Assembly: GCA_017601345.1 (NCBI GenBank) | Contig: JAFNIT010000003.1 | Coordinates: 4,994-68,993 of the forward strand | DNA: 64,000 nt | Reading direction: 5' to 3' | Source: Candidatus Brockarchaeota archaeon | GTDB taxonomy: Archaea; Thermoproteota; EX4484-205; JAAOZP01 | Part shown: positions 1 to 64,000 of the stretch, piece by piece | How the letters are laid out: every line of letters starts with the position of its first letter | Numbering within the stretch: the stretch's first letter is position 1 | Translations under genes and position numbers: made by a program | The notes under the pieces: generated by a model | Told to the model about the DNA's origin: nothing | Seen by the model: only the letters and a program-made list of their open reading frames with translations | Database searches by the model: none

Positions 1-359
1 CCGACATTGCTACGTGCCAAGTGACTATAATAGCCTCCGTTGAAAAAACCAGGGTATGGCAAATCATAATCTTTACCAAAAGTCGTAATCAGTCTAACAA
101 TACCCCCGAGTCTCGCAACGCCGTACGCCACATGAGGAGCTCTGCCCCCATAGCTATAGTGAACAGACGAAACACTATGATGCGTTAAGACGGAATATAC
201 TTTCTCCTTATCCCACTCGGAACCAAGAAGCTCGCTGATCTGGGAAATGGGAATCGTCTTTTTAAGAAAGGGGTGAAATGACTTGGGCAGTTTGTAAAAA
301 GAGTCTATCTTAAAATGCTCGTCTTTCCCAGTACTCCCTACTATCAGTATGTGCCCCAT
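1..359 (-). CDS. PfkB/ribokinase-family carbohydrate kinase, N-terminal part (gene runs off the window start)
   Basis: Not in the ORF track because it is truncated. Minus-strand ATG at 359-357 reads MGHILIVGSTGKDEHF...YSYGGRAPHVAYGVARLGGIVRLITTFGKDY, resembling the PfkB N-terminal GG / ARLG signature. Confidence 0.5.
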   Translation of the reverse strand, partial: MGHILIVGSTGKDEHFKIDSFYKLPKSFHPFLKKTIPISQISELLGSEWDKEKVYSVLTHHSVSSVHYSYGGRAPHVAYGVARLGGIVRLITTFGKDYDLPYPGFFNGGYYSHLARSNV

Positions 360-382
360 GAAATTTCTACTATTAACAGAAA

Positions 383-850
383 GTGTTATTAAAGAGTTTC
401 TGTTCTTATTCAATTAAAGTGATAAAGGAAAACGAGAGTAAAAAAGACTATTTAGAGTGGTTAGACAGAGGACTAAGCAAGGTACCTAAGACTGAAAGCA
501 GGGATAGACTGAATGTACCAAGCGTTGAGTGCATAAACGAGAAGAATAAGACGATAATTCAGAACTTAAACCAGATAGCAGATATACTAAACAGGGATCC
601 TAAACATATCCTAAAGTACATAACTCTTAGACTAGCTACTTCTTATTCTGAAATCGGAGAAGGACGTTATATTTTAAAGGGTAGGATACTCGATAAGCAG
701 CTTGATTCAGTAATATCGGATTACATAAAGGCCTACGTGGAGTGTCCCGTATGCAAGAGGCCGGACACTAAGCTGAGTAAGGAGAAGCGCAACATAATAC
801 AACTGGTTTGTTTGAGCTGCGGAGCAGTCTCTCCTGTTAAGAGCCTTTGA
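383..850 (+). CDS. eif2b: translation initiation factor aIF-2 beta subunit
   Basis: C-terminal zinc ribbon CPVCKRPDTKL...LVCLSCGAVSPV and central NRDPKHILKYITLRLATS are typical of aIF2-beta. In-frame GTG at 419 is a more family-typical start. Confidence 0.9.
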   Translation: MLLKSFCSYSIKVIKENESKKDYLEWLDRGLSKVPKTESRDRLNVPSVECINEKNKTIIQNLNQIADILNRDPKHILKYITLRLATSYSEIGEGRYILKGRILDKQLDSVISDYIKAYVECPVCKRPDTKLSKEKRNIIQLVCLSCGAVSPVKSL

Positions 851-853
851 AAA

Positions 854-1159
854 ATGGAAAAAAGATTCTATGTGAAGGAGCATGTCGTAGGTAATACTCG
901 GATAGTAGGAGCGTGTGACATGGAACTTCTTGGCAAAACTATTCATGACGAAACTGGTTTAAAGATAAACGTGACGGAGAAGTTTTACGGCGGCGTCCTT
1001 GTGGATGAAAAAGAGCTCCTAAGACTTATTGAAAAAGCGAATTCTGTCAACCTTGTTGGAAACAAGGTTGTAAGAGTTGTTTTAGAAAGAGGTTTGGGCG
1101 GGTTGGGTAATGTTAAGGAAATCGGTGGAGTAATGCTGATGATGATAATACGTCTTTAA
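854..1159 (+). CDS. DUF424-family protein (conserved archaeal neighbour of aIF2-beta)
   Basis: 101 aa. FYVKEHVVGNTRIVGACDMELLGKT...FYGGVLVDEKELLRLIEKANSVNLVGNKVV matches the DUF424 pattern as I recall it. Sits directly after aIF2-beta. Confidence 0.75.
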   Translation: MEKRFYVKEHVVGNTRIVGACDMELLGKTIHDETGLKINVTEKFYGGVLVDEKELLRLIEKANSVNLVGNKVVRVVLERGLGGLGNVKEIGGVMLMMIIRL

Positions 1160-1228
1160 AAACGCATCCATAAAAAGGTTTGGCATATAGTTTATTAGGG
1201 AGGGCAAACATTTGATGCAAGGGAACGC

Positions 1229-1570
1229 ATGGGAAAGAGAAAAGTATATAGTGAGAGGGATATTTCCGAGACCCTAGTAATGCCTTCTGAAGGACAGTTA
1301 TTCGGAAGAGTAGAAGGGCTTCTAGGGTCGAATTGGGCTGTAGTATTATGCTCCGATGGCAAGGTTAGGCAGTGTAGGCTAAGAGGCAAGCTTAGAAGGA
1401 AAATATGGATTAAGCTGAACGATATTGTTCTGGTTGAACCGTGGTCTTTTCAACCTGACCGTGGCGAGATTCTTCACAGGTATACGATTGGTCAGATAGA
1501 CTATCTTATCAAAAACGGTTTCATCACAAAGGAGCTTGCCGGTGAAGTTGAAGAGCAGACTGGTGGGTAA
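1229..1570 (+). CDS. eif1a: translation initiation factor aIF-1A
   Basis: 113 aa. S1-like OB fold sequence GQLFGRVEGLLGSNWAVVLCSDGKVRQCRLRGKLRRKIWIKLNDIVLVEPW. Confidence 0.9.
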   Translation: MGKRKVYSERDISETLVMPSEGQLFGRVEGLLGSNWAVVLCSDGKVRQCRLRGKLRRKIWIKLNDIVLVEPWSFQPDRGEILHRYTIGQIDYLIKNGFITKELAGEVEEQTGG

Positions 1571-1620
1571 TACTTTTAGTTTAAGAGCAAAAAGAACTGT
1601 ATTATTAGGATAGTGGCATT

Positions 1621-2409
1621 ATGACCCATAGAAAAGTGTTTGACAAGCTTGAGCTTAGAGAGAAACTAATAGAAAAACTTCAAAAGATGAAAGTTAAGAG
1701 GAGCGAGGACTTCAAGGTTTTCAGCGAAGTTTTCAACGTGGAAGTATTGATGCAGCTTTATGATTTGTTGAGGAAAGGAGTTTTGAAAGAGTTTAACGGA
1801 GAGGTTTCCTCGGGTAAAGAGTCCAAGGTTTACCATGCTGTTGCAAAAGGCAATGTCGAGGTTGCTGTTAAAATATACCTCACGGTCAATACAGAGATAA
1901 GGCGCATGATGCTGAAATACATAGTTGGTGATAGGCGCTTTGAAAAAGTAAAGAGCGATAGCAGATCACTCGTATATACGTGGGCAAGGAAGGAGTATGC
2001 TAATTTGAATACGATGTATATGGTAGGGCTTTCCGTTCCCCGACCCATTTTGGTTCAGAAGAATATTTTGATAATGAAGTTCCTCGGAGAAAATGGACAA
2101 AGAGCACCCCTCTTAAAAGAAGTATCGTCGCTAAATAATCCACGTGAAATTTATGAACAGATAATTGACTTCGTAGCTAAAAGCTATAAGAAGGCGAAGC
2201 TAGTTCACGCCGACCTTAGTGAGTATAACGTAATGATCTGGAATGGTGAACCTTTTATCATAGATGTTTCGCAAGCAGTTCCTGTAACGCACCCTTTGGC
2301 TGAAGAATTTTTAAAGAGAGATGTGGAAAATATAAATAGGTTCTTTCTAAAAAAGGGCTGGGTTGCTGAAGTAGTGTCATTGGAGGAGGTTGTTAAGAAA
2401 GTTGGTTAA
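1621..2409 (+). CDS. rio1: RIO-type serine/threonine protein kinase (Rio1)
   Basis: 262 aa. SSGKESKVYHA...VAVKIY nucleotide-binding region, LVHADLSEYNVM catalytic loop, IIDVSQAV. Lies in the conserved archaeal aIF1A-Rio1-KH arrangement. Confidence 0.9.
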   Translation: MTHRKVFDKLELREKLIEKLQKMKVKRSEDFKVFSEVFNVEVLMQLYDLLRKGVLKEFNGEVSSGKESKVYHAVAKGNVEVAVKIYLTVNTEIRRMMLKYIVGDRRFEKVKSDSRSLVYTWARKEYANLNTMYMVGLSVPRPILVQKNILIMKFLGENGQRAPLLKEVSSLNNPREIYEQIIDFVAKSYKKAKLVHADLSEYNVMIWNGEPFIIDVSQAVPVTHPLAEEFLKRDVENINRFFLKKGWVAEVVSLEEVVKKVG

Positions 2410-2983
2410 TGTCCTCTTCCTAGATATTCCGCAGGAGAGAGTAGGCGTCTTAATAGGAAAGAATGGTGAAGTTAAAAAGGAGCTTGAAGAAAAAATTGGT
2501 GTTAAAATCCATGTAGAGTCTGATGGACTGGTTAAGGTAGAGTACAGCACTGAAAACCCTGAGGTATACTTTAAGCTTAAAAAAGTATCTGACGCAATAT
2601 CTTGCGGATTCTCCGGAGAGGATGCTTTAAAACTTCTTGATGACGATGTTGTATTGAAGAAGATTGACCTTAGGGATTTTACAAACGAATCTTCGCAGAG
2701 AATGAAGATTCTTAAGGGAAGAATAATAGGAAGAGGAGGAAAGGTTTGGAAGAGGATTGAAAAACTCGCGGATGTTAAAATAGCAGTATACAAATATAAC
2801 GTTGGAATAATTGGCAGTGAGGAAAACTGCGAAATAGCATTTAGGACGATTCTTAAAATACTTGAGGGCTCGCAATTCAGCACCGTATTCCGGTATTTGG
2901 AAAACAAGAGGAGAGTATTAGAAAGGGGAATCTGGGTCGAGAGGAGTGAATTAACGGAAGATGAGTCAAGAGGAGAAGTTTAA
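2390..2983 (+). CDS. KH-domain RNA-binding protein (Dim2/Pno1-like)
   Basis: 197 aa with two KH-like GxxG segments (LIGKNGEVKKELEEKIGVKI; IIGRGGKVWKRIEKLADVKI). Overlaps the rio1 end and the top6B start. Confidence 0.75.
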   Translation: MLRKLVNVLFLDIPQERVGVLIGKNGEVKKELEEKIGVKIHVESDGLVKVEYSTENPEVYFKLKKVSDAISCGFSGEDALKLLDDDVVLKKIDLRDFTNESSQRMKILKGRIIGRGGKVWKRIEKLADVKIAVYKYNVGIIGSEENCEIAFRTILKILEGSQFSTVFRYLENKRRVLERGIWVERSELTEDESRGEV

Positions 2984-4523
2984 GGAGATAAGCCCAGCTG
3001 ATTTCTTCTACAGGAACAGGGATATAGCCGGATTCTCTAATCCTGTTAGGGCACTTTACACAGCTGTAAGAGAGCTTGTTGAAAACTCTCTAGATGCATG
3101 CGAAGCCAGGGGAATATTGCCTGATATAATCCTCTTTTTAAATATTGAAGGACAGGCTGATAGTGAGAGAAATATTGTTAAGATAAAAATCGCAGACAAT
3201 GGAGGAGGTATTCCTCCAGAGCATATTCCCAATGCGTTCGGCAAAATACTTTTCGGATCCAAATATACACTAATACAGTCTAGGGGCACCTTTGGACTAG
3301 GAGGTAAGATGGCATATCTCTACGGTCAAATAACTACTAATAACCCTCTTGAAGTAACCGTCGGATATCGGAAAAAAATATTTTTCTTCAAGATAATGAT
3401 AGATATAAAGAAGAATGAGCCGATAATTTTAGAAAGAAAGGAAAAGCCTAATCTCACCGGATGGAACGGGACTATTGTGAGTTTTACTCTTGAAGGCGAT
3501 TACTTCAGAGCCTTTCCGAAAATACTTGAATATATTAAGCTTAGTGCTCTAGTCACACCGTATGGCAACATTACGCTGGTAGATACTTACGGTAGGCTAA
3601 TCAGGTTTTCTCGAAGCACTCTTAAAATGCCTAATCCCCCTAGGGAAACGTTGCCTCATCCTCATGGTGTTGATGTAGAGATGGTGAAGAGGCTTGTTGA
3701 AGAAAATAAGAAGAGAACTCTTCTTTCATTTTTGACTAAAAGTTTCCATAGAGTAGGAAAAGAAACAGCCAAGAAGATACTGGAGCAGCTTAAACTTCCG
3801 CCTGATGAAAGCGTTGGAAGTCTTGGATTGAATGAAATCGTAAGGCTTACTCAAGCCCTTAAGAGTTACGATGATTTTCTCCCACCTGATGCGAGCGTCC
3901 TTTCACCAATAGGGGAGGAGCTTCTAAAAGAAGGGATTAAGAAGGAGCTTGAGCCCGAAGTATTGGCCGTTGAAAGTAGGAGGCCGCAAGCATACTCAGG
4001 ACATCCTTTCATAGTGGAAGTAGGAATAGCATACGGAGGCAAGATAACACCACCTCCAGATGGTTCCCCAATAATATATAGATATGCTAACAGGATCCCC
4101 CTCCTCTATGATGAGGCTAACGACGTAGCTTACAAGGTTGTTAACAAACTGATGAATTGGAAGCGTTATAAGATTGACCCAAGGATAGATCCTGTTAGAA
4201 TAATCGTACACATATGTTCTACAAAAATACCTTATAAGACGGTTGGTAAAGAGTATGTTGCTGATAGGCCCGAGATAGAAAGAGAAATCCTGAACGGATT
4301 GAGAAATACTAGTAGAGAGATTTCAACATACCTCTCCAGAAAAAGGAGCGTGGAGAGAGAAAAGAAAAGATTGGATGTTTACCGTAAATATTTGCCTATG
4401 ATAATAAAGTTTGCAGAAGAGGCTGCGGGAGGTAGAATAAGGATTAAAGAGGCAGATATCAAATCTTTGTTAAGCAAAATAGACAGGTATCGAACGATTC
4501 AGGAGCAGGAGGAAAAAGCTTAA
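2961..4523 (+). CDS. top6B: DNA topoisomerase VI subunit B
   Basis: 520 aa. Bergerat/GHKL ATPase N-terminus ISPADFFYRNRDIAGFSNPVRALYTAVRELVENSLDA...DNGGGIP...GTFGLGGKMA. Confidence 0.95.
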   Translation: MSQEEKFKEISPADFFYRNRDIAGFSNPVRALYTAVRELVENSLDACEARGILPDIILFLNIEGQADSERNIVKIKIADNGGGIPPEHIPNAFGKILFGSKYTLIQSRGTFGLGGKMAYLYGQITTNNPLEVTVGYRKKIFFFKIMIDIKKNEPIILERKEKPNLTGWNGTIVSFTLEGDYFRAFPKILEYIKLSALVTPYGNITLVDTYGRLIRFSRSTLKMPNPPRETLPHPHGVDVEMVKRLVEENKKRTLLSFLTKSFHRVGKETAKKILEQLKLPPDESVGSLGLNEIVRLTQALKSYDDFLPPDASVLSPIGEELLKEGIKKELEPEVLAVESRRPQAYSGHPFIVEVGIAYGGKITPPPDGSPIIYRYANRIPLLYDEANDVAYKVVNKLMNWKRYKIDPRIDPVRIIVHICSTKIPYKTVGKEYVADRPEIEREILNGLRNTSREISTYLSRKRSVEREKKRLDVYRKYLPMIIKFAEEAAGGRIRIKEADIKSLLSKIDRYRTIQEQEEKA

Positions 4524-4807
4524 TCTGCTCATCATTTAGAAAATTAAGGCCCATATGCTGCCTATGAAACCTATGGAATTAAGCTAATTTTTCTACGTAC
4601 TATTTATAGGCGGCCCATGTCCCATTTTCCAATAGCAGTTTTCTATCTGTTATCGTAAAATTCTAATAATTAGTTTTTTTTGTTTATGACTATGGGCATA
4701 AGATGAATTTTTACTAAACATGACAAAAAATAAAATGTCTCATAAAGGACAAAAATGCTCGTATTGGTGCTTAAATAAGATTAAGTAATCAGAATAATGG
4801 AGGAGGG

Positions 4808-5119
4808 ATGCAGATACTTAGAGTTGCGATGGAGCATTTCACACCTCTTCTTGGAGAAGGCGAACAAGCCATAAGCTCTGACTGGTTTACGAAGCTACTT
4901 GAAAACATTATAAGCTCTATTGAGAAAACTGTTTCAATGTTTTCAAGTATGATACTACGAGCATCATTACGTATATTATCGATGATCTACGCTCCCATGG
5001 CTGTGGTAGGGGTAATACTCTACGTAACTAGAATAAACAAGTATCTAGGTAGAGACTTGATATACGGAGCATTGGTAATAGCCTTCTTTGCAGAATTCAT
5101 ACTACCAACACTATTGTGA
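4808..5119 (+). CDS. hypothetical membrane protein
   Basis: 103-aa ORF with two C-terminal hydrophobic helices, preceded by GGAGGG 2 nt upstream of the ATG. No recognisable family. Confidence 0.4.
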   Translation: MQILRVAMEHFTPLLGEGEQAISSDWFTKLLENIISSIEKTVSMFSSMILRASLRILSMIYAPMAVVGVILYVTRINKYLGRDLIYGALVIAFFAEFILPTLL

Positions 5120-5161
5120 GCAAACCTTAAATCAAGCTGATTAAAAACCCCTCTAGAAAAA

Positions 5162-6454
5162 ATGGGAGAAAACATATTTAGAATAAAGAGGGTTAGGGGA
5201 AGGGAAATAATAGACTCAAGGAGCAACCCGACAGTTGAAGCGATTGTCGAACTTGAAGGAGGAAGTATAGGTCGAGCCGGTGTACCTTCTGGTGCTTCTA
5301 CCGGAAGATACGAGGCTATTGAGCTGAGGGACAGGGATGAGAAAAGGTTCCATGGTCTAGGTGTTTCCAAGGCTGTTAGAAATATCAATGAGGTTATAGG
5401 CCCGGCGTTAGTTGGTTTGGATTCTAGAAATCAACGTGAAATAGATGCTAAGATGCTTGAGCTCGATGGGACTCAGAACAAGTCTAAATTAGGAGCAAAC
5501 GCTATTCTAGCAGTCTCTCTAGGTAATGCTCTGGCAGCTTCTGAAGCTAGTCGAATGGAGTTTTTCGAGTATCTTGGAGAAGACAAAGGCGTGGTTCTTC
5601 CAGTCCCGCTGATGAATGTGATAAACGGGGGGAAACATGCCGGCAATGACTTATCTATACAAGAGTTTATGATAATACCCGCCGGCTTCAAGGATTTTCC
5701 AAGTGCATTAAGAGCAGGTGTAGAAGTCTACCAGACTCTCAAAAATGTGATAGTTAAAAAATACGGGAGATCGTCTATAAACGTCGGTGACGAAGGTGGT
5801 TTTGCACCGCCTCTTAGTCTTACGGAGCAAGCTTTGGAACTACTCCATACGGCAATCAAAGAGACAGGATATTCTTTAACCGAAGTGTTTCTTGGAATAG
5901 ATGCTGCTTCATCTTCATTCTACGATTCCTCATCCGGCAAGTATAGGGTAGACGGTAAGAACCTTACCAGTGGTGACCTCTTAGATTATTATGTCGAATT
6001 AGTCTCAAGATTTAAGTTGAAGTCCATAGAGGACCCTTTTGAAGAAAACGATTTCAAATCCTTCGCGGAAATAACTAGGAAAATAGGTTCAAAGGTACAG
6101 ATAGTTGGTGACGACCTTTTCGTAACAAATAGGGAGAGGCTTGTTAACGGTATCAGAAATGGTGCTGCAAACGCCCTGCTTTTCAAGCTCAATCAATGCG
6201 GCTCCCTCACCGAGTCGCTGGATACGTTTAAGACCGCGGTTGAGAATAAATATAGAGTTATAGTGAGCCACAGGTCTGGAGAAACGGAAGACACTTACAT
6301 TTCCGATATTGCCGTCGCCCTCAACGCAGGCCAAATAAAGACTGGAGCACCGTGTAGGGGGGAAAGAACTGCGAAATACAATAGGTTGCTCAGGATAAAC
6401 GATAAATTAGGATCTAGGGCTAAATACGGTGGGCTAGAAGTCTTTAATTTCTAG
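5162..6454 (+). CDS. eno: enolase (phosphopyruvate hydratase)
   Basis: 430 aa. REIIDSRSNPTVEA..., SGASTGRYEA, NVINGGKHAGN, IVGDDLFVTN, SHRSGETEDT. Confidence 0.95.
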   Translation: MGENIFRIKRVRGREIIDSRSNPTVEAIVELEGGSIGRAGVPSGASTGRYEAIELRDRDEKRFHGLGVSKAVRNINEVIGPALVGLDSRNQREIDAKMLELDGTQNKSKLGANAILAVSLGNALAASEASRMEFFEYLGEDKGVVLPVPLMNVINGGKHAGNDLSIQEFMIIPAGFKDFPSALRAGVEVYQTLKNVIVKKYGRSSINVGDEGGFAPPLSLTEQALELLHTAIKETGYSLTEVFLGIDAASSSFYDSSSGKYRVDGKNLTSGDLLDYYVELVSRFKLKSIEDPFEENDFKSFAEITRKIGSKVQIVGDDLFVTNRERLVNGIRNGAANALLFKLNQCGSLTESLDTFKTAVENKYRVIVSHRSGETEDTYISDIAVALNAGQIKTGAPCRGERTAKYNRLLRINDKLGSRAKYGGLEVFNF

Positions 6455-7718
6455 AGACAGCTTCTAGTAGGACTTTTCTAGTGCCTCCTGTCCCAAACAC
6501 GTTTTCTTTTCTAACACTAAGTATTATCGGGATATTGTTTGTAACATTTCCAAATGCTAAGCACTTTCCAACTGGAAGTGTTGGGACGAGGCTCATTAAA
6601 GACTCTGCATCTATCTTAGACATTTTCGAAATATAGCTTAAGTCATTCTCATTCATCAAGCTGAATATAAAACAATTATCAGCCTGTCTGTATACGAATT
6701 TCATTAGGCTATCGGGCTCATTGGTTATGAAGACTACTGATAATCCAATATGCCTCATTCGAGTTATATAATCTTCCCATGTTTTTTCATCCAGATAGGA
6801 TTGTGCTTCTTCAGCAAATAGGAACAGGGGCTTTATTTCACCGTCTTCAAGCATTTTAACAACTTTATTAAGCACAGTCTCGACGATTAGCTGTCTGAAA
6901 TGCTTCGGAAGGCCCCTTAGGTTTATAACTATAGCTTTATCAGAGACTTCCCTGAGTAGTTTATCAAGATCTGTTGCCTCATCGCTGAATAATCCGCTTT
7001 CTTTCAAGACCGTCAACCTCCTAATAAGCGCCTCCTTGACGAGATCGTTAAACCTTCCGAAGAACACCTCGTTCCAAAGGTTTTTTAGACTTAGCAAACC
7101 CCTGCTTTCTAGAGAGTCGAGTATCCTTCTCAACTCCCATACTGATGAAGGTGGAAGGCCCATTATTGTTTCCATCAGGCTTATGAAAAGCTCTTTACCC
7201 AATCCGGATATACTTAGAAACATGTTTCCACCTGGTTTCAGAACTAGGAATTTATTTCTCATAGTAGTGGGCTCGTACTCACCGTTTATATCAAACACAA
7301 GACAACGGCCGCCATGCTCTATGATTCTCACTACTAGCGTCTTCGACAAATTGGACTTTCCCGATCCTTTTCTACCGACTATTAGAGTTAAACCCCCGTC
7401 TAAGGCGCTCAAATCGATCTCAGCATTCTCGCTTATCTTTACTGGCATTAGGTATTTGTTTACAACAAGCTCTCTTAACTCCTCGCTGCTCGGCTCATAG
7501 ATCTTAGAGCCTATCCTAGAAGGAGCCCATTGGAAATCTATATTCTCATCCCCGAGGGAAAATGCTGCACGAACCTTGCAGACCAATATCCGTGAGTCTA
7601 AAAGCTCATCCAATATTTTCTTAAGTCCCTCATCCTCCTCCAGAACATAATATGATTCTTCTCTTTTGCTTATTCTTATTATCTCTTCGACTTCTCCAGG
7701 AATACTCAGATAGTTCAC
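6444..7718 (-). CDS. HerA/DUF87-family P-loop ATPase (frame stays open upstream to 7880 with no canonical start)
   Basis: Walker A GRKGSGKSNLSKT, Walker B-like PLFLFAEEAQSY, C-terminal VFITNEPDSL. The upstream in-frame stretch GRDRIVGSYLILVDTNAKRKLLLQIIDV looks like a HerA N-terminal barrel. Confidence 0.8.
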   Translation of the reverse strand: MNYLSIPGEVEEIIRISKREESYYVLEEDEGLKKILDELLDSRILVCKVRAAFSLGDENIDFQWAPSRIGSKIYEPSSEELRELVVNKYLMPVKISENAEIDLSALDGGLTLIVGRKGSGKSNLSKTLVVRIIEHGGRCLVFDINGEYEPTTMRNKFLVLKPGGNMFLSISGLGKELFISLMETIMGLPPSSVWELRRILDSLESRGLLSLKNLWNEVFFGRFNDLVKEALIRRLTVLKESGLFSDEATDLDKLLREVSDKAIVINLRGLPKHFRQLIVETVLNKVVKMLEDGEIKPLFLFAEEAQSYLDEKTWEDYITRMRHIGLSVVFITNEPDSLMKFVYRQADNCFIFSLMNENDLSYISKMSKIDAESLMSLVPTLPVGKCLAFGNVTNNIPIILSVRKENVFGTGGTRKVLLEAVSRN

Positions 7719-7849
7719 ATCTATTATTTGGAGAAGAAGCTTCCTTTTAGCATTCGTATCAACAAGGATTAAATAACTTCCAACAATCCTATCTCTGCCA
7801 GGGACTTCAAGAAGCTCGTATGTTACACCATTTTTCCTAAGTATCGTTA

Positions 7850-8713
7850 TCAGCTCCAGAACCCTCCTAAGAGCATCTTCCTATTATCTACTTCTCTCAA
7901 GACTTCTATACCAAATTTCTTCTGCATAATGCATTTTAGCGTCAAGACTTCCACTGGCAGTATCTTGGAATAGATGTGCGCAATTCTTAACGTTTCAGGA
8001 TAACCGTATTCCACACCGTCTAGAGATATTAAGGAGGCAAGTACTTTAATAACATCGTCTAATTCGATTGAAGGACATACCTCAATTTTTAACAAGGGAC
8101 CTCCTAGACTAAGCCTAACTAGATACTCCCCACTACTCCTACCGTTTAATATAGACCCTACAAACGGCGACTCCTCAATTTCCTCGGGTAAGCGTATAGA
8201 GGGGAATAAGAATCCTTTTGAAACAGAAATAATGATGTTTGAAGATCTCTTAAGAGTGTCGATTAAGCTAAACGGTTTATCTAAATTAGTTATTTCACTT
8301 AAACTCCCGTCTAAAAGTATCATTGAGTTTCTGGCCGAGTCAATGTTTTTCAATTGCTCTTCTAACTCAAAAGAGACTTGAGTATCGGATATTTCGCCGA
8401 GAACTATCATTGGCCTAGTCCTATTTATGGTAAGCGAATCACTCCTCTTAATGACGGTCGCACCTCTAATAGCATAAACTTCCCCTAAGCTGCTTATTCC
8501 CACCTTAACTGTTGAGACATCGATAGCAACAATGCTGCCAAAATGTGCTCTTTCCTCTAGAGATATTTGTGAAAATTCTCCTATTCTAATCTTGTCAATA
8601 CCATTTATCTTTAACCGTATTTCTCTCTCATCTAAAATCCGTGGCTCCGTACGTTGCCGCCTAACCCTATTGAGTGAGATTAGGCTTTGCTGCTGACCCG
8701 CTTTCACCTTCAA
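7850..8713 (-). CDS. NurA-family nuclease-like protein
   Basis: 287 aa. IVAIDVSTVKVG (DxS motif I-like), MILLDGSLSE and YGYPETLRIAHIYSKI match the NurA motif order as I recall it. Immediately upstream of, and overlapping, the HerA-like gene. Confidence 0.65.
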   Translation of the reverse strand: MKVKAGQQQSLISLNRVRRQRTEPRILDEREIRLKINGIDKIRIGEFSQISLEERAHFGSIVAIDVSTVKVGISSLGEVYAIRGATVIKRSDSLTINRTRPMIVLGEISDTQVSFELEEQLKNIDSARNSMILLDGSLSEITNLDKPFSLIDTLKRSSNIIISVSKGFLFPSIRLPEEIEESPFVGSILNGRSSGEYLVRLSLGGPLLKIEVCPSIELDDVIKVLASLISLDGVEYGYPETLRIAHIYSKILPVEVLTLKCIMQKKFGIEVLREVDNRKMLLGGFWS

Positions 8714-9185
8714 TACCCCCTGATAGCATCATTATACCTTTTGTCGATATTTCGAAAGTACCTCTAGCTTGTCTGAGAACAAGCCCCTTCTTAACAAGTT
8801 CTACCAGAGTGTTCTGTATAGTCTTCTTTGAGATATTTGAAACCATTTTAACCATTTCTTCAATACTCATGCTGCTCTTTTCGCGAAGCCCGAGTTTCGA
8901 AGCTGTGTAGCAGCCTGCAAGCAAGTAAAGTATCTTATTCTCGGTGGTCTTATTCTCTTCATCCAGTATTATTATCTCACCGTCGCTTATCTTAACATGT
9001 TGGGAAATAGATGTTAAGAGGTTTTCTAAGTCCGGTGTGTAAACTATCTTGCTAACAATACTGAGATGAGGATAAACATTCGTAAGAAACTTTAAGAGAT
9101 TTGCCACCACTTCGTCCCTGCTACCAGTAAACTCTACCCTAATATTCTTATCCGGTATTTCAAGTCTTATCATGGAGGAACTCAC
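8667..9185 (-). CDS. small two-domain protein with C-terminal winged helix (paralog of 9182..9655)
   Basis: 172 aa. N-terminal IRLEIPDKNIRVEFTGSRDEVVANLLKFL module, C-terminal HTH-like SKKTIQNTLVELVKKGLVLRQARGTFEISTKG. Overlaps both neighbouring genes. Confidence 0.55.
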   Translation of the reverse strand: MSSSMIRLEIPDKNIRVEFTGSRDEVVANLLKFLTNVYPHLSIVSKIVYTPDLENLLTSISQHVKISDGEIIILDEENKTTENKILYLLAGCYTASKLGLREKSSMSIEEMVKMVSNISKKTIQNTLVELVKKGLVLRQARGTFEISTKGIMMLSGGIEGESGSAAKPNLTQ

Positions 9186-9655
9186 CTCAATGCCACCTCC
9201 TCAAGCCTATTAACAATCTCGTCCGCTATTATCTTACCCTTCTCCGTGAGTACGTAGTTACCCAATTCGTTCCTAGTAACAATACCTTCCCTAAGCATTT
9301 CAGAGAGCCTGGAAGGATAACCTACTGAAACAATACCACTCTTGCTCAGCTGCTCACCTATTTCACTGGATTTAAGACCGTTTTCAGCAAACTTCAGAAT
9401 CAGTATTATTGCCTCTCTACTCGTTAAAAGCTCTTCTCTAACAGATAGAACTGGTTTACCCTCTTCATCGTATTTTACGAACGCGGGTAGGACGCTTAGA
9501 GTAGACTTTAACTCGTTCAGCCTCTCTTCGGTCTTTTCGAGTTCTAAGTAAATCTCAGGAATATATTTGATCATCTCCTTAACCTCATTCACATTCTCTC
9601 CAGTTACCTCGACCTCGCTGGATCCCTTCCTATACACCACCCTAATCCCCCTCAA
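9182..9655 (-). CDS. small two-domain protein with C-terminal winged helix (paralog of 8667..9185)
   Basis: 157 aa. N-terminal IRVVYRKGSSEVEVTGENVNEVKEMIKYI module, C-terminal SSEIGEQLSKSGI...PSRLSEMLREGIVTRNELGNYVLTEKG. First gene of the operon. Confidence 0.55.
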   Translation of the reverse strand: MRGIRVVYRKGSSEVEVTGENVNEVKEMIKYIPEIYLELEKTEERLNELKSTLSVLPAFVKYDEEGKPVLSVREELLTSREAIILILKFAENGLKSSEIGEQLSKSGIVSVGYPSRLSEMLREGIVTRNELGNYVLTEKGKIIADEIVNRLEEVALR

Positions 9656-9663
9656 CGTTTACT

Positions 9664-9692
9664 ACTACGTTAACGTAAACGTAGTTTATAAA
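9664..9692 (-). promoter_or_regulatory. TATA box (TTTATAAA, 9685-9692) plus inverted repeat ACTACGTT/AACGTAGT (9664-9685) upstream of the wHTH-NurA-HerA operon
   Basis: The TATA-like octamer lies about 30 nt upstream of the start codon at 9655. The perfect 8-nt inverted repeat, with the palindromic ACGTTAACGT core overlapping its left arm, lies between the TATA box and the start. Confidence 0.45.
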
Positions 9693-10000
9693 CTTTTCTG
9701 AGCCGCAAATAACAGGTTAAATGCCTGAGGAAACAAGGGGAACCAGAATTTTCCTAGCCGAGACTACGTAAGAATAATAGGTAGAATAGGCCTCATACCC
9801 TATGAACACTTTTTAGCAACATCCATCCCCAAAAACTTCCCAGCATAGATCAAGATAAGCCTGCGGTAACCCGATAACCCTCGCGTATACCCCTTGTTTA
9901 TCCTCAAACAATGGCAAAAACTTTATATATTCGCAGACCAAACTCCCTATCTCGGAGCTAAAAAACAAATCAAGAAGAATAGAAATATAGAAAAATATAT

Positions 10001-10076
10001 AGCGGGGTGGGCTAGCCAGGTCTATGCCGCAGGGCTCATAACCCTGAGATCGGTCGTTCAAATCGACCCCCCGCTA
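10001..10076 (+). tRNA. initiator tRNA-Met (anticodon CAT)
   Basis: Hand fold: AGCGGGG/CCCCGCT acceptor with A1:U72, anticodon stem CAGGG/CCCTG (three G:C pairs), loop CTCATAA, T arm GGTCG-TTCAAAT-CGACC. Confidence 0.9.
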
Positions 10077-10481
10077 CTTTTCCTTAAACAATCTATCCGT
10101 GCTTTTACCTTTAGAGATTTTCGCTCCAACCGTACGACAACCTCATCATCATGTATATCCATATCTTCAATCTCAATAATCATCAACCTCTCCTACATGC
10201 AACTTATAGCCTAATACTTTTTGCTAAATTCTTCTTTACTAGCTCCTCATTCACTAAGTCGAAAATGGTTGGCCTCCGCGATCATTTTATTGCCACTTAA
10301 GGGCTCTAGCTCACATAGCATTGAAAAATGTTGGAAGAAAACTGACCTTCCTCCCCTCTGCCACCGCTCTTATTCTGGAATCATTGTAAACTTGTTAGCA
10401 AGAGTTATTTCGAATTCCTCTAATTCCTCCCGACATCCCCAAACTCATTACTTCACTCCAAAACTGTAGTAAATTGAGATT

Positions 10482-11249
10482 TCATTCCGCCTCTTTCTCC
10501 TCATCTATTAACTTTTGCTTGAACAAGTATATGGCTATCCATTTGCCTATCCTTCCGATAAGTTTTGCATCATACCCGCACTCAACCATTTTATCTAATA
10601 TTGGGGTTTCAGGTCCATGCGTCTCAATAATATATTGCTCGGCTAAGCTTACAATTTTATTATCCAGCTTAAGCAGGGAATACTCGCAGCCTTCACAGTC
10701 CATTTTTACAAGATTTATTCTCCCCTCCTTATTGTAAATAGTCGTTAGAATATCGCATAGATCCTTCATTTGCATAGCAACCTGTTTCCCCCCAGTTGTT
10801 CTTAAACCCGTCCCATCATCCATATAGCCGACGTTAACTATGGTATCGCGGAACCACGCTCCATAGTTTAATGGAACGATCTTGCCTTCAGCATTGTTTC
10901 TAGCAATGTTTTCAACCAGGTAATCGTAGTGTCTGCCAACCGGTTCAAGTGCGTAAACCTTCTCCGCACCTTTTGAAAGGAAGAGCAAGGCGGTTTCCCC
11001 GAGGTACGCACCTATATCCACTATGATAGAACCCTTAATGTCGACGCAGGAAACTATATCCTCTAAAGGTTCTCGCAGCACCTTTAAGAGAATGATATCT
11101 TCCATATTGACAGCAATCTTGCCAAACGGTGTCTTAACGATGATCTTATCACCTGAATGACAAACATTATAGCCCTTAATTCTAGCATACAGGTGTAGGT
11201 AAATGTGAAAAATCATTGTCTTGACCTTACTGAATTCCATGGGAATCAT
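10482..11249 (-). CDS. FkbM-family SAM-dependent methyltransferase
   Basis: 255 aa. SAM motif IVDIGAYLGETALLF...KVYALEPV and C-terminal LVKMDCEGCEYSLL are typical of the FkbM family. Confidence 0.75.
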   Translation of the reverse strand: MIPMEFSKVKTMIFHIYLHLYARIKGYNVCHSGDKIIVKTPFGKIAVNMEDIILLKVLREPLEDIVSCVDIKGSIIVDIGAYLGETALLFLSKGAEKVYALEPVGRHYDYLVENIARNNAEGKIVPLNYGAWFRDTIVNVGYMDDGTGLRTTGGKQVAMQMKDLCDILTTIYNKEGRINLVKMDCEGCEYSLLKLDNKIVSLAEQYIIETHGPETPILDKMVECGYDAKLIGRIGKWIAIYLFKQKLIDEEKEAE

Positions 11250-11293
11250 AGAAAATAGCTGTAAGCATATTCATAAATTTACACTGGCAAAAA

Positions 11294-11391
11294 TGCGGGG
11301 GGTGGGATTTGAACCCACGAACCCCTACGGGAAGAGGTTCCTCCCCGAGGTCTTGAGCCTCCCGCCTTTAACCTGGCTTGGCGACCCCCGC
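11294..11391 (-). tRNA. tRNA-Leu (anticodon CAA) with a 13-nt intron at the canonical 37/38 site
   Basis: 98 nt. GCGGGGG acceptor, loop CTCAAG|A, long variable arm TCCCGTAGGGGTTC, T arm GTGGG-TTCAAAT-CCCAC. Removing ACCTCGGGGAGGA (11339-11351) restores a GGAGG/CCTCT anticodon stem. Confidence 0.85.
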
Positions 11392-11444
11392 TCTTCTTTC
11401 TCCAAGTAAAACATATTATCTCGGATTGTTTTTTAAGTTTTAGG

Positions 11445-11717
11445 TTGAGGCTGTCCGATATTTTTGCCAGCAGGGTTCAGGCGAGAGTTCTTGAAGAGCT
11501 TTTAGACGCCCCTAACACGATTTTTACTCAGATTGAGCTTTCTAGGAGGGCTGGCTGCTCTTCCTCCAGCGTTGACAGGGCTCTGAAAAAGCTTTGCAGG
11601 CTTGGGATAGTAAGGATGGATAAGCTTTCCGTTAATAAGATCGTTGCTTTAAACTTTAATAACAGGGTTGTGAGCCTACTTATCCAATTCAACAAGGATG
11701 TGAAGAAAGCTGATTGA
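11445..11717 (+). CDS. small winged-helix transcriptional regulator
   Basis: 90 aa. RVQARVLEELLDAPNTIFTQIELSRRAGCSSSSVDRALKKLCRLGIV is an ArsR/MarR-like HTH. Confidence 0.6.
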   Translation: MRLSDIFASRVQARVLEELLDAPNTIFTQIELSRRAGCSSSSVDRALKKLCRLGIVRMDKLSVNKIVALNFNNRVVSLLIQFNKDVKKAD

Positions 11718-11784
11718 GATAATTCTTAGAGAGAAGCCAGTTGGCAGAGGCATTACATTCCTCGGCTTAGAGGGGTTTAGTGGA

Positions 11785-12357
11785 ATGGGTGTTATTCAAG
11801 CGGGGAGCCTAGTCAGGCTTTTTAACATGCGGCCTATCGGCGAGATTGTTTTCTACGGTTTTCCAGACAATCTGATAATAGACTCGATGGGCACTGGCAG
11901 AATCCCCACAGTGGAGATATACTACGCTAAAACTGGGGAATTCGCGATAAGCGTGTTCACGACGATGATGAGACAGCAGTACATCGACTCCTTGATGAAT
12001 AGGGAGCGCAACATACTTCTATCAGCACTGCTCTACACTATGAATCTTATAGATTCCAAGTTTCTGATAACCATAGACTGTGTTAGCACAGCCAGCAAGA
12101 ATGAGAAAGCGTATTTAATAGTTAATTCTCCAAGACTTGTTGAAAGGTTTAAAAATAGAGAAGAGTATGCTCTGATAGAAGGAAAAAGAGTAAGAAACTC
12201 TCTCTCGTTGATAGTGGCGATGGCTAGGTTTACAAAGATCCCGGCAGTGCAGCTAATCCTGCCGATCCGAGAGCTGGCTGAGAGCAATGTTCAGCTCTGC
12301 CTCCAACACTTAGTGAGCCTCATTAAAGAAGCATTTGTCTACATAGGAAATAAGTAA
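11785..12357 (+). CDS. hypothetical protein
   Basis: 190-aa ORF with no family recognised. The frame is open from 11704 (…IEIILREKPVGRGITFLGLEGFSG-M) with no ATG/GTG/TTG start before 11785. Confidence 0.45.
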   Translation: MGVIQAGSLVRLFNMRPIGEIVFYGFPDNLIIDSMGTGRIPTVEIYYAKTGEFAISVFTTMMRQQYIDSLMNRERNILLSALLYTMNLIDSKFLITIDCVSTASKNEKAYLIVNSPRLVERFKNREEYALIEGKRVRNSLSLIVAMARFTKIPAVQLILPIRELAESNVQLCLQHLVSLIKEAFVYIGNK

Positions 12358-13701
12358 CTACGGGAAGTGCCATTGGCTTATGAAGCCATTAGCATCAAAC
12401 CCGTGTTTTTCACGCCCGTATCTTTTCAAAGGTTTAGTCAGGTGTCTATGCGCCCTTTCCGGAGGAAGGTAGGGAAAACCTTTTCTCAAGCCCCGCTCCA
12501 GCTTAATGATTTGAGGCTCCATGATACTCTCTTGACATCTCTCGCAAATAAATCCCTGCCTGAGGCCAAGATTTTTACATCTTCTACCGCACTTGGGGCA
12601 TAGTGGAGAAGTTTTCACGAGTCTTTCGCGTATTTCTAAAACCTCCATTTTCTCCGCATTAATGGTTAACAACCCTTTGTGCTCCTTAACTCCCCCGTAG
12701 ACTCTTACAAGGTCTCCTGGCTCGAGTTCAGAAGCAGCTTTCCTCAGGCTTCCGGTGGGAGAGTAGAAAGCGCAGAAAACTCTTTCGCCTCCTTGACTCA
12801 ACAATATTATAACGTGACCGCCTTGAATAATCCTCTTTTCTACTACTTCGCCCTCCACGATGACTGAATCGTATTTCTTAATATTGCCGATGGCGAGTGG
12901 CTTATCGGGGAAGTGCGCATCAGTACCCTGATTAGTCTTGAATATGCACCAACACTCAATTTCCTCCTCAGCCTTAACGAGCTTAAAGGCCTCGTAGACA
13001 GCTTGAGGAGTTTCGCCCCTTATCCCGAATAGCACAGGGTCCCTCCCGTGGGGGGTTATCAAGATACGCCCCGTTTCCGGGTCGATGTTGTTGAAAGTAT
13101 TATCAGAAACTGCCTTATCCATCGAATAAACACTCTCGCGGTCTATCATTCTAGGCTTCCCGTAATTCTCTTTAACCCTGTATGATAGAAGCTCGTAGGT
13201 ATAGTCATCGAATACTGCTCCCGCCGAGGCTAGTGCGCCCACGACCCCAACTTTAGACGTTTTCAGAAAGCTGCACGAGGCACCTACTTTCTCAGCAACA
13301 TCAAGAGCCTCAATAGGTGAAACCATGCTTCTTAAAACCCTTAAGTAGAAACTATGCAGTAAATCGCCTTTTTGAGGAACCCTGTTTAGGAAGACTATTG
13401 CAGGATCAGACCTCGGGCTATTTAAATCCGAAAGGCTTCTAACCGTGCTTAATACGATTTCTTTCACCTCATCCAGACCAATCTTAGACTCGTCAACAGC
13501 AATCCTTATGCTGACTGCCCCATTGCCCCTGGTTTTCCAAGGAATATTGGGGTTAAGCCTAACGAGAAGAGGATAGTCCAGGAACCTTATCCCGTCTTTA
13601 CCATCTAGATGCACGACTATTCTTGCAGCAACATGCGTAGTGCAGCCGAATACTTCTGAATCGGTATCGTCTATCCCGATGTTAAGCAGTGTTTCGACCA
13701 A
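12358..13701 (-). CDS. tiaS: tRNA(Ile2) 2-agmatinylcytidine synthetase TiaS
   Basis: 447 aa. N-terminal IGIDDTDSEVFGCTTH signature, OB-like middle region, C-terminal zinc ribbon CPKCGRRCKN...CERC. Confidence 0.85.
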   Translation of the reverse strand: MVETLLNIGIDDTDSEVFGCTTHVAARIVVHLDGKDGIRFLDYPLLVRLNPNIPWKTRGNGAVSIRIAVDESKIGLDEVKEIVLSTVRSLSDLNSPRSDPAIVFLNRVPQKGDLLHSFYLRVLRSMVSPIEALDVAEKVGASCSFLKTSKVGVVGALASAGAVFDDYTYELLSYRVKENYGKPRMIDRESVYSMDKAVSDNTFNNIDPETGRILITPHGRDPVLFGIRGETPQAVYEAFKLVKAEEEIECWCIFKTNQGTDAHFPDKPLAIGNIKKYDSVIVEGEVVEKRIIQGGHVIILLSQGGERVFCAFYSPTGSLRKAASELEPGDLVRVYGGVKEHKGLLTINAEKMEVLEIRERLVKTSPLCPKCGRRCKNLGLRQGFICERCQESIMEPQIIKLERGLRKGFPYLPPERAHRHLTKPLKRYGREKHGFDANGFISQWHFP

Positions 13702-13800
13702 ATGCTAAGCAGGCTTTCAAAAACAACTGTGGCTTTTAAGCGTAGTCTCAATAAATCATAGATCAAGATGTTGATGTTTAAGGATTGTAAAAACCTTAGA

Positions 13801-13874
13801 AGCCTCGGGAGGGATTTGAACCCTCGACCTGCAGCTTACAAGGCTGCCACTCTACCAGGCTGAGTTACCGAGGC
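13801..13874 (-). tRNA. tRNA-Thr (anticodon TGT)
   Basis: Hand fold: GCCTCGG/CCGAGGC acceptor, D arm ACTC-AGCCTGGTA-GAGT, anticodon arm GCAGC-CTTGTAA-GCTGC, T arm GAGGG-TTCAAAT-CCCTC. Confidence 0.9.
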
Positions 13875-13966
13875 TCGAATGATTTTTAGCCAAGAGGTTT
13901 AAAACGTTTTCGCCTTTTTAAGATCGAATGGAAAGGTTAAACTAGCTTCAACCAACTACTTAAGAC

Positions 13967-14938
13967 ATGGTTTCCAGAGCATTAGGCGAGCGTGCAATAA
14001 TAGATCTTATAAAGAAGAAGTTCTCCCAGAAGGACAATATTCTCTCACCCTACGACGATGCCTGGGGATGTGTTCTCAAAACCAAATATCTCGTTTCTTC
14101 GGGAGACATGTTTGTTGAAACAACGGATGCCCCGCCTTTTATGACTGTTAGGCAGATGGCTTTTAAAAGCTTCACAATAAGCGTTAGCGACATAGCTTCG
14201 AAAGGAGTTGCTCCAACATATTACTACTTGGTCGTAGGGCTTCCAAAAGGCTTTAGACGAGAGAGTTTTAGGGAGCTTTTGAAAGGCTGGGATGAAGCAG
14301 CAAGACTCTACGGCGGTACGATTATGGGAGGGGATACGAATGAGGCTCCTTGCATCACTATTAGCGTCATCGTAGTATCCCTCTCGGATAATCCTCCCAT
14401 CTCGAGAAGAGGCGGGAAACCCGGGGATATTGTTGCCGTAACCGGCTTCTTCGGAGAAACCTACTTAGGTTTCAAAATGATGAAGAATCCTAGTAGGATA
14501 CCTAGGAAGATAAGGAGGAGAGTAGTTGAGAAAATATGCAGGCCCGTAGCAAGACTCCATGAAGGAATAGCCCTCAACGGTGTTGCAGAAGCGTGCACTG
14601 ATTCCAGCGATGGCCTAGCTGTATCCCTCTACAATATTATTCGTGGAGGGGGGAATGGAATACTTGTTGAAAACCTTCCTCTAGCCGAGGATGTTGAAGA
14701 AGCTTTAAGCACGGTTGGAGTAGAACCTCTCCAAGCAGTGTTCTACGGTGGCGAGGAGCTGGAACTAGTTGCGGTAATCCCCAGGGAGGAGTGGAGTAGG
14801 GCTGTTGAAAAGGTTAGGCATGCAGGTGGGAGCCTCATACCGATAGGCAGGGTAATAGATAGGAGAGGAGTATGGTATCGCCGGGAAGATGGGAGAATCG
14901 TTAAAGTTTTAGAAAGAGGATGGGAACACCTTGCATAA
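13967..14938 (+). CDS. thiL: thiamine-monophosphate kinase (AIR-synthase-related fold)
   Basis: 323 aa. PurM-like pattern: YDDAWG..., SVSDIASKG, IMGGDTNEA, ACTDSSDGLA. Confidence 0.8.
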   Translation: MVSRALGERAIIDLIKKKFSQKDNILSPYDDAWGCVLKTKYLVSSGDMFVETTDAPPFMTVRQMAFKSFTISVSDIASKGVAPTYYYLVVGLPKGFRRESFRELLKGWDEAARLYGGTIMGGDTNEAPCITISVIVVSLSDNPPISRRGGKPGDIVAVTGFFGETYLGFKMMKNPSRIPRKIRRRVVEKICRPVARLHEGIALNGVAEACTDSSDGLAVSLYNIIRGGGNGILVENLPLAEDVEEALSTVGVEPLQAVFYGGEELELVAVIPREEWSRAVEKVRHAGGSLIPIGRVIDRRGVWYRREDGRIVKVLERGWEHLA

Positions 14939-14940
14939 TC

Positions 14941-15165
14941 CTAGCTTGCTACAAGAGTCTCCGTCTTATCAACGCCCTCTATCGAGTTTATTTCTGCAGT
15001 AATCATTGCCAGCTCCGATACGTCGCTTGTCTGAATCAGAACCACTATGTCAAACCTTCCGAAGCATTCGAACGCATCTATAACTCCGTCGATCTTTTTA
15101 ATTTTTTCAAGAACCTGAGTTACTTTCCCGTTGTCAACGTTAATCAACACGCAGCCATACGTCAC
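14941..15165 (-). CDS. stand-alone Lrp/AsnC-type RAM (ligand-binding) domain protein
   Basis: 74 aa. CVLINVDNGKVTQVLEKIKKIDGVIDAFECFGRFDIVVLIQTSD...IEGVDKTETLV has RAM-domain topology with no HTH. Confidence 0.7.
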   Translation of the reverse strand: MTYGCVLINVDNGKVTQVLEKIKKIDGVIDAFECFGRFDIVVLIQTSDVSELAMITAEINSIEGVDKTETLVAS

Positions 15166-15407
15166 TTCGAAACACCCTCTGTTTCAACTTCTACAAGAGT
15201 CTCCGTAGCATCAACATTTTCCAGCGATCTTATCTTCCGCACTATTCTGCCTATTCCAGAAAAACCATCTGCCTCTATTTCTGAGACAACGTCGTAAGCA
15301 CCCAGACTAGAGAACACGAGTTTAATATTCTCCATTTCCTTCAGCTTTCTGACAACGTCCTTGTAGGTTCCTGCTTTACACCTTATTAACACTACAGCCT
15401 TAACCAT
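15162..15407 (-). CDS. stand-alone Lrp/AsnC-type RAM domain protein
   Basis: 81 aa. AVVLIRCKAGTYKDVVRKLKEMENIKLVFSSLGAYDVVSEIEADG...LENVDATETLV. Overlaps the downstream paralog by 4 nt. Confidence 0.7.
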   Translation of the reverse strand: MVKAVVLIRCKAGTYKDVVRKLKEMENIKLVFSSLGAYDVVSEIEADGFSGIGRIVRKIRSLENVDATETLVEVETEGVSK

Positions 15408-15419
15408 TGCTAGTGTTCC

Positions 15420-17141
15420 TCATTTGCCTTGATTTAACTTTTTCCAAGGATGCTTCATATACAATGCGCCTTCCTGAACATCCTCTAGTCTATCTATGCC
15501 CGGGCAATTATTCAAGTAGTTTATAACCTTCTCGTTAAGAGGACCTGATGGTTTTATAATTAGGTTTATGACTCTACCGTGATAGATTTCCCTCATCGAG
15601 CTCGAAACCATTATGATGATATTATTTTTAAATGAGTAGGGTTCTCCAGTAACTGATACATTTACAAGCCACGAGTTAGATGGGAGAAACCATGATGTTA
15701 AATTACCCATCCAATCAGCCCTCCTATGGGATGTGAACATTAAGACAGCGCCCAGCCTTATATCCGTATCTATTTTAGCATTGAACAGTATAGAATAAGC
15801 GTACGCATCTTCTGCAAGTTTCAACTCCGAATAACTAACAGACTCTCTAACACCGTATGCAAATTCAGGTTTTGGAAAAGATGATGCAGCAAGTGAAAAT
15901 ATGAAATAGGCGATTATCATTCCAGCAAGATATTCTTTCTTTATACTGTCTAGCTCCTTGCTGAAAAGGCTCAGCCCGTATCCGGCTAGAGGAGTTGCAA
16001 AATATATTACGAAAGTAGGAAGCCTGTGAATAAGCACATTATAGTTTTCCAAGGAGATTATGAAGAAGGCCTCAATCATGAAGAGCGTCAACGGGGCCAT
16101 GAAGAATATTGAGTCTAAAAGCGTGCTCTTTCTACAGTATTGAATGATACCATATATTGCAAAGGGCAAGAAGCCGAGCGATATGGGAATAGTAAACCAT
16201 AGGATTGTTGGAAGGGCTTCAGGATGGAAGATCATTGTCAAAAAGCTTGGAAGGACCATTCCAATTATAGGCATTAATATAAACGTCTTTCTGGAGGCGG
16301 ATTTCTCAAACTTCTTAAGAAATCTTATGGGTTCTACTATGGCTATTGGGAAAAGGAATACTCCTGCAAGTAGTATAACGGGGAAGAGTCTAATCTTCGT
16401 AACCATATTGAAAAGAAGTATTAACGTGTTTTCATCTTCTCCTGAAAGATTCCATATATAATTTGAGGAGACTAAAAGAATGATAATTGTTATTAAAATC
16501 AAAGCAAGCAGGCGTAGTAAGCCTCTTTCCCTTAAATATCTTACGTAATAGTAAAGATATGAAAGAAAGAGGGATGAGAAGAAAAGAAATAATTGAAAAA
16601 CGGAAAGATGATGGCTCATAACAGTAAAGAAACCTGAAACCATTGCCAAGTACATCCATCTCCAATCTTCAAACGCTTTCCTCATAAAAAGCACTGATAA
16701 TCCGAAGAATAATAATCCTAAGCCCTCCGGTATTATCACACCACCTATTTGATGTACAAGTAGATTCGTTACTGCGAGGTATAGCAGCGTGTATATTGGT
16801 TCGTTTTCAGATGTTTTGAAACCTTTAGAGATAAAGTATGGCGGAAGAATGAAGAATGTAAATATAAGTGGTTCTATAAAAATTAGTATATTTAGGAACA
16901 TTTCATAGCCGAATGTTTTCAAGATTGCGAGTTGAACATAGTAGAAAAGCGGCCCGTGAGGCATGGAGACATGTTTACCTTCATTAAGCACAAGAATTCT
17001 TGACGTAAACTCATAGATGTCAAAACCATAAGGTAGACCATATTTTAGAGAAGGAGTAATCCTGAGAAGCATCGCCAGCATGAATACGAGAAGCAACCAA
17101 CAGGTATTTGTTTTTCTTAGCCTATCCAGGTTTGAACCCAT
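15420..17141 (-). CDS. polytopic membrane protein, possible GT-C-type glycosyltransferase
   Basis: 573 aa with many hydrophobic helices followed by a C-terminal soluble domain of about 130 aa. Sits in a glycosylation gene neighbourhood. The family assignment is not certain. Confidence 0.4.
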   Translation of the reverse strand: MGSNLDRLRKTNTCWLLLVFMLAMLLRITPSLKYGLPYGFDIYEFTSRILVLNEGKHVSMPHGPLFYYVQLAILKTFGYEMFLNILIFIEPLIFTFFILPPYFISKGFKTSENEPIYTLLYLAVTNLLVHQIGGVIIPEGLGLLFFGLSVLFMRKAFEDWRWMYLAMVSGFFTVMSHHLSVFQLFLFFSSLFLSYLYYYVRYLRERGLLRLLALILITIIILLVSSNYIWNLSGEDENTLILLFNMVTKIRLFPVILLAGVFLFPIAIVEPIRFLKKFEKSASRKTFILMPIIGMVLPSFLTMIFHPEALPTILWFTIPISLGFLPFAIYGIIQYCRKSTLLDSIFFMAPLTLFMIEAFFIISLENYNVLIHRLPTFVIYFATPLAGYGLSLFSKELDSIKKEYLAGMIIAYFIFSLAASSFPKPEFAYGVRESVSYSELKLAEDAYAYSILFNAKIDTDIRLGAVLMFTSHRRADWMGNLTSWFLPSNSWLVNVSVTGEPYSFKNNIIIMVSSSMREIYHGRVINLIIKPSGPLNEKVINYLNNCPGIDRLEDVQEGALYMKHPWKKLNQGK

Positions 17142-17608
17142 AGGGCTTCATCCTTCCTTATAACTATCAGATCGTAGCTATTAGTTCCAGATAGAAAACT
17201 CGGATTTAAGCAGTAGACTGCTAGAATACGTTTAACTCCGAAACCAGGCATCAAACCTATTTTAATGACTTTTTCTTCTCGCGGCAAGATTTGTATAACA
17301 CTATGATTAAAAACTTTAAAACCTGTGAAGCTATAGAAAGTATTGTTTTCACATACGGTGCTGTCGTCGTAGCCGAGCATTATGAACAAAACTCCTTCAG
17401 ACTTTCTACTCGAATTATTGCTTATTGAAAGATTTATGGAAACACCCTGCTGGTCTTCTTCACAGCCGATTATCTTCATCGAAACGAAACCTCGGGGTAG
17501 AGATTCTGAAAATTCGTATGCAATAAAGAGCAGTATTAGGAAAGAGCTCATTAACAATAGTGTTTTCTTGAAAAAGGCACCTTTCCCATTTACTTCATCT
17601 TCTCGCAA
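17117..17608 (-). CDS. hypothetical N-terminally membrane-anchored protein
   Basis: 163 aa. One N-terminal TM helix (LLLMSSFLILLFIAYEF), then a beta-rich domain with N-x-S/T sites. Overlaps the downstream membrane protein gene by 25 nt. Confidence 0.4.
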   Translation of the reverse strand: MREDEVNGKGAFFKKTLLLMSSFLILLFIAYEFSESLPRGFVSMKIIGCEEDQQGVSINLSISNNSSRKSEGVLFIMLGYDDSTVCENNTFYSFTGFKVFNHSVIQILPREEKVIKIGLMPGFGVKRILAVYCLNPSFLSGTNSYDLIVIRKDEALWVQTWIG

Positions 17609-17649
17609 AGGATAGGCGTTACATAAGATTTAAGCTTATTAAAGTATCG

Positions 17650-18717
17650 GTGGTTTTAGAAAACTTATTAACTCTTTTTCTGAAAGTTTTGAGAATAACG
17701 ATGCTGGAAGAAAACACGACGTTGTTAATGATTATTTCAGGATTAGCAGGTTTATTGGTTTCCTGGGTAGTAATGAAATACATACTTAAAAACTTTGTTA
17801 GACGTGGAATATTTGGAGTAGATTATCATAAGCCTGACAGGCCGCAAATACCTGAAATGGGCGGTTTAGCCTTTATCGCAGGTGTTGCAGCAGCCTCCAT
17901 GCATATGCTTTTACTAAAAACTTATTTTGTCGAAGTTCTTGGAGTGCTGGCTACGGTGCTGGCAACGGGCATAGTGGGCATAGTTGATGACCGCATGAAG
18001 CTTAGCGCGGTTGCGAAGCCGGTTCTCACCGCTATAGCAGGCATACCTCTAATAATTATTCATCCCTACAAGGGTACTCTTGTCCTACCGTTTGGGATCG
18101 GCTTCAGAATCCCCTTGCTATATGTTATCCTAATCCCAGGAATGCTTGCAGTAGTGTCTAACTCAATCAACATGTTTGACACTGTGAATGGGGCTGCTAC
18201 AGGATCGTCGCTCCTAACCTTGATAACAATGTTTACGACCATTGTTTTAAAATATTTTATGAGAGGAGGGTATGATGCTAATTTGGCGGGGTTAATGTTC
18301 ACTACTATCTTTTTCCCACTGCTAGTATTATTCGTATACAACAAGTATCCTGCTAAGGTTTTTGTAGGAGACACTGGCACCCTCTCTATAGGAGGGGCGC
18401 TCGTAGCATTCTCAGTGATCAATAGTTGTGAAACATTATTGGTAATCAGCTTGCTTCCTCATCTCACTAACGGTTTCTTCAACCTTTCGAGCGTCGGGAG
18501 GCTTTTTGAGAGATCGGAATTGAACGTGAGGCCGATAATTGTTTCTGACGACGGGTCGATACTTGCAAATAGGGATTCGAAAGCACCCATAACATTAACG
18601 AGGTTTATCGCAGCATTAGGCTTTAGAAGCGAGAAGGAGATCATAAAAGCGATGATGACATTATGCGCATTATCGGATTTACTAGTTATCCTGACAATTG
18701 TCTTAAGATTGTGGTGA
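17650..18717 (+). CDS. glycosyltransferase family 4 (MraY/WecA-like) dolichyl-phosphate HexNAc-1-phosphate transferase, AglH-like
   Basis: Multi-pass membrane protein with IVDDRMKL, NSINMFDTVNG and VFVGDTGTLSIGG motifs. ATG at 17701 is an alternative start. Confidence 0.8.
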   Translation: MVLENLLTLFLKVLRITMLEENTTLLMIISGLAGLLVSWVVMKYILKNFVRRGIFGVDYHKPDRPQIPEMGGLAFIAGVAAASMHMLLLKTYFVEVLGVLATVLATGIVGIVDDRMKLSAVAKPVLTAIAGIPLIIIHPYKGTLVLPFGIGFRIPLLYVILIPGMLAVVSNSINMFDTVNGAATGSSLLTLITMFTTIVLKYFMRGGYDANLAGLMFTTIFFPLLVLFVYNKYPAKVFVGDTGTLSIGGALVAFSVINSCETLLVISLLPHLTNGFFNLSSVGRLFERSELNVRPIIVSDDGSILANRDSKAPITLTRFIAALGFRSEKEIIKAMMTLCALSDLLVILTIVLRLW

Positions 18718-18721
18718 GAGA

Positions 18722-18973
18722 ATGGGCAAGATCCTAAATCTTAAGCCATTGATTCTGATAATCTTGTTTAACTATTTCGTAATCGTATTTGGGTCTCAGG
18801 TTCTTTACGTTATTCAAGTGAATATTGAAAAGTTTTTGAGACCCTTAGCACCAAGGTTGCTCATAGGACTTGTCCAAGCATCTGTAGGATTATCCCTTAT
18901 ACTTCTATGGATATTCGTATGGCTCAAGCTGTATAAGCACCTGTTTTTAAAAGAAATTAGCAAGAGCAACTAA
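18722..18973 (+). CDS. small hypothetical membrane protein
   Basis: 83 aa with two hydrophobic helices. Starts 5 nt after the GT4 gene. Confidence 0.35.
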   Translation: MGKILNLKPLILIILFNYFVIVFGSQVLYVIQVNIEKFLRPLAPRLLIGLVQASVGLSLILLWIFVWLKLYKHLFLKEISKSN

Positions 18974-18976
18974 AGA

Positions 18977-20035
18977 TCAGGATAGATTTAAACAGGTTTC
19001 CGCAATCTTCTCAGCTGGATCCTCCATCTTTCTAAGCCTCATTAAAGACGAGAACCTCTTATCCTTGTCAAATTCTGCTGAAACAATTTTCTCAAGCCAT
19101 CGGCGTAAACCTCTCTCGTCAACCGCTTTAATCAATAAGCCTTTTTCAATTAAGAAATTCTCCACAATCGTAGAGGAAGGGTAGAGGGATATTGCGGGGA
19201 CGCCCATGAGCACTGCTTCTGTACTCATCGTTCCTCCGGCACCGATAAAGCATTTAGAATAGAAAAGGACGGAGCGAGTATCCTCGCCGTGTTCAAGTAT
19301 TACTGCATCACCATCTCTAAGGATTTTTTGGTATGTTTTCCTCTCGTATCTGGGTACGATTACAAGCTTCATACTTCTTAAGCTCTTTTCTCGAAAATAT
19401 ACTTTTGAGACTGTTTCAAGAGTCAGGTTTTTACTATCCAAGTAGGAGGCTTCGTATTCCTCAGGTCTATAAACTATGTATTCTCCTTCAGATAAGTCGT
19501 ATTTCCTCAAAACATTTTTATTGGGAGCGAAGTCTCTTAACCATGCAACCGGGTCTAGAGAATTGTATGTAACAATGTTTTCCTTACTTATGCCGTAATC
19601 GAGCCAAGCTTTTTTCCCAACAATCCTAGGGGTTAAGAGCTTGCGGCTTAAGGGAATCGTTAGCTTCGCCACATAGAGTGAGTGTGGAGAATCGTTAACA
19701 GAGATATGAGGGATGTTTAACCCGAATGAAGCCCTAGCCGCCTCCGGCGAGCTGAAACTTAATACGGTGTCTGGAGAAAGCTTCCTCAATATTTTTGAAA
19801 GCATTAGAGTCCTCTCCAGCGATGAAACAAGCTTGTTATAAAGATCACGCCCTCCATGCCTCCCTATGATTATCGGCTTAATACGAGACAGTTTGAAAAT
19901 ATTAGTTAATTCGATATATTCACGAGATATGATATATGTTTCGCAACCCTTCTTCTCAAGCCTCTCTTTAACCTTGCCGAATAAGAGGGCTTGCTTGGGC
20001 GTGAGCACGTCTATCGTAATTCTTTTCTTAACCAA
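18977..20035 (-). CDS. DUF354-family protein (GT-B/epimerase-like, associated with nucleotide-sugar genes)
   Basis: The track ORF runs to 20209, but the conserved part begins KRITIDVLTPKQALLFGKVKERLEKKG. An in-frame TTG at 20035 avoids overlap with the divergent dehydrogenase gene. Confidence 0.65.
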   Translation of the reverse strand: MVKKRITIDVLTPKQALLFGKVKERLEKKGCETYIISREYIELTNIFKLSRIKPIIIGRHGGRDLYNKLVSSLERTLMLSKILRKLSPDTVLSFSSPEAARASFGLNIPHISVNDSPHSLYVAKLTIPLSRKLLTPRIVGKKAWLDYGISKENIVTYNSLDPVAWLRDFAPNKNVLRKYDLSEGEYIVYRPEEYEASYLDSKNLTLETVSKVYFREKSLRSMKLVIVPRYERKTYQKILRDGDAVILEHGEDTRSVLFYSKCFIGAGGTMSTEAVLMGVPAISLYPSSTIVENFLIEKGLLIKAVDERGLRRWLEKIVSAEFDKDKRFSSLMRLRKMEDPAEKIAETCLNLS

Positions 20036-20122
20036 TTTTGGCTTAGAAGCAGGGCAGGATATTATTATTCCTTTAGGTTTTATACAGTTAATCTTAAAAA
20101 GATGCTTAACACGTTGAATCGA

Positions 20123-21538
20123 ATGAAGCCGTTCCTTGCAACACCTAGGAAGGCTGTTGAAAATCTTAAAAAGGGCGTCTACAGTGTTGGAGTATTCGGG
20201 TTTGGGCATGTTGGCTCAATAATTGGAGTAGGCTGGGGTCTTGCAGGAGCAAGGATAATTGGTATGACTTTAGACAGGAAGGCTATAAGAATGTTTGAAT
20301 CGGGGATTTCACCATTTCCTGAAGAGGCTTATCTGTCTGAACACATAAGCGTGTTAAGAAGAAGGGGATTGCTTGAGGTCACAGACGATTACCACTATGG
20401 AGCACGCAAATCTGATATTAAAATAATCGCCGTTCCCGTGTATCTTTCTGAGGAAAAGAAGCCAGATCTAGCTCCGGTAGTAGAAGTATCTAAAAAGATA
20501 GGGGAATACATCTCCAAGGGGGATGTTGTGATTGTTGAAACATCTTTACCTCCTGGAACAACGCGCAACCTGATTAAGCCGATTCTTGAAGAAAAAAGCG
20601 GTTTTAAGGCGGATGAAGACTTTGCATTAGCCTACAGTCCTGAAAGAATCTCTGCCGGTACAGCTCTAGAAGACTTCTTAGAGAAGTATCCGAAGATAGT
20701 TGGTTGTGATTCTCTCAAAAGCCTTGAGCTAGTTTCAGAATTATATTCAGCCGTGGTCAAGAAGGGTGTTATCAAAATGTCCAGCACATTAGCTGCGGAA
20801 ACCGAGAAGCTTTTCGAAGGAATATACCGTGATGTTAACATAGCTTTAGCCAACGAGCTTGCTACCTTCTGCGAGAAAATAGGAGTTTCTTTCGACGAGG
20901 TGCAGAAAGCAGCTAACTCTCAGCCTTTCTCCCATTTGCATAATCCAGGTATCGGCGTTGGAGGAGCCTGCATCCCAGTATATCCTTATTTCGTCCTAGA
21001 AGCTGCAACCAAACATGGTATAAAGCTTCAGATCACTCAGCTAGCGAGGAGCATTAATGAACAAGCAACTGAAACTTTTATCAGAAAGATTATGGATGCG
21101 GTTAGGCTTCTGCAAAAAGAACCTGTCCATTGCAATTTTGCACTATTAGGGTTATCTTTCAGGGGAGGGACGTCCGACACAAGGCTTTCTCCAGCTTTGA
21201 AAATACTTAGCTTTATTGAAAAACTCGGAGCAAGCATCAGGGTTTGCGACCCGCTTGTTGAAAAACTCGAAGGCAAGAACTATGAGGTAATTAAGGACTG
21301 GAGAAAAGCGGTTAAGGGCGCTGATGTAATAATTATCGCAAGCGACCATAGAGAGTTTCATGAAATCAGAATAGGAGAAGCCTCCGAACTTGCTGGAAAA
21401 GACTTGGCAATCTTAGACGGGAAAAACGTCATCAACGATTTTAACGCTAAACCACGGTATCGAGTGCTATACGTGGGAACAGGCAGACCGTCTTTTATAA
21501 TAAAGCCAGACAGCCGTAAAGAACGCGTAGAGATATAA
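20123..21538 (+). CDS. nucleotide-sugar 6-dehydrogenase (UDP-ManNAc/UDP-Glc dehydrogenase family)
   Basis: Rossmann motif VGVFGFGHVGS, catalytic region NPGIGVGGACIPVYPY, C-terminal LGLSFRGGTSDTRLSPA. The track start at 19991 is probably too far upstream; ATG at 20102 or 20123 is likelier. Confidence 0.85.
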   Translation: MKPFLATPRKAVENLKKGVYSVGVFGFGHVGSIIGVGWGLAGARIIGMTLDRKAIRMFESGISPFPEEAYLSEHISVLRRRGLLEVTDDYHYGARKSDIKIIAVPVYLSEEKKPDLAPVVEVSKKIGEYISKGDVVIVETSLPPGTTRNLIKPILEEKSGFKADEDFALAYSPERISAGTALEDFLEKYPKIVGCDSLKSLELVSELYSAVVKKGVIKMSSTLAAETEKLFEGIYRDVNIALANELATFCEKIGVSFDEVQKAANSQPFSHLHNPGIGVGGACIPVYPYFVLEAATKHGIKLQITQLARSINEQATETFIRKIMDAVRLLQKEPVHCNFALLGLSFRGGTSDTRLSPALKILSFIEKLGASIRVCDPLVEKLEGKNYEVIKDWRKAVKGADVIIIASDHREFHEIRIGEASELAGKDLAILDGKNVINDFNAKPRYRVLYVGTGRPSFIIKPDSRKERVEI

Positions 21539-21603
21539 ATCTCCCGAGTCGTAGAGATAAAAGTTATTAAATCCCCTTTAAGCAAATTTTCAACAGCCCG
21601 GGA

Positions 21604-21711
21604 AGCCCGGTGGAGCCGACTAGCGCACCGATTGTAATGGCAAAGCACCGCGCCAAGACATGGGGGGCTTTGGACCCCTTGATGAGAGTTCGAGTCTCTC
21701 CCGGGCTACCA
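21604..21711 (+). tRNA. tRNA-Gln (anticodon TTG) with encoded CCA and two tentative D-arm introns
   Basis: Clear 3' two-thirds: GGGGG-CTTTGGA-CCCCT, GAGAG-TTCGAGT-CTCTC, CCGGGCT-A-CCA. The 5' acceptor is AGCCCGG. The gene is 31 nt too long; removing 21614-21632 and 21641-21652 gives a D arm GTGT-AATGGCCAAG-ACAT. Confidence 0.75.
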
Positions 21712-22144
21712 TTTTCACTTCCAAGCATCACTTAAATAGTTAAAAGCGAATTGAAAACCAGTAATGCACTTAACCATAGGAACATGCTTCCTTTCAACCC
21801 TGTATCTCTGCACGCTTCCTGCAACCGTCTGATTCCATTAGGAGCGCGGCTCTGCCTACCCTATATAAAGAGAGTACGATACTTAGTTTAACGTTTAGGT
21901 TGCTGATGACTTTTTCCATCGAGTATTGCGGTTTCTCTCCCAGCCAGGCTGGATGCTTCCTCTACCTTCTGTGGCGCTTCTTCACGGGTTTCAAACCCTT
22001 GCTTACTAAGAACTCGTTCATCATTTCCTCATTCTTGTTCATCTTCCCTGCTTCAACCATTACGTCGACTATTCTCATAGCTTCCTCGATAACTTGCTCA
22101 TCGAGGACTCATAGAGTATTCTATTAGATTTGCAAACTAAGCGT

Positions 22145-23893
22145 TTACAACCCTAATTTCTCTAGGGATCTATAGATATCGTCTGCAGCAGCCTCGCGCC
22201 TCCTTCTATTATCCTTTAAGTATTTCCTGCTGAGGTTTTCGAAGACACTTCTTGTAATCCGCCCGCTTCCAAACTTTTCTATCGTATTGTCAATCATTTT
22301 CCTCAAGTCGCTATTAACTTCCTTGAAAACGTCGTAGCTTCTTTTTACTTCTTCTCCGATCCTTGGGTTTTTAGCTGAGATCTGCTCTACAGTTTTAATA
22401 ATCTTCCTCTCTAATCCCGAGATCCTCCGCTCGTACTCTTCTAGGCTTATTTTGTACTCTTTTGAGGAAAGCCTTCCAAGCGCGTTTTTGACCTTGGCTT
22501 CTTCCAGACGGGTCTCGTATTCGATTCTTTCAGCAAGGGCTTCCACCGTTTTCTCCACTAGGCTTTTAATCTCCTTCTCTTCCTTAAGTTCTTCAACCGG
22601 TCTCACAGCTTTTTCTCTAAACATGTCGGCAACTATGAGTATTGCAAGCGTTAACAATCCAAGCATTATTGAAATACCTCTGCCAGCCGCTATCTGTACG
22701 TGAGTAAAAGTAATACTCAGCGGCTGAACCAAAAGGCTTGGCATAGCATTAGCAACACTGGTAGAAAATACGCCGTTTTTCTCAACATCTATGGCTATTG
22801 AATCTACCAGTATCTTCCAGTTTCCTCCGCTTTCCACTTTCACGCTTAAAGAGTAAGCATTTACAACATCGCTGTAGTTCGCTAGATCTTTAATCAGTAT
22901 GCTGATTCTCCCTCCACTTACAGCCGTAATAGTGTTTTTAATAGGAATATCGTATTCAACTGTTGCTTCATATTCCTGACTAGGGTTTAAAGAGTATCTG
23001 GAGTAGACTCTTATTATACTCGTATTCTCTGTCAATGTATTAGTGTATGCTCGTAAGGAGCCGAGTGCATCCTTAACCCTAACAGCCCGACTAATACTGG
23101 ATGGAAGAATTATATTCAATATCTCGCTTGTACTTCGCTCTCCTATGTATTTTATTCTTAATCGGTCTCTTACTGTAACATCCAGATACCCCGTCACCAC
23201 TATCTCTCTATGCAGGCTTTTTATCACACATTTTTCAAATGCTTCAGGAAAGGCTATTGAACCATTAATGCTTTCAACAATTTTTGTCCTGAAATAGGTC
23301 TTCCATAATCCCACGCAAGTATTATTCTCAAAAATAAGGTCAAAGTAGGGAAGGTATTGGCTATAGAGTTCTATTCTTCCGCTTGTTCTAAAAGTAAAAT
23401 TAACATATTTCGGCATAATGTTGAAGCCTGTTAAGACAGGCAGTTTAAAAAACACCGTACGCCCCACTATTTTATCGCGCTGCACGAAACCGATTCTAAG
23501 GATTATGTTTAACGAGTCGCCGTCGATAGGGGGAATTTCTGCGGCGAGATAATCATAATCAGTCCCATTCTCTAAGCGTATCCGGATTCTTTTACCATTA
23601 TTCAAAAGCAGACTAGGAATTTCCGTTGAATTAACCAAATTTGGGGAGGCCCATTTCGGAAGCTGTATTCTTAGAGTCCAATTAGCTTCCTTTAACTCTT
23701 CTAACGCCCAGGGTCCAAGCGTCATGTTAGCAGTGTAAAATGCAATCGCATCCCCACTCATGTTAACCCTTAAGTCAACACAGAAGTCTGAGAGAAATAC
23801 CTGTGCTGACACGTTTGACTCAATCAAGATGCTTAATACTATTGTTAAGACGAGAAGGGGCACTATCCTCCTTTTTATCCCTCGCTGCTGCAT
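22145..23893 (-). CDS. large hypothetical single-pass membrane protein (extracellular domain, TM helix, cytoplasmic coiled coil)
   Basis: 582 aa. Signal-like N-terminus VPLLVLTIVLSILIES, many N-x-S/T sequons, TM helix ISIMLGLLTLAILIVADMF, then a charged heptad-like C-terminal tail. Confidence 0.5.
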   Translation of the reverse strand: MQQRGIKRRIVPLLVLTIVLSILIESNVSAQVFLSDFCVDLRVNMSGDAIAFYTANMTLGPWALEELKEANWTLRIQLPKWASPNLVNSTEIPSLLLNNGKRIRIRLENGTDYDYLAAEIPPIDGDSLNIILRIGFVQRDKIVGRTVFFKLPVLTGFNIMPKYVNFTFRTSGRIELYSQYLPYFDLIFENNTCVGLWKTYFRTKIVESINGSIAFPEAFEKCVIKSLHREIVVTGYLDVTVRDRLRIKYIGERSTSEILNIILPSSISRAVRVKDALGSLRAYTNTLTENTSIIRVYSRYSLNPSQEYEATVEYDIPIKNTITAVSGGRISILIKDLANYSDVVNAYSLSVKVESGGNWKILVDSIAIDVEKNGVFSTSVANAMPSLLVQPLSITFTHVQIAAGRGISIMLGLLTLAILIVADMFREKAVRPVEELKEEKEIKSLVEKTVEALAERIEYETRLEEAKVKNALGRLSSKEYKISLEEYERRISGLERKIIKTVEQISAKNPRIGEEVKRSYDVFKEVNSDLRKMIDNTIEKFGSGRITRSVFENLSRKYLKDNRRRREAAADDIYRSLEKLGL

Positions 23894-23957
23894 TGCTAGC
23901 CGTATTTTTAAACAGTGGTTAAAAAACCTTTATTTACGCAACACGTGATTTTAAACA

Positions 23958-24662
23958 ATGCTCCAGAACTATATTTCAGAAAGAGCAATTGTCCATCCGA
24001 CAGTCAGGTTTGAAGGAGGTAATCTTGTTCTAGGTGAGAGTCAGATAGGTGAGCAAACGTACATTGGGCTAAGCACTATAATAGGATACCCCTCTAAGAA
24101 AAGCCTCAATAAGATTCCCCGCGATATTAACGACTTGGACTCATTATCCAAAGGTGCTAGAGTAGGCTCCATGTGTTTCATAAGGTCTGGAAGCGTTATT
24201 TACGAAGAGGTTTTTATCGGCAGAAAGCTGGTAACCGGTCACAACGTCCTCATAAGAGAAGGAAGTCGTATTGGAAATAACTGCTTAATCGGAACGGGGA
24301 CGATGCTCGATGGAAGCGTTCAAATAGGAAATAACGTTAGGATTCAATCCAGCGTATACCTTCCGCACGGCACTATTGTTGGAGAAAATGTTTTCATAGG
24401 TCCCCATGCATGCATCACCAACGACCGCTACCCAGTTTCGAAAAAACTCCTTCCCGTTATAATAGGGAACGATTGTATAATAGGAGCGAATTCGACGATA
24501 ATATCCGGAGTACACGTCGGAGATAACTCAGTGATTGCGGCAGGATCTGTGGTCACGAAGGATGTTCCGCCCAACGTGGTTGTTATGGGGGTTCCGGCAA
24601 GAATATATTTATCCAGAGAGGAGTATGAGAAGAGAAAGGTGAAGCACGAGCATGGGGAGTGA
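23958..24662 (+). CDS. hexapeptide-repeat (left-handed beta-helix) acyl/acetyltransferase
   Basis: 234 aa with repeated [LIV]-G-x-x-x-x hexads (IGNNCLIGTGTMLDGSVQIGNNVRIQSSVYL...IGANSTIISGVHVGDNSVIAAGSVV). Confidence 0.8.
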   Translation: MLQNYISERAIVHPTVRFEGGNLVLGESQIGEQTYIGLSTIIGYPSKKSLNKIPRDINDLDSLSKGARVGSMCFIRSGSVIYEEVFIGRKLVTGHNVLIREGSRIGNNCLIGTGTMLDGSVQIGNNVRIQSSVYLPHGTIVGENVFIGPHACITNDRYPVSKKLLPVIIGNDCIIGANSTIISGVHVGDNSVIAAGSVVTKDVPPNVVVMGVPARIYLSREEYEKRKVKHEHGE

Positions 24663-24948
24663 TATTGTCTCGGAAGTGAGAAAGGCCATTTCAGATGTCG
24701 TTGACCCTGAGATAGGGTTGACACTTGGAGAGCTCAACCTGATTAAAGATGTTAGAATAGAAGGAGACATGGTCGTTGTCGAGTTCATTGCTACGACGCC
24801 GTTCTGCCCCCTCGCCGAGGCTCTTGCAATGATGGTGAGAGACGCTGCTAAAGACGCTGCTAAAGGAAAGAACGTTGCCGTATATATTAGAAACCATATA
24901 AATGAGGAAGGCATTAATAAAAGAGTCAATGAGAATCAGACTCAGTAA
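24652..24948 (+). CDS. DUF59/MIP18-family Fe-S cluster assembly protein
   Basis: 98 aa. VRKAISDVVDPEIGLTLGELNLIKDVRIEGDMVVVEFIATTPFCPLAEAL is the classic DUF59 pattern. Confidence 0.8.
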   Translation: MGSDIVSEVRKAISDVVDPEIGLTLGELNLIKDVRIEGDMVVVEFIATTPFCPLAEALAMMVRDAAKDAAKGKNVAVYIRNHINEEGINKRVNENQTQ

Positions 24949-25988
24949 ACCCTGTATCTCAGAATAGCGCCTATGCCGCCGATGCTCCTAAGCTTCTCCG
25001 CGGACTCATGTCTTCCACTAACTATCGTCACCTTGCCGCCATACGCCTCTACCATACGCATCATGTCTGCCACCCTATTCAATAGGTCGCTGGACTTAGA
25101 TGCCAGTTTAGCGTGTATTACCAAATGGTCTACAGCCCCTTTCTCAACAGCCTTCCAGGTTTCTTCAAAACCATACACAGCCTTTTCCTCAACCATATTC
25201 TTAAGAAGATCCTCAACAGCCACCATCTCGTCAATGCTCTTCAACTCCTTCGCCACCACCTTCATCTCGCCGCTTCTAAGAAACCCGTAAATCGCTGACA
25301 GTGTTCCGCCAGAAGCATGGAAACAGCCTATTACAGCACTGTGAATATCCCTATACTCTTCTTTCAGAAACCTTAGGAAAGGCTCGTAAACGACGCTCAA
25401 TCCGATTAAGACTATCATCGGCTTCTCTCTAAGCCAAGCCTCCCTCAATACCTTAGCAGTCTCGTGGAAAAACCTTTTTACTGAGGCTTCGCGTTCCGCA
25501 GGGAAGTTTTTACCAGGCATGTCCTGCTCTACCTCAAAGCTTTCAACAACGCCGTAATCCTTTACGAGAGCAATAGTAGAAGACCCGAGCTCGATGGCTA
25601 CGATGATGAACTTTTGAGTACTCACTTCTCGGCTCAGGATTCTCCTCTGGATCGGAGAAATCCCTTTTTTCTCGAGGACAAGCGTATCGCCAACTCTTAT
25701 CGAAAGAGTATGGTAATGACCCTTAACACCCTCAAGATCCTCCGGGCATTCTACGACACGCCCTCTGAGACGAATACTCTCTGAGGAAACGTCGAATTCA
25801 ACGCTTTCAACAACTATCTTTATGAAAACCTTACGCCTGACCTTCTCCTCTCCACCAACTTTAACAACCCTAGTGGTCTCAGAAAGAGCACGGTCACCCT
25901 CATCTATAAGGTGAAAAGCCTTCCACAACTCCTCTCCAGAAAACGGCTTAACCTCCAGAATGCTCTTGTCGTAGTCTACTCTGATCAT
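24942..25988 (-). CDS. pelA: mRNA surveillance protein Pelota
   Basis: Three eRF1-like domains. The family-typical start is MIRVDYDKSILEVKPFSGEELWKAFHLIDEGD at 25988; the track start at 26090 adds an unlikely 34-aa extension. Confidence 0.85.
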   Translation of the reverse strand: MIRVDYDKSILEVKPFSGEELWKAFHLIDEGDRALSETTRVVKVGGEEKVRRKVFIKIVVESVEFDVSSESIRLRGRVVECPEDLEGVKGHYHTLSIRVGDTLVLEKKGISPIQRRILSREVSTQKFIIVAIELGSSTIALVKDYGVVESFEVEQDMPGKNFPAEREASVKRFFHETAKVLREAWLREKPMIVLIGLSVVYEPFLRFLKEEYRDIHSAVIGCFHASGGTLSAIYGFLRSGEMKVVAKELKSIDEMVAVEDLLKNMVEEKAVYGFEETWKAVEKGAVDHLVIHAKLASKSSDLLNRVADMMRMVEAYGGKVTIVSGRHESAEKLRSIGGIGAILRYRVY

Positions 25989-26180
25989 TAACAACACTTC
26001 CTCCTCGCTTGCGAAACCCGTGTCAACCTCTCTCAGTAAAAGAGAGAAAATATAAGTATTGTTTGAATTCTTCATCAGCTGGAGGGGCATGTACTTCTTT
26101 ATTCAACGATGAGAAAATGTAGCAACTATTTCATCTAACGAAACTCTGAGAGCGATTATGAATGCTAAACCCTTTAAAAG

Positions 26181-26322
26181 CGCCGGCGGGAAGATTCTCG
26201 CCATTTCTATATATTTATGGTCTCGAACTTCCGACCAACGGGTTTATGCCCGTGCGCGTAGCGCGCAACGGTTAACAGCCCGCTGCTCTAGGCTGTTAAA
26301 CTACCTGCTGAGCTACGCCGGC
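26181..26322 (-). tRNA. tRNA-Asn (anticodon GTT) with three introns
   Basis: 142 nt. Exons give GCCGGCG-TA-GCTC-AGCAGGTA-GAGC-A-GCGGG-CTGTTAA-CCCGT-TGGTC-GGAAG-TTCGAAT-CTTCC-CGCCGGC-G (73 nt). Inserts lie at about 26289-26301 (13 nt), 26244-26272 (29 nt) and 26196-26222 (27 nt). Confidence 0.8.
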
Positions 26323-26433
26323 CCGCCGGCTGATAGTCTGAAATCAAGGAAGGTTAAATATTTTTCGCCCTTATCTTTAGGAGAAACTAAATTTCAAAGC
26401 GTATTTCTTATTTTAGTTATAGTTTCTCGAATC

Positions 26434-26619
26434 TTACTCCCTTAGCCGCGATATGAGCCCTATTACGCCAAGTATCAGCAGTATTAGGCCGGCGAATAGG
26501 AAGAACGGGTACATTTTATCCAGAGCTTCCCCAGTATCTACAGTGTAGTATAGGAGTAGGGCTCCGCAACACGTTAATAGTATTGCGAACAGTTTTGCTA
26601 CCACCACGTCTATTTTCAA
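26434..26619 (-). CDS. small hypothetical membrane protein
   Basis: 61 aa with two hydrophobic helices. No family recognised. Confidence 0.35.
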   Translation of the reverse strand: MKIDVVVAKLFAILLTCCGALLLYYTVDTGEALDKMYPFFLFAGLILLILGVIGLISRLRE

Positions 26620-26668
26620 ACCGCCTTCAGCACCAAGACCCTTAAGATAAATCTTTCTTTCCGTCCGT

Positions 26669-27721
26669 TTAAGCCAGCCTCTTCTTCAAGTATACGTCGA
26701 CCATGTAAGATAAGCCGTATTTGCTGAAAGCCTCTTGCTCAGCCTTCTTCTTTATCTCGAAGAACTTCTCTATCTCCTTCTTCCACGGTTCCTTAGAATA
26801 CCTCTTATCCTTCTTAAGCTCGTTAAGTCTCTTTATATCCACGTCGAGGAGCCTGGTACTCGGAAGCTTATACTCCTCTATGTCCGAAGCATAAACACCC
26901 ATCCACTTTGCTCTGGGCGTGGCTAGCTCAGGGACGTGCGCCGCATTGGCTGAGCCGGAGATTATGACTTGCGCAATGTGGAGGCCCCAGGGATCGGCGT
27001 CGGTGAAGATATAGACTGGAAGATCCAACTCCGTGTTAAGCCTTCTTATGAGGCGCCGCGTAGCACGGGGGGCTTGACCAGCAGTGTGAATCAGGATTGC
27101 ATTATACTTCTTCCAAGCCTTCTCCTCGACGAACCTTGTGAACATTGCACCCTTCTCTATGCAAATAACCTTATCGGCTGAGGTTTTTATGAACTTGGCA
27201 GTAGCTAATGCTGGTCCTATCATTAACCCGTCTGGGTGAGAAGTCAGGTTTATCCTCTTCCCCTCATATCCTTTAACCGTGTACTCTATCGTAAGATCTG
27301 CGAAGATAGCACTCCTTTCTTCAGGATATATGTTGAAATCCTCTCTAGGAGCCCCTATTATCGACTCCAGCTCTGTTATTATCCTATCTGACTCGCTCTG
27401 GTCTTCGAAGCCGAGATCAACCCCCTCCGCCATGTAGAAAACATCTCTCAGCGTGCTCGTCTTATCCTCATCTATTAGCCTCCTCGCAACGCTTGCAACC
27501 CATACCAACTGGGTAAGAGGCTTCAAGTGCTTCACGTTTCTAAAAGTACGGAGGGCCTTCTTGGGACCTAGTACGTAATGGCCCTTCTTCTCATCGAAGA
27601 CAATATTGTCAACAGTCCTCAAAGGTATTTCGACGAAAGGCGGTTCTCTTCTCTCTACCTGTTTGAGTATTTGGATAGCAAGCCCAACTATATTTCTCCA
27701 AGCCTTAGACTCCTTTTTCAT
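26669..27721 (-). CDS. top6A: DNA topoisomerase VI subunit A (Spo11-like)
   Basis: 350 aa. Winged-helix region with the catalytic Tyr context (LRDVFYMAE) and Toprim ICIEKGAMF...VYIFTDADPWGLHIAQV. Confidence 0.95.
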   Translation of the reverse strand: MKKESKAWRNIVGLAIQILKQVERREPPFVEIPLRTVDNIVFDEKKGHYVLGPKKALRTFRNVKHLKPLTQLVWVASVARRLIDEDKTSTLRDVFYMAEGVDLGFEDQSESDRIITELESIIGAPREDFNIYPEERSAIFADLTIEYTVKGYEGKRINLTSHPDGLMIGPALATAKFIKTSADKVICIEKGAMFTRFVEEKAWKKYNAILIHTAGQAPRATRRLIRRLNTELDLPVYIFTDADPWGLHIAQVIISGSANAAHVPELATPRAKWMGVYASDIEEYKLPSTRLLDVDIKRLNELKKDKRYSKEPWKKEIEKFFEIKKKAEQEAFSKYGLSYMVDVYLKKRLA

Positions 27722-27800
27722 ATGCTCCAGGAAAACACTATTGTTTTTTAAGCCTTAACATTTAGTTTAAAACACGCTTTATCCGGCCGAGATAGAAACG

Positions 27801-27806
27801 TATTTA
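27801..27806 (+). promoter_or_regulatory. putative TATA box (TATTTA) for the SRP RNA gene
   Basis: A/T hexamer preceded by purine-rich AGAAACG, about 27 nt upstream of the inferred SRP RNA 5' end at 27833. Confidence 0.35.
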
Positions 27807-27832
27807 GGATGCCTAGTCATGTTCTGATCTTA

Positions 27833-28149
27833 GGCGGCAGGTAGGCTCGGGGGGCTCGCCATCCCCTGTAACCCGAAACTGGCGACACGCGGGGAGCTGA
27901 TAACCGTGGGGACAGGGCGGATTCGCGCAGCCGTGTGCGACAGGGCTGTGAAAGCCGTTCCTTACCGGGCGGGTGTGGCGGAACGTGTCCGCTGTAGGGT
28001 GGGCACGCCCGCCTAATTACCGAACCCCGCTAGGCCCGGGAGGGAGCAGCGGTAAGGTAAGCTACCCGCGTTGGTAAGAGACGGTTGGAGGAAAAAACCT
28101 GTCGCTCATGGTTGCGTTGAAGAAACCCGATCCTCATGGGGCTGCCGCC
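27833..28149 (+). ncRNA. signal recognition particle RNA (archaeal 7S/SRP RNA)
   Basis: GC-rich island of about 317 nt with no ORF. The ends GGCGGCAG.../...CTGCCGCC pair. It contains the conserved helix-8 motif CTAGGCCCGGGAGGGAGCAGCGGTAAGG (compare GGCCCGGAAGGGAGCAAC). Confidence 0.85.
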
Positions 28150-28290
28150 TCTCCAAGATTTTTCTAAAGCCTATTCTCGTGGGGGCTTTAAGCAAAAAAG
28201 ATATTTATCGTAATAAAATTCTGGGAAGCACTTAATCCGTAAACCATTTTAATACTTGTTCTTCTAATGCCGACAAGTACGGCAGTAACA

Positions 28291-30066
28291 ATGTGTGGAA
28301 TAATAGGTTACATAGGCAGTATGAACGCGTCGCGAATAGTTTTAGAGGGTTTAAAACACTTAGAGTACAGGGGTTACGATTCCGTCGGCTTTGCAGGAGT
28401 ACTAAACGGCAGCTTGATAGTGAAGAAGGATGTGGGAAAGGTTGATGATGTCCATGCCAAGCTAAACTTTTTAGAGCATAATCTTAACCTAGCAATAGGG
28501 CATACTCGGTGGGCGACTCACGGTAGAGTCACTAAGACCAATGCGCATCCTCATATTGATTGTAGGAAGGACATAGCAATAGTCCATAATGGAATAATAG
28601 AGAATTATGAGGAGTTGAAGAATGAGCTAGTTTCAAAGGGGCATGTTTTCAGGAGTAGGACTGACAGCGAGGTTGTGGCACACTTAATAGAAGAGGAGGC
28701 GAATAATGCGGCAAGCTTCGAGGAGGCTTGTTTCAAAGCATTCAGCAGGCTTGAAGGAGCTTATGCAATACTAGCAATTGATAGGAAAGATTATAAGATC
28801 GTGGCGATCAAAAAAGGCTCGCCACTCGTAATAGGTTTGGCTGATCACGGCTCATTTGCTGCTAGCGATATACCTGCTTTTATAAACTACACTAAGAAAG
28901 TCGTGTATCTCTATGATTATGATATGGTTGTTCTTAAACCAGATCCTGTTTTTTACAATATTGAAAATGGTAATCTGGTCAAAGTAGAGCGACCGATTCA
29001 AAGCGTGGAATGGGATGCTGAAAAAGCTAGGAAGGGAGAGTTTGAACATTTCATGTTGAAAGAAATCATGGAACAAGTTGACACTGTTCAGAGGGCAGCA
29101 GATCAAGATAAAAAGATTCTTGAGAAAATAGCAAACGAAATAAAAAGGGCAAGGGGGATTTTTCTAGTAGGATGCGGTTCAAGCTATCATGCTTGTCTAA
29201 CGGCGAGCTATGTTTTCTCTAAGGTTGCTAGAGAACATGTCAACGTCGTGCTCGCTTCAGAATTTCCAAATTACGAGCACTTTCTAACGAGTAAAACACT
29301 CATCATCGCAGTATCGCAATCTGGTGAAACATACGATGTGCTTGAAGCTATCAGAGCAGGAAAAAAGAGGGGAAGCAAAATAATATCTGTTGTAAACGTT
29401 ATGGGCTCGAGTCTGGCTAGAGAATCCGACGAATTCCTACTTATGCACGCAGGTCCAGAAATATGCGTCCTCTCAACCAAAACCTATACTTCGCAGATAG
29501 CTCTCTTAAACCTGCTCGCCTACACTCTTGCTGGAAGATATGAAGAAGGGAGGAGACGCTTAAAATATCTTTGGAATGTTATCTATTACCTTACTTCAGC
29601 AAATACGAGAAATAAGATAAGAAAGCTGGCTGAGAAGCTGGCTGATAAAAAACACATATTTTGCATAGGAAGGGGCCTCCAATATCCGACTGCAATGGAG
29701 GCAGCCTTAAAGATAAAGGAGGCGAGCTATATCCATGCTGAAGCATTCGCGGGCGGAGAGTTAAAGCATGGAACTATTGCACTCATAGAAGAAGGAACGC
29801 CCTGCATAGTATTCGTCTCCGAAGAGAACGGTAAGGAGATACTATCAAATGCAACAGAAGTAAAGTCGAGAGGCGGATACATTATAGGAATATCTCCCAC
29901 CAACCACGAGGTTTTCGACTTCTGGATTAAAGTACCAGAATGTGGGACAGAAAATCCCATTGTTCAAATAATACCTGTCCAAATACTGGCCTACCAACTG
30001 GCAGTACTAAGAGGATGCGATCCTGATAAGCCCAGGAACCTAGCGAAAAGCGTTACTGTGAAATAA
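28291..30066 (+). CDS. glmS: glutamine--fructose-6-phosphate aminotransferase (isomerising)
   Basis: MCGIIGYIG places the catalytic Cys directly after the initiator Met, so the start is 28291 rather than the track's 28267. Two SIS domains follow, with a C-terminal LAKSVTVK. Confidence 0.95.
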   Translation: MCGIIGYIGSMNASRIVLEGLKHLEYRGYDSVGFAGVLNGSLIVKKDVGKVDDVHAKLNFLEHNLNLAIGHTRWATHGRVTKTNAHPHIDCRKDIAIVHNGIIENYEELKNELVSKGHVFRSRTDSEVVAHLIEEEANNAASFEEACFKAFSRLEGAYAILAIDRKDYKIVAIKKGSPLVIGLADHGSFAASDIPAFINYTKKVVYLYDYDMVVLKPDPVFYNIENGNLVKVERPIQSVEWDAEKARKGEFEHFMLKEIMEQVDTVQRAADQDKKILEKIANEIKRARGIFLVGCGSSYHACLTASYVFSKVAREHVNVVLASEFPNYEHFLTSKTLIIAVSQSGETYDVLEAIRAGKKRGSKIISVVNVMGSSLARESDEFLLMHAGPEICVLSTKTYTSQIALLNLLAYTLAGRYEEGRRRLKYLWNVIYYLTSANTRNKIRKLAEKLADKKHIFCIGRGLQYPTAMEAALKIKEASYIHAEAFAGGELKHGTIALIEEGTPCIVFVSEENGKEILSNATEVKSRGGYIIGISPTNHEVFDFWIKVPECGTENPIVQIIPVQILAYQLAVLRGCDPDKPRNLAKSVTVK

Positions 30067-30393
30067 GCGTAAATTCTCTAAACCCGTATATTGCAAGAAT
30101 AGCTATAATCACGTTAATCAAAGTTTAGCGTAATGTTTTAGATATTCTTTCTCCTTACACTTTTGGTATTCGGGAAACCTAATAGTGCCAGGTAGTATAT
30201 TATTCTGAACGCCTTCCATCCATATGCATAGGCTTTAGATTTCCAGCGTGATGGACAGGTTATGGAGGGGTTTATTGTTAATGGATAAAATGGTTTTATT
30301 CATCGTAAAGCGGAGCGTCCAACAAGACGTGAAGCCCCGTTCCCCAGGCGCCTGCGAAAACAAAAGACCTAATGCCTAAGCTCCCATCCGTTT

Positions 30394-30892
30394 CTAATGG
30401 GAGCATCTTGTAAAGTGAGAGTAAAAATTTTCAAGCAGAAACATGATATAACCCCCTCTCCGGTGCCCCTCTCGACTCCTGTATTCTTTACAAGCTCCCT
30501 TACCCATCAACTCTTCAAGGGTTGCAAGCATCTTTTCAACCCCAACCAGCCTCTTACATGAGCAGGGCTTCCATTGGAACGAGTTTCTTTTTAACTCGTC
30601 AGGCGCTAGGCTTAACCCCTCCATGGTGACTGAGCCGAGCAGATATGCGTCTTCATCCCCCAAAATTACTGGATGATAGACGGTATTCCTCGATTTTGAT
30701 ACCAATTTCACCAAGCTCCTTCTCCACCACACTGTTATCAGCAAGCCTCAGCCTTACCCTCCTTATCGGCTTAACGTCCAGTTTTTCAAGTAAAGAACTG
30801 TGTAAAACGGTATACGTAGAGCTGCTGTCAACAGTTAACTCTACGTCCGCCTTCTTAGTGCTGACGAATACATTCCAGATTCTAGCTTTCAC
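30394..30892 (-). pseudogene. retropepsin-like (clan AA) aspartic-protease-like gene interrupted by a frameshift near 30680-30690
   Basis: Track ORFs 30653..30892 (...VELTVDSSSTYTVLHSSLLEKLDV...GIKIEEY) and 30394..30744 (...VYHPVILGDEDAYLLGSVTMEGLSLAPD) form one domain in two frames. The 3' end is uncertain. Confidence 0.5.
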
Positions 30893-31103
30893 CTTGAATA
30901 CCTCCTCTGAAGTTAAATTAGAGTAATCCTTGAAGAAATCAATTTTTCTAAGGTACTCATCGAATCAACGAATCTCTTCCTGAGCTCAGGATTCACCATC
31001 GCTAACAATATTCATGGGGCTGAGCTCAAGCGTAACTGAAGCCAATGAATAGGTAAGCCGATTAATAGAGATATCTCGTTACGTTCCGTATTTCATTTGA
31101 AAG

Positions 31104-31179
31104 TGGGCCAGGCCGGATTCGAACCGGCGATCTCCCGGTTATCAGCCGGGCGCCTTAAACCAGACTGGGCCACTGGCCC
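31104..31179 (-). tRNA. tRNA-Ile (anticodon GAT)
   Basis: Hand fold: GGGCCAG/CTGGCCC acceptor, anticodon arm CCCGG-CTGATAA-CCGGG, T arm GCCGG-TTCGAAT-CCGGC. Confidence 0.9.
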
Positions 31180-31524
31180 TTGTTTACTTTATTTTCTAAG
31201 CCAACTATTAAATTTTTCTTGACTATAGCTATTCAAAAGGGTTTTTCAAAGCCTGTTAATCGCTCAAACAGTAGGAGCCTGGAATTTAACTCAAAGTGCT
31301 TTTTCTCTATATTCTTTTCCCAGCTTCTTCAATTTTTCTGATAGTATATAGCATTAGAACACTATAAGACTGCATCCTTGATGAAAGCATTGTCTAGAAT
31401 CCCTAACTTAACCCGGTATGCCAGCGGATCTTCTAATTTATGACCTATAGCTATCAGAGGATACATATTAAATGGAAAGAGAAACATTAACAGCATTTTC
31501 TATAAAATATAATGGAAAACTTCT

Positions 31525-31707
31525 ATGAAAAGTCTTTCCAAATTATGCAGAGCTACATTAAGCATAGTTATGGTAGTGCTTGCTTTAAGTTATGAGCCTT
31601 TTTCTGAAAAAGTTATTTTTGCTTCCGGTTTGATCATCTTTCCTGCAACAATCTATCTAAAGGGGAGGTTTAAGTCAGGAAGCATTGCAGACGCATCATT
31701 CTTGTAG
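31525..31707 (+). CDS. hypothetical small membrane protein (doubtful)
   Basis: 60-aa hydrophobic ORF in an otherwise stop-rich, AT-rich 1-kb spacer. No family support. Confidence 0.25.
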   Translation: MKSLSKLCRATLSIVMVVLALSYEPFSEKVIFASGLIIFPATIYLKGRFKSGSIADASFL

Positions 31708-32161
31708 CTTCTGGCGTACTCGTTTTAGACAACCTGGTGCTCAAGGTTTCAGCTACTCCTATGGAAGTTTTTAATTATGTTGAGGTGGATTAGGGAAAAA
31801 TGAAATCAACAAGGTAATCCTTGAAAAAGGATATTTAATGAGACTGTCAGCAGTATACACTTTTGATGCTACAATGTTAATACTATAAATGTAGCTTTCG
31901 GTTATGGAGATGATTATGAGAATTCGACAACGATATGGTATAATTCATCATCATACAGTTATATGACTCTTTCAGCAATATGTTTTCATCAATGCTACAG
32001 GAATGCTAACCTTTTCTGAAGACCCTATAACAATATCCGCCCGAGGGAACGCTACTACATCGGGATTTGGAGAGGAAAACTTGGAAGGATGTCTTCTAAC
32101 CATAAGAAATTGGCGGTTTCAGAGCATCAAGTTTTCGCTCCTATAAATCCTCATAGGATTA

Positions 32162-32236
32162 CGGGCCCGGCGGGAATTGAACCCGCAACATCTGGGTTAA
32201 AAGCCCAGCGCTCTAACCAGGTTGAGCTACGGGCCC
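32162..32236 (-). tRNA. tRNA-Lys (anticodon TTT)
   Basis: Hand fold: GGGCCCG/CGGGCCC acceptor, D arm GCTC-AACCTGGTTA-GAGC, anticodon arm CTGGG-CTTTTAA-CCCAG, T arm GCGGG-TTCAATT-CCCGC. Confidence 0.9.
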
Positions 32237-32436
32237 TAGGGGCTTAAGCTTTGGGAAGAATAAAAATATTTTCTCTTTGTTTAAGCCTCTAAGACGGTGG
32301 GTAAGCCTCCTTTCTCAGCGACTTTTTTTCGGAAGAAAAAGGTTGACACCCCCGGTATAAACATAGGGATGAAGAATGTTAATGCTCTAATCAACCCTAG
32401 AATAATGGACAAGTATAATCATACTCATTTAAAGTC

Positions 32437-32970
32437 TTATTTTAGTATTTTCTTAAAGAAAGCATCTAATTCATCCAGTCTTTTTAGCGCAGGATGCTCA
32501 GTACCCAGTTTTTCAGCAAAGTACTTCAGGGTTTCTTCGAACTCTACCCTCCTCTCCCCGTCTACAAGCTTGTCAGCGTAGCAGACTATTTTCTCCTCCA
32601 GCGTCTCAGGAATAAGGTCTATGAAGCCCAGCTTCAGTTTCTCGGCCTCCTCTCTGGATATTCCTCCCCCCACGTGTCTCTCAACTATTCTCGCAAGCCT
32701 CTCATCCAATTGTCTCCTTCTTATTATTCTCCCGCCCACTACACCGTGCGAGACATCGTGGGTAACCGACCTCCCTATGTCGTGGAGCAATGCTCCCGCC
32801 GCGACTAGTTTCTCGTCGACATCGTATCCTTTTAGCCTTATTCTATTCGTCAGTTCCATAGCAACCCCTAGAACCCTGATGGCATGCTTAATAACATTGT
32901 CAGCAACGCCTTCTTCCCGGAGTATTCTCAAGCATTCTTCTTCACTAGGTACCTTACTCTTTCTCCTCAT
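32437..32970 (-). CDS. HD/HDIG-domain metal-dependent phosphohydrolase
   Basis: 177 aa. HAIRVLGVAMEL...GALLHDIGRSVTHD...ERHVGGG are HD-superfamily motifs. Confidence 0.75.
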   Translation of the reverse strand: MRRKSKVPSEEECLRILREEGVADNVIKHAIRVLGVAMELTNRIRLKGYDVDEKLVAAGALLHDIGRSVTHDVSHGVVGGRIIRRRQLDERLARIVERHVGGGISREEAEKLKLGFIDLIPETLEEKIVCYADKLVDGERRVEFEETLKYFAEKLGTEHPALKRLDELDAFFKKILK

Positions 32971-33490
32971 CTTCGATCGTTTTTATCAGCGTGTTAAGCT
33001 TCCTGATGTAATTCTCCTTATCCATTCTCTGCAGAGGTTCGCCGCAAACGGGGCATTTGAAAAGGTTTTCAACAGCCTCGTCGAACACGAGTGTTCTATG
33101 GCCCTCCTTACCGCAGTAGTACAGCTCATTCTTCTCCACGAACTCGAGTTTGCTCCTCAGCTTCTGGAGTATGATTCTCCTGTAGTTTGCAGCTATGCCC
33201 TCAACCTGGTCTATCAAGGGCAGCCATAGGAATATGCTCTTCATCTTGTCACCCTCCTCCTTCTTTATCTCCTCGTAGGCTATCAGCGCCTTCTCGTAGA
33301 GCTTGAACAATATCTTCCTAACATCCCCTACTCTTAGCCCGGTTTTCGTGGAGATTTGCTCTTCAGTGGCCTTCTTAAGCTGTATTAATGCTTCTGCAAC
33401 CTCTACGGCCTCGTCCCCGCCTATTAGGCCAACTATCTGCGTGTAGAGGTGACTTACTGCATCCAGCTTATCTTCTCCCAATACTATCAT
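32954..33490 (-). CDS. tfe: transcription factor E (TFE-alpha / TFIIE-alpha homolog)
   Basis: 178 aa. N-terminal winged helix (EEQISTKTGLRVGDVRKILFKLYEKALI) followed by a zinc ribbon YYCGKEGH...FKCPVCGEPL. Confidence 0.85.
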   Translation of the reverse strand: MIVLGEDKLDAVSHLYTQIVGLIGGDEAVEVAEALIQLKKATEEQISTKTGLRVGDVRKILFKLYEKALIAYEEIKKEEGDKMKSIFLWLPLIDQVEGIAANYRRIILQKLRSKLEFVEKNELYYCGKEGHRTLVFDEAVENLFKCPVCGEPLQRMDKENYIRKLNTLIKTIEDEEKE

Positions 33491-34040
33491 CTCTATACAA
33501 GGGGTTCCTACATATTACTTTTCCCCTGGGAGAGGGGACTATGAATACCCTCGGGTTCTCATGTTGCTTGTAAAGCTCCTTCCCCTGGAAAACCCTGTCT
33601 AGGAATATTGCTAGCGCAGCTATCTCGGAATGAGGCTGGTTTGTAATTGAGACATTGTAATCTGAAACCCTGTAGGCTTCGCCAGGAACCTTTTGCCCCC
33701 CAATTATAACTAGGATCCTGCCCGACCTCCTCACGTCATTGATGACGCTTTCAACAGGCATACCGTACATCGTGAGGTGAGTGATTAGGCCACCGGCTTC
33801 TCTCCACTTTCTCACCGTCTCCAACCAATTCTCAGTATATTCTATTCTTATTCTACCACCCCATATCCTAACAATCTTATTCGCATTCTCCTCAAGCTTA
33901 GAATCTTTATCGCCGTGAATGATGAAGGCGCTTGCCCCGAAGGCTCTTGAGACGAGGAAGGCGTGCATGGTCACTCTCTTATCCCTGATTATTCTATGGC
34001 CTAGGCGTAGGACGCCTATTTCAAAAGCGTTCTCATTCAT
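33468..34040 (-). CDS. trm56: tRNA (cytidine56-2'-O)-methyltransferase Trm56
   Basis: 190 aa. VLRLGHRIIRDKRVTMHAFLVSRAFGA...LTMYG...ILVIIGGQKVP is the aTrm56 SPOUT pattern. Confidence 0.85.
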   Translation of the reverse strand: MNENAFEIGVLRLGHRIIRDKRVTMHAFLVSRAFGASAFIIHGDKDSKLEENANKIVRIWGGRIRIEYTENWLETVRKWREAGGLITHLTMYGMPVESVINDVRRSGRILVIIGGQKVPGEAYRVSDYNVSITNQPHSEIAALAIFLDRVFQGKELYKQHENPRVFIVPSPRGKVICRNPLYRDDSIGRR

Positions 34041-34573
34041 TCCTTGCTTGAAGACTCTTCTCTAAGAACGTCTCCTAAGGTTATGCTTGACAAAGGTTTA
34101 GCCACGTGCTTGACTGGGATATGCTCTTTCCCCGTGGAACCAGGTTTGAGCAACTTTATCTTCAAAACATCCTCCATCTTCCTAGTGTCGGGAATAGAAG
34201 GCACAATCCTGCCAGCCTCGATCTTCCTTATGAGAGATACTTTTAAACCTGTTCTAGCCCCGAGCTCCTCTTCACTCCAGCCCAGCTCTCTCATCCTGTT
34301 CTTTATCAAGTCCCTGTAGTTCTCAACAAGCTCCATCTCGAAAGAGCTCTCTGTTTTCACCGCCTTTTTCTCAACAGGCTTTGGGGCAGGGAGCTTAGCC
34401 ACGGTCTTTTTCGCTTTCAACAAAGGCCTGTTAACGCTCTCCGGAAACCCTTCTTCCACAGGGATCTTCTTCGTAAGAGTGTTGAAGCACTCTGGGCAGA
34501 CACTCATAACACTGCCCTCTACGACAACCCTCCTGAGCCTAGAAGCTCTGCCCCCGCATATTTCACATATCAT
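34037..34573 (-). CDS. multiprotein bridging factor 1 (aMBF1): zinc ribbon plus XRE-type HTH
   Basis: 178 aa. N-terminal CEICGG...CPEC zinc ribbon and C-terminal HTH LIKNRMRELGWSEEELGARTGLKVSLIRKIEAG. Confidence 0.8.
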   Translation of the reverse strand: MICEICGGRASRLRRVVVEGSVMSVCPECFNTLTKKIPVEEGFPESVNRPLLKAKKTVAKLPAPKPVEKKAVKTESSFEMELVENYRDLIKNRMRELGWSEEELGARTGLKVSLIRKIEAGRIVPSIPDTRKMEDVLKIKLLKPGSTGKEHIPVKHVAKPLSSITLGDVLREESSSKE

Positions 34574-34615
34574 TTTAAGAAAATAAGGCTGAGGAGGTTT
34601 GAGATATGCCTTTCC

Positions 34616-34975
34616 TCAAAGGCTTCCTGATTGCAGTAGAACTATTGCTTGAGCAATGTCTCCGCTCGTCGTAACCAGTGCTTTCCTAGCTTCTTCAACA
34701 CTCCTACCCGTCTGCTTGGCTACGAGTAGAACATCATCATCCGGCGGGACATACTCTTCCTTTTTCTTCTCGATCACAGGCTCCCCCACTATTTGATATA
34801 TCTCCTGGGAACCGCCCGTCATCTTAGTCACCACGGGTGAGTCGAAGACTATTCTCTCATTATCCGTCTCTATGACAACGCTCCTAACACCCTGTATCTC
34901 CTCTATCTTTATGCCGAGCCTCTTTAAAAGACGCTCCTGCTCTCTCCTAGACCTGAATCCGATACTCATCTCCAC
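34616..34975 (-). CDS. nac: nascent polypeptide-associated complex protein (NAC alpha homolog)
   Basis: 119 aa. NAC domain (LKRLGIKIEEIQGVRSVVIETDNERIVFDSPVV) and C-terminal UBA-like VEEARKALVTTSGDIAQAIVLL. Confidence 0.85.
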   Translation of the reverse strand: MEMSIGFRSRREQERLLKRLGIKIEEIQGVRSVVIETDNERIVFDSPVVTKMTGGSQEIYQIVGEPVIEKKKEEYVPPDDDVLLVAKQTGRSVEEARKALVTTSGDIAQAIVLLQSGSL

Positions 34976-34998
34976 CAGTCCATTGACATAGCGTGGAA

Positions 34999-35241
34999 TT
35001 ACCTAGTGAATCCTTCTATTGGCATTAGTGTAAGAGTGTTTCTAACACCCTCGATCTTCCTTATAGACCTACTTATGAAGTCCTTAAGCTTCTCGCTACT
35101 CTCCGCCTCGACTTTTGTTATTATGTCATAGACTCCGAAGACTATCCAAGCCTCTGCAACCCCCGGTATCTCCTTAAGCTTGTTCAACACATCATTCTCC
35201 GTCCCTATCTCAACGTTTATCAAAACGTATGCATGGACCAT
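34999..35241 (-). CDS. stand-alone Lrp/AsnC-type RAM domain protein
   Basis: 80 aa. AYVLINVEIGTENDVLNKLKEIPGVAEAWIVFGVYDIITKVEAES...IEGVRNTLTLM. Third member of this family in the window. Confidence 0.7.
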   Translation of the reverse strand: MVHAYVLINVEIGTENDVLNKLKEIPGVAEAWIVFGVYDIITKVEAESSEKLKDFISRSIRKIEGVRNTLTLMPIEGFTR

Positions 35242-35408
35242 TCTTCATCCACACCTGAATTAAAACCAGCCCCTAATAAAAACCTTTTTATCCAAAACCC
35301 TCGTTTTATGCTCTCTATTGGCCAGGCGACATAAAATTTGCTTTATGCTTTCAGCAGTAAACCGTGGAAAAACCTTTAAACCCTTGTTTAACAGACTTCT
35401 ACTGGAGT

Positions 35409-35558
35409 GGGGCCGTAGTCTAACCAGGCAGGACGGCGGGCTCCAGCCAATAATGGTAAGGACGATCCCATCAGGGAGATGATGAGAGGTTGGAGCGGTG
35501 AGAGACCCGTGAATGGGGGTTCAAAGCCCGGAGAGGCGGACACATCCTCCCGGCCCCA
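35409..35558 (+). tRNA. tRNA-Trp (anticodon CCA) with a 58-nt canonical intron carrying a C/D-box-like module and a second ~19-nt T-arm intron
   Basis: 150 nt. GGGGCCG-TA-GTCT-AACCAGGCA-GGAC-G-GCGGG-CTCCAG | intron 35447-35504 | A-CCCGT-GAAT-GGGGG-TTCAAAG-CCC | insert ~35530-35548 | CC-CGGCCCC-A. Confidence 0.85.
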
Positions 35559-35567
35559 TTCGTTTCT

Positions 35568-36263
35568 TCATCTAGCAGGATAGATTATTCGAGTACCTAT
35601 TTTCTCCCCCGAGACCGCTCTCAGAATGTTTAAAGGATCAGAGCCGTTTACGATCACGAGCGGTATCCTCGACCTTTCAAGTATCGATAGAGAGACCTGG
35701 TCTAGAAGCCTGTATTCTCCGGGCGTCGACTCCTCCATGCTCAGCATTTCTCTAAGCCTCCCTATGCTTACCTCCCTAAGCAGTTTTGCATCCGGATTTT
35801 TCGAAGGGTCGGCGTCGTAGACACCGTCGACATCCGTGGTCTTTATCATAAGGTCGGCTTTTATCCTCTCGGCCACGAGCGCAGCCACAGCATCAGTAGA
35901 CTGTGCTGGAGAGAAGCCTCCTGCTACGAGTATTTTGTTTCCAGCAGCATCTAATTGTTTCTCAAGCTCTTCGAAACTCCCTATGATATTCCTGCTCGAA
36001 TACTCGCCAAGGGCTATGGAAAGCAGGAGGGCGTTCAACCTAGTAACCATTATACCGACCTCGTCGCATGTAGCGAAGTCTGCACCGAGACTCTTAGCCG
36101 CCTTTATGTAAGTCCTGCTGGGCTTGCCACCGCCGACTATAACTATGACCCTGTGCCCCGCATTATGCAGTTTAAGTATCGCATCCGCTGTCCTACGCGT
36201 TCTCTCTAAGTCTATCGAATCATCCTTGAAGAGGGCGTGGCCTATTTTAAGAACGACCCTCAT
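35568..36263 (-). CDS. pyrH: uridylate (UMP) kinase, archaeal type
   Basis: MRVVLKIGHALF...VIVIVGGGKPSRTY...LVAGGFSPAQSTDAVAAL. The start at 36263 gives about 231 aa. The track's start at 36518 adds a low-complexity extension overlapping aRF1. Confidence 0.9.
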   Translation of the reverse strand: MRVVLKIGHALFKDDSIDLERTRRTADAILKLHNAGHRVIVIVGGGKPSRTYIKAAKSLGADFATCDEVGIMVTRLNALLLSIALGEYSSRNIIGSFEELEKQLDAAGNKILVAGGFSPAQSTDAVAALVAERIKADLMIKTTDVDGVYDADPSKNPDAKLLREVSIGRLREMLSMEESTPGEYRLLDQVSLSILERSRIPLVIVNGSDPLNILRAVSGEKIGTRIIYPAR

Positions 36264-36336
36264 TTCCTCCCCTATTACTCCCTCGAGGTGAAATATTAAT
36301 ATATGGGGTGCTAAGGCTGTTTCGAGACCCGGGGTT

Positions 36337-37587
36337 TTGAGCGAGAAACCGTTAACATCTTCGGTGAGGGAGTACCTTTCTAGGAGAATTATTAGAGAGC
36401 TCTCTGAGAAAAGAGGAAGGGGGACGGAGCTCATCAGTCTGTACATCCCTCCTGGAAGAAGGATAAGCGAGGTAATGGCTAACCTGAGAGAAGAATATGG
36501 CAAAGCCTCTAACATCAAATCTAGGACAACTAGGAAGAACGTTCAGGACGCGATAGTCAAGGTTCAGCAGAGGCTTAAACTTTACGACGAGGCCCCTGAG
36601 AACGGGCTAGTAATATTCTGCGGAGCAATACCCGGGGAGACCCCGGGCTCTGAGAATATTGAGATACACGTGATAGAGCCTCCTGAAAAGATCACCCTCT
36701 CCTACTATGGTTGCGACGACAAGTTTTACGTAGAGCCTCTTAAGGAAATGCTGGAGAAGAAAGATAAGTACCTGATCCTATCTATAGATAATTCTGAGGC
36801 TACGATAGCAGTAGCATCTGGCAGGAACATAGATATTAGGGAAGAGCTGACGTCTGGAGTCCCAGGTAAGACAAGCAAGGGGGGACAGTCTGCTAGAAGG
36901 TTTGAAAGGTTGAGAGAGATGGAGCTTAACGATTTCTACAGACGTGTAGCTGAGGATCTTAACGAGGTTTATCTTCAAAACCCCGATATTAAAGGGCTTA
37001 TCGTAGGCGGCCCTGGACCGACTAAAGAGATATTTCTCGACAAAGACTTTATCCATTACGAGCTCCGTAAGAAAATACTAGTCGTTGTAGACACATCTTA
37101 CACTGGCTACCAGGGTATAAAGGAGATCCTGGAAAAAGCCTCGGAGAAGCTTCAAGAACTCGAGATAATTAAGGAGCGAAGCCTCGTAAACAGTTTCCTG
37201 AAGCTTCTAAGCACGGAGCCGGATAAGGTGGTTTATGGTCTTAAGGAAGTTGAAAACGCAATCTTAAGCGGAAGAGCTAGGCTCATACTGTTCTCCGAAG
37301 CCCTCGATGTTTTCATAGTTAAAATCAAATGTGATAATTGCGGCTACGAGACTGCGGAGCAGCATACATTCCAAGAAACGGAAATTCTCCCAGCGAAACT
37401 GTCTTCAACACCATGTCCCCAATGCGGTTCAACAAGCCTACGCATAGTTGAGAAAGAAAGCTTACTCGACAAGTATATTGAAATGGCCTCGAATAAAAGC
37501 GTGCAACTAGAGCTAATATCGACAGCAACAGAAGAAGGGATGATGCTCTACAAGGGCTTTGGTGGGGTAATTGGAATGCTAAAGTAG
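36337..37587 (+). CDS. prf1: peptide chain release factor aRF1 (eRF1 homolog)
   Basis: 416 aa. TELISLYIPPG, NIKSRTTRKNV (NIKS motif), GGQSARRFERL (GGQ motif). The C-domain carries a CDNCG...CPQCG zinc-ribbon insertion. Confidence 0.9.
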   Translation: MSEKPLTSSVREYLSRRIIRELSEKRGRGTELISLYIPPGRRISEVMANLREEYGKASNIKSRTTRKNVQDAIVKVQQRLKLYDEAPENGLVIFCGAIPGETPGSENIEIHVIEPPEKITLSYYGCDDKFYVEPLKEMLEKKDKYLILSIDNSEATIAVASGRNIDIREELTSGVPGKTSKGGQSARRFERLREMELNDFYRRVAEDLNEVYLQNPDIKGLIVGGPGPTKEIFLDKDFIHYELRKKILVVVDTSYTGYQGIKEILEKASEKLQELEIIKERSLVNSFLKLLSTEPDKVVYGLKEVENAILSGRARLILFSEALDVFIVKIKCDNCGYETAEQHTFQETEILPAKLSSTPCPQCGSTSLRIVEKESLLDKYIEMASNKSVQLELISTATEEGMMLYKGFGGVIGMLK

Positions 37588-37709
37588 CGTTTTAGAAGTT
37601 TAATCCTTATATACCATAAGCATCTGACTTTTATGCGACCTAATCGATTGCATTTTTAGTGAGAAGAGTTTAAGAACCTGTTCGAACCTGCAATCATTTA
37701 GAAAATAAG

Positions 37710-37988
37710 TTGGCGGAGTACTATTCTGAAGTAAGACTTCTAGGAAAACCTTCACCCCTCGTTATGAAGAAAATCGACGCTGCCTTCAGGGAATTCACTA
37801 CCAGGACGGATTACACTCTCAAATTCATGCTCTATAAGGGTTTTAAATACATACCTGCAATCGGATACTCGTGTTACGAATACAGGAGAGATTACACAGA
37901 CCAAACCCTAGACTGGTGCCTAAGCCTGACGCCGGAATACAGTAGACTGCTTGTCGACACGATAGCTGAGCTAAATGGAGAGAGTTGA
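37710..37988 (+). CDS. hypothetical protein
   Basis: 92-aa ORF with no family recognised. Lies in a poorly conserved-looking stretch. Confidence 0.35.
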   Translation: MAEYYSEVRLLGKPSPLVMKKIDAAFREFTTRTDYTLKFMLYKGFKYIPAIGYSCYEYRRDYTDQTLDWCLSLTPEYSRLLVDTIAELNGES

Positions 37989-38120
37989 AGTAAGAACCTT
38001 CAGGTCAAGGAGACTCCGTTGGAAGAAAGAAGAAAAATTCTTAAGGAAATATAATGTGATCGCGGTAGCCTGGTCTTCAAGAATCTGGATCTAGAAGAGG
38101 TTAACGATGAGGCTGAAGCC

Positions 38121-38378
38121 TTGCTTTCTAAAAAACTATTGTTTAAAGAAGACCCTAAAGACAGGATGATTGTTGAGGATTTCCTAATCAAAGAAGTCCA
38201 GAAAAGGTTTTCAGGAGATTTGAAAAGGGATTTGGATAAGTGGGTAATTAGTTACATAGACGGCAGGTTCGGAATAAACGAGAACGCGAGGAATTGGGGA
38301 GGATTCTTTAAAGCATTCTTTCAATTACATAAGGAACATCCTGAAACCAAGTTCTTAATATATTGTACATACTCCTGA
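38121..38378 (+). CDS. hypothetical protein
   Basis: 85-aa ORF starting at TTG. The frame is open further upstream with no canonical start. No family recognised. Confidence 0.3.
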   Translation: MLSKKLLFKEDPKDRMIVEDFLIKEVQKRFSGDLKRDLDKWVISYIDGRFGINENARNWGGFFKAFFQLHKEHPETKFLIYCTYS

Positions 38379-38611
38379 AAGAGAGATTCTTGCCGCTGTA
38401 GGAGGAGACCGTTCCTTGCAAACGTTACATGTGGTCAAGTGCTTTTAGGAATTCTTTGGGAAAATTATCCTAAAAAGACTAATCGATAAATAGCTCAGCT
38501 TCTTCCCTATTGCACTTGACAACTCTCCTATCATTCTCACCCATTTTTCTCAGTTTAATCTCTGATAAAGAACTAATTATTTTTTAACACTAAGAAGAGA
38601 ACGATCTGAAT

Positions 38612-39506
38612 TCAACTAGAATCCTTTTTTCTTTTCGAGAAATACAGCAATACTGCTATTACAACAATGACCATAATCATTACTTCTGTAGGCGTTGGTG
38701 TTGGAGTTGGAGTAGGTGTTGGCGTCGGTTGAGAAGAAACTTTTAGGTAGAAAGTATGGAGAACATCCGTTATAAGATTCACTGCCAAGTTAAGGGATTC
38801 TCCACATCTATTCCTGAAAGCAGCATTGTTCCAATCATAATTACTATCCATCCATACGCAAGTATAATCACCATCAATATCGAAAGTAGTATCGAATGCA
38901 AGCTTTAAAGTAGCATCATACGCCGATATCGTATCCAAAGTACCGTCGAAGAGAAAGAAAGTATTAAATTCACTAATGTAGCTGCGGGTTTTTTGATTTA
39001 CGTAAGTTTCGTAATCGCTATGGTGCGTCTCCCCCCAGCAAGTTGACGATCCCATTACTGTGCATAAACAGATACATCCGAAATATAGTGCGTCATAGCC
39101 CCGAGTCTTTTAGCAGCATCAGAAACTTTTCCAGAAATATAAAGCAAAAAAGCTAAATCAAACTCTTCCTGAGCACGTTTTGCCGAAGCATCGTCCTGCA
39201 AAGAACCACCCTCACGATAATAAACATGGTGCTTCCGAGTATCACCTATGCCATCCGGTGCTCCACCGTTATCAGGAAGCTCAGTACCATAGAGGTAAAC
39301 AGCAAGATTACTTATGATGAAAGCTTTCTCCTCTTCCGGAAGCCGGTCTAAAGCATGCTGAGCAAGCCAGTCGTGAGTCCCATGCTTAGGATTAGAAGGA
39401 TCATTACTGTAGCCACCATTACTCCATCCACAACTAGTCCCAATGAGATCCGATGCAAATGAGAAAAACAGTATTACGAAACCAAGAATTTTAAGCTTTT
39501 AAGCAC
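38612..39506 (-). pseudogene. exported zinc-dependent phospholipase C / P1-nuclease-like protein with PT-repeat linker and C-terminal TM anchor, broken by two frameshifts
   Basis: N-part (39058-39498, absent from track): ...GWSNGGYSNDPSNPKHGTHDWLAQHALDRL...LGAMTHYISDVSVYAQ*. C-part (38612-39055): MGSSTCWGETHHSDYETYV...PTPTPTPTPTPT-TM. A GTG at 39506 is out of frame by one base in an A-run. Confidence 0.6.
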
Positions 39507-39552
39507 AACTCTAACAAAAAATTTATCTACTTTAGAAATCTTCTACAACCGG

Positions 39553-39642
39553 GCCCTGGTGGTGTAAAGGTTAGCATTGGAGGCTGTCAGCCCCATTTAA
39601 GGCAGAACCCTCCCGATTCGGGTTCGAATCCCGACCAGGGCG
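39553..39642 (+). tRNA. tRNA-Asp (anticodon GTC) with an 18-nt canonical intron
   Basis: GCCCTGG-TG-GTGT-AAAGGTTA-GCAT-T-GGAGG-CTGTCA | GCCCCATTTAAGGCAGAA | C-CCTCC-CGAT-TCGGG-TTCGAAT-CCCGA-CCAGGGC-G. Confidence 0.9.
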
Positions 39643-39648
39643 TTTTTT
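39643..39648 (+). terminator. oligo-T tract directly after tRNA-Asp
   Basis: TTTTTT begins immediately after the discriminator base. Archaeal RNA polymerase commonly terminates on such oligo-T runs. Confidence 0.3.
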
Positions 39649-39711
39649 ATCACATTAATCATAAAATTAAATACATTAATTCTAGAAAACGCTCTCATAT
39701 TTTTATGGCAT

Positions 39712-40923
39712 TTAGAATTTAATTAAAGCTGCTAGGCTGTCCAGAATGTTCTCTAAGTATTTAGCTAGGTTTTCAGGAAGGCCTGTAAGCTCAACGCTTA
39801 GGAATCCTCTCACTATTATTGACTTTGCCTCTTCCTCGCTGAATCCTCTTGCCATCAGGTATATGAGTTCTTCTTCAGCTATCCTACCTATGGCTGCTTC
39901 ATGAGTTAGTTGAACATCCTGCATCCTCGCCTCTAGCTCGGGCACTGCGTCTATTCTGGACTCGTTTGACAGTAAGAGCCCCTTGCATTCCACATGTCCT
40001 TTAACACCTGGAGCATTACCTACAATCCGGGCTCTGGCAACGGTTACGCTATTGTCTAATCCTATCGTCCTCGACAGTATTTCGCCTGAGCTTGATGGAG
40101 CACTGAGCTCCAATACGCTGCCTATGTCGATTTGAGACGACTCCCTGCCCATTATGATGGATAACAGGTGGGCTCTGCTCTCCTTCCCCTTCAGATTAGC
40201 CACCGGGTACGTTTGGAGAGAGGATACTGGCGAAGTGTTTATGTAGTGGCTTATGAAAACGCCGCCTTCCTCGATGTGGGCGACTGTCCTAGGTCTGACG
40301 TGAATAGCCTTGCCCCAGCTGTGGATCATTGTGAACGTCAGAGTGCCTCCTTTCTTCACGTAGAATTCAGATATTCCGATGTGGAGACCAGCCTCTTCCC
40401 TCATGGCGGCACACCCCGTTATAACGTGCAACTTAGAGTTCTCACCGACTATCACTATGTTATGCGGAGCCTGAATCAAGCCCGGCGTCCGTAGGAGGAG
40501 GCAGGCTTGCACGGGTGTATCAACGTTAACTCCCTCATCCACCTTTATGAAATATCCTTCTTTTTCCCCTAGGAATGCTGCAGCAGTATACTTATCAGTG
40601 TCGACTGGAATTGCCTTCCAGTAGTAATATAGGTTTTCAGAGTCTTCAAGAGCCTCGCTCAACGGCTTAACCGTTAAACCGCTCCGCTTGGCTGAAGAAT
40701 ATACTACCCTGTTATCAACCTGATAGTAGCTTCCAGACCTGTTTCTTTCCATTAAGTCTATTCCTACGGATTCTAAAATCCTCTCAGAGCCTTCGATCCC
40801 TGCCCCAAAACCTGTTTCAAGCTTAAAAACTGAAAGATCCAGGTCTAATCCGTAAGGAGCCGGTTTCTTCAACGCGTCCTCGGCTCTTGGCTTAAGGATC
40901 TTCCTAGTCTCCTCCAGGTTCAA
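39712..40923 (-). CDS. Fe-S cluster assembly scaffold protein, SufB/SufD family
   Basis: 403 aa. The beta-helix core region (…HIGISEFYVKKGGTLTFTMIHSW…GHVECKGLLLSNESRIDAVPELEA…QLTHEAAIGRIAEEELIYLMARGFSEEEA) is the SufB/D pattern. The gene overlaps sufC by 4 nt. Confidence 0.8.
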   Translation of the reverse strand: MNLEETRKILKPRAEDALKKPAPYGLDLDLSVFKLETGFGAGIEGSERILESVGIDLMERNRSGSYYQVDNRVVYSSAKRSGLTVKPLSEALEDSENLYYYWKAIPVDTDKYTAAAFLGEKEGYFIKVDEGVNVDTPVQACLLLRTPGLIQAPHNIVIVGENSKLHVITGCAAMREEAGLHIGISEFYVKKGGTLTFTMIHSWGKAIHVRPRTVAHIEEGGVFISHYINTSPVSSLQTYPVANLKGKESRAHLLSIIMGRESSQIDIGSVLELSAPSSSGEILSRTIGLDNSVTVARARIVGNAPGVKGHVECKGLLLSNESRIDAVPELEARMQDVQLTHEAAIGRIAEEELIYLMARGFSEEEAKSIIVRGFLSVELTGLPENLAKYLENILDSLAALIKF

Positions 40924-41660
40924 CGCCTAGCCCTCCTACAGTTCGCGCATGCTTCGAACCCGTGCTCCATAATGTTTGAAACCATTTCCTCAGGGTCTCC
41001 GCTGCAAACTATTCGTCCGTCAAGTAGAACATGCGCTTCTGAAGCCTTAACGTGTTTAGCAATATAGCCCGTGTGCGTTATCAGTATTGAAGCCTTTCCG
41101 TTTGAAGACAGGTAGCGGGATATTGCTGAACCTATGATTGCAAGATTCTCCACGTCGACGCCGGAGTCAGGCTCGTCAAGAAGCAGGAGGCGAGGGTTTT
41201 GAATGAGAGTTAGCATAAGCTCAGCCCTCTTAGCCTCTCCGCCGCTGAAGCCCACGTTAAAATCCCTTTCTAGAAGGCCCTCCATTCTCAGGAGCCTCGA
41301 ATACTCTTCAAGAATCCTCTCAGCCTCATCTCTCGGAAGGCCTCTTTTCTCGAGTATTCTTAAGGCTAGGCTTCTGAGCCTAACTCCCTTCAGCCTCGGC
41401 GGGAACTGGAAGCCCAGGCCTAGGCCGAGCCTAACCCTCTCCTCCATCGTTAAGCCTGTTATCTCCATCCCGTCGAAAAATAGGGATCCTGAAACAATTC
41501 TGTACCTTTTATCACCCACTATAGCATGGAGCAATGTGGATTTCCCTGAGCCGTTAGGCCCCATAAGGAGAACCAGTTTCCCCCGGTTAACTTGGAGGTC
41601 TACTCCCTTAATCACAGTTTTGCTTCCAAGCTCCACGAGGAGGCCTTTCAAATAAAGCAT
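40920..41660 (-). CDS. sufC: Fe-S cluster assembly ATPase SufC
   Basis: 246 aa. ABC ATPase with Walker A GPNGSGKST, signature FSGGEAKR, Walker B LLLLDEPDSGVD and H-loop ITHTG. Confidence 0.9.
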   Translation of the reverse strand: MLYLKGLLVELGSKTVIKGVDLQVNRGKLVLLMGPNGSGKSTLLHAIVGDKRYRIVSGSLFFDGMEITGLTMEERVRLGLGLGFQFPPRLKGVRLRSLALRILEKRGLPRDEAERILEEYSRLLRMEGLLERDFNVGFSGGEAKRAELMLTLIQNPRLLLLDEPDSGVDVENLAIIGSAISRYLSSNGKASILITHTGYIAKHVKASEAHVLLDGRIVCSGDPEEMVSNIMEHGFEACANCRRARR

Positions 41661-41947
41661 TTATATTACCCGCTTATTTTCCGCCCGAAGGCTTTTAAAA
41701 GTTTAGCCTCAGATTAACTCTGACAAGTCACCTTTTTTCCTACAAATACCTTATCCTCATAGGCTGTGGAGACGGGGAAGGACCTTAAAGAAAAACTTTA
41801 TCTTTAAACGATTAATACTAAAAACGATTGATTAAGACGGTGAATACTGGGAGTGCCCTAGGAGAAAAGCCTGACGAGAGCGTTTTCCCGTTACTGTATG
41901 TTATGTTTTTGCCAGCAATGTAAACTGGGAACGAGGTGGGTTAAACA

Positions 41948-42517
41948 ATGAGTTTTGCAAAAGGTAAAAGAGTTTTCGAAGAATACGGCTATGTTTTAGA
42001 TTTTGTTGAAGAGGGGAGAGTTTTAGGCAGGGTCGGCAGGCCCGTCCATTCCCCCTATGCGCAACTGGTGGGAGACATATACTTTACACTATTGGAGGTT
42101 TCCCTGTTCCCCCATGTGAAACTTGCCTTAAAGGATAAAGTATTCATAGGCAAGGGAGATAGGCCTCAGGTTAAGAGCGTACTTGGGAGAATAAGGTACT
42201 CTGAGCTGACTCCCCAGGCAAGGTTCATACTGCCCGAGGTCGTGGAGTTGATAATAGTGAACAATGAGCAGAGGTTCGTGGATCTTCTTAATAACCTCCA
42301 ATCCGTGTCTCCGAAGATGCACGCGATAGAGCTTCTGCCGAACATTGGAAAGATGAATGCGAGGAAAATACTTGAAGAAAGGACCATGAAGCCGTTCTCA
42401 TCCTTCGAAGACTTTTCGAAGAGGACGAGCATACAGGGGATAGTTAAGCTTATGGCTCAGAGAGTCGTTGAAGAGCTTTCTACAGAGGTTAAATACCGTA
42501 TCTTTACGCGAGACTAG
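41948..42517 (+). CDS. DUF655-family protein (OB plus helix-hairpin-helix nucleic-acid-binding protein)
   Basis: 189 aa. EEYGYVLDFVEEG...PYAQLVGDIYFTLLEV...RYSELTPQARFILPEVVE...LQSVSPKMHAIELLPNIGKMNARKILEER. Confidence 0.7.
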   Translation: MSFAKGKRVFEEYGYVLDFVEEGRVLGRVGRPVHSPYAQLVGDIYFTLLEVSLFPHVKLALKDKVFIGKGDRPQVKSVLGRIRYSELTPQARFILPEVVELIIVNNEQRFVDLLNNLQSVSPKMHAIELLPNIGKMNARKILEERTMKPFSSFEDFSKRTSIQGIVKLMAQRVVEELSTEVKYRIFTRD

Positions 42518-43080
42518 TTTATACTGATTTTAAACACCATTATCTTTTCAAAGAAGAATCCTCTTTGTGAAACTTCTTCCATCTTATAACCTCTTTCTTC
42601 AATAAATTGTTTTAGGCCTTTCAAATCAGAGAGGCTTGATTGCACTAGGAACATCACACCGTCTTCAGATAGAAGTGGAAGCGCATTTTCTAAAAGTCTT
42701 TTTGAGAAGAAACCGTTTCTTCCAGCAGCCCATGAAATATCCTCATCCGCAGACTGCTCAACCGGCAAGTATGGAGGATTGCTCACTATTAGGCTGAATT
42801 TTAGGCCTTTTCTGAATGCTGTTGTCATATCCCCATTCACGATGTAAACGATGCCCTTTAGATCATTCCCCTTTAGGTTCTCGAGGGTGTTTAAGCATGC
42901 ATGCTTACTCACGTCTACAGCAAAAACCTCGGTGCAATTGCGGCTGAGGAATAGGGAGATTAGGCCGCATCCGCAACCGATTTCCAATGCTTTCTCAGCC
43001 TTAATGTTTTTAACAATATCGAGTAACATGTAGGAGTCTTCTGAAGGAGGATACACGTAATCGTCTACGCGGATTCTCAA
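42514..43080 (-). CDS. HemK/Mtq2-like N5-glutamine methyltransferase
   Basis: 188 aa. SAM motif ALEIGCGCGLISL and catalytic VSNPPYLP (NPPY). Confidence 0.75.
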   Translation of the reverse strand: MRIRVDDYVYPPSEDSYMLLDIVKNIKAEKALEIGCGCGLISLFLSRNCTEVFAVDVSKHACLNTLENLKGNDLKGIVYIVNGDMTTAFRKGLKFSLIVSNPPYLPVEQSADEDISWAAGRNGFFSKRLLENALPLLSEDGVMFLVQSSLSDLKGLKQFIEERGYKMEEVSQRGFFFEKIMVFKISIN

Positions 43081-43091
43081 ATCCTCTATTT

Positions 43092-44210
43092 CTATCTCGT
43101 ACGTAGCTCCACCACATCCTTATCCAAGAGCTTGAAGGAAGGGCTTACCTTGAGTGGTGTTGATTTAAATCCGCCTCTCCAAAGCCTAGCGTATTTCAAG
43201 CTTTGAGACAGATCCAGGTGGATTTTTGAAGCAAGCTCCCCCACAGTAATCTCTTTGTTCACTAACATGGGTTTTTCTGAAGGCGTTTTTGCAGAAGGTG
43301 GTTTCAAGTATATTCTCATAATTTCCGAAACCTCGAAAATCTTTTTCAAAAAGTCTCCTCTAAGGAAAACTTCTGTTTTAACAATATGTTCTGGAGGGGC
43401 TTTAAGTTCACCCGCTAGTTTATCCTCGTCGAAATCCCCCTCCAGAAGCATTAGAAAGTTCCTTCTCTGTAATCCTCTAATCGAGCTTTCAAGCGTGTAT
43501 AATGATGTGTATTCGGAAAGATTAACTATACCGCTTTCATAACCTTGTTCTGCAAGGAATTTCCTGATCTCATCTTCTTCCAAAAACCTGGACTTATTGA
43601 CTACTGTTATTCCTCCTGCATTTAAAGGCTTAAAAACTGCTACAGAGTTCCTGGAAGCAATGTATATGCCGAATCTTGACAACATTTCCCTGACCTGTTG
43701 ATACTCCTTATATGGTTCTGATTTTCCCAAAAGGACGAGTATCAGGTCTGATTTTAAAAGGACGGTCTGAATGAGCGAGTACCTACGGTTTTGGTTTTCT
43801 ATTAGAGATGTAGAGATTGGCATTAGGCTGATGTTAACATCTTCGAAGGAAACGCTTAGAGGTTTAAGCTCGTTTAAAGATTCGAGTATGGACTCTTCTT
43901 CGAAAAGCCTCGTACGGAATAGGAAATCACATAACAGGCTTTTGTCCCTAGTCAGTATTATTGTCAATATGGTGTTGTCTCCCTTGTCGAAAGTTACTTG
44001 TCTCGAGCTACGTCTTTTCTTTTCGAGGATTATTTCGTCCTGTAACCTTGCTATCTGTCTCTTAACCTGTGCCCTAAGCTTCTCAGTCCCCTTATGCTCA
44101 GGTATCATGGATAGGAATATCTTAAGGTTTTCAAGCTTCTCCTCCTTGCTCTTGGAGGCAACAACCTTCTTGTACTGCGCTTCAGCCTGCGGAGGCAGAT
44201 TGGTAACCAT
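43092..44210 (-). CDS. DRG/Obg-like protein with C-terminal TGS domain but a degenerate G domain
   Basis: 372 aa. N-terminus LPPQAEAQYKKVV...FLSMIPEHKGTEKLRAQVKRQIARLQ is DRG-like as I recall it. ILTIILTRDKSLL sits where the GxPNxGKS P-loop is expected. The C-terminus is TGS-like. Confidence 0.6.
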   Translation of the reverse strand: MVTNLPPQAEAQYKKVVASKSKEEKLENLKIFLSMIPEHKGTEKLRAQVKRQIARLQDEIILEKKRRSSRQVTFDKGDNTILTIILTRDKSLLCDFLFRTRLFEEESILESLNELKPLSVSFEDVNISLMPISTSLIENQNRRYSLIQTVLLKSDLILVLLGKSEPYKEYQQVREMLSRFGIYIASRNSVAVFKPLNAGGITVVNKSRFLEEDEIRKFLAEQGYESGIVNLSEYTSLYTLESSIRGLQRRNFLMLLEGDFDEDKLAGELKAPPEHIVKTEVFLRGDFLKKIFEVSEIMRIYLKPPSAKTPSEKPMLVNKEITVGELASKIHLDLSQSLKYARLWRGGFKSTPLKVSPSFKLLDKDVVELRTR

Positions 44211-44238
44211 CTATTCCAGAATAGTAAGGTATTACGTC

Positions 44239-44994
44239 TTATTGTTTAAAAACATAATCCCCAACCGTTCTCCTTAACATCTCTATTCTCAGTCTCGTCT
44301 TCCTTAAGAACCATAATAGGCTCCCAGCCTCTTTTGCGGAGGGTGTCGAACGCCCGAAAATGTTTCTCAAAGATTGCATTACAACATTCCTCTTAACCTC
44401 GGGGAGGCTCAGGCTGTTGAATATTGTTTCAGCCTCCGCATAAATCTTGTCGATAATCTCCCTGTTCGCAGGCTTCCTCAAGCTCTTGGCCCGCTTCCCC
44501 GCGTAGTCCATAAATATCTCGTACATCAGGATTGAGGCGGAAACAGCCAGGTTGAGCACGCTATACTCGCTTGAGGAAGGAATGTGGACAACATAGTCTA
44601 GTTGGGAAAGCTCCTCGTTCTTAAGACCTATGTCCTCTCTACCGAACACCAGTAGCACCTTACCCTCTACGGGTCTGCATAGTTCAACCATTTCCCTCGG
44701 CGAGACGTATTGACGCAACAGGTTTTTAGATGCTAACCTGCCGGAGGTACCAATACTTACAGAAGGTTTTAACTCCCGCAGGGCTTGTGTTAAATCATCG
44801 TATACGACTTGGTTCTCTATAATCATAGCACCCCTGGCGGCGTATAGCTTAGAAGACTCTAGGACATTTTTCTCAGGACTTATTAGAACTAGTTTCCTAA
44901 ACGAGAAGTTTAGCATCGTCCTAGCTATAATCCCAACGTTAACAGGGTACTTCGGCCCTACGAGCACGATGCAGTACTTTGACCCTATGTCCAT
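44239..44994 (-). CDS. SpoU/TrmH-family RNA 2'-O-methyltransferase (TrmJ-like)
   Basis: 251 aa. VLVGPKYPVNVGIIARTMLNF..., LVFGREDIGL, HIPSSSEYSVLNLAVSASILMYE are the SPOUT motifs. Confidence 0.8.
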   Translation of the reverse strand: MDIGSKYCIVLVGPKYPVNVGIIARTMLNFSFRKLVLISPEKNVLESSKLYAARGAMIIENQVVYDDLTQALRELKPSVSIGTSGRLASKNLLRQYVSPREMVELCRPVEGKVLLVFGREDIGLKNEELSQLDYVVHIPSSSEYSVLNLAVSASILMYEIFMDYAGKRAKSLRKPANREIIDKIYAEAETIFNSLSLPEVKRNVVMQSLRNIFGRSTPSAKEAGSLLWFLRKTRLRIEMLRRTVGDYVFKQ

Positions 44995-45083
44995 GGTGGA
45001 AGGAAGGGCGCGCGGGTTTTTAATCCTCTTTGGAGGAAGCTTTTTAAAGCAGTCCGTCTTCTAGCAGAAGGGCGCTTGGAAAA

Positions 45084-45575
45084 TTGGGTCAGATGCCATA
45101 TGTTAGAAAGGAATACATACCGAGAATACCCCAGCTTAGGGTTAGTAAGTTTAAGCTCGGAAAGGCCCGGGAATTCGAAGTGGTTTTTAGGCTTGTCGTG
45201 AAAAAGCCCTCTTTGATAATGCAGGAGGCACTTGAATCAGCACGTGTAGCCGCAAACAAGATTCTTGAAGCAGAAGCGGGGGAGAACGGTTACGTTTTGA
45301 GGTTAATCCCCTACCCCCATATTATTTGCAGAGAACATAAAATGCTTACAATGGCTGGTGCCGACAGGCTTAGCAAGGGAATGAAGAGAGCATACGGGAA
45401 GCCGGTTACCTTGGCTGCAAGGTTAGATGCGGGCAGTCCTGTTATGGAGGTTTATTCGAAAAAAGAGTATGAGAACGTTGTGAAGAAAAGCCTTAAGGTG
45501 GCGGCTTCAAAGCTGCCTGTAGAAACCTTAGTAGAAAAGGAGGAGTTGAAGAAGGAGGGGGAGACGAGTGAATAG
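45084..45575 (+). CDS. rpl10e: 50S ribosomal protein uL16 (L10e)
   Basis: 163 aa. YPHIICREHKMLTMAGADRLSKGMKRAYGKPV is the L10e core. Confidence 0.9.
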   Translation: MGQMPYVRKEYIPRIPQLRVSKFKLGKAREFEVVFRLVVKKPSLIMQEALESARVAANKILEAEAGENGYVLRLIPYPHIICREHKMLTMAGADRLSKGMKRAYGKPVTLAARLDAGSPVMEVYSKKEYENVVKKSLKVAASKLPVETLVEKEELKKEGETSE

Positions 45576-46158
45576 CCTCCAGGATAGGCTTATCCTCGTC
45601 GGTGAGCCTCTCGCCACCCTGGAGGAGTTTTTCCCTGGCGAAGGGACTTTTGAAGAAAACGGCACAATATACTCGAGCACTGTCGGAAGGGTTTTAATAG
45701 ACAAGGATAAGAGGGAGCTTAGAGTAATACCTGCTAAGACGCTTATAACACCCAAGCCGGGTTTCAGGGTTATTGGAAGCATAACCGGTTTCTCCAGCCA
45801 TTACGCGAACGTTGAAATATTCTGCATGAATGGCGTAAAGCTAAGCCACGAGTATACTGGTATCATTGGTAGAGAAAGCCTTGGTAAAGCATATCTGCGC
45901 TTCCGTGGAGGCGGTTTGAGGGCTTACGTCAGTGAGAACGACATAGTCTATGGTAGTATAATTTCTACAACTAATGTAATCCTACTTGATATTTCTTATA
46001 AGGAGTACGGGGTTGTAAAGGCTTATTGCAAGTTCTGCGGCAATGCTTTAGTCATGTCTGGCAAAGGGCTTCTCTGCCCTGTCTGCCGGACGCGGGAGAG
46101 GCGGAAAATCAGCATTTTCTACGGCGAGCCTATTGAAAAGCTGGTGGCTAAAGCATGA
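45568..46158 (+). CDS. csl4: exosome complex RNA-binding subunit Csl4
   Basis: 196 aa. GEPLATLEEFFPGEGTFEENGTIYSSTVG N-terminal domain, S1 domain and C-terminal zinc ribbon CKFCGNAL...CPVCRTRERRK. Confidence 0.85.
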   Translation: MNSLQDRLILVGEPLATLEEFFPGEGTFEENGTIYSSTVGRVLIDKDKRELRVIPAKTLITPKPGFRVIGSITGFSSHYANVEIFCMNGVKLSHEYTGIIGRESLGKAYLRFRGGGLRAYVSENDIVYGSIISTTNVILLDISYKEYGVVKAYCKFCGNALVMSGKGLLCPVCRTRERRKISIFYGEPIEKLVAKA

Positions 46159-46448
46159 GGGTGGTGTATAGGAGTAGGGGGAAGGGAGAGGCTGAGCTTG
46201 AAATACACGGTGAGACTCATACTATACTCAACCTTTTAGTCAACTATTTGAACCAGAAGCTGGAGAAAGGATATGCAGCATACAGGATAGACCATCCTCT
46301 TAAGCAGGAGGCAGTGCTATATATAAATGCGGGAGGGAAAGACCCTAAGGACGTTCTTGTTAAGACCATTAAAGACCTGGTTAAAGACTTGGAGAAGCTG
46401 GAGGAAGAGGTTAGCAAGGCAGCGGGCAAGCCTAGTGCTGAAGCTTAA
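46155..46448 (+). CDS. rpoL: DNA-directed RNA polymerase subunit L (Rpo11)
   Basis: 97 aa. ELEIHGETHTILNLLVNYL...AAYRIDHPLKQEAVLYI. Confidence 0.85.
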   Translation: MRVVYRSRGKGEAELEIHGETHTILNLLVNYLNQKLEKGYAAYRIDHPLKQEAVLYINAGGKDPKDVLVKTIKDLVKDLEKLEEEVSKAAGKPSAEA

Positions 46449-46479
46449 AACATTGTAGAAAGTAGAAACGTTTATTAAC

Positions 46480-46836
46480 ATGGTAGGGGGCTCCATTAAA
46501 ACCCCCATGCAGATAAGGTTCTGCCCAAAGTGCGGCACTAAGCTCCAGATAAAAAGGGATAAAGGAAGCCTGCTGTACTCTTGTCCCAAGTGCGGCTACG
46601 AGGAACGCGCGCATACTGTTGAGAAAAGCATTGAAACAAAACGTAAAACGGGAGCAGTTAGGATAATAAGGAAGGAGGCTGATCTGAACCCTCTCCCCGT
46701 CACTAGTACGGTGTGCCCTCGTTGCAACAATAAGGAGGCATACTGGTGGATATCTCAAACAAGAGGCGCAGACGAGAGCGCTACTCAATTCTTCAAATGC
46801 ACTAAATGCGGATATACTTGGAGAGAATACTCTTGA
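46480..46836 (+). CDS. tfs: transcription factor S (TFS; RpoM/TFIIS-like)
   Basis: 118 aa. Two zinc ribbons (FCPKCG...CPKCG; CPRCNNKEAYWWISQTRGADESATQFFKCTKCGYTWREY). Confidence 0.85.
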   Translation: MVGGSIKTPMQIRFCPKCGTKLQIKRDKGSLLYSCPKCGYEERAHTVEKSIETKRKTGAVRIIRKEADLNPLPVTSTVCPRCNNKEAYWWISQTRGADESATQFFKCTKCGYTWREYS

Positions 46837-46840
46837 AAAG

Positions 46841-47620
46841 CTAGTCTTTCTCCATCCGGGGTGCGATGAAGAAGGTTACTGTGCTGTTAGGAGCCTCTTC
46901 AATGCTTTGAGTCATTTTCAACGGGAAGTCGGTGTCAAACTCTACTCTAACGTTCTCGCTGAAAAGCAGGGAGGAAACTATGCTGCTGAGCCTCTTAAGA
47001 TCGTAGGAGGCTCTAGACGCTTCCTTAAGGACAGGGTTTATCAAATTGCCTTCCTCAACCGTTAGCATTACTTGGTATTCGGATATTTCTCCCTTGGCTG
47101 ACAGGAGAACAGCATTGTTCTCAACGCTTATCGAAATACAGTCTGAAATATGCTTCCCGCTTTCAAGCAAGTGTTTTATAGTAGAAACTTTTGTCTCAAA
47201 CGAATTTCCGAGAGAAACCTTGGGAAGCGGCAGGTCCTTGTCTTCTGAGAAGAATATGGGGATCGTGAAGATTCTTGTAAACTCATTAGTCACTCTGAAA
47301 GTAACCTTGTCCTCTTTAAAGACCATTTCTAACTTCTCTGATTTTGCTTCAAACTTTAGAAGGTTAAGAACATCGCTTAAACGTATATTGGCTTTAATGG
47401 GCTTGCTGAATTCAAATGTTTCGAATGCCTCCTTTGAAATAACCATGTCAATCATCGAGACCTCTGCCAAATCCAATGCCCTTATGGAAAATCCTTCGTC
47501 GCTTATCTTAACCGGAGCCTCGTCTATCAGCGAGGATGCGGCTTTAAAAGCCTTTCTAATAAGCCTTGCATCGTTTACCACAAGCCTTGCAAGGATGTTT
47601 GAAGGCTCCATTCCAACCAT
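46841..47620 (-). CDS. pcn: DNA polymerase sliding clamp (PCNA)
   Basis: 259 aa. Two-domain PCNA pattern (…IDEAPVKISDEGFSIRALDLAEVSMIDMVISKEAFETFE… / …VSTIKHLLESGKHISDCISISVENNAVLLSAKGE…). Confidence 0.9.
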   Translation of the reverse strand: MVGMEPSNILARLVVNDARLIRKAFKAASSLIDEAPVKISDEGFSIRALDLAEVSMIDMVISKEAFETFEFSKPIKANIRLSDVLNLLKFEAKSEKLEMVFKEDKVTFRVTNEFTRIFTIPIFFSEDKDLPLPKVSLGNSFETKVSTIKHLLESGKHISDCISISVENNAVLLSAKGEISEYQVMLTVEEGNLINPVLKEASRASYDLKRLSSIVSSLLFSENVRVEFDTDFPLKMTQSIEEAPNSTVTFFIAPRMEKD

Positions 47621-47706
47621 TATAGCTGAAGCAACCCCTTATATAGCTTGCTTCCAAACCAACTTTAATAAGGTTGTTTTAACAAGCATGATTATTAAAG
47701 TGGTTA

Positions 47707-48738
47707 ATGGATATGGGAGAGAACGTCCTTAGAGCAGCGAGATACCCTTTCCTCCCCGAAGCCAGGGAGTTCGTTTCCAAACATATCGACCTATCTCTAG
47801 AGAGTCTGGAGAAAACCGGCTCTGAAGCAGTTTTGAAAAGGGCTGTTGAAAGAGTAAAAGATGCGTTGATTCTTAAAGAGGTTAGGGTAATGCCTCAGCA
47901 CGAGTCAAATTACGTAAGGGAGATGCTTTCCTTCCCTATTGCGATCATACTCGTGTCGACGATTGCAAACGAGTATATTAGGAGAATATATTCCTTAGGT
48001 GAAAGCAGGGGAGCCTATAAGAGGCTGCTTAAAGAGAGTGATGAAATATTGCTTCTCATCGGTGAGAAACTTGGGGTTAGGGGAGTTATGGATAGCAACA
48101 ACCTTATAAGGATCAGGATACCGACTTATTTGAATCTAGCGTATATCTTCCATGAGCATCGCTGGAAGCTTGTTAACAGAATTGTTGACAAAGGCTACGT
48201 GTGGGTAAACAGGATGGAATACGCAAGACTAATCCAGATCGAGATAAACAATTATGTTTATGAGAAGACACTGGAAACGCTTCCCGTAACAGCAGTGCCT
48301 CAGAGTTTTAAAGAGGCTGCGAAGACTATTGTTGAAACTTGGAGCAGGCTTGAAGTCGCTAGGCCTGGTTACGCGGCCTCTGAGGAAAAAGGGGGGAACC
48401 CGCCATGCGTAAGCATGATACTTAAGAGAATGATGGCTGGCGAGAATACTTCTCATTTTGAAAGACTTGTTGTCGCAACCTTCATGATTGCCAAGGGCAG
48501 GGAAATAGAGGAAGTTGTTGAGCTTTTCTCGAAGCAACCGGACTATAAGTATAGTATTACGAAGTATCAGGTGGAGCATCTTGCAGGTCTCAGAGGAGGG
48601 GGGAAGAAGTATTCCGTGCCCAGTTGTAGGACGATTTTGGCAAACGGTCTTTGTCATCCGGATGAGAATTGTAGAGGCATTAAACACCCGTTAAGCTACG
48701 GTGGTAAGAATGCCAGAGGCCAATATGGAGTTTCTTAA
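47707..48738 (+). CDS. priL: DNA primase large subunit PriL
   Basis: 343 aa. C-terminal Fe-S domain with GGNPPCVSMILKRM...SHFERLVVATFMIAKG...YSVPSCRTILANGLCHPDENC. Confidence 0.85.
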   Translation: MDMGENVLRAARYPFLPEAREFVSKHIDLSLESLEKTGSEAVLKRAVERVKDALILKEVRVMPQHESNYVREMLSFPIAIILVSTIANEYIRRIYSLGESRGAYKRLLKESDEILLLIGEKLGVRGVMDSNNLIRIRIPTYLNLAYIFHEHRWKLVNRIVDKGYVWVNRMEYARLIQIEINNYVYEKTLETLPVTAVPQSFKEAAKTIVETWSRLEVARPGYAASEEKGGNPPCVSMILKRMMAGENTSHFERLVVATFMIAKGREIEEVVELFSKQPDYKYSITKYQVEHLAGLRGGGKKYSVPSCRTILANGLCHPDENCRGIKHPLSYGGKNARGQYGVS

Positions 48739-49813
48739 AAGGGAATTCTTCAAGTATTATTATGAGAACCTTGATCAACTAGTACCCCCGGGCCCGATAA
48801 AAAACAGGGAATTCGGTTTCTTTCTAGATAAAAGCAGAGGAATGCTCAGACACAAATGTTTTATTAACTTGGATGAATTTCATAACTTCGTTTTAAACGA
48901 GGTGCCTCTAGACATATATGTTTCAGCAGCTAGATACGAAGACCCTAGTAACAGGGATATGCAGGAGAAGAAGCTGATAAGCGCAGAGCTTTTCTTCGAC
49001 ATAGATGCTGAACCAACTGTTTCAGAAAGCGAGGAGTCTGCGTGGGTTTGCCAAAATTGCGGGAAATACGACCTGGGTACGGAGGATAAATGCCCAGTCT
49101 GCAACTCCCCTGTGGAGCGTGCAGAAATAGTTAATGAGAACCAATTAAACGAGGCCCTTAAGGAAGTTAAGAAGCTAGTGGAAGTTTTGAGAAGCGATTT
49201 CGGTATAGATGAGAATCATATATCTGTTTTCTTCAGTGGAAACAGGGGGTATCACGTGCACGTAGACCAAGAGGAGTTTATCAACATAACGGCGGAGGGA
49301 AGGAGAGAAATCGTCGACTACTTGCTGATCCAAGGGTTTGAAGAGAAAAGAATAATGCATCTCTTAAAAAACAGGAGCTTCTACAGCGGTGATTTAAAAG
49401 GCATAATAGGAAGAATCTATCGCATGATTTTAGAGGCTGGGGGCGACAAGATCCCTCGCAATAAAAGAAGAATTTTAAAGCAGATTAACGAAATTATTGA
49501 AGAATTCAAGGTGAAGGTAGATCCCGTTGTAACAATCGACATCCACAGGTTGATGAGGATGCCGGGCAGTATCAACAGCAATAGCGGCATGGTTAAGAAG
49601 AGGGTCCGGCTTCAAGACCTTTCTTCATTCAACCCTTTAAAAGACGCTGTTGCATTAGGAGAAGGGGAGACAGTTTTGAGAGTGAAAGCAGTCCCAAGGT
49701 TTAATCTGGGCGGTAAATCGTTTGGGCCTTTTAAGGACGAGGAAGTAGAATTGCCCGCTTATGCTGCCGCTTACATCATTTGCAAGGGATTGGGAGAATA
49801 TGTCAGAAGATAG
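48701..49813 (+). CDS. priS: DNA primase small (catalytic) subunit PriS
   Basis: 370 aa. ELFFDIDAE catalytic aspartates, zinc knuckle CQNCG...CPVC, FSGNRGYHVHV, RLMRMPGSIN. Confidence 0.9.
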   Translation: MVRMPEANMEFLKREFFKYYYENLDQLVPPGPIKNREFGFFLDKSRGMLRHKCFINLDEFHNFVLNEVPLDIYVSAARYEDPSNRDMQEKKLISAELFFDIDAEPTVSESEESAWVCQNCGKYDLGTEDKCPVCNSPVERAEIVNENQLNEALKEVKKLVEVLRSDFGIDENHISVFFSGNRGYHVHVDQEEFINITAEGRREIVDYLLIQGFEEKRIMHLLKNRSFYSGDLKGIIGRIYRMILEAGGDKIPRNKRRILKQINEIIEEFKVKVDPVVTIDIHRLMRMPGSINSNSGMVKKRVRLQDLSSFNPLKDAVALGEGETVLRVKAVPRFNLGGKSFGPFKDEEVELPAYAAAYIICKGLGEYVRR

Positions 49814-50321
49814 TCCTTCAATAAGAAGGATCCTGGAAGCTTGTAGAAGAGGGGATTGGGAATACCCTAATACAGCAATTCAGACTCTTACGGAACTATT
49901 AGCATCTGTTAGGAACGAGCTTCAACTTATTGACAAGACTTCCAGGAAAAAAGAAGTGTTTCAATGGTATCTTGATACTGTAAAAAGCATTCTTGAAGAC
50001 TGTGTAACCACGAGATTGTTGAAAAGCATATTGGCAAGTATTAATGGGGTTGAAAAAATGAGTCAGGATGTTAACAGCCTATCTTGGCTTTCATCACTAA
50101 TCCCTGAGGAACTTGACCTAGCCCGCATAATCTCCCGTCCCAGTGGAAGCCTTAAGGACGAAAAGGTTGTTGCAATAGTTTTAAAAGATGTTGAAAAGTT
50201 TGTAGGAGAGGATGGAAAAGAATATGGTCCTTATTCCACTGGGAGCTTAGTAAACATCCCCTACTACATAGCTAGACTTCTTGAAGAAAAGAAGGCAATA
50301 GAAGAAATCTTTATAACTTGA
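49800..50321 (+). CDS. GINS subunit, Gins51(Gins15)-like
   Basis: Helical A-domain plus C-terminal B-domain VAIVLKDVEKFVGEDGKEYGPYSTGSLVNIPYYIARLLEEKKAIE. ATG at 49800 overlaps the priS end. A GINS gene next to priS is a known archaeal arrangement. Confidence 0.65.
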   Translation: MSEDSPSIRRILEACRRGDWEYPNTAIQTLTELLASVRNELQLIDKTSRKKEVFQWYLDTVKSILEDCVTTRLLKSILASINGVEKMSQDVNSLSWLSSLIPEELDLARIISRPSGSLKDEKVVAIVLKDVEKFVGEDGKEYGPYSTGSLVNIPYYIARLLEEKKAIEEIFIT

Positions 50322-50341
50322 GGTTCAAGCAACGTTGAAGC

Positions 50342-50620
50342 ATGAGGATTCCGGATAAGATTAACACGTATTGCCCTAAGTGTAAGCAGTATACTGAACA
50401 TTCCGTAAGCCTGCTTAAAACAGGGAAAAGGAGGAAGATGGCTGCTGGCGAGAGGCATCATGAGAGAGTCGATAGACACGGCTATGGGGGCCAGAAAGCA
50501 CCTTTGGCAAAGCCCGTTAAAACAACCAAGAAGCAAACGTTGAAGCTAAAGTGTTCTAAATGCGGCTACATCATACAGAAAGAAGGAATAAGGATTAAGA
50601 AGCTTGAGGTGGCTAGGTGA
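50342..50620 (+). CDS. rpl44e: 50S ribosomal protein eL42 (L44e)
   Basis: 92 aa. YCPKCKQYTEHSV...GKRR...GYGGQ...LKLKCSKCG. Confidence 0.9.
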   Translation: MRIPDKINTYCPKCKQYTEHSVSLLKTGKRRKMAAGERHHERVDRHGYGGQKAPLAKPVKTTKKQTLKLKCSKCGYIIQKEGIRIKKLEVAR

Positions 50621-50621
50621 G

Positions 50622-50813
50622 ATGGCTGGGAAAGACATTTTAAAGCCAAGGTCCAGCTTCTTTAGAGTAAGGTGTAATCAGTGTTCTAACGAGCAGATAG
50701 TTTTTGAGAAGCCTGCGTCAGATGTTAAGTGTAGGGTCTGTGGAAAACTCATTGTAAAAAGTACTGGAGGGAAGGGGAAGTTTTTCGCAGAGATTCTCGA
50801 AGTGTATAGTTAG
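50622..50813 (+). CDS. rps27e: 30S ribosomal protein eS27 (S27e)
   Basis: SSFFRVRCNQCSNEQIVFEKPASDVKCRVCGKLI zinc ribbon. ATG at 50622 follows the L44e stop directly; the track start at 50604 is probably too early. Confidence 0.9.
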   Translation: MAGKDILKPRSSFFRVRCNQCSNEQIVFEKPASDVKCRVCGKLIVKSTGGKGKFFAEILEVYS

Positions 50814-50815
50814 AG

Positions 50816-51589
50816 ATGAGCCGCGAAACAGTTTCAGCAGGAGACCTTCTTGTCTGCAAGGTGAAGGAAATAACTGATTTCGGCCTCCTTCTAGATAATG
50901 AGGAGATAACTGACAAAGAGATTTTCTTACATATCTCCGAGATCCCTAAGGAAATGGATTTACATGATTTCAAAGAGGGACAGATAATCGCTGTCAAAGT
51001 CGTAAAGACGAGTAGAACAGGTGAGAGGATTTTCGTGTCGATGAAGCAGTTGAGCAGGTCGGAGGCACGTTCAATATTAAGGAAGTGGAGGGCTGAGAAG
51101 AAAGCTTTGGAGATTCTTAACGAGGTTGCTGAAAAATACTCGATACCGAGCGAAGTTTTAGAGGATGCTAAGAATAAGCTGGTTGAAAGATACGGAAGCA
51201 TTACGGAGGCGCTTAGGGTAGCCGTAATGGAGGGAGAGAACATACTGGCTAGAACTAGGATTAGCGAAGAAGCTAGAAAAGCACTTTACGAACTTGCTGC
51301 AAAGGAACTCGTTAGGAAAGAGGCTGTTAAAAGATTAATCGTACAATTATATTTTGTCGACAAGTATGGAGTGGAGAATCTGAAAAGCATCTTCGAAGAA
51401 ATTGAAAAAATGCGTACAAAGGATGTTACAATAGAAGCTAAGGTTGTCGCCGCACCAAGATACTCAGTAACCGTATACTCTCACGAACCTAAGAAGGTTA
51501 AGAAGGTTGCCGAAGAGGTTATTGCAAAGCTTAGCGAAGCGTCGAGAGAGAAAGGAGGAGTATTTAAGATACTTAAAGAGGAAGTATAG
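50816..51589 (+). CDS. eif2a: translation initiation factor aIF-2 alpha subunit
   Basis: 257 aa. N-terminal S1 domain (GDLLVCKVKEITDFGLLLDN...LHISEI), then helical and alpha-beta domains. Confidence 0.9.
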   Translation: MSRETVSAGDLLVCKVKEITDFGLLLDNEEITDKEIFLHISEIPKEMDLHDFKEGQIIAVKVVKTSRTGERIFVSMKQLSRSEARSILRKWRAEKKALEILNEVAEKYSIPSEVLEDAKNKLVERYGSITEALRVAVMEGENILARTRISEEARKALYELAAKELVRKEAVKRLIVQLYFVDKYGVENLKSIFEEIEKMRTKDVTIEAKVVAAPRYSVTVYSHEPKKVKKVAEEVIAKLSEASREKGGVFKILKEEV

Positions 51590-51594
51590 GAGTT

Positions 51595-51768
51595 TTAACT
51601 CTCCTTCTTGAGAGTGCTTATTAATGCTTCAGCCTTATACTTTAAGAACGGGTCATCTAGCGAGAACTTTGGAGGATGCGGATTGCAAGTATTATAACCG
51701 CATTTTTTACATTTCTCTCCTAGAGTATAGCTCATGCACTTTGGGCATTTACGCAGCTTAACAACCAT
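51595..51768 (-). CDS. nop10: H/ACA ribonucleoprotein complex subunit Nop10
   Basis: Absent from the ORF track. Hand translation of 57 aa: MVVKLRKCPKCMSYTLGEKCKKCGYNTCNPHPPKFSLDDPFLKYKAEALISTLKKES. This is the Nop10 zinc ribbon plus the PHPPKFS-D motif. Confidence 0.85.
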   Translation of the reverse strand: MVVKLRKCPKCMSYTLGEKCKKCGYNTCNPHPPKFSLDDPFLKYKAEALISTLKKES

Positions 51769-51868
51769 GGGTAGAATACGCTTGGAAAGGTTTATTAAAA
51801 CGTTTTGGAAATGTTAAACATGGCGATCTCTAAAATCCTTAACCTAACTCTAGTAGAGAGGAGTAAGG

Positions 51869-52693
51869 GTGGCGATGTCTGAGAAGCAATCGGCAAGGAT
51901 TTACGTTAAGGATTTGCCACTTATGGAGACGAAGGTATGGATTAAGAGAGGCATTAAAATTATTAACCCTATTGTTGTAATCGGCCTACCTGGTCTAGGT
52001 AGGATTGGTGGAATAATATCTAGATATTTGATTAAGAAGCTTAATACGAGGCTTGTAGGCATAGTTACATCCCCCTATTTTAGCAATCAAGTAATAGTTA
52101 GCAGGAAAGGCATTGCAAGGATCACCGGAGTGAAAATGTATAAGAGCGAGAACACGCTTGGTAGTTCTGATCTTCTCTTAGTTACGGCAGACGAGCATTT
52201 AGAGAACATTTGGGGCGAGTACGATGTTGCTCTGAAAATGCTTAGATTCCTAGTTAAGAGAGGTGTTAAGCTGATAGTGACTGTAGGGGGACACGTGTCT
52301 GCAACGGAATCCAGAGGAGTAATAGGTTTCGCAAGCAGAAAAGAATTATTGAGAATGCTTGAGGAAGCGGGTTGTAGAAGGGCTGAGATGGGGACTCCTG
52401 TCGTAGGGCTTTCAGGGATAATCCTAGGGTTAAGCAGCATAATAGGGGTTGATGCCGTTTGCATTCTAGGGGAAACTGTTAGTGTTCGCCCAGATGCCGA
52501 AGGCTCTAGAGAAGTCTTAAACGTTCTGAATAAATTTCTAGGTCTAAACATAGACGTTAGCGATTTCCAGCGTGAAGAGGAGAGGATAAACGAAATAATA
52601 AGCAGGTATGAGAGCAAGGTGAAACAACTGATTCAAGGCGAGAAGGCTAGGAAAATAGCAGAAGCCTTTATGCCGCCCGATTACGTGAGTTAA
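51869..52693 (+). CDS. PAC2-family proteasome assembly chaperone-like protein
   Basis: 274 aa. PIVVIGLPGLGRIGGIISRYLI... has PAC2/DUF75-like architecture. It holds the usual archaeal position after L44e-S27e-aIF2alpha-Nop10. Confidence 0.75.
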   Translation: MAMSEKQSARIYVKDLPLMETKVWIKRGIKIINPIVVIGLPGLGRIGGIISRYLIKKLNTRLVGIVTSPYFSNQVIVSRKGIARITGVKMYKSENTLGSSDLLLVTADEHLENIWGEYDVALKMLRFLVKRGVKLIVTVGGHVSATESRGVIGFASRKELLRMLEEAGCRRAEMGTPVVGLSGIILGLSSIIGVDAVCILGETVSVRPDAEGSREVLNVLNKFLGLNIDVSDFQREEERINEIISRYESKVKQLIQGEKARKIAEAFMPPDYVS

Positions 52694-52699
52694 AGCTTC

Positions 52700-55348
52700 C
52701 TAAGGCAATTCTATTCTAACTTCATAATTGACGTATGCGAAAGCACTCTCCTCTATGCTACCGATTTCAACACCTTCTGCAAAAAGTATTAGACCCGTTT
52801 CGATACTTTTCAAATCGCTTGGAAGCAGGGTTTCATCGAGCAGTGTTTGGTTTAAAAAAACCTGTAGAGAATTGTTCCAATATCTCAGGCTATACTTTCC
52901 CAGAGAGGCAGGGTAAAGCCTCTTAACCTCTCCATTCACTCTGATTGCAAGCGAGACGTTCGCGCTTAAAACTCTTGAAGCATTATCTACCTTAGCCTTG
53001 CCCTCCACCATGCGAAGAGTCCTAACATCTACAATCATTTGTACACCGGATACTAGTGGCATGTTGTAGAATCTAGAAGAGTTTCTCAATGCTACTCTTT
53101 CACTAGACCCCAGGGTCATAAACTCCTCCCCGTAGGAAAAGTTGTAATTCACCTTATATACTGATACGAAGCCGTTTGAAGGTGAGAGGAAAACCAGCTC
53201 GTAAAACGGAGTTGTTGAAAGCTTGATTTCTTCAGGGGGTGATTGAGGAAAAGTCCCCAAGTACTTCGGAACTATTTTCTGAGTTGCATCTAAGTAAGCG
53301 TTAACAAGCAGTCTCGTAAGGACAGAATCTGCCCTAGGCAAGTTTAAGTATGATGGTAAGTATTTTATCTGAGTATTATGCCATGTGAATAGTGTTGCAT
53401 TCTTCATTTTTCCAGAGAGAGTTACGTCAGCGTAACCACCTTTAGTATAATCTAGATCAGAAATCCAATCGTAGCTACCGTTTTCCGGCTTTAGGTTATA
53501 TCCTATGGCGGCCATCCATCTCCATTTAGCTTCATCGCCATAAACATTACCCCCCATTGCCCAGTACAACGGAAGGGTGTTGAATACAACTATGTACGAG
53601 ATATTGTATCTTTTTAAAAGGGGCACTGCGACGGTGTCGTTGGACATGAATATTCTACCGACTACAGCAACCTGTGTTGAGTTTATTGTGGCGTTATCGA
53701 TTAGAGTAGGCCTCTCGCCCACGGTTGTAATCCAATAACCATAGTCCCACCATGATAGGATTACTGAGCCCGGCGGGGTGTTATAGCGTATCCACATTAA
53801 TGCTTCAATCCAGTCTGGGAAGCTGTAGGGACTGGGGAGCGATGAGGTTGGCAGCGATGATGCTCCCTCCTGCTCCATGTGCGAAGGCAAGTCACTTCTG
53901 CTGAAACCATACACGCCTATGCCAGTGTTAATGCCGTGGAAACCCATGTAGAGGGCCAGGATTGCCGCGAGCACTATGCTCCAGAAACCAGTTCTTCGAG
54001 TCGAAGTGACCTTCCGGCCTACTTTAATACCCTCTAGAACCGCCGGGTAGGAGTAGTTGATTAAGGAGTAACATCCTAATGCTGCCATTAAGGATAGGAA
54101 GGGTGAGAAGACGAGCCCTATTCTAACCATCATATTTGCGAAATACAAGGAGCTTAAGCCTGCGGAGACCACGAATACTTTACTCACAATATCTCCGCCA
54201 AGAAAGCTTGACACCACTCCTACTGTAAAAAGCACTAGTAGAAGCCCATGGTCTAAGAAAAGATAGTACCACGTGCCCATCCTATGCTCTGCTACTGATT
54301 CGACTATTGGCTGTTCAAAACGTTCCGCGGGATTTATTATAGCCCTTAATTTCCCTACCAAGGATAGGAACAGGTTAGTGTTAAGGAGAAGCATCATTAC
54401 CGAAAGTAGTAGGGCTGCAAAACCTATGAGAACTGGCAGGGTCAGCGAGTGTTCTACTCGTTTTAGTAAGCTTGTTGCTAAAACAGCTATGAAGCCGGCG
54501 ATTACCGCAATGTAGTATATGGAGTACACTGCGCTACTTCCTGGTCTCGGAAGCTGGACTGCTATAAGAATGGATATTCCGATTGTAAGAGCGTATGCGA
54601 TTAAAAGCCTGTTAACTGTATCCCGGTCTGCAAACGGTGCAAGAAGAGTGGAGAACAGGGCGATAAGCCCGATTACGTATACGTACGCTGTCCATGTGAT
54701 ACAGAGATACCCTAGGATTATACCTGACAGTATCGAGTATGCAAAGACCCTACTAGTGTTCCTAGACCTGACTGACTTAAGGTAAAGGTATGAGGACAGT
54801 GCTATAAGGGGGATTCCAAGACATTCATGTTTGAAGAAGCCCAGGTGAGACCTATCGATAAAACTACCATTGGCAGCCAAGAACAGCATTGCCAATAAAC
54901 CAACCCAGTCATCGCCGGAGAGCTCTCTGCCAAAGAAGAACATCGTTATAACAGCCATGACGGAGATAAACGGTGGGAAAAGCACGGTGACATCCATTAG
55001 CGAGAGTGATACTCCAATAGCATTAAGGAAAGCGTGGAGAGCTACTGCTGCAAGCGGTAGGCCTATGGGAGTTGATGCTGCAGCATTCCTGCCATACGGG
55101 TACCAACTCATGTAATCAACCCATTCCAAGAACGCAAGTAAGCCGTTGTTCATTATGTATTCTGCACTCCGATAATGCCACCATGGGTCGAATTCCCCAA
55201 GGTAGTATCCAAGCGTGAGGTTGTTAAGCCTAACTGATATGGATATTAGTATAATGGTTATGAAGAGCGATGTCTTAACGTATGTCTGAGCGTTAATACT
55301 CGGTAATAGTCCTGAAGCCCGTCTAACTATTTCCCTAGCTTTTATCAT
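52700..55348 (-). CDS. aglB: dolichyl-phosphooligosaccharide-protein glycosyltransferase AglB (STT3 family)
   Basis: 882 aa. Thirteen-TM-type N-terminal half, the WWDYG motif (SWWDYGYWITT) and a large C-terminal soluble domain. Confidence 0.9.
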   Translation of the reverse strand: MIKAREIVRRASGLLPSINAQTYVKTSLFITIILISISVRLNNLTLGYYLGEFDPWWHYRSAEYIMNNGLLAFLEWVDYMSWYPYGRNAAASTPIGLPLAAVALHAFLNAIGVSLSLMDVTVLFPPFISVMAVITMFFFGRELSGDDWVGLLAMLFLAANGSFIDRSHLGFFKHECLGIPLIALSSYLYLKSVRSRNTSRVFAYSILSGIILGYLCITWTAYVYVIGLIALFSTLLAPFADRDTVNRLLIAYALTIGISILIAVQLPRPGSSAVYSIYYIAVIAGFIAVLATSLLKRVEHSLTLPVLIGFAALLLSVMMLLLNTNLFLSLVGKLRAIINPAERFEQPIVESVAEHRMGTWYYLFLDHGLLLVLFTVGVVSSFLGGDIVSKVFVVSAGLSSLYFANMMVRIGLVFSPFLSLMAALGCYSLINYSYPAVLEGIKVGRKVTSTRRTGFWSIVLAAILALYMGFHGINTGIGVYGFSRSDLPSHMEQEGASSLPTSSLPSPYSFPDWIEALMWIRYNTPPGSVILSWWDYGYWITTVGERPTLIDNATINSTQVAVVGRIFMSNDTVAVPLLKRYNISYIVVFNTLPLYWAMGGNVYGDEAKWRWMAAIGYNLKPENGSYDWISDLDYTKGGYADVTLSGKMKNATLFTWHNTQIKYLPSYLNLPRADSVLTRLLVNAYLDATQKIVPKYLGTFPQSPPEEIKLSTTPFYELVFLSPSNGFVSVYKVNYNFSYGEEFMTLGSSERVALRNSSRFYNMPLVSGVQMIVDVRTLRMVEGKAKVDNASRVLSANVSLAIRVNGEVKRLYPASLGKYSLRYWNNSLQVFLNQTLLDETLLPSDLKSIETGLILFAEGVEIGSIEESAFAYVNYEVRIELP

Positions 55349-55465
55349 CTTCCTTTTCGTCTACCTTTTCTCCTGGTTTCTAAAGGGAGGTATAAAAATG
55401 TATTTTCTCGAAGGATAATGAACGTTTAAAAGCAATTCGAATAGGGCTTCTATGGAATTAGGCTC

Positions 55466-57544
55466 TTGCCCAAATATCTAATAATCGCTGAAAAGCCTGA
55501 GGCTGCGAAAAGAATCTCTGAAGCACTAGACTCTAAAGCGAAGCCTAGAAAAATAGGGAGGGTTGTGCCATCCTTCATCGTTAAGAATGGGGATTGCGAG
55601 ATAATCGTTACAACAGCCTTAGGACACTTGTATGAGCTTACTACAACTAATGAGGATAGGACTGTCTATCCTGTTCTTGACTACAAGTGGGTTCCGAAAC
55701 ATCTTATTGAAAGGGATAAGAGGCTTGAGAAATGGCTTGAAGAAATGAGGAAGATAGGTAGCGGCGTGGATTATTACGTTAACGCCTGCGACTATGACAT
55801 AGAGGGAAGCCTAATAGGATACAATGTTCTAAGATTCCTATACGGGGTCTCCGACTACGGGAGGGTTTTCAGAATGAAGCTTTCAACACTAACCAAGCGG
55901 GAGATACAGGATGCTTTTCGAAGGATGAAGCCCGGTCTCGACATGGGGCTTGTTAAAGCGGGTGAAACACGTCACATCATAGACTTCCTTTACGGTATAA
56001 ACCTCTCCAGAGCATTAACCAGGTCGGTGTCGCGCTTTCTCAGAACGCCTTACGTGCTAAGCGTCGGCAGGGTTCAAACACCGACTTTAAACATTCTCGT
56101 GGAGAGGGAAATAGCCATAGAGACGTTCATCCCAACACCGTACTGGGTTCTACGGGCAGAAATAGTCATTAAAGGTAAAACTTATGAAGCGATTTACGAG
56201 GGCCATAGGATCCAGAGCCTTCCTGAAGCCAAGAGGCTGGTGGAAGAGGCTAGCTCAAAACAGGCTGTTGTTGAAAAGGTTGAGAGACGTTTCGAGAAGA
56301 TAAGTGCTCCAGAACCCTTTGACCTCACCACTCTTCAGAAAGAAGCGTACGGCGCCTTCGGGTTCACGCCCTCTAGAACGCTCAGCATAGCTGAAACACT
56401 CTACCTTAATGCCTTGATATCATACCCAAGGACGTCTTCTCAAAAACTCCCCCCAGACATAGGGTATGGAGAGATACTTGAAAAGCTTTCTGAGAACAAT
56501 GCTTATGCAAAAGCTGTTGAAAAAATACTTTCCAAAGGATCATTAGAGCCCAAACAGGGAGAGAAGGATGATCCTGCACACCCAGCCATCTACCCTACTG
56601 GAGAGAGAAAAGAAGGGCTGAATAGCGAACAGCTTAAACTACTGGACTTGATAACTAGGCGTTTCCTAGCTGCTTTCGAAGAAGGCGCGGAGAAGGCTGT
56701 TTGCAAAAATGTTTTAAGAATCGGAGGCGTGAGATTCGTTTTAAAAGGCAGCGAGATACTTAAGAAGGGGTGGTTGGACGTCTATTCTCCTTACTATGCT
56801 CCTGAGGAAAAAACAATCCCGTCGCTAAAAGAGGGGGAGACTCTGGTTGTTGAAAAAGTGGTTTTAGAAGAGAAGTTCACTAACCCGCCTCATCGCTATA
56901 ACCCGGCTTCCCTCGTCAGGGAGATGGAGAGGCTTGGAATAGGAACTAAGGCAACTAGAGCAGAGATAGTGGAAACGCTTTATAAGAGGAGGTATATAGC
57001 TGGCAAATCCATTGCAGTAACCGAGCTGGGTTTCAGCCTAGTTTCTACGCTGAACAAGTTCTCCCCTAAAATTCTCTCGGTTGAAATGACTAGGGAAGTC
57101 GAATCCGATATGGATAGAATAGAGAGAGGTCTTCTTGAAGAAGAGATTGTTGTAGACACGGCAAAGAAAGATCTGGTAGAAATACTTAGGGAAGTAGGCG
57201 GCAAGGAGGAGGATGTGGGAAAACATCTTTCAAGCTCAGTAATCATAATACTTAGGGATAAAAACATAATTGGGAGGTGCCCCGTATGCGGGAATGGTGA
57301 ACTTAAGATTATTGTCTCAAAGAAAAGCGGTAAGAGATTTGGAATATGCACAAATGTTTTCGAAGGAAAATGCAAGCTTACGATACCTTTGCCGCAAAGC
57401 CCCAATAAGGTTTATGTCACTGAGAGAATATGCAGCTCATGCAAATGGCCCGTTGTTAAAGTAGTTACTAGGAAAAGACCCTGGTTCCTATGTGTTAATC
57501 CTTCATGCCCCGGGAAGACAAATCGTTTAGGAAAATCTGCATAA
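55466..57544 (+). CDS. topA: type IA DNA topoisomerase (archaeal Topo I/III)
   Basis: 692 aa. Toprim YLIIAEKPEAAKRI...CDYDIEGS, catalytic region LISYPRTSSQKL, C-terminal zinc ribbons CPVCGNG...C / CSSC...CVNPSC. Confidence 0.9.
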   Translation: MPKYLIIAEKPEAAKRISEALDSKAKPRKIGRVVPSFIVKNGDCEIIVTTALGHLYELTTTNEDRTVYPVLDYKWVPKHLIERDKRLEKWLEEMRKIGSGVDYYVNACDYDIEGSLIGYNVLRFLYGVSDYGRVFRMKLSTLTKREIQDAFRRMKPGLDMGLVKAGETRHIIDFLYGINLSRALTRSVSRFLRTPYVLSVGRVQTPTLNILVEREIAIETFIPTPYWVLRAEIVIKGKTYEAIYEGHRIQSLPEAKRLVEEASSKQAVVEKVERRFEKISAPEPFDLTTLQKEAYGAFGFTPSRTLSIAETLYLNALISYPRTSSQKLPPDIGYGEILEKLSENNAYAKAVEKILSKGSLEPKQGEKDDPAHPAIYPTGERKEGLNSEQLKLLDLITRRFLAAFEEGAEKAVCKNVLRIGGVRFVLKGSEILKKGWLDVYSPYYAPEEKTIPSLKEGETLVVEKVVLEEKFTNPPHRYNPASLVREMERLGIGTKATRAEIVETLYKRRYIAGKSIAVTELGFSLVSTLNKFSPKILSVEMTREVESDMDRIERGLLEEEIVVDTAKKDLVEILREVGGKEEDVGKHLSSSVIIILRDKNIIGRCPVCGNGELKIIVSKKSGKRFGICTNVFEGKCKLTIPLPQSPNKVYVTERICSSCKWPVVKVVTRKRPWFLCVNPSCPGKTNRLGKSA

Positions 57545-57782
57545 GATCTTCGTGGGAAAGAACTGCTCCCGCAACTTCCCTAACCCATCTTCCGGAGTAT
57601 TCATTGTCCCTCACCCTTTCTAAGAACTCCTTCGGAGACAAGTCTCCATAAGCGTTCCTCCAGTCAACGTATCCTACAATGAGGTTTTCATAAGCTCTTA
57701 CATGAAGACTGCAGAAAGGAATTTTCGAAGACTCCTCTGTAACCCTGTTACAGGCGACGCACCTTTTGCACGAAGGCCTCAT
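57495..57782 (-). CDS. hypothetical Cys-rich small protein
   Basis: The plausible product begins at the ATG at 57782: MRPSCKRCVACNRVTEESSKIPFCSLHVRAYENL... (95 aa). The upstream part of the track ORF is low complexity. Its 3' end overlaps topA by 50 nt, convergently. Confidence 0.35.
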   Translation of the reverse strand: MRPSCKRCVACNRVTEESSKIPFCSLHVRAYENLIVGYVDWRNAYGDLSPKEFLERVRDNEYSGRWVREVAGAVLSHEDLMQIFLNDLSSRGMKD

Positions 57783-57822
57783 GGCTAAACACCTTATCTG
57801 AGGTTTTAAAACGTTAGGGGAA

Positions 57823-58293
57823 ATGCTTAAATCAGGATTCTTTAAGCAATATGGATTAATGAACCCTCTACTGCTTCCCGAGTACTTGATGAAGAAAATA
57901 AGAGAATGGGGTGAGAAAAAGGGTTTATTGCGTGAGGAAGAGTTATGGAATATCGTCACAATAGCAGGAATATCCGTCGCCTTAGGCATCTTCCTTTCAG
58001 GAGCACCTTACGTAATAACTTATTTCGGAGAAGTGCAAAGGTACGACAGGTTGCTGTCGGCAGGCGTCTTCTTCATACCCAGGGCAGATCCGCTTTTACA
58101 GACGAGTTATGAAATGATATATGTTTTAATTTCTTATATTTTTTCAAGCATAGGCATATTCGTCTTAGTTAAGGGTTCGAAATCCATTTCTTACAGAAAC
58201 ACTCTTATCCTGACCGGGATAGCCCTTTTAGCAATATCCATGCTACTAATACTTGGGCTGGATTACCTTAAGATAAATGTTAGGCTCTCTTAA
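57823..58293 (+). CDS. hypothetical membrane protein
   Basis: 156 aa with three to four hydrophobic helices. An internal ATG (MKKIREWGEKKG) may be the real start. Confidence 0.4.
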   Translation: MLKSGFFKQYGLMNPLLLPEYLMKKIREWGEKKGLLREEELWNIVTIAGISVALGIFLSGAPYVITYFGEVQRYDRLLSAGVFFIPRADPLLQTSYEMIYVLISYIFSSIGIFVLVKGSKSISYRNTLILTGIALLAISMLLILGLDYLKINVRLS

Positions 58294-58297
58294 AAAT

Positions 58298-58789
58298 TTA
58301 CCAGGGTACTTTCTTTATACTGAGCAGAAAGGCTATGGTGTTTGAAACAAGATGAACAAGGGGAGTTAGCGCCATAACTATTATGATGGAACGAGGGTCT
58401 AGATGCATCCAAGACTGTGAGAGAATTGCTGCTCCAAGCATGAAGTCGAATTGGTCTAAGACCGGTGCCGGATCTCCTGGTCTTATGGAGAGCCTCCTCT
58501 TGACGAAGGCGCCTGCCAAGTCTCCAAGTAATGCGCCAAGGCTTATAAGAAACGAAAGAAGTGGAAGAGTACCGGTTAAAACTCCTGCAACAAATCCTGT
58601 GACCATTCCTAAGAAGAACCCCCTGAAGGTTTTTCCGCTTCCGAAAACAGGCTTACCGTCTATGAAGTTTTTCCCCAAGTCTATTTGTTTCTTGCCTTTG
58701 AATACTAGGGCGAAGGCGTTAGCAAAGTAGGCAGGGATAAAGAAAAGAACCCCTCTTACTCCTAGTTCAAAAACTTCTTGAACAATCAT
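58298..58789 (-). CDS. carS: CDP-archaeol synthase (CDP-2,3-bis-O-geranylgeranyl-sn-glycerol synthase)
   Basis: 163 aa membrane protein. PAYFANAFALVFKGKKQIDLGKNFIDGKPVFGSGKTFRGFF...GDLAGAFVKRR is the DUF46/CarS pattern. Confidence 0.85.
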   Translation of the reverse strand: MIVQEVFELGVRGVLFFIPAYFANAFALVFKGKKQIDLGKNFIDGKPVFGSGKTFRGFFLGMVTGFVAGVLTGTLPLLSFLISLGALLGDLAGAFVKRRLSIRPGDPAPVLDQFDFMLGAAILSQSWMHLDPRSIIIVMALTPLVHLVSNTIAFLLSIKKVPW

Positions 58790-59441
58790 CCTTATTACAA
58801 AACCCTATTCTGTCCAGCTCTTTAATATTTCCTTCCCAAGGTATGCATAGATTAAATTCTTCCCCGTTTTTAGTCACGAGTCTACCCAACAGCCTACTCC
58901 CATCACACCTACGCAGCTCCAGGAAGTAGTCAACCCAGTAGAGGAAGATCCTTCTAGCAGGGATGTTTTCCTCGCCTTCAAGTCCACCACCTGAACTGAT
59001 GAGGACTCCAGTACACCTATACTCTTTTGAAAGAAACGAGAAGAATGCAAGGATCTTGTTCAATAAATAGAGGATGTTAGAGTGCGAGGAAGAGTCGTGA
59101 AGAGATATTTCGCGGAGATAAGCATTCGGTAGCGAGCCTACTATGATAAGCTTGAAAACCCCCTTGTCAAGCAGCATTTTTTCCGACTGCTCCAGAGCCT
59201 TATCCAGCTGGACTAAGTTTTCAAACCTGGAGACCATGATTTTGGACAATGCCTCGCTACCCAAGTGACCAGCTTCTTTAACAAGAGTCCTCGTGTTAAA
59301 ATCGTCAAGAAATAGAAGTACCTTGCCTTCGCTCATCCTAATAAGGCTGATAATGAAGGGGAATACTCTGTAATAATCCCCGTGGATTAGGACTGTTCTA
59401 TCGCTTAGATTTATAGTTGTTCTCCCGAGGGGTTTTTCCAA
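58767..59441 (-). CDS. hypothetical protein (layout faintly RecA/KaiC-like, no P-loop)
   Basis: 224 aa. TVLIHGDYYRVFPFIISLI...KVLLFLDDF...LIIVGSLPNAYL...TGVLISSGG. No Walker A motif. Overlaps the carS start by 23 nt. Confidence 0.4.
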   Translation of the reverse strand: MEKPLGRTTINLSDRTVLIHGDYYRVFPFIISLIRMSEGKVLLFLDDFNTRTLVKEAGHLGSEALSKIMVSRFENLVQLDKALEQSEKMLLDKGVFKLIIVGSLPNAYLREISLHDSSSHSNILYLLNKILAFFSFLSKEYRCTGVLISSGGGLEGEENIPARRIFLYWVDYFLELRRCDGSRLLGRLVTKNGEEFNLCIPWEGNIKELDRIGFCNKDDCSRSF

Positions 59442-59537
59442 TTCTTTTACTTGGATAAGCTGTTTCTCAACGTATTAAACTCTTTGCTAGGAACTTAGGA
59501 AAACACCTTTTAATCACAAATATGGGAATAAGACTTA

Positions 59538-60839
59538 ATGGTAAGGATAAGGGAATACGTGAGTAAGCTGGGAGAAGAGGTTAGCCTCGACTCCGGCAAG
59601 CACTCTGAAAGCAGTATCCCCAGGATGATAGGCGAGAAGGATCCTAGGACAATCTTGTTTGAGAAGCCGGTTGAGGGAAAAGATCCGTTGATAGCAAACC
59701 TCTACTCAACTCGAGAAAAGGTGGAGAGGCTGATGGAGATTGGGGAAGGACGTTTGTTCGAACAGATGATTAGAGCTAAGCGAAACCTGGTTAAGCCGGT
59801 GGAGAAATCCGGCGGCTGGATGGAGAATGTTTCAGAGCCGGATAGGATTTCGAAAATTCCTTTGTTGAAATATTATGAAGAAGATGCTGGAGAATATATT
59901 ACGAGTTCAATAATCGTTGCAAGGGATCCTGAGAACGGGTTTGTTAACATGTCGGTGCACAGGCTTCTACATCTGGGTTCTAACAGGTTTGTGGTCAGAA
60001 TGGTTGAGGGGAGGCACTTGCACCAAATATTCATGAAGCATAAGGCTGCTCGCAAAGATTTGAAGGTGGCTGTTTTAATAGGTACTCCCGCACACATAAT
60101 CCTATCGGCTTCAACACAGTTGCCGAAGGAAGTTTCAGAGATAGAGTATGCTGGAGCATTGAGCGGTAAGCCTCTTCAAGTCTCCTACTTCGATGGTTGC
60201 GACCTTCCAGTGCCGCTGGAGGCGGAGTATGTTTTTGAAGGAAGTATTAGCACGGATCTTACTGCCAGCGAGTGGATGACTGATATACTCTGCCTACCGG
60301 ATAAGCCTAGGGACCAGCCTGTAATGGAGGTGAAGAAAGTGTATTGCAGCGACAACCCTATTTACCACGCGATTCTCCCCGGAGGGCTTGAGCATAAGTT
60401 TCTCATGGGCTATCCAGCTGAGGTTAAGATAAGGGAGAGGTTGGTTGAAAACGATGTTAATGTTAGAGACATCTGGCTTTCAAGCGGCTCAGGAGGATGG
60501 CTCCACTGCTTCGTAAGCATCTCTAAGAAGAATGATGAGGAACCCCGTAAGGTAATAAGTCTCGTAATGGAGGCGCATCCGTCGGTAAAAGGAGTGGTTG
60601 TAGTAGATGATGACATCAACCCTAGGAATTATGGGGATGTTGATTTCGCCCTCGCGACAAGGTTCCAAGATAAGGCAAAGTTTTGCTTTTTCGAGAAAAT
60701 GCGCGGGTCCTCCCTGGATCCTTCTAGTGACCAAGAGAAGCTGCTTACCTCCAAATGGGGGCTGGACCTGACTCTGCCCGTTGGAACCGATAAGAAACGC
60801 TTTCTCAGGAGCAGGATAAAGCTTGAAAACAAGCCTTAA
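59538..60839 (+). CDS. UbiD-family decarboxylase (candidate trans-anhydromevalonate-5-phosphate decarboxylase)
   Basis: 433 aa with UbiD-like sequence throughout (ENGFVNMSVHRLL..., VVVVDDDINPRN...). It is followed directly by the two aconitase-X subunit genes. Confidence 0.8.
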   Translation: MVRIREYVSKLGEEVSLDSGKHSESSIPRMIGEKDPRTILFEKPVEGKDPLIANLYSTREKVERLMEIGEGRLFEQMIRAKRNLVKPVEKSGGWMENVSEPDRISKIPLLKYYEEDAGEYITSSIIVARDPENGFVNMSVHRLLHLGSNRFVVRMVEGRHLHQIFMKHKAARKDLKVAVLIGTPAHIILSASTQLPKEVSEIEYAGALSGKPLQVSYFDGCDLPVPLEAEYVFEGSISTDLTASEWMTDILCLPDKPRDQPVMEVKKVYCSDNPIYHAILPGGLEHKFLMGYPAEVKIRERLVENDVNVRDIWLSSGSGGWLHCFVSISKKNDEEPRKVISLVMEAHPSVKGVVVVDDDINPRNYGDVDFALATRFQDKAKFCFFEKMRGSSLDPSSDQEKLLTSKWGLDLTLPVGTDKKRFLRSRIKLENKP

Positions 60840-61980
60840 CGAAAAAGTGTTCAAAAAGATACTTTCTTCTCTTCAGACCGGTAAAAAGGAATACATCAGG
60901 ATATCTAGTGCGCATCTATCTGGGATATCCTATCTAAACATTGGCGATGCGGGGCTGGAGTTCTTAGAGGACCTTAGCAAGTCTGGGCTCAGGTTTAGAG
61001 TGAAAACTACTATAAACCCTGGGTGCGTGGATTTCGACTCGCCGACTGAATGCGAAACCGAGGTTTTTGAGAAGCAGAAGAAGATAGTTAATAGTCTTAA
61101 AACCATGGGGGCTATTGAATCGCTAACCTGCACGCCGTATTTGCTCGACAATATCGTGAAAAAAGGTCAGAGAATAGCTTGGGCAGAAAGCTCTGCAGTC
61201 CTATATGCAAACTCTATCATAGGGGCTCATACTAATAAAGAGGGAAGCCTGACTGCCCTAGCCTCAGCCATACTGGGCTACACCGCTAGGAGCGGAATAC
61301 ATCTTAGAAAAGGCAGAAGGCCCGAGATATTTTTCGAGTATCAAGGAGAGCTTAATGACGAGCTTGATTACGGTCTACTGGGTTATGCAATTGGTCTTAA
61401 GGCTGAGGCTAAAACACCCTACCTGCGTCTAACGAATACCCACGACCTGCATCTGACATACCTTAAACAGCTCTTGGCAAGCTTTGGGACTAGTGGTAGC
61501 GCCCCCCTCGTCTGGATAGAAGGGGTTACACCAGGATTCTCTAAAGTCAGAAAACCTGGTAGGAAAATAGTCTTAGACAGGCATGAATTAGAAAAGGTTA
61601 GAAAAATGCTGTCTGAAGAATTACCATCGAATTCAAGTGAGAAACCAGTTTTCGTAACTGGTTGCCCACATTACTCCCTTGAAGAAATAGAAAACCTGAG
61701 CAGGATCTTGAATAATGTGAAGAAGCTCTCTGTTGAAGCGTGGGTATTTACTTCGAGATCAGTCTATTCGGAGGCTCTTCGAAAAAGATTACTGAGAGGT
61801 CTCTATGAGAGAAATGTTAAATTATTCAAGGATTCTTGCGTCATGTATTGTGGTCTGAAGAGAAGAAACGCTTACGTTATCACCAACTCCGTTAAAGCCG
61901 CATATTATCTCAGGAACAGCTTTAGGCTGAGAACTGCCTTAAAATCATTCGCCGAGTTTGTCAATACTTACGGAGTCTGA
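60823..61980 (+). CDS. aconitase X catalytic subunit (DUF521); candidate phosphomevalonate dehydratase large subunit
   Basis: 385 aa with DUF521-like sequence (ISSAHLSGISY..., TCTPYLL, WAESSAVLYANSIIGAHTN). Overlaps the UbiD gene end. Confidence 0.8.
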   Translation: MKTSLNEKVFKKILSSLQTGKKEYIRISSAHLSGISYLNIGDAGLEFLEDLSKSGLRFRVKTTINPGCVDFDSPTECETEVFEKQKKIVNSLKTMGAIESLTCTPYLLDNIVKKGQRIAWAESSAVLYANSIIGAHTNKEGSLTALASAILGYTARSGIHLRKGRRPEIFFEYQGELNDELDYGLLGYAIGLKAEAKTPYLRLTNTHDLHLTYLKQLLASFGTSGSAPLVWIEGVTPGFSKVRKPGRKIVLDRHELEKVRKMLSEELPSNSSEKPVFVTGCPHYSLEEIENLSRILNNVKKLSVEAWVFTSRSVYSEALRKRLLRGLYERNVKLFKDSCVMYCGLKRRNAYVITNSVKAAYYLRNSFRLRTALKSFAEFVNTYGV

Positions 61981-61985
61981 CGATA

Positions 61986-62396
61986 ATGTTTCTAAAGATC
62001 AAAGTTGTTAACGAGGGCGTTGCCAAGGGACCTCTGTTAATAAGCTTACAGCCCATATCCTTCTTTGGAGGAGTCGACCCTGAAACCGGTATCGTCGTTG
62101 AGAAAAATCATCCTCTCGAGGGGAGGAGCATTTCAAACAGAATACTTGCACTGCCATCTGGAAAAGGTAGCACTGTGGGATCCTACGTTGTATATGCTCT
62201 TGCTAAAAAGGGGGTGGCTCCTTCAGGCATAATCGTAGGGAGAGTAGACAGCATAATTTCCGCAGGAGCAATACTAGGGGGAATACCGCTAGCAATTGCA
62301 GATATGAAAAGGCTTTGCTCATACTTCGAAGACGGTGAGATAGTTGTCTTGGATGCGAGAAGAGGGAGACTTTACAGAGAAACCTTAAAGGAGTAA
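61986..62396 (+). CDS. aconitase X swivel-domain subunit (DUF126); candidate phosphomevalonate dehydratase small subunit
   Basis: 136 aa. GVAKGPLLISLQPISFFGGVDPETGIVVEKNHPLEGRSISNRILALPSGKGSTVGSYVVYALAKKGVAPSGII is the DUF126 signature. Confidence 0.85.
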   Translation: MFLKIKVVNEGVAKGPLLISLQPISFFGGVDPETGIVVEKNHPLEGRSISNRILALPSGKGSTVGSYVVYALAKKGVAPSGIIVGRVDSIISAGAILGGIPLAIADMKRLCSYFEDGEIVVLDARRGRLYRETLKE

Positions 62397-63676
62397 GGCC
62401 TTTCACCAAATATCTTCTTTGATGCCTCGAATACTTTTTCACGGTGCTCTGGAAAAGTATACACTCTTGCGAGACCTATAAAACCTCTGAGCGACTGAAT
62501 TATAGGCGAGGTTTCGAAGAGTTGTTTAAGCTTCTTCTCACCATCCTCCCTTCCGACTATTTTTATTTCGAAACCACCGTGCCTACCCCCGCTGTAATCA
62601 GGATGGTAAGGTAAGGAGGGGACGGAGGGAAGGTCGAGGAACACCATTCTCGGAGTGAGGCCAGCTTCTTCAGCAATCTCATTCTCCAAGCTCCCACGCA
62701 GCAAGGGCCGGGATATTAAGGAATGGTAGAGAGGATCATCGTGATGAATCATTATTTCGAATACTGATTTCAAAAGAGACCGTTTTAAATAACCCGAGAT
62801 AAGCCTCTTCGCAAGCTTAGCCTCTTCACAATCCTCTTCTACCGAGAGAATCCTTTCTACAACAGAGTAGTCGTCTAGAGAAACATATTCTTCAGGAGTC
62901 TTAAACTCTGTTAAACCTATCATATCATCTACTAGGAGCATCGCCCTAGAAAGCATTATGACTGCAGCCCTAACAGTCCTATGGAAGTAGACTGCCTTAA
63001 ACATCATGTACCTAGCGATGAAAAGCGATTCCAACGCGTAGAGAGCTGCCTCATCAATGGCAAGAGAATCGTCCCAGAGAACCATGGAGTCTATAATTCT
63101 CTCCGCGTCTATTAAACCGTATTCGACGCCTGTAAAGAAGGAATCTCTTATAAGATAGTCAAGAATATCCGCGTCAAAGTGGCTAGATATTATCTGATTA
63201 ATCCATTTCTCCCTCACACCACATTTACCCGTGGAAAGGCCAATAACCTCATCCGTGCTAAAGCCCTCCCTAGAAATAATGTCGCTAAGTTCCGTTCCTT
63301 TTATCAGCATTTTTGCAACATCTTCGTGAGTAATCCCTTTCCTCTCGCTGAGTACTTCTTCGAAGGTATGGGAGAAGGGGCCATGGCCGATGTCATGCAG
63401 CATTCCCGCAAGCCTCGCTAATTGAAGATCATCCTTATTCACCTTGTTAGGATAATAATTTGCCATGTGGGAAAACATTTTTCCAGCTGTGAACATTACT
63501 CCAAGCGAGTGTAGGAAACGAGTATGCACTGCACCGGGATATGTTAAATGGGCACCAGCAAGCTGCTTTATCCGCCTAAGCCTCTGAAAAACCGCGGTAT
63601 CAATTATGCTTCTCTCAACACCCGTTATGTGAATATACTTGTGAATCGGATCCCTTATCTCGCCTACATACTCCAA
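62372..63676 (-). CDS. HD-domain phosphohydrolase (SAMHD1/dNTP triphosphohydrolase-like)
   Basis: 434 aa. IRDPIHKYIHIT..ERSIIDTAVFQRLRRIKQLAGAHLTYPGAVHTRFLHSLGV...MLHDIGHGPFSH. Confidence 0.8.
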   Translation of the reverse strand: MEYVGEIRDPIHKYIHITGVERSIIDTAVFQRLRRIKQLAGAHLTYPGAVHTRFLHSLGVMFTAGKMFSHMANYYPNKVNKDDLQLARLAGMLHDIGHGPFSHTFEEVLSERKGITHEDVAKMLIKGTELSDIISREGFSTDEVIGLSTGKCGVREKWINQIISSHFDADILDYLIRDSFFTGVEYGLIDAERIIDSMVLWDDSLAIDEAALYALESLFIARYMMFKAVYFHRTVRAAVIMLSRAMLLVDDMIGLTEFKTPEEYVSLDDYSVVERILSVEEDCEEAKLAKRLISGYLKRSLLKSVFEIMIHHDDPLYHSLISRPLLRGSLENEIAEEAGLTPRMVFLDLPSVPSLPYHPDYSGGRHGGFEIKIVGREDGEKKLKQLFETSPIIQSLRGFIGLARVYTFPEHREKVFEASKKIFGERPYSFKVSL

Positions 63677-63721
63677 AACTTAGACATGCTTTAATAGGAG
63701 CATCTAATAAGCTTTAGGACA

Positions 63722-64000
63722 ATGGAAAACGTGAAGCGGGGATTTCACATAAGCTTTGAAGGAATAGATGGCTCTGGAAAAACCACTGTCTCGACGAATC
63801 TATATCTAAGGTTTAAAGAGAAAGGCTATCTCTGCTTCTACACTATTGAGCCTACTTTCATGAGAGTCGGTTCATTAATAAGGCTTCACGCATCGAGGAT
63901 AAGAAACGTGCCGCAATACTATATGGCTCTACTCTTCGCTGCCGACAGAGTTGAGCATTACGAAAGAGTAATTAGGAAGAAACTTGAAAAAGGGTATCAC
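63722..64000 (+). CDS. tmk: thymidylate (dTMP) kinase, N-terminal part (runs off the window end)
   Basis: MENVKRGFHISFEGIDGSGKTTVSTNLYLRFKEKGY... P-loop, then ALLFAADRVEHY. The gene is truncated by the window edge. Confidence 0.85.
   Translation, partial: MENVKRGFHISFEGIDGSGKTTVSTNLYLRFKEKGYLCFYTIEPTFMRVGSLIRLHASRIRNVPQYYMALLFAADRVEHYERVIRKKLEKGYH

Follow-up and report, generated by a model that had tools for sequence, protein, structure and literature searches.

The question raised by this locus is whether a NurA-like nuclease and a HerA-like ATPase that are encoded together with two small winged-helix proteins serve DNA repair or defense, and what the small proteins contribute. In the window, that is, the whole 64-kb stretch that was analyzed from a Candidatus Brockarchaeota genome, four tightly overlapping minus-strand genes extend from position 9655 to position 6444: ORF157 (9182 to 9655), encoding an A-type small protein; ORF172 (8667 to 9185), encoding its B-type paralog; the NurA nuclease gene (7850 to 8713); and the HerA-family ATPase gene (6444 to 7853; 469 amino acids), which was listed as 6444 to 7718 in the ORF list from which the other three coordinates were taken. 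ORF157 and ORF172 overlap by 4 nt (9182 to 9185), ORF172 and the NurA gene overlap by 47 nt (41 nt with the GTG at 8707 as the NurA start), and the NurA and ATPase genes overlap by 4 nt, as CTGA. The NurA stop codon (TGA, 7852 to 7850) falls within the frame of the ATPase, which remains open as far as 7880, and the 3′ end of the ATPase gene shares 11 nt with the convergent enolase gene. An earlier sequence-only reading of this DNA had given the 4-nt and 47-nt overlaps and the position of the NurA stop correctly, and all of the motifs quoted there (GRKGSGKS, LFLFAEEAQ, AIDVST, ILLDGSL, and GYPETLRIAH) were found. The same four genes stand in the same order in genomes with proteins of only 40 to 60% identity, so the arrangement is not due to chance; this recurrence and the tight overlaps bear out the operon that had been proposed. 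The best explanation is that the four genes, which are served by one conserved promoter, form a single leaderless, translationally coupled operon on the chromosome. Our preferred reading, which we regard as fairly probable, is that this leaderless operon supplies a divergent NurA-HerA pair for core repair and that the small proteins A and B are its autoregulators, acting at TTACGT repeats.

The ATPase is a predicted HerA-family hexameric ATPase/translocase. The assignment made earlier from its motifs agrees with a match to Pfam DUF87 (5e-13) and with the top sequence match among solved structures, S. solfataricus HerA (4d2i). Its Walker A (GRKGSGKS), Walker B (LFLFAEEAQ), and arginine finger, in the region TRMRHIG, are invariant in 15 diverse clade members, and hhalign aligned the clade with canonical HerA at a probability of 99.2%, with R367 opposite the R of GRKFG. 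Scores against the NCBIfam HerA models were far below the cutoffs (48.5 bits versus 800 for the equivalog and 16.9 versus 970). The nuclease is identified, from motifs and profiles, as a minimal form of NurA, the assignment of the window's protein being transitive through its clade relatives. The protein has 285 amino acids from the GTG at 8707 or 287 from the TTG at 8713, and 285-residue homologs begin at the position matching the GTG. The catalytic motifs AIDVS (D65), FELEE (E116), LLDGS (D135), and GYPETLRIAH (Y238 and H246) are present, and the five named residues are invariant in the NurA clade. The window's NurA had no direct significant Pfam match, and its NCBIfam match was NurA_Sulf at an E value of only 0.06. 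A homolog search started from it reached PF09376-bearing proteins (E value, 5.5e-14), and the PF09376 gathering score (cutoff, 21) was passed by the clade relatives L006 (30.0 bits) and P0030 (26.0 bits). A profile of 33 clade members had a single match in the PDB, S. solfataricus NurA (2ygk_A; E value, 6e-4), so that the NurA-like call, for which profile searches had been named as the test, has the support of its relatives.

In ORF157, an N-terminal beta-hairpin leads through a long helix to another beta-hairpin; the C-terminal part is a winged helix-turn-helix with a terminal helix after it. The gene starts with TTG, and the protein is acidic (pI 5.1), as are A-type proteins overall (median pI, 5.7). 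ORF172 is a paralog with the same layout, a basic winged-helix half (pI 9.7), and a GTG start that overlaps the ORF157 stop as GTGA. That the two are paralogs, as had been proposed from their shared layout, was confirmed by hhalign of the A family (39 members, including ORF157) against the B family (81 members, including ORF172), which gave a probability of 95% and an E value of 3.7e-8 over the full length. The C-terminal winged helix-turn-helix noted in both was recovered in AlphaFold2 models (mean pLDDT of 86 for ORF157 and 75 for ORF172). In Foldseek searches, ORF157 matched winged-helix regulators only (MarR, MntR, SSV1 F-93, and AspA; E values around 1e-3) and ORF172 winged-helix proteins only; the C-terminal 70 to 80 residues of the two matched with a probability of about 1.0 and a TM-score of up to 0.68 on the target. 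Neither protein had a full-length Foldseek match in the PDB or BFVD, and the N-terminal module had no structural or sequence match. ORF157 matched no Pfam family, ORF172 had only weak generic winged-helix matches in Pfam and PADLOC, and no Pfam family reached the threshold for the small family, for which 2 of 32 members gave marginal generic matches.

The small family is compact, with 291 representatives at an E value of ≤0.001 among 1.84 billion. At least one small-family gene lies upstream of NurA in 63 of the 64 loci with enough upstream sequence, and these loci have one to five such genes each, in ordered paralog arrays such as A-B, A-B-B-D, and D-A-B-C′. Eighteen loci have a single C-type gene only, which is transcribed divergently from NurA and shares with it a conserved intergenic element. 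In the reverse direction, starting from the small proteins, all three weak, distant family matches adjoin NurA-HerA. The linkage to NurA and HerA genes, by which the earlier proposal was to be judged, is thus very strongly conserved: the small family, with its N-terminal alpha/beta module and winged helix, is a near-obligate companion of the divergent NurA-HerA clade. No earlier description of it was found in open-access full text, although an arCOG annotation, for example, could exist. Judged from that literature, this is a previously undescribed protein family linked to NurA-HerA in hundreds of archaeal species.

The promoter and putative operator (9655 to 9698, minus strand) were delimited by sequence and by conservation in Brockarchaeota loci. 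A BRE-like GAAAAG (9698 to 9693) is followed by a TATA box, TTTATAAA (9692 to 9685), and by four ACGT cores in TACGTTTACGTTAACGTAGTAGTAAACGT (9683 to 9655), 3′ of the TATA box; the last core overlaps the TTG start codon of ORF157. Because of the spacing between the TATA box and the start codon, the operon transcript is probably leaderless or nearly so. Across seven Brockarchaeota loci, the promoter-proximal 46 nt are 91 to 100% identical, whereas the next 64 nt upstream are 9 to 36% identical. The motif TACGTWWACGTWR has six overlapping matches in the 64-kb window, versus 0.5 expected, at two sites: four matches constitute the promoter cluster, and the other two fall within the coding part of aglB. 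In the regions upstream of related operons whose first gene is of the A type, the density of ACGT is 2.27 per 100 nt, compared with a background of 0.26, and two or more copies are present in 23 of 30 such regions, compared with 2.9% of background windows; this roughly 9-fold enrichment extends to other phyla-level lineages. Loci with a C-type small gene carry another conserved intergenic element instead, and the type of cis element therefore tracks the type of small protein. The conservation of the TTACGT repeats in Brockarchaeota, together with similar repeats in distant lineages, suggests that the small proteins autoregulate the operon; some other, unlinked factor could instead bind the putative operator.

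By analogy with the characterized archaeal HerA-NurA complex, DNA would be translocated or unwound by a HerA hexamer and passed on to a dimer of NurA for degradation of strands at DNA ends; family membership and the conserved catalytic residues point to this end-processing mechanism. The most likely job of A and B would be sequence-specific DNA binding in autoregulation: by occupying the TTACGT repeats that separate the TATA box from the start codon, they would block transcription initiation, and a signal such as DNA damage would relieve the block. Contact with DNA would be made by B through its basic winged helix, and the acidic A would be a hetero-oligomer partner or modulator of B. The conserved operator, the modeled fold, and the charge of the proteins are consistent with this regulatory step. 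A possible but clearly less likely explanation is that the small proteins act within the NurA-HerA machine as stoichiometric accessory subunits or DNA loaders instead of as transcription factors, or that they do both, with winged helices that recognize DNA ends or sequences or dock onto HerA or NurA and N-terminal modules that pair A with B. The gene overlaps with the enzymes, of 4 nt and 41 to 47 nt, favor coexpression at a fixed ratio; arrays of two to five ordered paralogs, translational coupling to the enzymes, and an acidic A are all unusual for plain repressors and would suit structural subunits just as well; an acidic A protein is also atypical of a DNA binder; and the near-obligate co-occurrence over very deep divergence and the lack of a full-length match in the PDB or BFVD point the same way. 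The conserved operator, however, sits exactly where a repressor would act, the divergent C-type gene with its shared element has a classic local-regulator layout, and a single C-type gene suffices in the eighteen loci mentioned above.

The NurA and HerA belong to a distinct, very divergent clade, which on the best explanation is vertically inherited; at least 305 species genomes, from Bathyarchaeia, Nitrososphaeria, Brockarchaeota, and their relatives, include a member. The neighbors are housekeeping genes (Topo VI B, enolase, eIF, tRNA synthetases, and GatDE), and the convergent herA/enolase junction is preserved in three lineages while HerA is only ∼40 to 41% identical. Profiles for Mre11, Rad50, HerA, NurA, and the small family matched only the four genes of the operon; neither Mre11 nor Rad50 was detected among all six-frame ORFs of ≥60 amino acids, and their absence, noted before for the immediate vicinity, holds across the whole window. 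In 13 related loci, herA is followed on its own strand by a gene for an Mre11 homolog, immediately so in L018 to L020 and L023, and rad50 lies beside mre11 wherever the contig extends far enough. The sequence-only reading had reckoned with a housekeeping repair pair if orthologous loci carried mre11-rad50 and the genome held no other herA/nurA pair; the former is the case in Bathyarchaeia and Hecatellales, where mre11-rad50 directly follow herA. Since the position beside enolase was kept while HerA diverged and mre11-rad50 lie downstream in relatives, the operon looks like a core repair module and not a defense island; since orthologs sit in nurA-herA-mre11-rad50 operons at a fixed place among housekeeping genes, its most likely role is core double-strand-break and recombination processing. 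On one contig from Bathyarchaeota, L048, the divergent clade occurs along with a canonical NurA-HerA-Mre11 set, which makes the clade a paralog of canonical HerA/NurA and not just an ortholog that evolves fast; its function may be distinct from canonical end resection.

An antivirus or antiplasmid module, with the HerA ATPase and NurA as effector and the winged-helix proteins as sensors or regulators, had also been envisaged and is now improbable. The ATPase matches the PADLOC models mad8 (7e-21), HerA (3e-18), and several for defense HerA proteins, as well as solved defense-system HerA structures (1e-6 to 1e-8); CRISPR-associated HerA/NurA paralogs are documented (PMC3973734), and the coexistence with a canonical repair set on L048 fits such a role. 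The PADLOC and PDB matches, however, are confined to the generic ATPase core, neither NurA nor ORF157 matches a PADLOC model, and the annotated neighbors include no known defense family (SIR2, DUF4297, mad1-7, restriction-modification, or CRISPR genes). The fixed place beside enolase across a divergence to 41% identity, the presence of the module in so many species, and its junction with mre11-rad50 in several lineages argue against a defense role.

The HerA gene evidently starts at a conserved CTG, and the pattern of codon differences indicates purifying selection on the next 45 codons. Orthologs have a TTG at the aligned position, where it overlaps the NurA stop as TTGA; the codon is CTG (CTGA) in the window and three sister genomes, four species-level genomes in all; no ATG, GTG, or TTG occurs at the orthologous start or in the 45 codons that follow. 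In these codons, the window and L011 differ by 20 synonymous and 3 nonsynonymous codons, the other ratios were 10:4 and 6:0, and a GGAGG upstream of the CTG is kept. Public annotation of close relatives gives a 424-residue protein, with the N-terminal 45 residues left off. NurA has 285 amino acids here versus 330 to 390 in other lineages, and the short form is kept at 59 to 91% identity in about 29 relatives. That these genes are relics of a decaying locus, with a lost ATPase start codon and a truncated NurA, would fit the missing canonical start, the 424-residue annotation, and the short NurA but is highly improbable given the CTG common to four species-level genomes, the mostly synonymous changes, the retained GGAGG, the invariance of all catalytic and ATPase residues, and the conservation of the short NurA.

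Among known systems, the closest is the canonical herA-mre11-rad50-nurA operon for double-strand-break resection in Sulfolobus and Pyrococcus (Constantinesco et al. 2004, as cited in PMC9905601); the NurA structure is described in PMC3300031. As in that operon, a NurA bearing the D-E-D-(Y)-H catalytic set is paired with, and translationally coupled to, a HerA-family ATPase that has the Walker A and Walker B motifs as well as an arginine finger, and clade orthologs adjoin mre11-rad50 in several lineages. Unlike it, the clade is very divergent in sequence (HerA scoring 48.5 bits versus 800; NurA without a direct Pfam match), its genes run nurA-herA and then, in the loci that have them, mre11-rad50, this window lacks Mre11 and Rad50, NurA is of a minimal form, the pair is preceded in nearly every locus by one to five genes for small winged-helix proteins, and the clade occurs alongside the canonical set on L048. 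The HerA-like ATPase core is shared with Cas HerA/NurA (PMC3973734), HerA-SIR2, HerA-DUF4297, and MADS mad8, whereas the context here is syntenic core genome with a lineage-wide distribution, and no defense effector, restriction-modification gene, or CRISPR array is among the annotated neighbors. The modeled C-terminal fold of ORF157 and ORF172 resembles those of MarR/ArsR/MntR regulators, SSV1 F-93, and pNOB8 AspA, and a conserved repeat, the putative operator, lies in the small proteins' own promoter, as with MarR/ArsR/MntR-type regulators; unlike such regulators, they have an unmatched N-terminal module and form ordered paralog arrays tied to one enzyme pair. The FtsK gamma domain, the nearest parallel for the accessory-subunit reading, is a winged helix that reads KOPS sites and orients a translocase of the FtsK-HerA superfamily on DNA. 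By analogy, the small proteins may likewise be winged-helix DNA readers functionally tied to a motor of that superfamily, although in this operon separate small proteins carry the winged helix, which is not fused to the motor.

The locus reveals a separate NurA-HerA clade, spanning Bathyarchaeia, Nitrososphaeria, and Brockarchaeota, with its own family of small winged-helix proteins. In the window, the four genes lie on the minus strand in the order ORF157 (9182-9655), ORF172 (8667-9185), the 287-aa NurA ORF (7850-8713), and an ATPase ORF first listed at 6444-7718. The ORF table bore out the positions and all of the motifs quoted in the sequence-only reading, along with the overlaps of 4 nt between ORF157 and ORF172 and of 47 nt between ORF172 and the 287-aa ORF; the frame of the ATPase, within which the NurA stop had been placed, is open upstream to 7880. 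The operon structure is established.

The start of the ATPase gene was revised. In orthologs, the ATPase is 469 aa long, and its TTG start codon shares bases with the NurA stop codon in the sequence TTGA. At the same place, the window has a CTG (7851-7853, minus strand), forming CTGA with the NurA stop, as also occurs in three further species-level genomes (L009, L010, and L011), and GGAGG lies 10-14 nt 5' of this codon. The 45-codon stretch from the CTG to the first canonical start contains no such start codon in the window or L009, which explains why the proteins of close relatives are truncated to 415-424 aa in public annotations. Synonymous and nonsynonymous codon differences across these 45 codons stood at 6:0, 10:4, and 20:3, and the stretch includes residues that are invariant throughout the clade. 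Therefore, from the ortholog start, the mostly synonymous change, and the invariant N-terminal residues, the real gene spans 6444-7853 and encodes 469 aa; the codon pattern indicates that the stretch is under purifying selection. Ribosomes would either initiate at the CTG or reinitiate at the NurA stop, and the locus would accordingly be a clean natural case in which an archaeon has a conserved CTG start or uses termination-reinitiation.

By sequence, the ATPase is assigned firmly to the HerA family. It exceeded the gathering score of Pfam PF01935 (HerA central domain/DUF87; 50.1 bits versus a cutoff of 23.2; 5e-13), and its top sequence match among solved structures was Sulfolobus solfataricus HerA (4d2i), followed by several HerA proteins from defense systems. 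The Walker A motif GRKGSGKS and the Walker B/EEAH-type motif LFLFAEEAQ are present, and G160, K162, G163, G165, K166, S167, F344, E348, E349, and A350 were invariant among 15 HerA members with identities down to 34%. An arginine-finger block (T364, R365, M366, R367, H368, and G370) was invariant in the same 15 relatives, and R367 was aligned opposite the R of GRKFG in canonical HerA when the clade profile was used (hhalign, probability of 99.2%). Conservation within the clade extends to the first 100 residues, where a HAS-barrel domain would be expected; P18, P52, G53, E56, and R60 are invariant there, and the alignment of this region to canonical HerA begins only at residue 49. Scores against the NCBIfam repair equivalogs NF040937 and NF040819 were 48.5 bits (cutoff, 800) and 16.9 bits (cutoff, 970), respectively, far short of both cutoffs. 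The window HerA belongs to a separate clade.

The NurA assignment relied on intermediate sequences and broad profiles. The window protein had no match in direct Pfam, PADLOC, or PDB sequence searches. A homolog search retrieved about 29 close relatives of 282 to 285 aa and then proteins bearing Pfam NurA at an E value of 5.5e-14. The PF09376 gathering score (21) was exceeded by clade relatives (30.0 bits for L006 and 26.0 bits for P0030), the window protein itself giving none, and these relatives are joined to the window NurA through one iterated profile in addition to the match at 5.5e-14. Among 33 NurA members with 20 to 59% identity, D65, E116, D135, G136, K166, Y238, P239, L242, and H246 were invariant, and the catalytic order D...E...D-G...GYP-x-x-L-x-x-A-H is present. 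The profile of these 33 members was needed before a NurA structure was matched; its sole PDB match was S. solfataricus NurA (2ygk; E value of 6e-4), in which the GYPxxLxxAH and LxDGSL blocks align. The only matches of a narrow profile of the close family, pesticin chimeras, were judged to be spurious, and an hhalign comparison of the family with one canonical NurA sequence gave no match (probability of <1%). The product of the 287-aa ORF is, on these sequence grounds, a NurA in a minimal, 285-aa form, and the predicted catalytic residues of both NurA and HerA are intact.

The relationship of this clade to the canonical proteins was clarified by one contig, Bathyarchaeota B24_G1 (QMYG01000017.1; L048, 1-10177), which carries two NurA-HerA pairs in tandem. 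The divergent-clade pair (NurA, 2363-3439; HerA, 3436-4923) is accompanied by small winged-helix genes of types A, B, and C' (described below), and a canonical set (NurA, 5978-7432; HerA, 7416-9047; then Mre11) follows about 1 kb downstream, after a NUDIX gene. The canonical NurA is 484 aa long (PF09376, 1e-14). The canonical HerA (543 aa) scored 231 bits (NCBIfam helicase_HerA) and 195 bits with the two repair equivalog models, well above the window clade yet still under the curated cutoffs. The presence of both sets on one contig indicates that the clade is paralogous to canonical HerA/NurA and that the two can coexist; in lineages that retain both, the sets may do different jobs.

Proteins identical or nearly identical to those of the window bear source names of Candidatus Brockarchaeota. 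With each GTDB species represented by one genome, relatives of the window HerA occurred in at least 305 genomes, mostly in Bathyarchaeia and also in Nitrososphaeria, Hecatellales, and Brockarchaeota; the few records with bacterial names are probably misbinned. ORFs were called in 89 loci and searched with iterated profiles. NurA was directly upstream of HerA in 84 of these loci, and the contigs of the remaining 5 stop at or within herA. The linkage of the small family to this pair is near-obligate: among the 64 loci with at least 3 kb of sequence upstream of NurA, 63 had one or more small-family genes immediately upstream of it. Four subfamilies were distinguished, namely A (like ORF157; 39 members), B (like ORF172; 81 members), C (transcribed divergently from NurA and written C' in the architectures; 39 members), and D (a fourth type on the NurA strand; 19 members). 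The commonest architectures were C'-NurA (18 loci), A-B-NurA, which is that of the window (10 loci), A-B-B-NurA (6 loci), D-B-C'-NurA (5 loci), and D-A-B-C'-NurA, A-B-B-D-NurA, and A-B-D-NurA (4 loci each). In a reverse test from the small-protein side, all three weak, distant matches (from Nitrososphaerales, Conexivisphaerales, and a metagenome) divergently adjoined NurA-HerA, each accompanied by two further small genes. Specific and limited in size, the family had 291 representatives at an E value of ≤0.001 and 60 at ≤1e-10 among 1.84 billion.

ORF157 and ORF172 gave no significant match to each other by BLASTP. Comparison of their family profiles gave a full-length match (probability of 95%; E value of 3.7e-8), so the two are ancient paralogs, as their shared layout had led the sequence-only reading to propose. 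Both are predicted to adopt a winged helix-turn-helix fold. The AlphaFold2 models had overall pLDDT values of 86 (ORF157) and 75 (ORF172), with values of about 90 or higher over most of the C-terminal halves, and the two share a succession of a beta-hairpin, one or two helices, a second beta-hairpin, the winged helix-turn-helix, and a terminal helix. Foldseek matches in PDB and BFVD were winged-helix DNA binders only (MarR, MntR, SSV1 F-93, and AspA), and neither the N-terminal module nor the full-length models had a match in PDB or among the BFVD viral models. ORF157 is acidic throughout (pI 5.1); ORF172 combines an acidic N-terminal half with a basic winged helix (pI 9.7). Matches in PHROGs were weak and confined to “transcriptional regulator” families. 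All matches of ORF157 and ORF172 to curated winged helix-turn-helix families in Pfam and NCBIfam fell under the gathering scores, and no Pfam family covers the small proteins, with marginal generic matches in 2 of 32 members. Weak matches of ORF172 to Csa3/CARF and AbiEi models were taken as generic winged-helix similarity. Paralogy and the modeled fold are both firmly supported, and no description of these partner proteins was found in open-access full text.

A conserved putative operator lies in the promoter of the small family itself. On the minus strand upstream of ORF157, GAAAAG is followed by the TATA box TTTATAAA, then TACGTTTACGTTAACGTAGTAGTAAACG, and then the TTG start codon. Among seven Brockarchaeota loci, the proximal 46 nt were 91 to 100% identical, whereas the next 64 nt upstream were 9 to 36% identical, no better than random, and synonymous sites in the adjacent genes were heavily substituted; strong constraint therefore acts on the promoter element. 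With 30 nt separating the TATA box and the start codon, the mRNA is predicted to be leaderless or nearly so, with the repeats placed over the initiation site. Operons led by A in Bathyarchaeia and other lineages have two to four TTACGT/AACGTT repeats beside the TATA box; ACGT averaged 2.27 per 100 nt upstream of these operons (background, 0.26), and at least two copies were present in 23 of 30 A-led operons (2.9% of background windows). Loci with a divergently transcribed C-type gene have a different, strongly conserved noncoding element between the genes, the partly palindromic TTTAAATGTTGCGCATG-N-CAA, about 100 nt upstream of NurA, which is common to Bathyarchaeia and Nitrososphaeria loci (for example, L027, L058, L066, L071, and L081). 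Within the window, the repeat motif was matched only in the ORF157 promoter and at one coding-region site, TACGTATACGTAA (54673-54686), inside the coding sequence of an STT3/AglB oligosaccharyltransferase, where the match is probably due to chance.

The gene neighborhoods were also informative. The absence of Mre11 and Rad50 near the operon, remarked on at first reading, extended in a profile search to the entire 64-kb window, and no second HerA or NurA was found there. In 13 loci from other genomes, herA is followed by a gene for an Mre11 homolog in the same orientation, with Rad50 alongside wherever the contig reaches; only tens of bases separate the herA stop from the start of mre11 in L018 to L020 and L023, and L018 to L020 each form an A-B-D-nurA-herA-mre11-rad50 operon. 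At their 3' ends, herA and a convergent enolase gene share 11 nt in the window (6444-6454) and in L092 (4427-4437), and the convergent junction also occurs in L004 (9425-9455). The lineages that retain it have HerA proteins only about 40% identical, and they include a second Brockarchaeota lineage whose HerA (P0063) is only 41% identical. A reading of P0063 as a second paralog within the same genomes was rejected: P0063 occupies the same site, convergent with the enolase gene, and is thus a positional ortholog from another lineage. Annotated neighbors of the NurA-HerA loci were genes for enolase, Topo VI B, tRNAs, translation factors, tRNA synthetases, GatDE, and Ogg with RsmB, and no effector, restriction-modification, or CRISPR genes were among those of the loci examined. 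The Mre11/Rad50 linkage, the retained enolase junction, and the nondefense neighbors together form the pattern of a vertically inherited core module rather than a defense island.

Several other features of these neighborhoods were recorded. In one Brockarchaeota relative, herA and the enolase gene are separated by an insertion of about 9.5 kb (L012, 7569-16863), probably a mobile element that has integrated there; its products are two coiled-coil membrane proteins, a methyltransferase-like protein of 1,018 aa, an MCM-like protein of 659 aa, and a tyrosine integrase of 406 aa. An apparent Rad50 adjoining herA in this locus was a false positive, being a coiled-coil membrane protein. In two public metagenome-assembled genomes (L093, 4427-5818; L097, 4265-5772), the enolase gene beside herA is broken into two ORFs, a split that is likely an assembly or frameshift error and not biological. 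A short way upstream of the operon, the window has tRNA-Met(CAT) (10001-10077, plus strand) and a 98-nt tRNA-Leu(CAA) (11294-11391, minus strand), with an FkbM-type methyltransferase gene (10482-11249, minus strand) between them; several ORFs listed at 9800-10740 overlap the tRNA/intergenic region and are probably spurious.

By analogy with characterized HerA-NurA complexes (PMC3300031 and PMC8708640), a HerA hexamer would feed DNA into a NurA dimer for end resection. For transcription, we infer repression through binding of the TTACGT repeats by B, probably with A as its partner. The case for binding of the small proteins to these putative sites, and for autoregulation of the operon, rests chiefly on the covariation of cis-element type with small-protein type. 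In the leading alternative, A and B would serve the NurA-HerA machine as stoichiometric subunits or as loaders, a view favored by the overlapping genes, the arrays of small-protein paralogs, and the acidic character of A. The two roles are compatible and not mutually exclusive. A broader proposal, which we consider rather improbable, joins them: the small proteins would both autoregulate and serve as unrecognized core subunits of a second, distinct NurA-HerA machine of archaea, sensing DNA ends, loading the machine, or orienting it. This machine would be tuned by a dedicated TTACGT-repeat operator and would work alongside or in place of canonical HerA-NurA in Bathyarchaeia and Nitrososphaeria (Nitrososphaerales among them), the dominant mesophilic lineages of archaea. 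If this were true, DNA-end processing in these abundant archaea would have a component without counterpart in the Sulfolobus and Pyrococcus models. The suggestion of a defense module was not supported, as PADLOC matches (mad8 and HerA) are confined to the ATPase core, the neighbors are nondefense genes, and the synteny is fixed; the companion suggestion of a regulated DNA-end-processing module came close to the conclusion reached here.

End resection for homologous recombination in archaea is driven by HerA-NurA, whose study, to our knowledge, has been almost confined to Sulfolobus and Pyrococcus. Bathyarchaeia, Nitrososphaeria, and Brockarchaeota are globally abundant and mostly uncultured, and we know of no DNA-damage-responsive regulator of recombination or repair in these lineages. 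The conserved promoter repeats provide a directly testable regulatory model, and the paralog arrays suggest extra subunits. Whether regulator or subunit, the small proteins would fill a gap among the components of recombination and repair in archaea, possibly with a DNA-damage-responsive switch.

The known systems closest to this locus differ from it in distinct ways. HerA-SIR2, HerA-DUF4297, MADS, and CRISPR-associated HerA/NurA are defined by cognate partners and a variable island context, neither of which was encountered at the locus. The canonical herA-mre11-rad50-nurA cluster has its enzymology in common with the locus, and orthologs of the window locus adjoin Mre11-Rad50. The window locus departs from that cluster in its clade, its gene order, the size of its NurA, and the absence of mre11 and rad50 from the 64-kb window. 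The chief difference is that the window locus has a dedicated small winged-helix family together with its putative operator.

Follow-up and report, generated by a model that had tools for sequence, protein, structure and literature searches.

A tRNA-Trp intron of a TACK archaeon as a probable reduced homologue of the euryarchaeal intron guide for C34

The window analyzed here is a 64-kb stretch of DNA from an uncultured archaeon of the TACK group, whose genome seems to be without a tRNA-Trp because standard tRNA finders miss the gene. An earlier note on this DNA had proposed that a tRNA-Trp gene with two introns lies at positions 35409 to 35558 and that the intron in its anticodon loop encodes a guide for the wobble base of its own anticodon. 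The locus raises the question of whether this intron is a splicing insert or also a C/D guide RNA and, if it is a guide, how it relates to the tRNA-Trp intron guides of the Euryarchaeota.

Structure of the tRNA-Trp gene

Read by hand, the gene for tRNA-Trp(CCA) extends from 35409 to 35558 on the plus strand, with minus-strand open reading frames (ORFs) on both sides. Its acceptor stem is formed by GGGGCCG (35409-35415) and CGGCCCC (35551-35557), its D arm by GUCU...GGAC, and its anticodon stem by GCGGG (35436-35440) and CCCGU (35506-35510). Two insertions interrupt the cloverleaf: the anticodon loop begins with CUCCAG (35441-35446) and resumes with A38 (35505) after 58 extra bases, and the T arm holds 19 further bases. 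Exon 1 (35409-35446) comprises tRNA positions 1 to 37, with the anticodon CCA at 35443-35445; exon 2 (35505-35524) comprises positions 38 to 58; and exon 3 (35544-35558) comprises positions 59 to 73, with A73 at 35558 and the CCA end not encoded. Neither ARAGORN nor the Rfam tRNA model called the gene in the unedited sequence, because the two introns interrupt it. Upon deletion of the 19 bases in the T arm, ARAGORN reported a tRNA-Trp(cca) with a 58-nt intron at position 37/38, and we consider the gene structure secure. A TATA-like box A, TTTAAA, was read about 30 nt 5' of tRNA position 1 (35375-35380, plus strand). Resembling boxes, AAACCTT(T)AAA, lie at an equal distance upstream of the tRNA-Trp genes of relatives, and TTTAAA appears to be the promoter of this gene.

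No second tRNA-Trp was found by ARAGORN in the 1.18-Mb assembly, which is 77% complete, and a brute-force scan gave no other credible candidate. A candidate on contig C5 was rejected as a class II tRNA, most likely tRNA-Ser(CGA). It lies outside the window, on the minus strand, at about 1480 to 1640 of the contig's reverse complement, and was called Leu(aag) by ARAGORN, yet it reads better as tRNA-Ser(CGA) with a 17-nt intron at 37/38, AUCUCAACAGAUGAGAG, whose UGAG pairs perfectly with C32-G35. Elsewhere in the window, an archaeal SRP RNA was found by Rfam search at 27834-28148, which marks this DNA as archaeal. Two short ORFs of 54 and 51 amino acids, at 35318-35482 on the plus strand and 35388-35543 on the minus strand, overlap the tRNA-Trp gene and are almost certainly spurious.

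A predicted kink-turn and a single putative guide in intron 1

Intron 1 occupies 35447-35504 (58 nt) at the canonical position 37/38. From 5' to 3' it contains ACGA (35462-35465), a hairpin UCCC-AUCA-GGGA (35466-35477), AUGAUGA (35479-35485), a 12-nt spacer GAGGUUGGAGCG (35486-35497) and, directly after the spacer, GUGA (35498-35501), all on the plus strand. The first three of these elements fit the geometry of a kink-turn, with ACGA as the non-bulged strand, the hairpin as a loop-closed canonical stem, and a three-base bulge, G-A-U, followed by GA in the stretch 35478-35485, which gives the tandem G:A pairs. The intron is accordingly predicted to have an internal D'/C' motif able to form a kink-turn.

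The motif, its 12-nt distance from GUGA and the intron length given in the earlier note were all verified at their coordinates, whereas its naming of the boxes needs amendment. What it had called a C box is, by alignment with the full tRNA-Trp introns of Euryarchaeota, box C'. Its D-like box does align with box D, although GUGA is the weakest element, since its GA is shared with the intron strand of the splicing helix. It had also reported no convincing second C/D half in the 5' part of the intron; box C and a second guide are indeed absent, but the partner of C' had been overlooked and is present as the D'-like ACGA with its 4-bp hairpin. The 15 nt 5' of ACGA (35447-35461) contain neither RUGA nor a complement to the region of positions 38 to 43. 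Intron 1 is without box C and without a guide for position 39, and with its single C-type box it does not have the two box pairs, C/D and C'/D', of a canonical dual-guide sRNA.

The pattern RUGAUGA-N12-NUGA matched twice in the 64-kb window, against 0.14 matches expected from shuffled sequences. The other match (15613-15635) lies inside an ORF of 573 amino acids and was set aside as a chance match.

Pairing of the putative guide and its relation to the splicing helix

Within the spacer, GGUUGGAGC (35488-35496) pairs with GCUCCAGCC (35440-35448), which consists of G31 to G37 and the first two bases of the intron and therefore spans the 5' splice site. This pairing, eight Watson-Crick pairs and one G:U pair, reproduces that of the earlier note, and the 9-bp helix is formed in cis in the predicted minimum-energy fold of the pre-tRNA. 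C34 (35443) stands opposite G35493, which is the fifth base upstream of GUGA and the eighth base after box C'. The assignment of C34 as the aim of the guide by the N+5 register is supported by the sequence, by the relatives and by the colinear guides of Euryarchaeota. Intron 1 has, as a guide of this kind should, 12 nt after box C' that are complementary across the 5' exon-intron junction in the C34 register.

Introns at 37/38 are themselves complementary to the anticodon loop: the central 4-bp helix of their bulge-helix-bulge pairs positions 32 to 35 with the intron bases that stand third to sixth ahead of the 3' splice site. Pairing of the intron with the first two bases of the anticodon is stated in PMC4090602. 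In intron 1 this strand is UGAG (35499-35502), which pairs with C32-U33-C34 and leaves a mismatch, C35:U. The resulting bulge-helix-bulge is relaxed, with an outer helix (h) of 5 bp, a central helix (H) of 3 of 4 pairs and an inner helix (h') of 1 bp, and nearly all relatives are alike in this. GGUUGGAGC is a second complement, separate from the splicing strand. The endonuclease requires the 5' splice site in a bulge, and the guide helix runs through that site; the antisense element is therefore not accounted for by splicing. In the splicing conformation, G35500 and A35501 of GUGA pair with C34 and U33. As box D overlaps the splicing strand, the guide and splicing conformations are mutually exclusive, which fits the established idea that methylation precedes splicing.

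Conservation in relatives

Comparison with the tRNA-Trp introns of relatives, which the earlier note had named as a check, shows the layout to be kept throughout the genus, in most of the order and beyond. BLAST searches against 40 related genomes found the gene together with its intron sequence in the whole genus and in further families of the order, and 24 genes were then anchored on the antisense core. A strict pattern, CTCCAG-N15-45-RTGA-N7-TTGGAGC, was matched in 17/17 genomes of the genus, 6/9 other genomes of the order and 60/401 genomes of the phylum, while a reversed control pattern gave 7 matches in total across the same genomes. The layout common to the 24 genes begins with 13 to 40 unconserved bases, starting with CC, and nnGA; a short hairpin (with a loop of 7 to 8 nt in some families), one base, and RUGA with three variable bases follow. 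After these come a 12-nt spacer with the complement of G31 to intron base 2, usually nnGA, and 3 to 13 bases before A38. The reduced form also occurs in the tRNA-Trp genes of named Bathyarchaeia and Nitrososphaerota.

In the genus, the hairpin UCCC/GGGA has GA directly 5' and G-A-U-G-A directly 3', and GA adjoins the stem in all genus members and in every other lineage that has the stem; in other families, as in Euryarchaeota, the D' position is occupied by CUGA. Of box C', only AUGA is conserved: it shows no change within the order, whereas the last three bases vary. The AUGAUGA found here differs by one base from the AUGAGGA of most relatives, including the 97%-identical relative L002. In each of the 44 genes that were parsed, box C' and the antisense core lie equally far apart.

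Box D is less regular. GA stands at this position in 19/24 relatives, is replaced in the other 5/24, and belongs to CUGA in Euryarchaeota. Among six genes whose long 3' tails separate the D position from the splicing strand, GA is retained in four, and three Bathyarchaeia introns stop 3 nt after the spacer and have no box D. The 15 nt upstream of ACGA are conserved in neither length nor sequence among relatives and often form unrelated hairpins. As a separate observation, in five genes of the Nitrosopumilaceae type (L036, L041, L066, L109, and L127) the 5' strand of the anticodon stem is apparently split by an insert just upstream of the GG-CUCCAG loop, and in our parser the stem closes only without the insert.

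Covariation was counted in modules from 41 genes, excerpted by our own anchors. Intron base 1 and guide base 4 form CG in 28 genes, AU in 11 and UA in 2, and are never unpaired; intron base 2 and guide base 3 form CG in 20, GC in 12, AU in 3 and other combinations in 6. The tRNA being fixed, the seven exon pairs of the guide helix do not vary. In the hairpin, each of the four pairs has changes in both strands across lineages (UCCC/GGGA, CCUU/AAGG, CCAC/GUGG, CCCC/GGGG, and CACG/CGUG), a result biased somewhat by our use of hairpin pairing in choosing the GA of D'; the covariation of guide and junction is independent of that choice. The covariation score was matched by 0/500 shuffles, and in shifted registers pairing falls from 88% to 52% or less.

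An ordinary second intron in the T loop

The earlier note was right that about 19 nt must be removed from the T arm, but its boundaries, 35530-35548, have to be moved. Their excision restores the cloverleaf without providing a bulge-helix-bulge (AAGC faces CAUC). In a scan of the whole gene region, the top-scoring bulge-helix-bulge places intron 2 at 35525-35543 on the plus strand, between A58 and A59 of the T loop. Its bulge-helix-bulge is full: all four pairs of the central helix are present (GUUC, 35519-35522, with GGAC, 35538-35541), the bulges are AA|A and AC|A, the outer helix has 4 bp, and the inner helix has 3 bp (GCC/GGC). The four closest relatives (L002, L004, L005, and L006) have an intron at the identical site with compensatory changes, namely, a central helix with GAAC and an inner helix of either GUCC/GGGC or GCCU/GGGC. 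Splicing at 59/60 was also considered and rejected, because this intron has no UGRR, on which that site depends. With the bulge-helix-bulge placement, the mature T arm becomes GGGGG-UUCAAAU-CCUCC instead of the GGGGG-TTCAAAG-CCCCC proposed earlier, and its loop is identical to that of intron-free relatives.

Intron 2 is ordinary for the lineage. Excision restores the cloverleaf, and the intron resembles other archaeal noncanonical introns in its 4-bp helix, its two 3-nt bulges, the cut after the second base of the bulge, its T-loop site and its coexistence with a canonical intron; nothing essential differs. Its position, 58/59, is one base from the site used elsewhere in the order, where members have either a T-loop intron at 59/60 (UUCA with UGAA, UGAG, or UGGA) or none, and some have D-arm introns. 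Six relatives (L016, L017, L018, L019, L024, and L025) have the same tRNA-Trp gene with differing extra introns, including D-loop or D-arm inserts of roughly 20 to 39 nt and T-loop introns at 58/59, at 59/60 or not at all. Because these extra introns differ between species, noncanonical introns seem to turn over quickly while the guide intron at 37/38 is kept.

Guide machinery and other C/D RNAs

Adjacent genes for fibrillarin and Nop5 were found in 14/15 other genomes of the genus that were searched, including that of the closest relative. They were not found in the window's own assembly, likely because it is incomplete (77%). A strict dual-guide C/D pattern gave 0 matches in 16 genomes of the genus, 14 of which were searched again; it matched one to four times in each of 24/151 genomes of the phylum, and controls gave 0 matches. 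Since the pattern is insensitive, its absence throughout the genus only hints at a scarcity of canonical guides, and canonical guide RNAs in the genus may be scarce or have diverged boxes. Looser scripted scans of the assembly gave no convincing canonical dual-guide C/D RNA, and a limited search of this incomplete assembly found no stand-alone guide with the antisense TTGGAGC.

Interpretation and alternative explanations

From the layout, the pairing and their conservation, we conclude that intron 1 is probably a reduced homologue of the euryarchaeal guide, aimed at C34 before splicing, in a gene that carries an ordinary intron 2 besides. As an element, it is very probably functional and directed at C34 only. 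L7Ae would bind the single kink-turn, and a Nop5-fibrillarin dimer would assemble on this complex. The guide would pair, in cis or in trans, with G31 to intron base 2 of the unspliced pre-tRNA-Trp, and C34, which faces a guide base eight positions after C' and five before D, would receive the 2'-O-methyl group. The RNA would then refold so that C32-C34 pair with UGAG (35499-35502), and the splicing endonuclease would remove intron 1 from the bulge-helix-bulge; intron 2 would be removed by the same endonuclease. Because box C is absent, the canonical particle with two kink-turns cannot form, and the positioning of fibrillarin by an RNA with one kink-turn is a proposal.

The simplest alternative is that the antisense and the boxes are by-products of splicing and that AUGAUGA and GUGA are chance sequences or structural filler with no guide function. 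The GA of GUGA does belong to the splicing strand, and an ending ...GAUGAGAG|A also closes the 17-nt intron of the tRNA-Ser(CGA) on contig C5, where it is purely a splicing strand, so that the ...UGAGAG|A ending can be a splicing strand alone. Box D is, moreover, degenerate in relatives, and a perfect AUGAUGA occurs only in this genome, most relatives having AUGAGGA. Nevertheless, the splicing helix uses a strand other than the conserved GGUUGGAGC, and the 9-bp helix puts the 5' splice site in a duplex that is incompatible with the bulge required by the endonuclease. Kink-turn geometry and the fixed distance from C' to the antisense hold at the level of the order and the phylum, with covariation, and euryarchaeal guides that have been proven by experiment are colinear with this arrangement, so that we consider a mere by-product of splicing unlikely.

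These observations bear differently on the possibility that the element is functional without being a guide, for instance as a chaperone or timer that, bound by L7Ae, masks the anticodon and the 5' splice site, or as a stabilizer of the excised circular intron in some other role, with any Cm34 made by another guide or enzyme. The intron has a single predicted kink-turn and lacks box C, some lineages do without box D, and some archaeal guides need both motifs for efficient methylation in vitro. The tRNA-Trp intron of Sulfolobus, to which no role has been assigned, accumulates as a stable circle (PMC3326292). Against such a role, every lineage has the exact register of a methylation guide, eighth after C' and fifth before D, and the homologue of the element in euryarchaeal introns is the C34 guide. 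Cm34 is also present in a crenarchaeon whose intron likewise lacks consensus boxes (PMC7668247, PMC3326292), and the limited search of the incomplete assembly gave no stand-alone guide with the antisense TTGGAGC. A nonguide function, too, seems improbable to us. Less probable still is a complete two-guide C/D RNA in which divergence has made box C and the second guide unrecognizable, or in which they are completed upon circularization. Archaeal tRNA introns and C/D RNAs do circularize (PMC3326292, PMC7994747), 58 nt is about the minimal length of a C/D RNA, and the 5' part allows a canonically spaced reading, AAUGGUA-N12-UCAG. This candidate for box C and a second guide was rejected because it is conserved in no relative. 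The segment 35447-35461 varies among relatives in sequence and length and often forms unrelated hairpins, no relative has RUGA 12 nt upstream of D', and nothing in tRNA-Trp is complementary to the 12 nt upstream of ACGA. Circular permutation, with 35504 joined to 35447, gives the junction GUGA-GAG-CCAAUAAUGG and creates no box C.

The comparisons show that the reduced design, with one kink-turn, one C34 guide and the position-39 guide lost, is conserved with covariation across several TACK lineages. If active, it would be a natural half-size guide particle that tests the positioning of fibrillarin with one L7Ae site, and it would account for the presence of Cm34 in archaea that have no consensus boxes in their introns. 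For Sulfolobus, there is only a hint in the literature that a boxless intron might guide (PMC3326292). We put forward more tentatively, as a possibility that we would not yet favor, that one kink-turn and one 12-nt guide, with no box C and a vestigial box D, might suffice in vivo for site-specific 2'-O-methylation, the site being measured from C' by the Nop5 dimer. This might be the normal form across the TACK archaea (Bathyarchaeia, Nitrososphaerota, and the order studied here, with a genus in which the strict search gave no dual-guide C/D RNAs).

Comparison with known intron guides

An intron guide in tRNA-Trp that makes Cm34 and Um39 is established in Haloferax and predicted for Pyrococcus (PMC7994747, PMC4090602, PMC11408192), which agrees with the earlier note except that the latter had described both as established. 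The Haloferax volcanii intron and sR50 of Pyrococcus (Omer 2000, Clouet d'Orval 2001, and Singh 2004) are cited in these papers, and a 2024 review assigns the tRNA-Trp intron guide to Haloferax and other Euryarchaeota (PMC11408192). Our pattern scan of named genomes returned many chance bacterial matches and the tRNA-Trp genes of several archaea, among them the euryarchaeal Archaeoglobus, Methanomicrobiales, Methanoculleus, and Methanocorpusculum as well as Bathyarchaeia and Nitrososphaerota (Nitrosopumilaceae, Cenarchaeum, and Nitrososphaerales). In Archaeoglobus, Methanomicrobiales and Methanoculleus the intron has the full form, consisting of C, 12 nt, D', a loop, C', 12 nt, and D, and its C'-D guide, CCCGUUGGAGCG, is colinear with the guide in the window. 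In Archaeoglobus (L083), the 5' half reads CUCCAG | CGGUAG, AUGAUGA (C), UAAACGGGUCUG, CUGA (D'), and ACAG, and the 3' half reads UGAUGA (C'), CCCGUUGGAGCG, CUGA (D), and CCCGAAGAG | ACCCGU; position 39 stands opposite the fifth base of the first guide and C34 opposite that of the second. Read colinearly with this intron, the window has ACGA in the place of D', AUGAUGA in that of C', GAGGUUGGAGCG as the D guide and GUGA in the place of D.

When the C'/D halves of eight euryarchaeal introns were made into a sequence-only model, it ranked 35477-35500 first in the window, with an E value of 0.29; we therefore base the argument for homology with the classical guide on colinearity and context and not on this score. 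At the gathering threshold, Rfam gave nothing at the locus; permissive settings gave weak matches to archaeal sRNA and SNORD families with E values of 0.8 to 7.

The window intron and the euryarchaeal intron guide share the gene, the intron position and the order D', loop, C', 12-nt guide, and D; in both, the core UUGGAGC lies across the 5' exon-intron junction and C34 stands opposite the fifth base upstream of D. In contrast to the euryarchaeal intron, which has box C, a D' guide for position 39 and consensus CUGA and UGAUGA boxes, the window intron has neither box C nor a position-39 guide, its D' and D are ACGA and GUGA, and its D overlaps the splicing strand. Whereas the D'/C' motif of euryarchaeal introns has a short loop, that of the window intron is predicted to be a kink-turn with a 4-bp hairpin closing it. 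Because box C and the position-39 guide are missing, we regard the window intron as derived from the classical intron guide, with one kink-turn and one guide left.

Within the TACK group, the nearest published parallel is the 65-nt tRNA-Trp intron of Sulfolobus solfataricus, a very stable circle (Danan et al. 2012, PMC3326292) that has no consensus boxes but has stretches antisense to positions 34 and 39 and, as its authors suggested, may still guide (PMC3326292); in Sulfolobus acidocaldarius, Cm34 has been found in tRNA-Trp (PMC7668247). The window intron resembles that of S. solfataricus in its TACK origin, its similar length, its lack of consensus C/D boxes and its retained antisense to the anticodon region. 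By the published description, the S. solfataricus intron differs in its complementarity to both 34 and 39, as against 34 only, and no kink-turn is described for it. A literature search returned no paper describing a design of one kink-turn and a single guide in TACK archaea. With the intron reported here, a system already known reaches a new lineage and takes a simpler form; the mechanism itself is not new.
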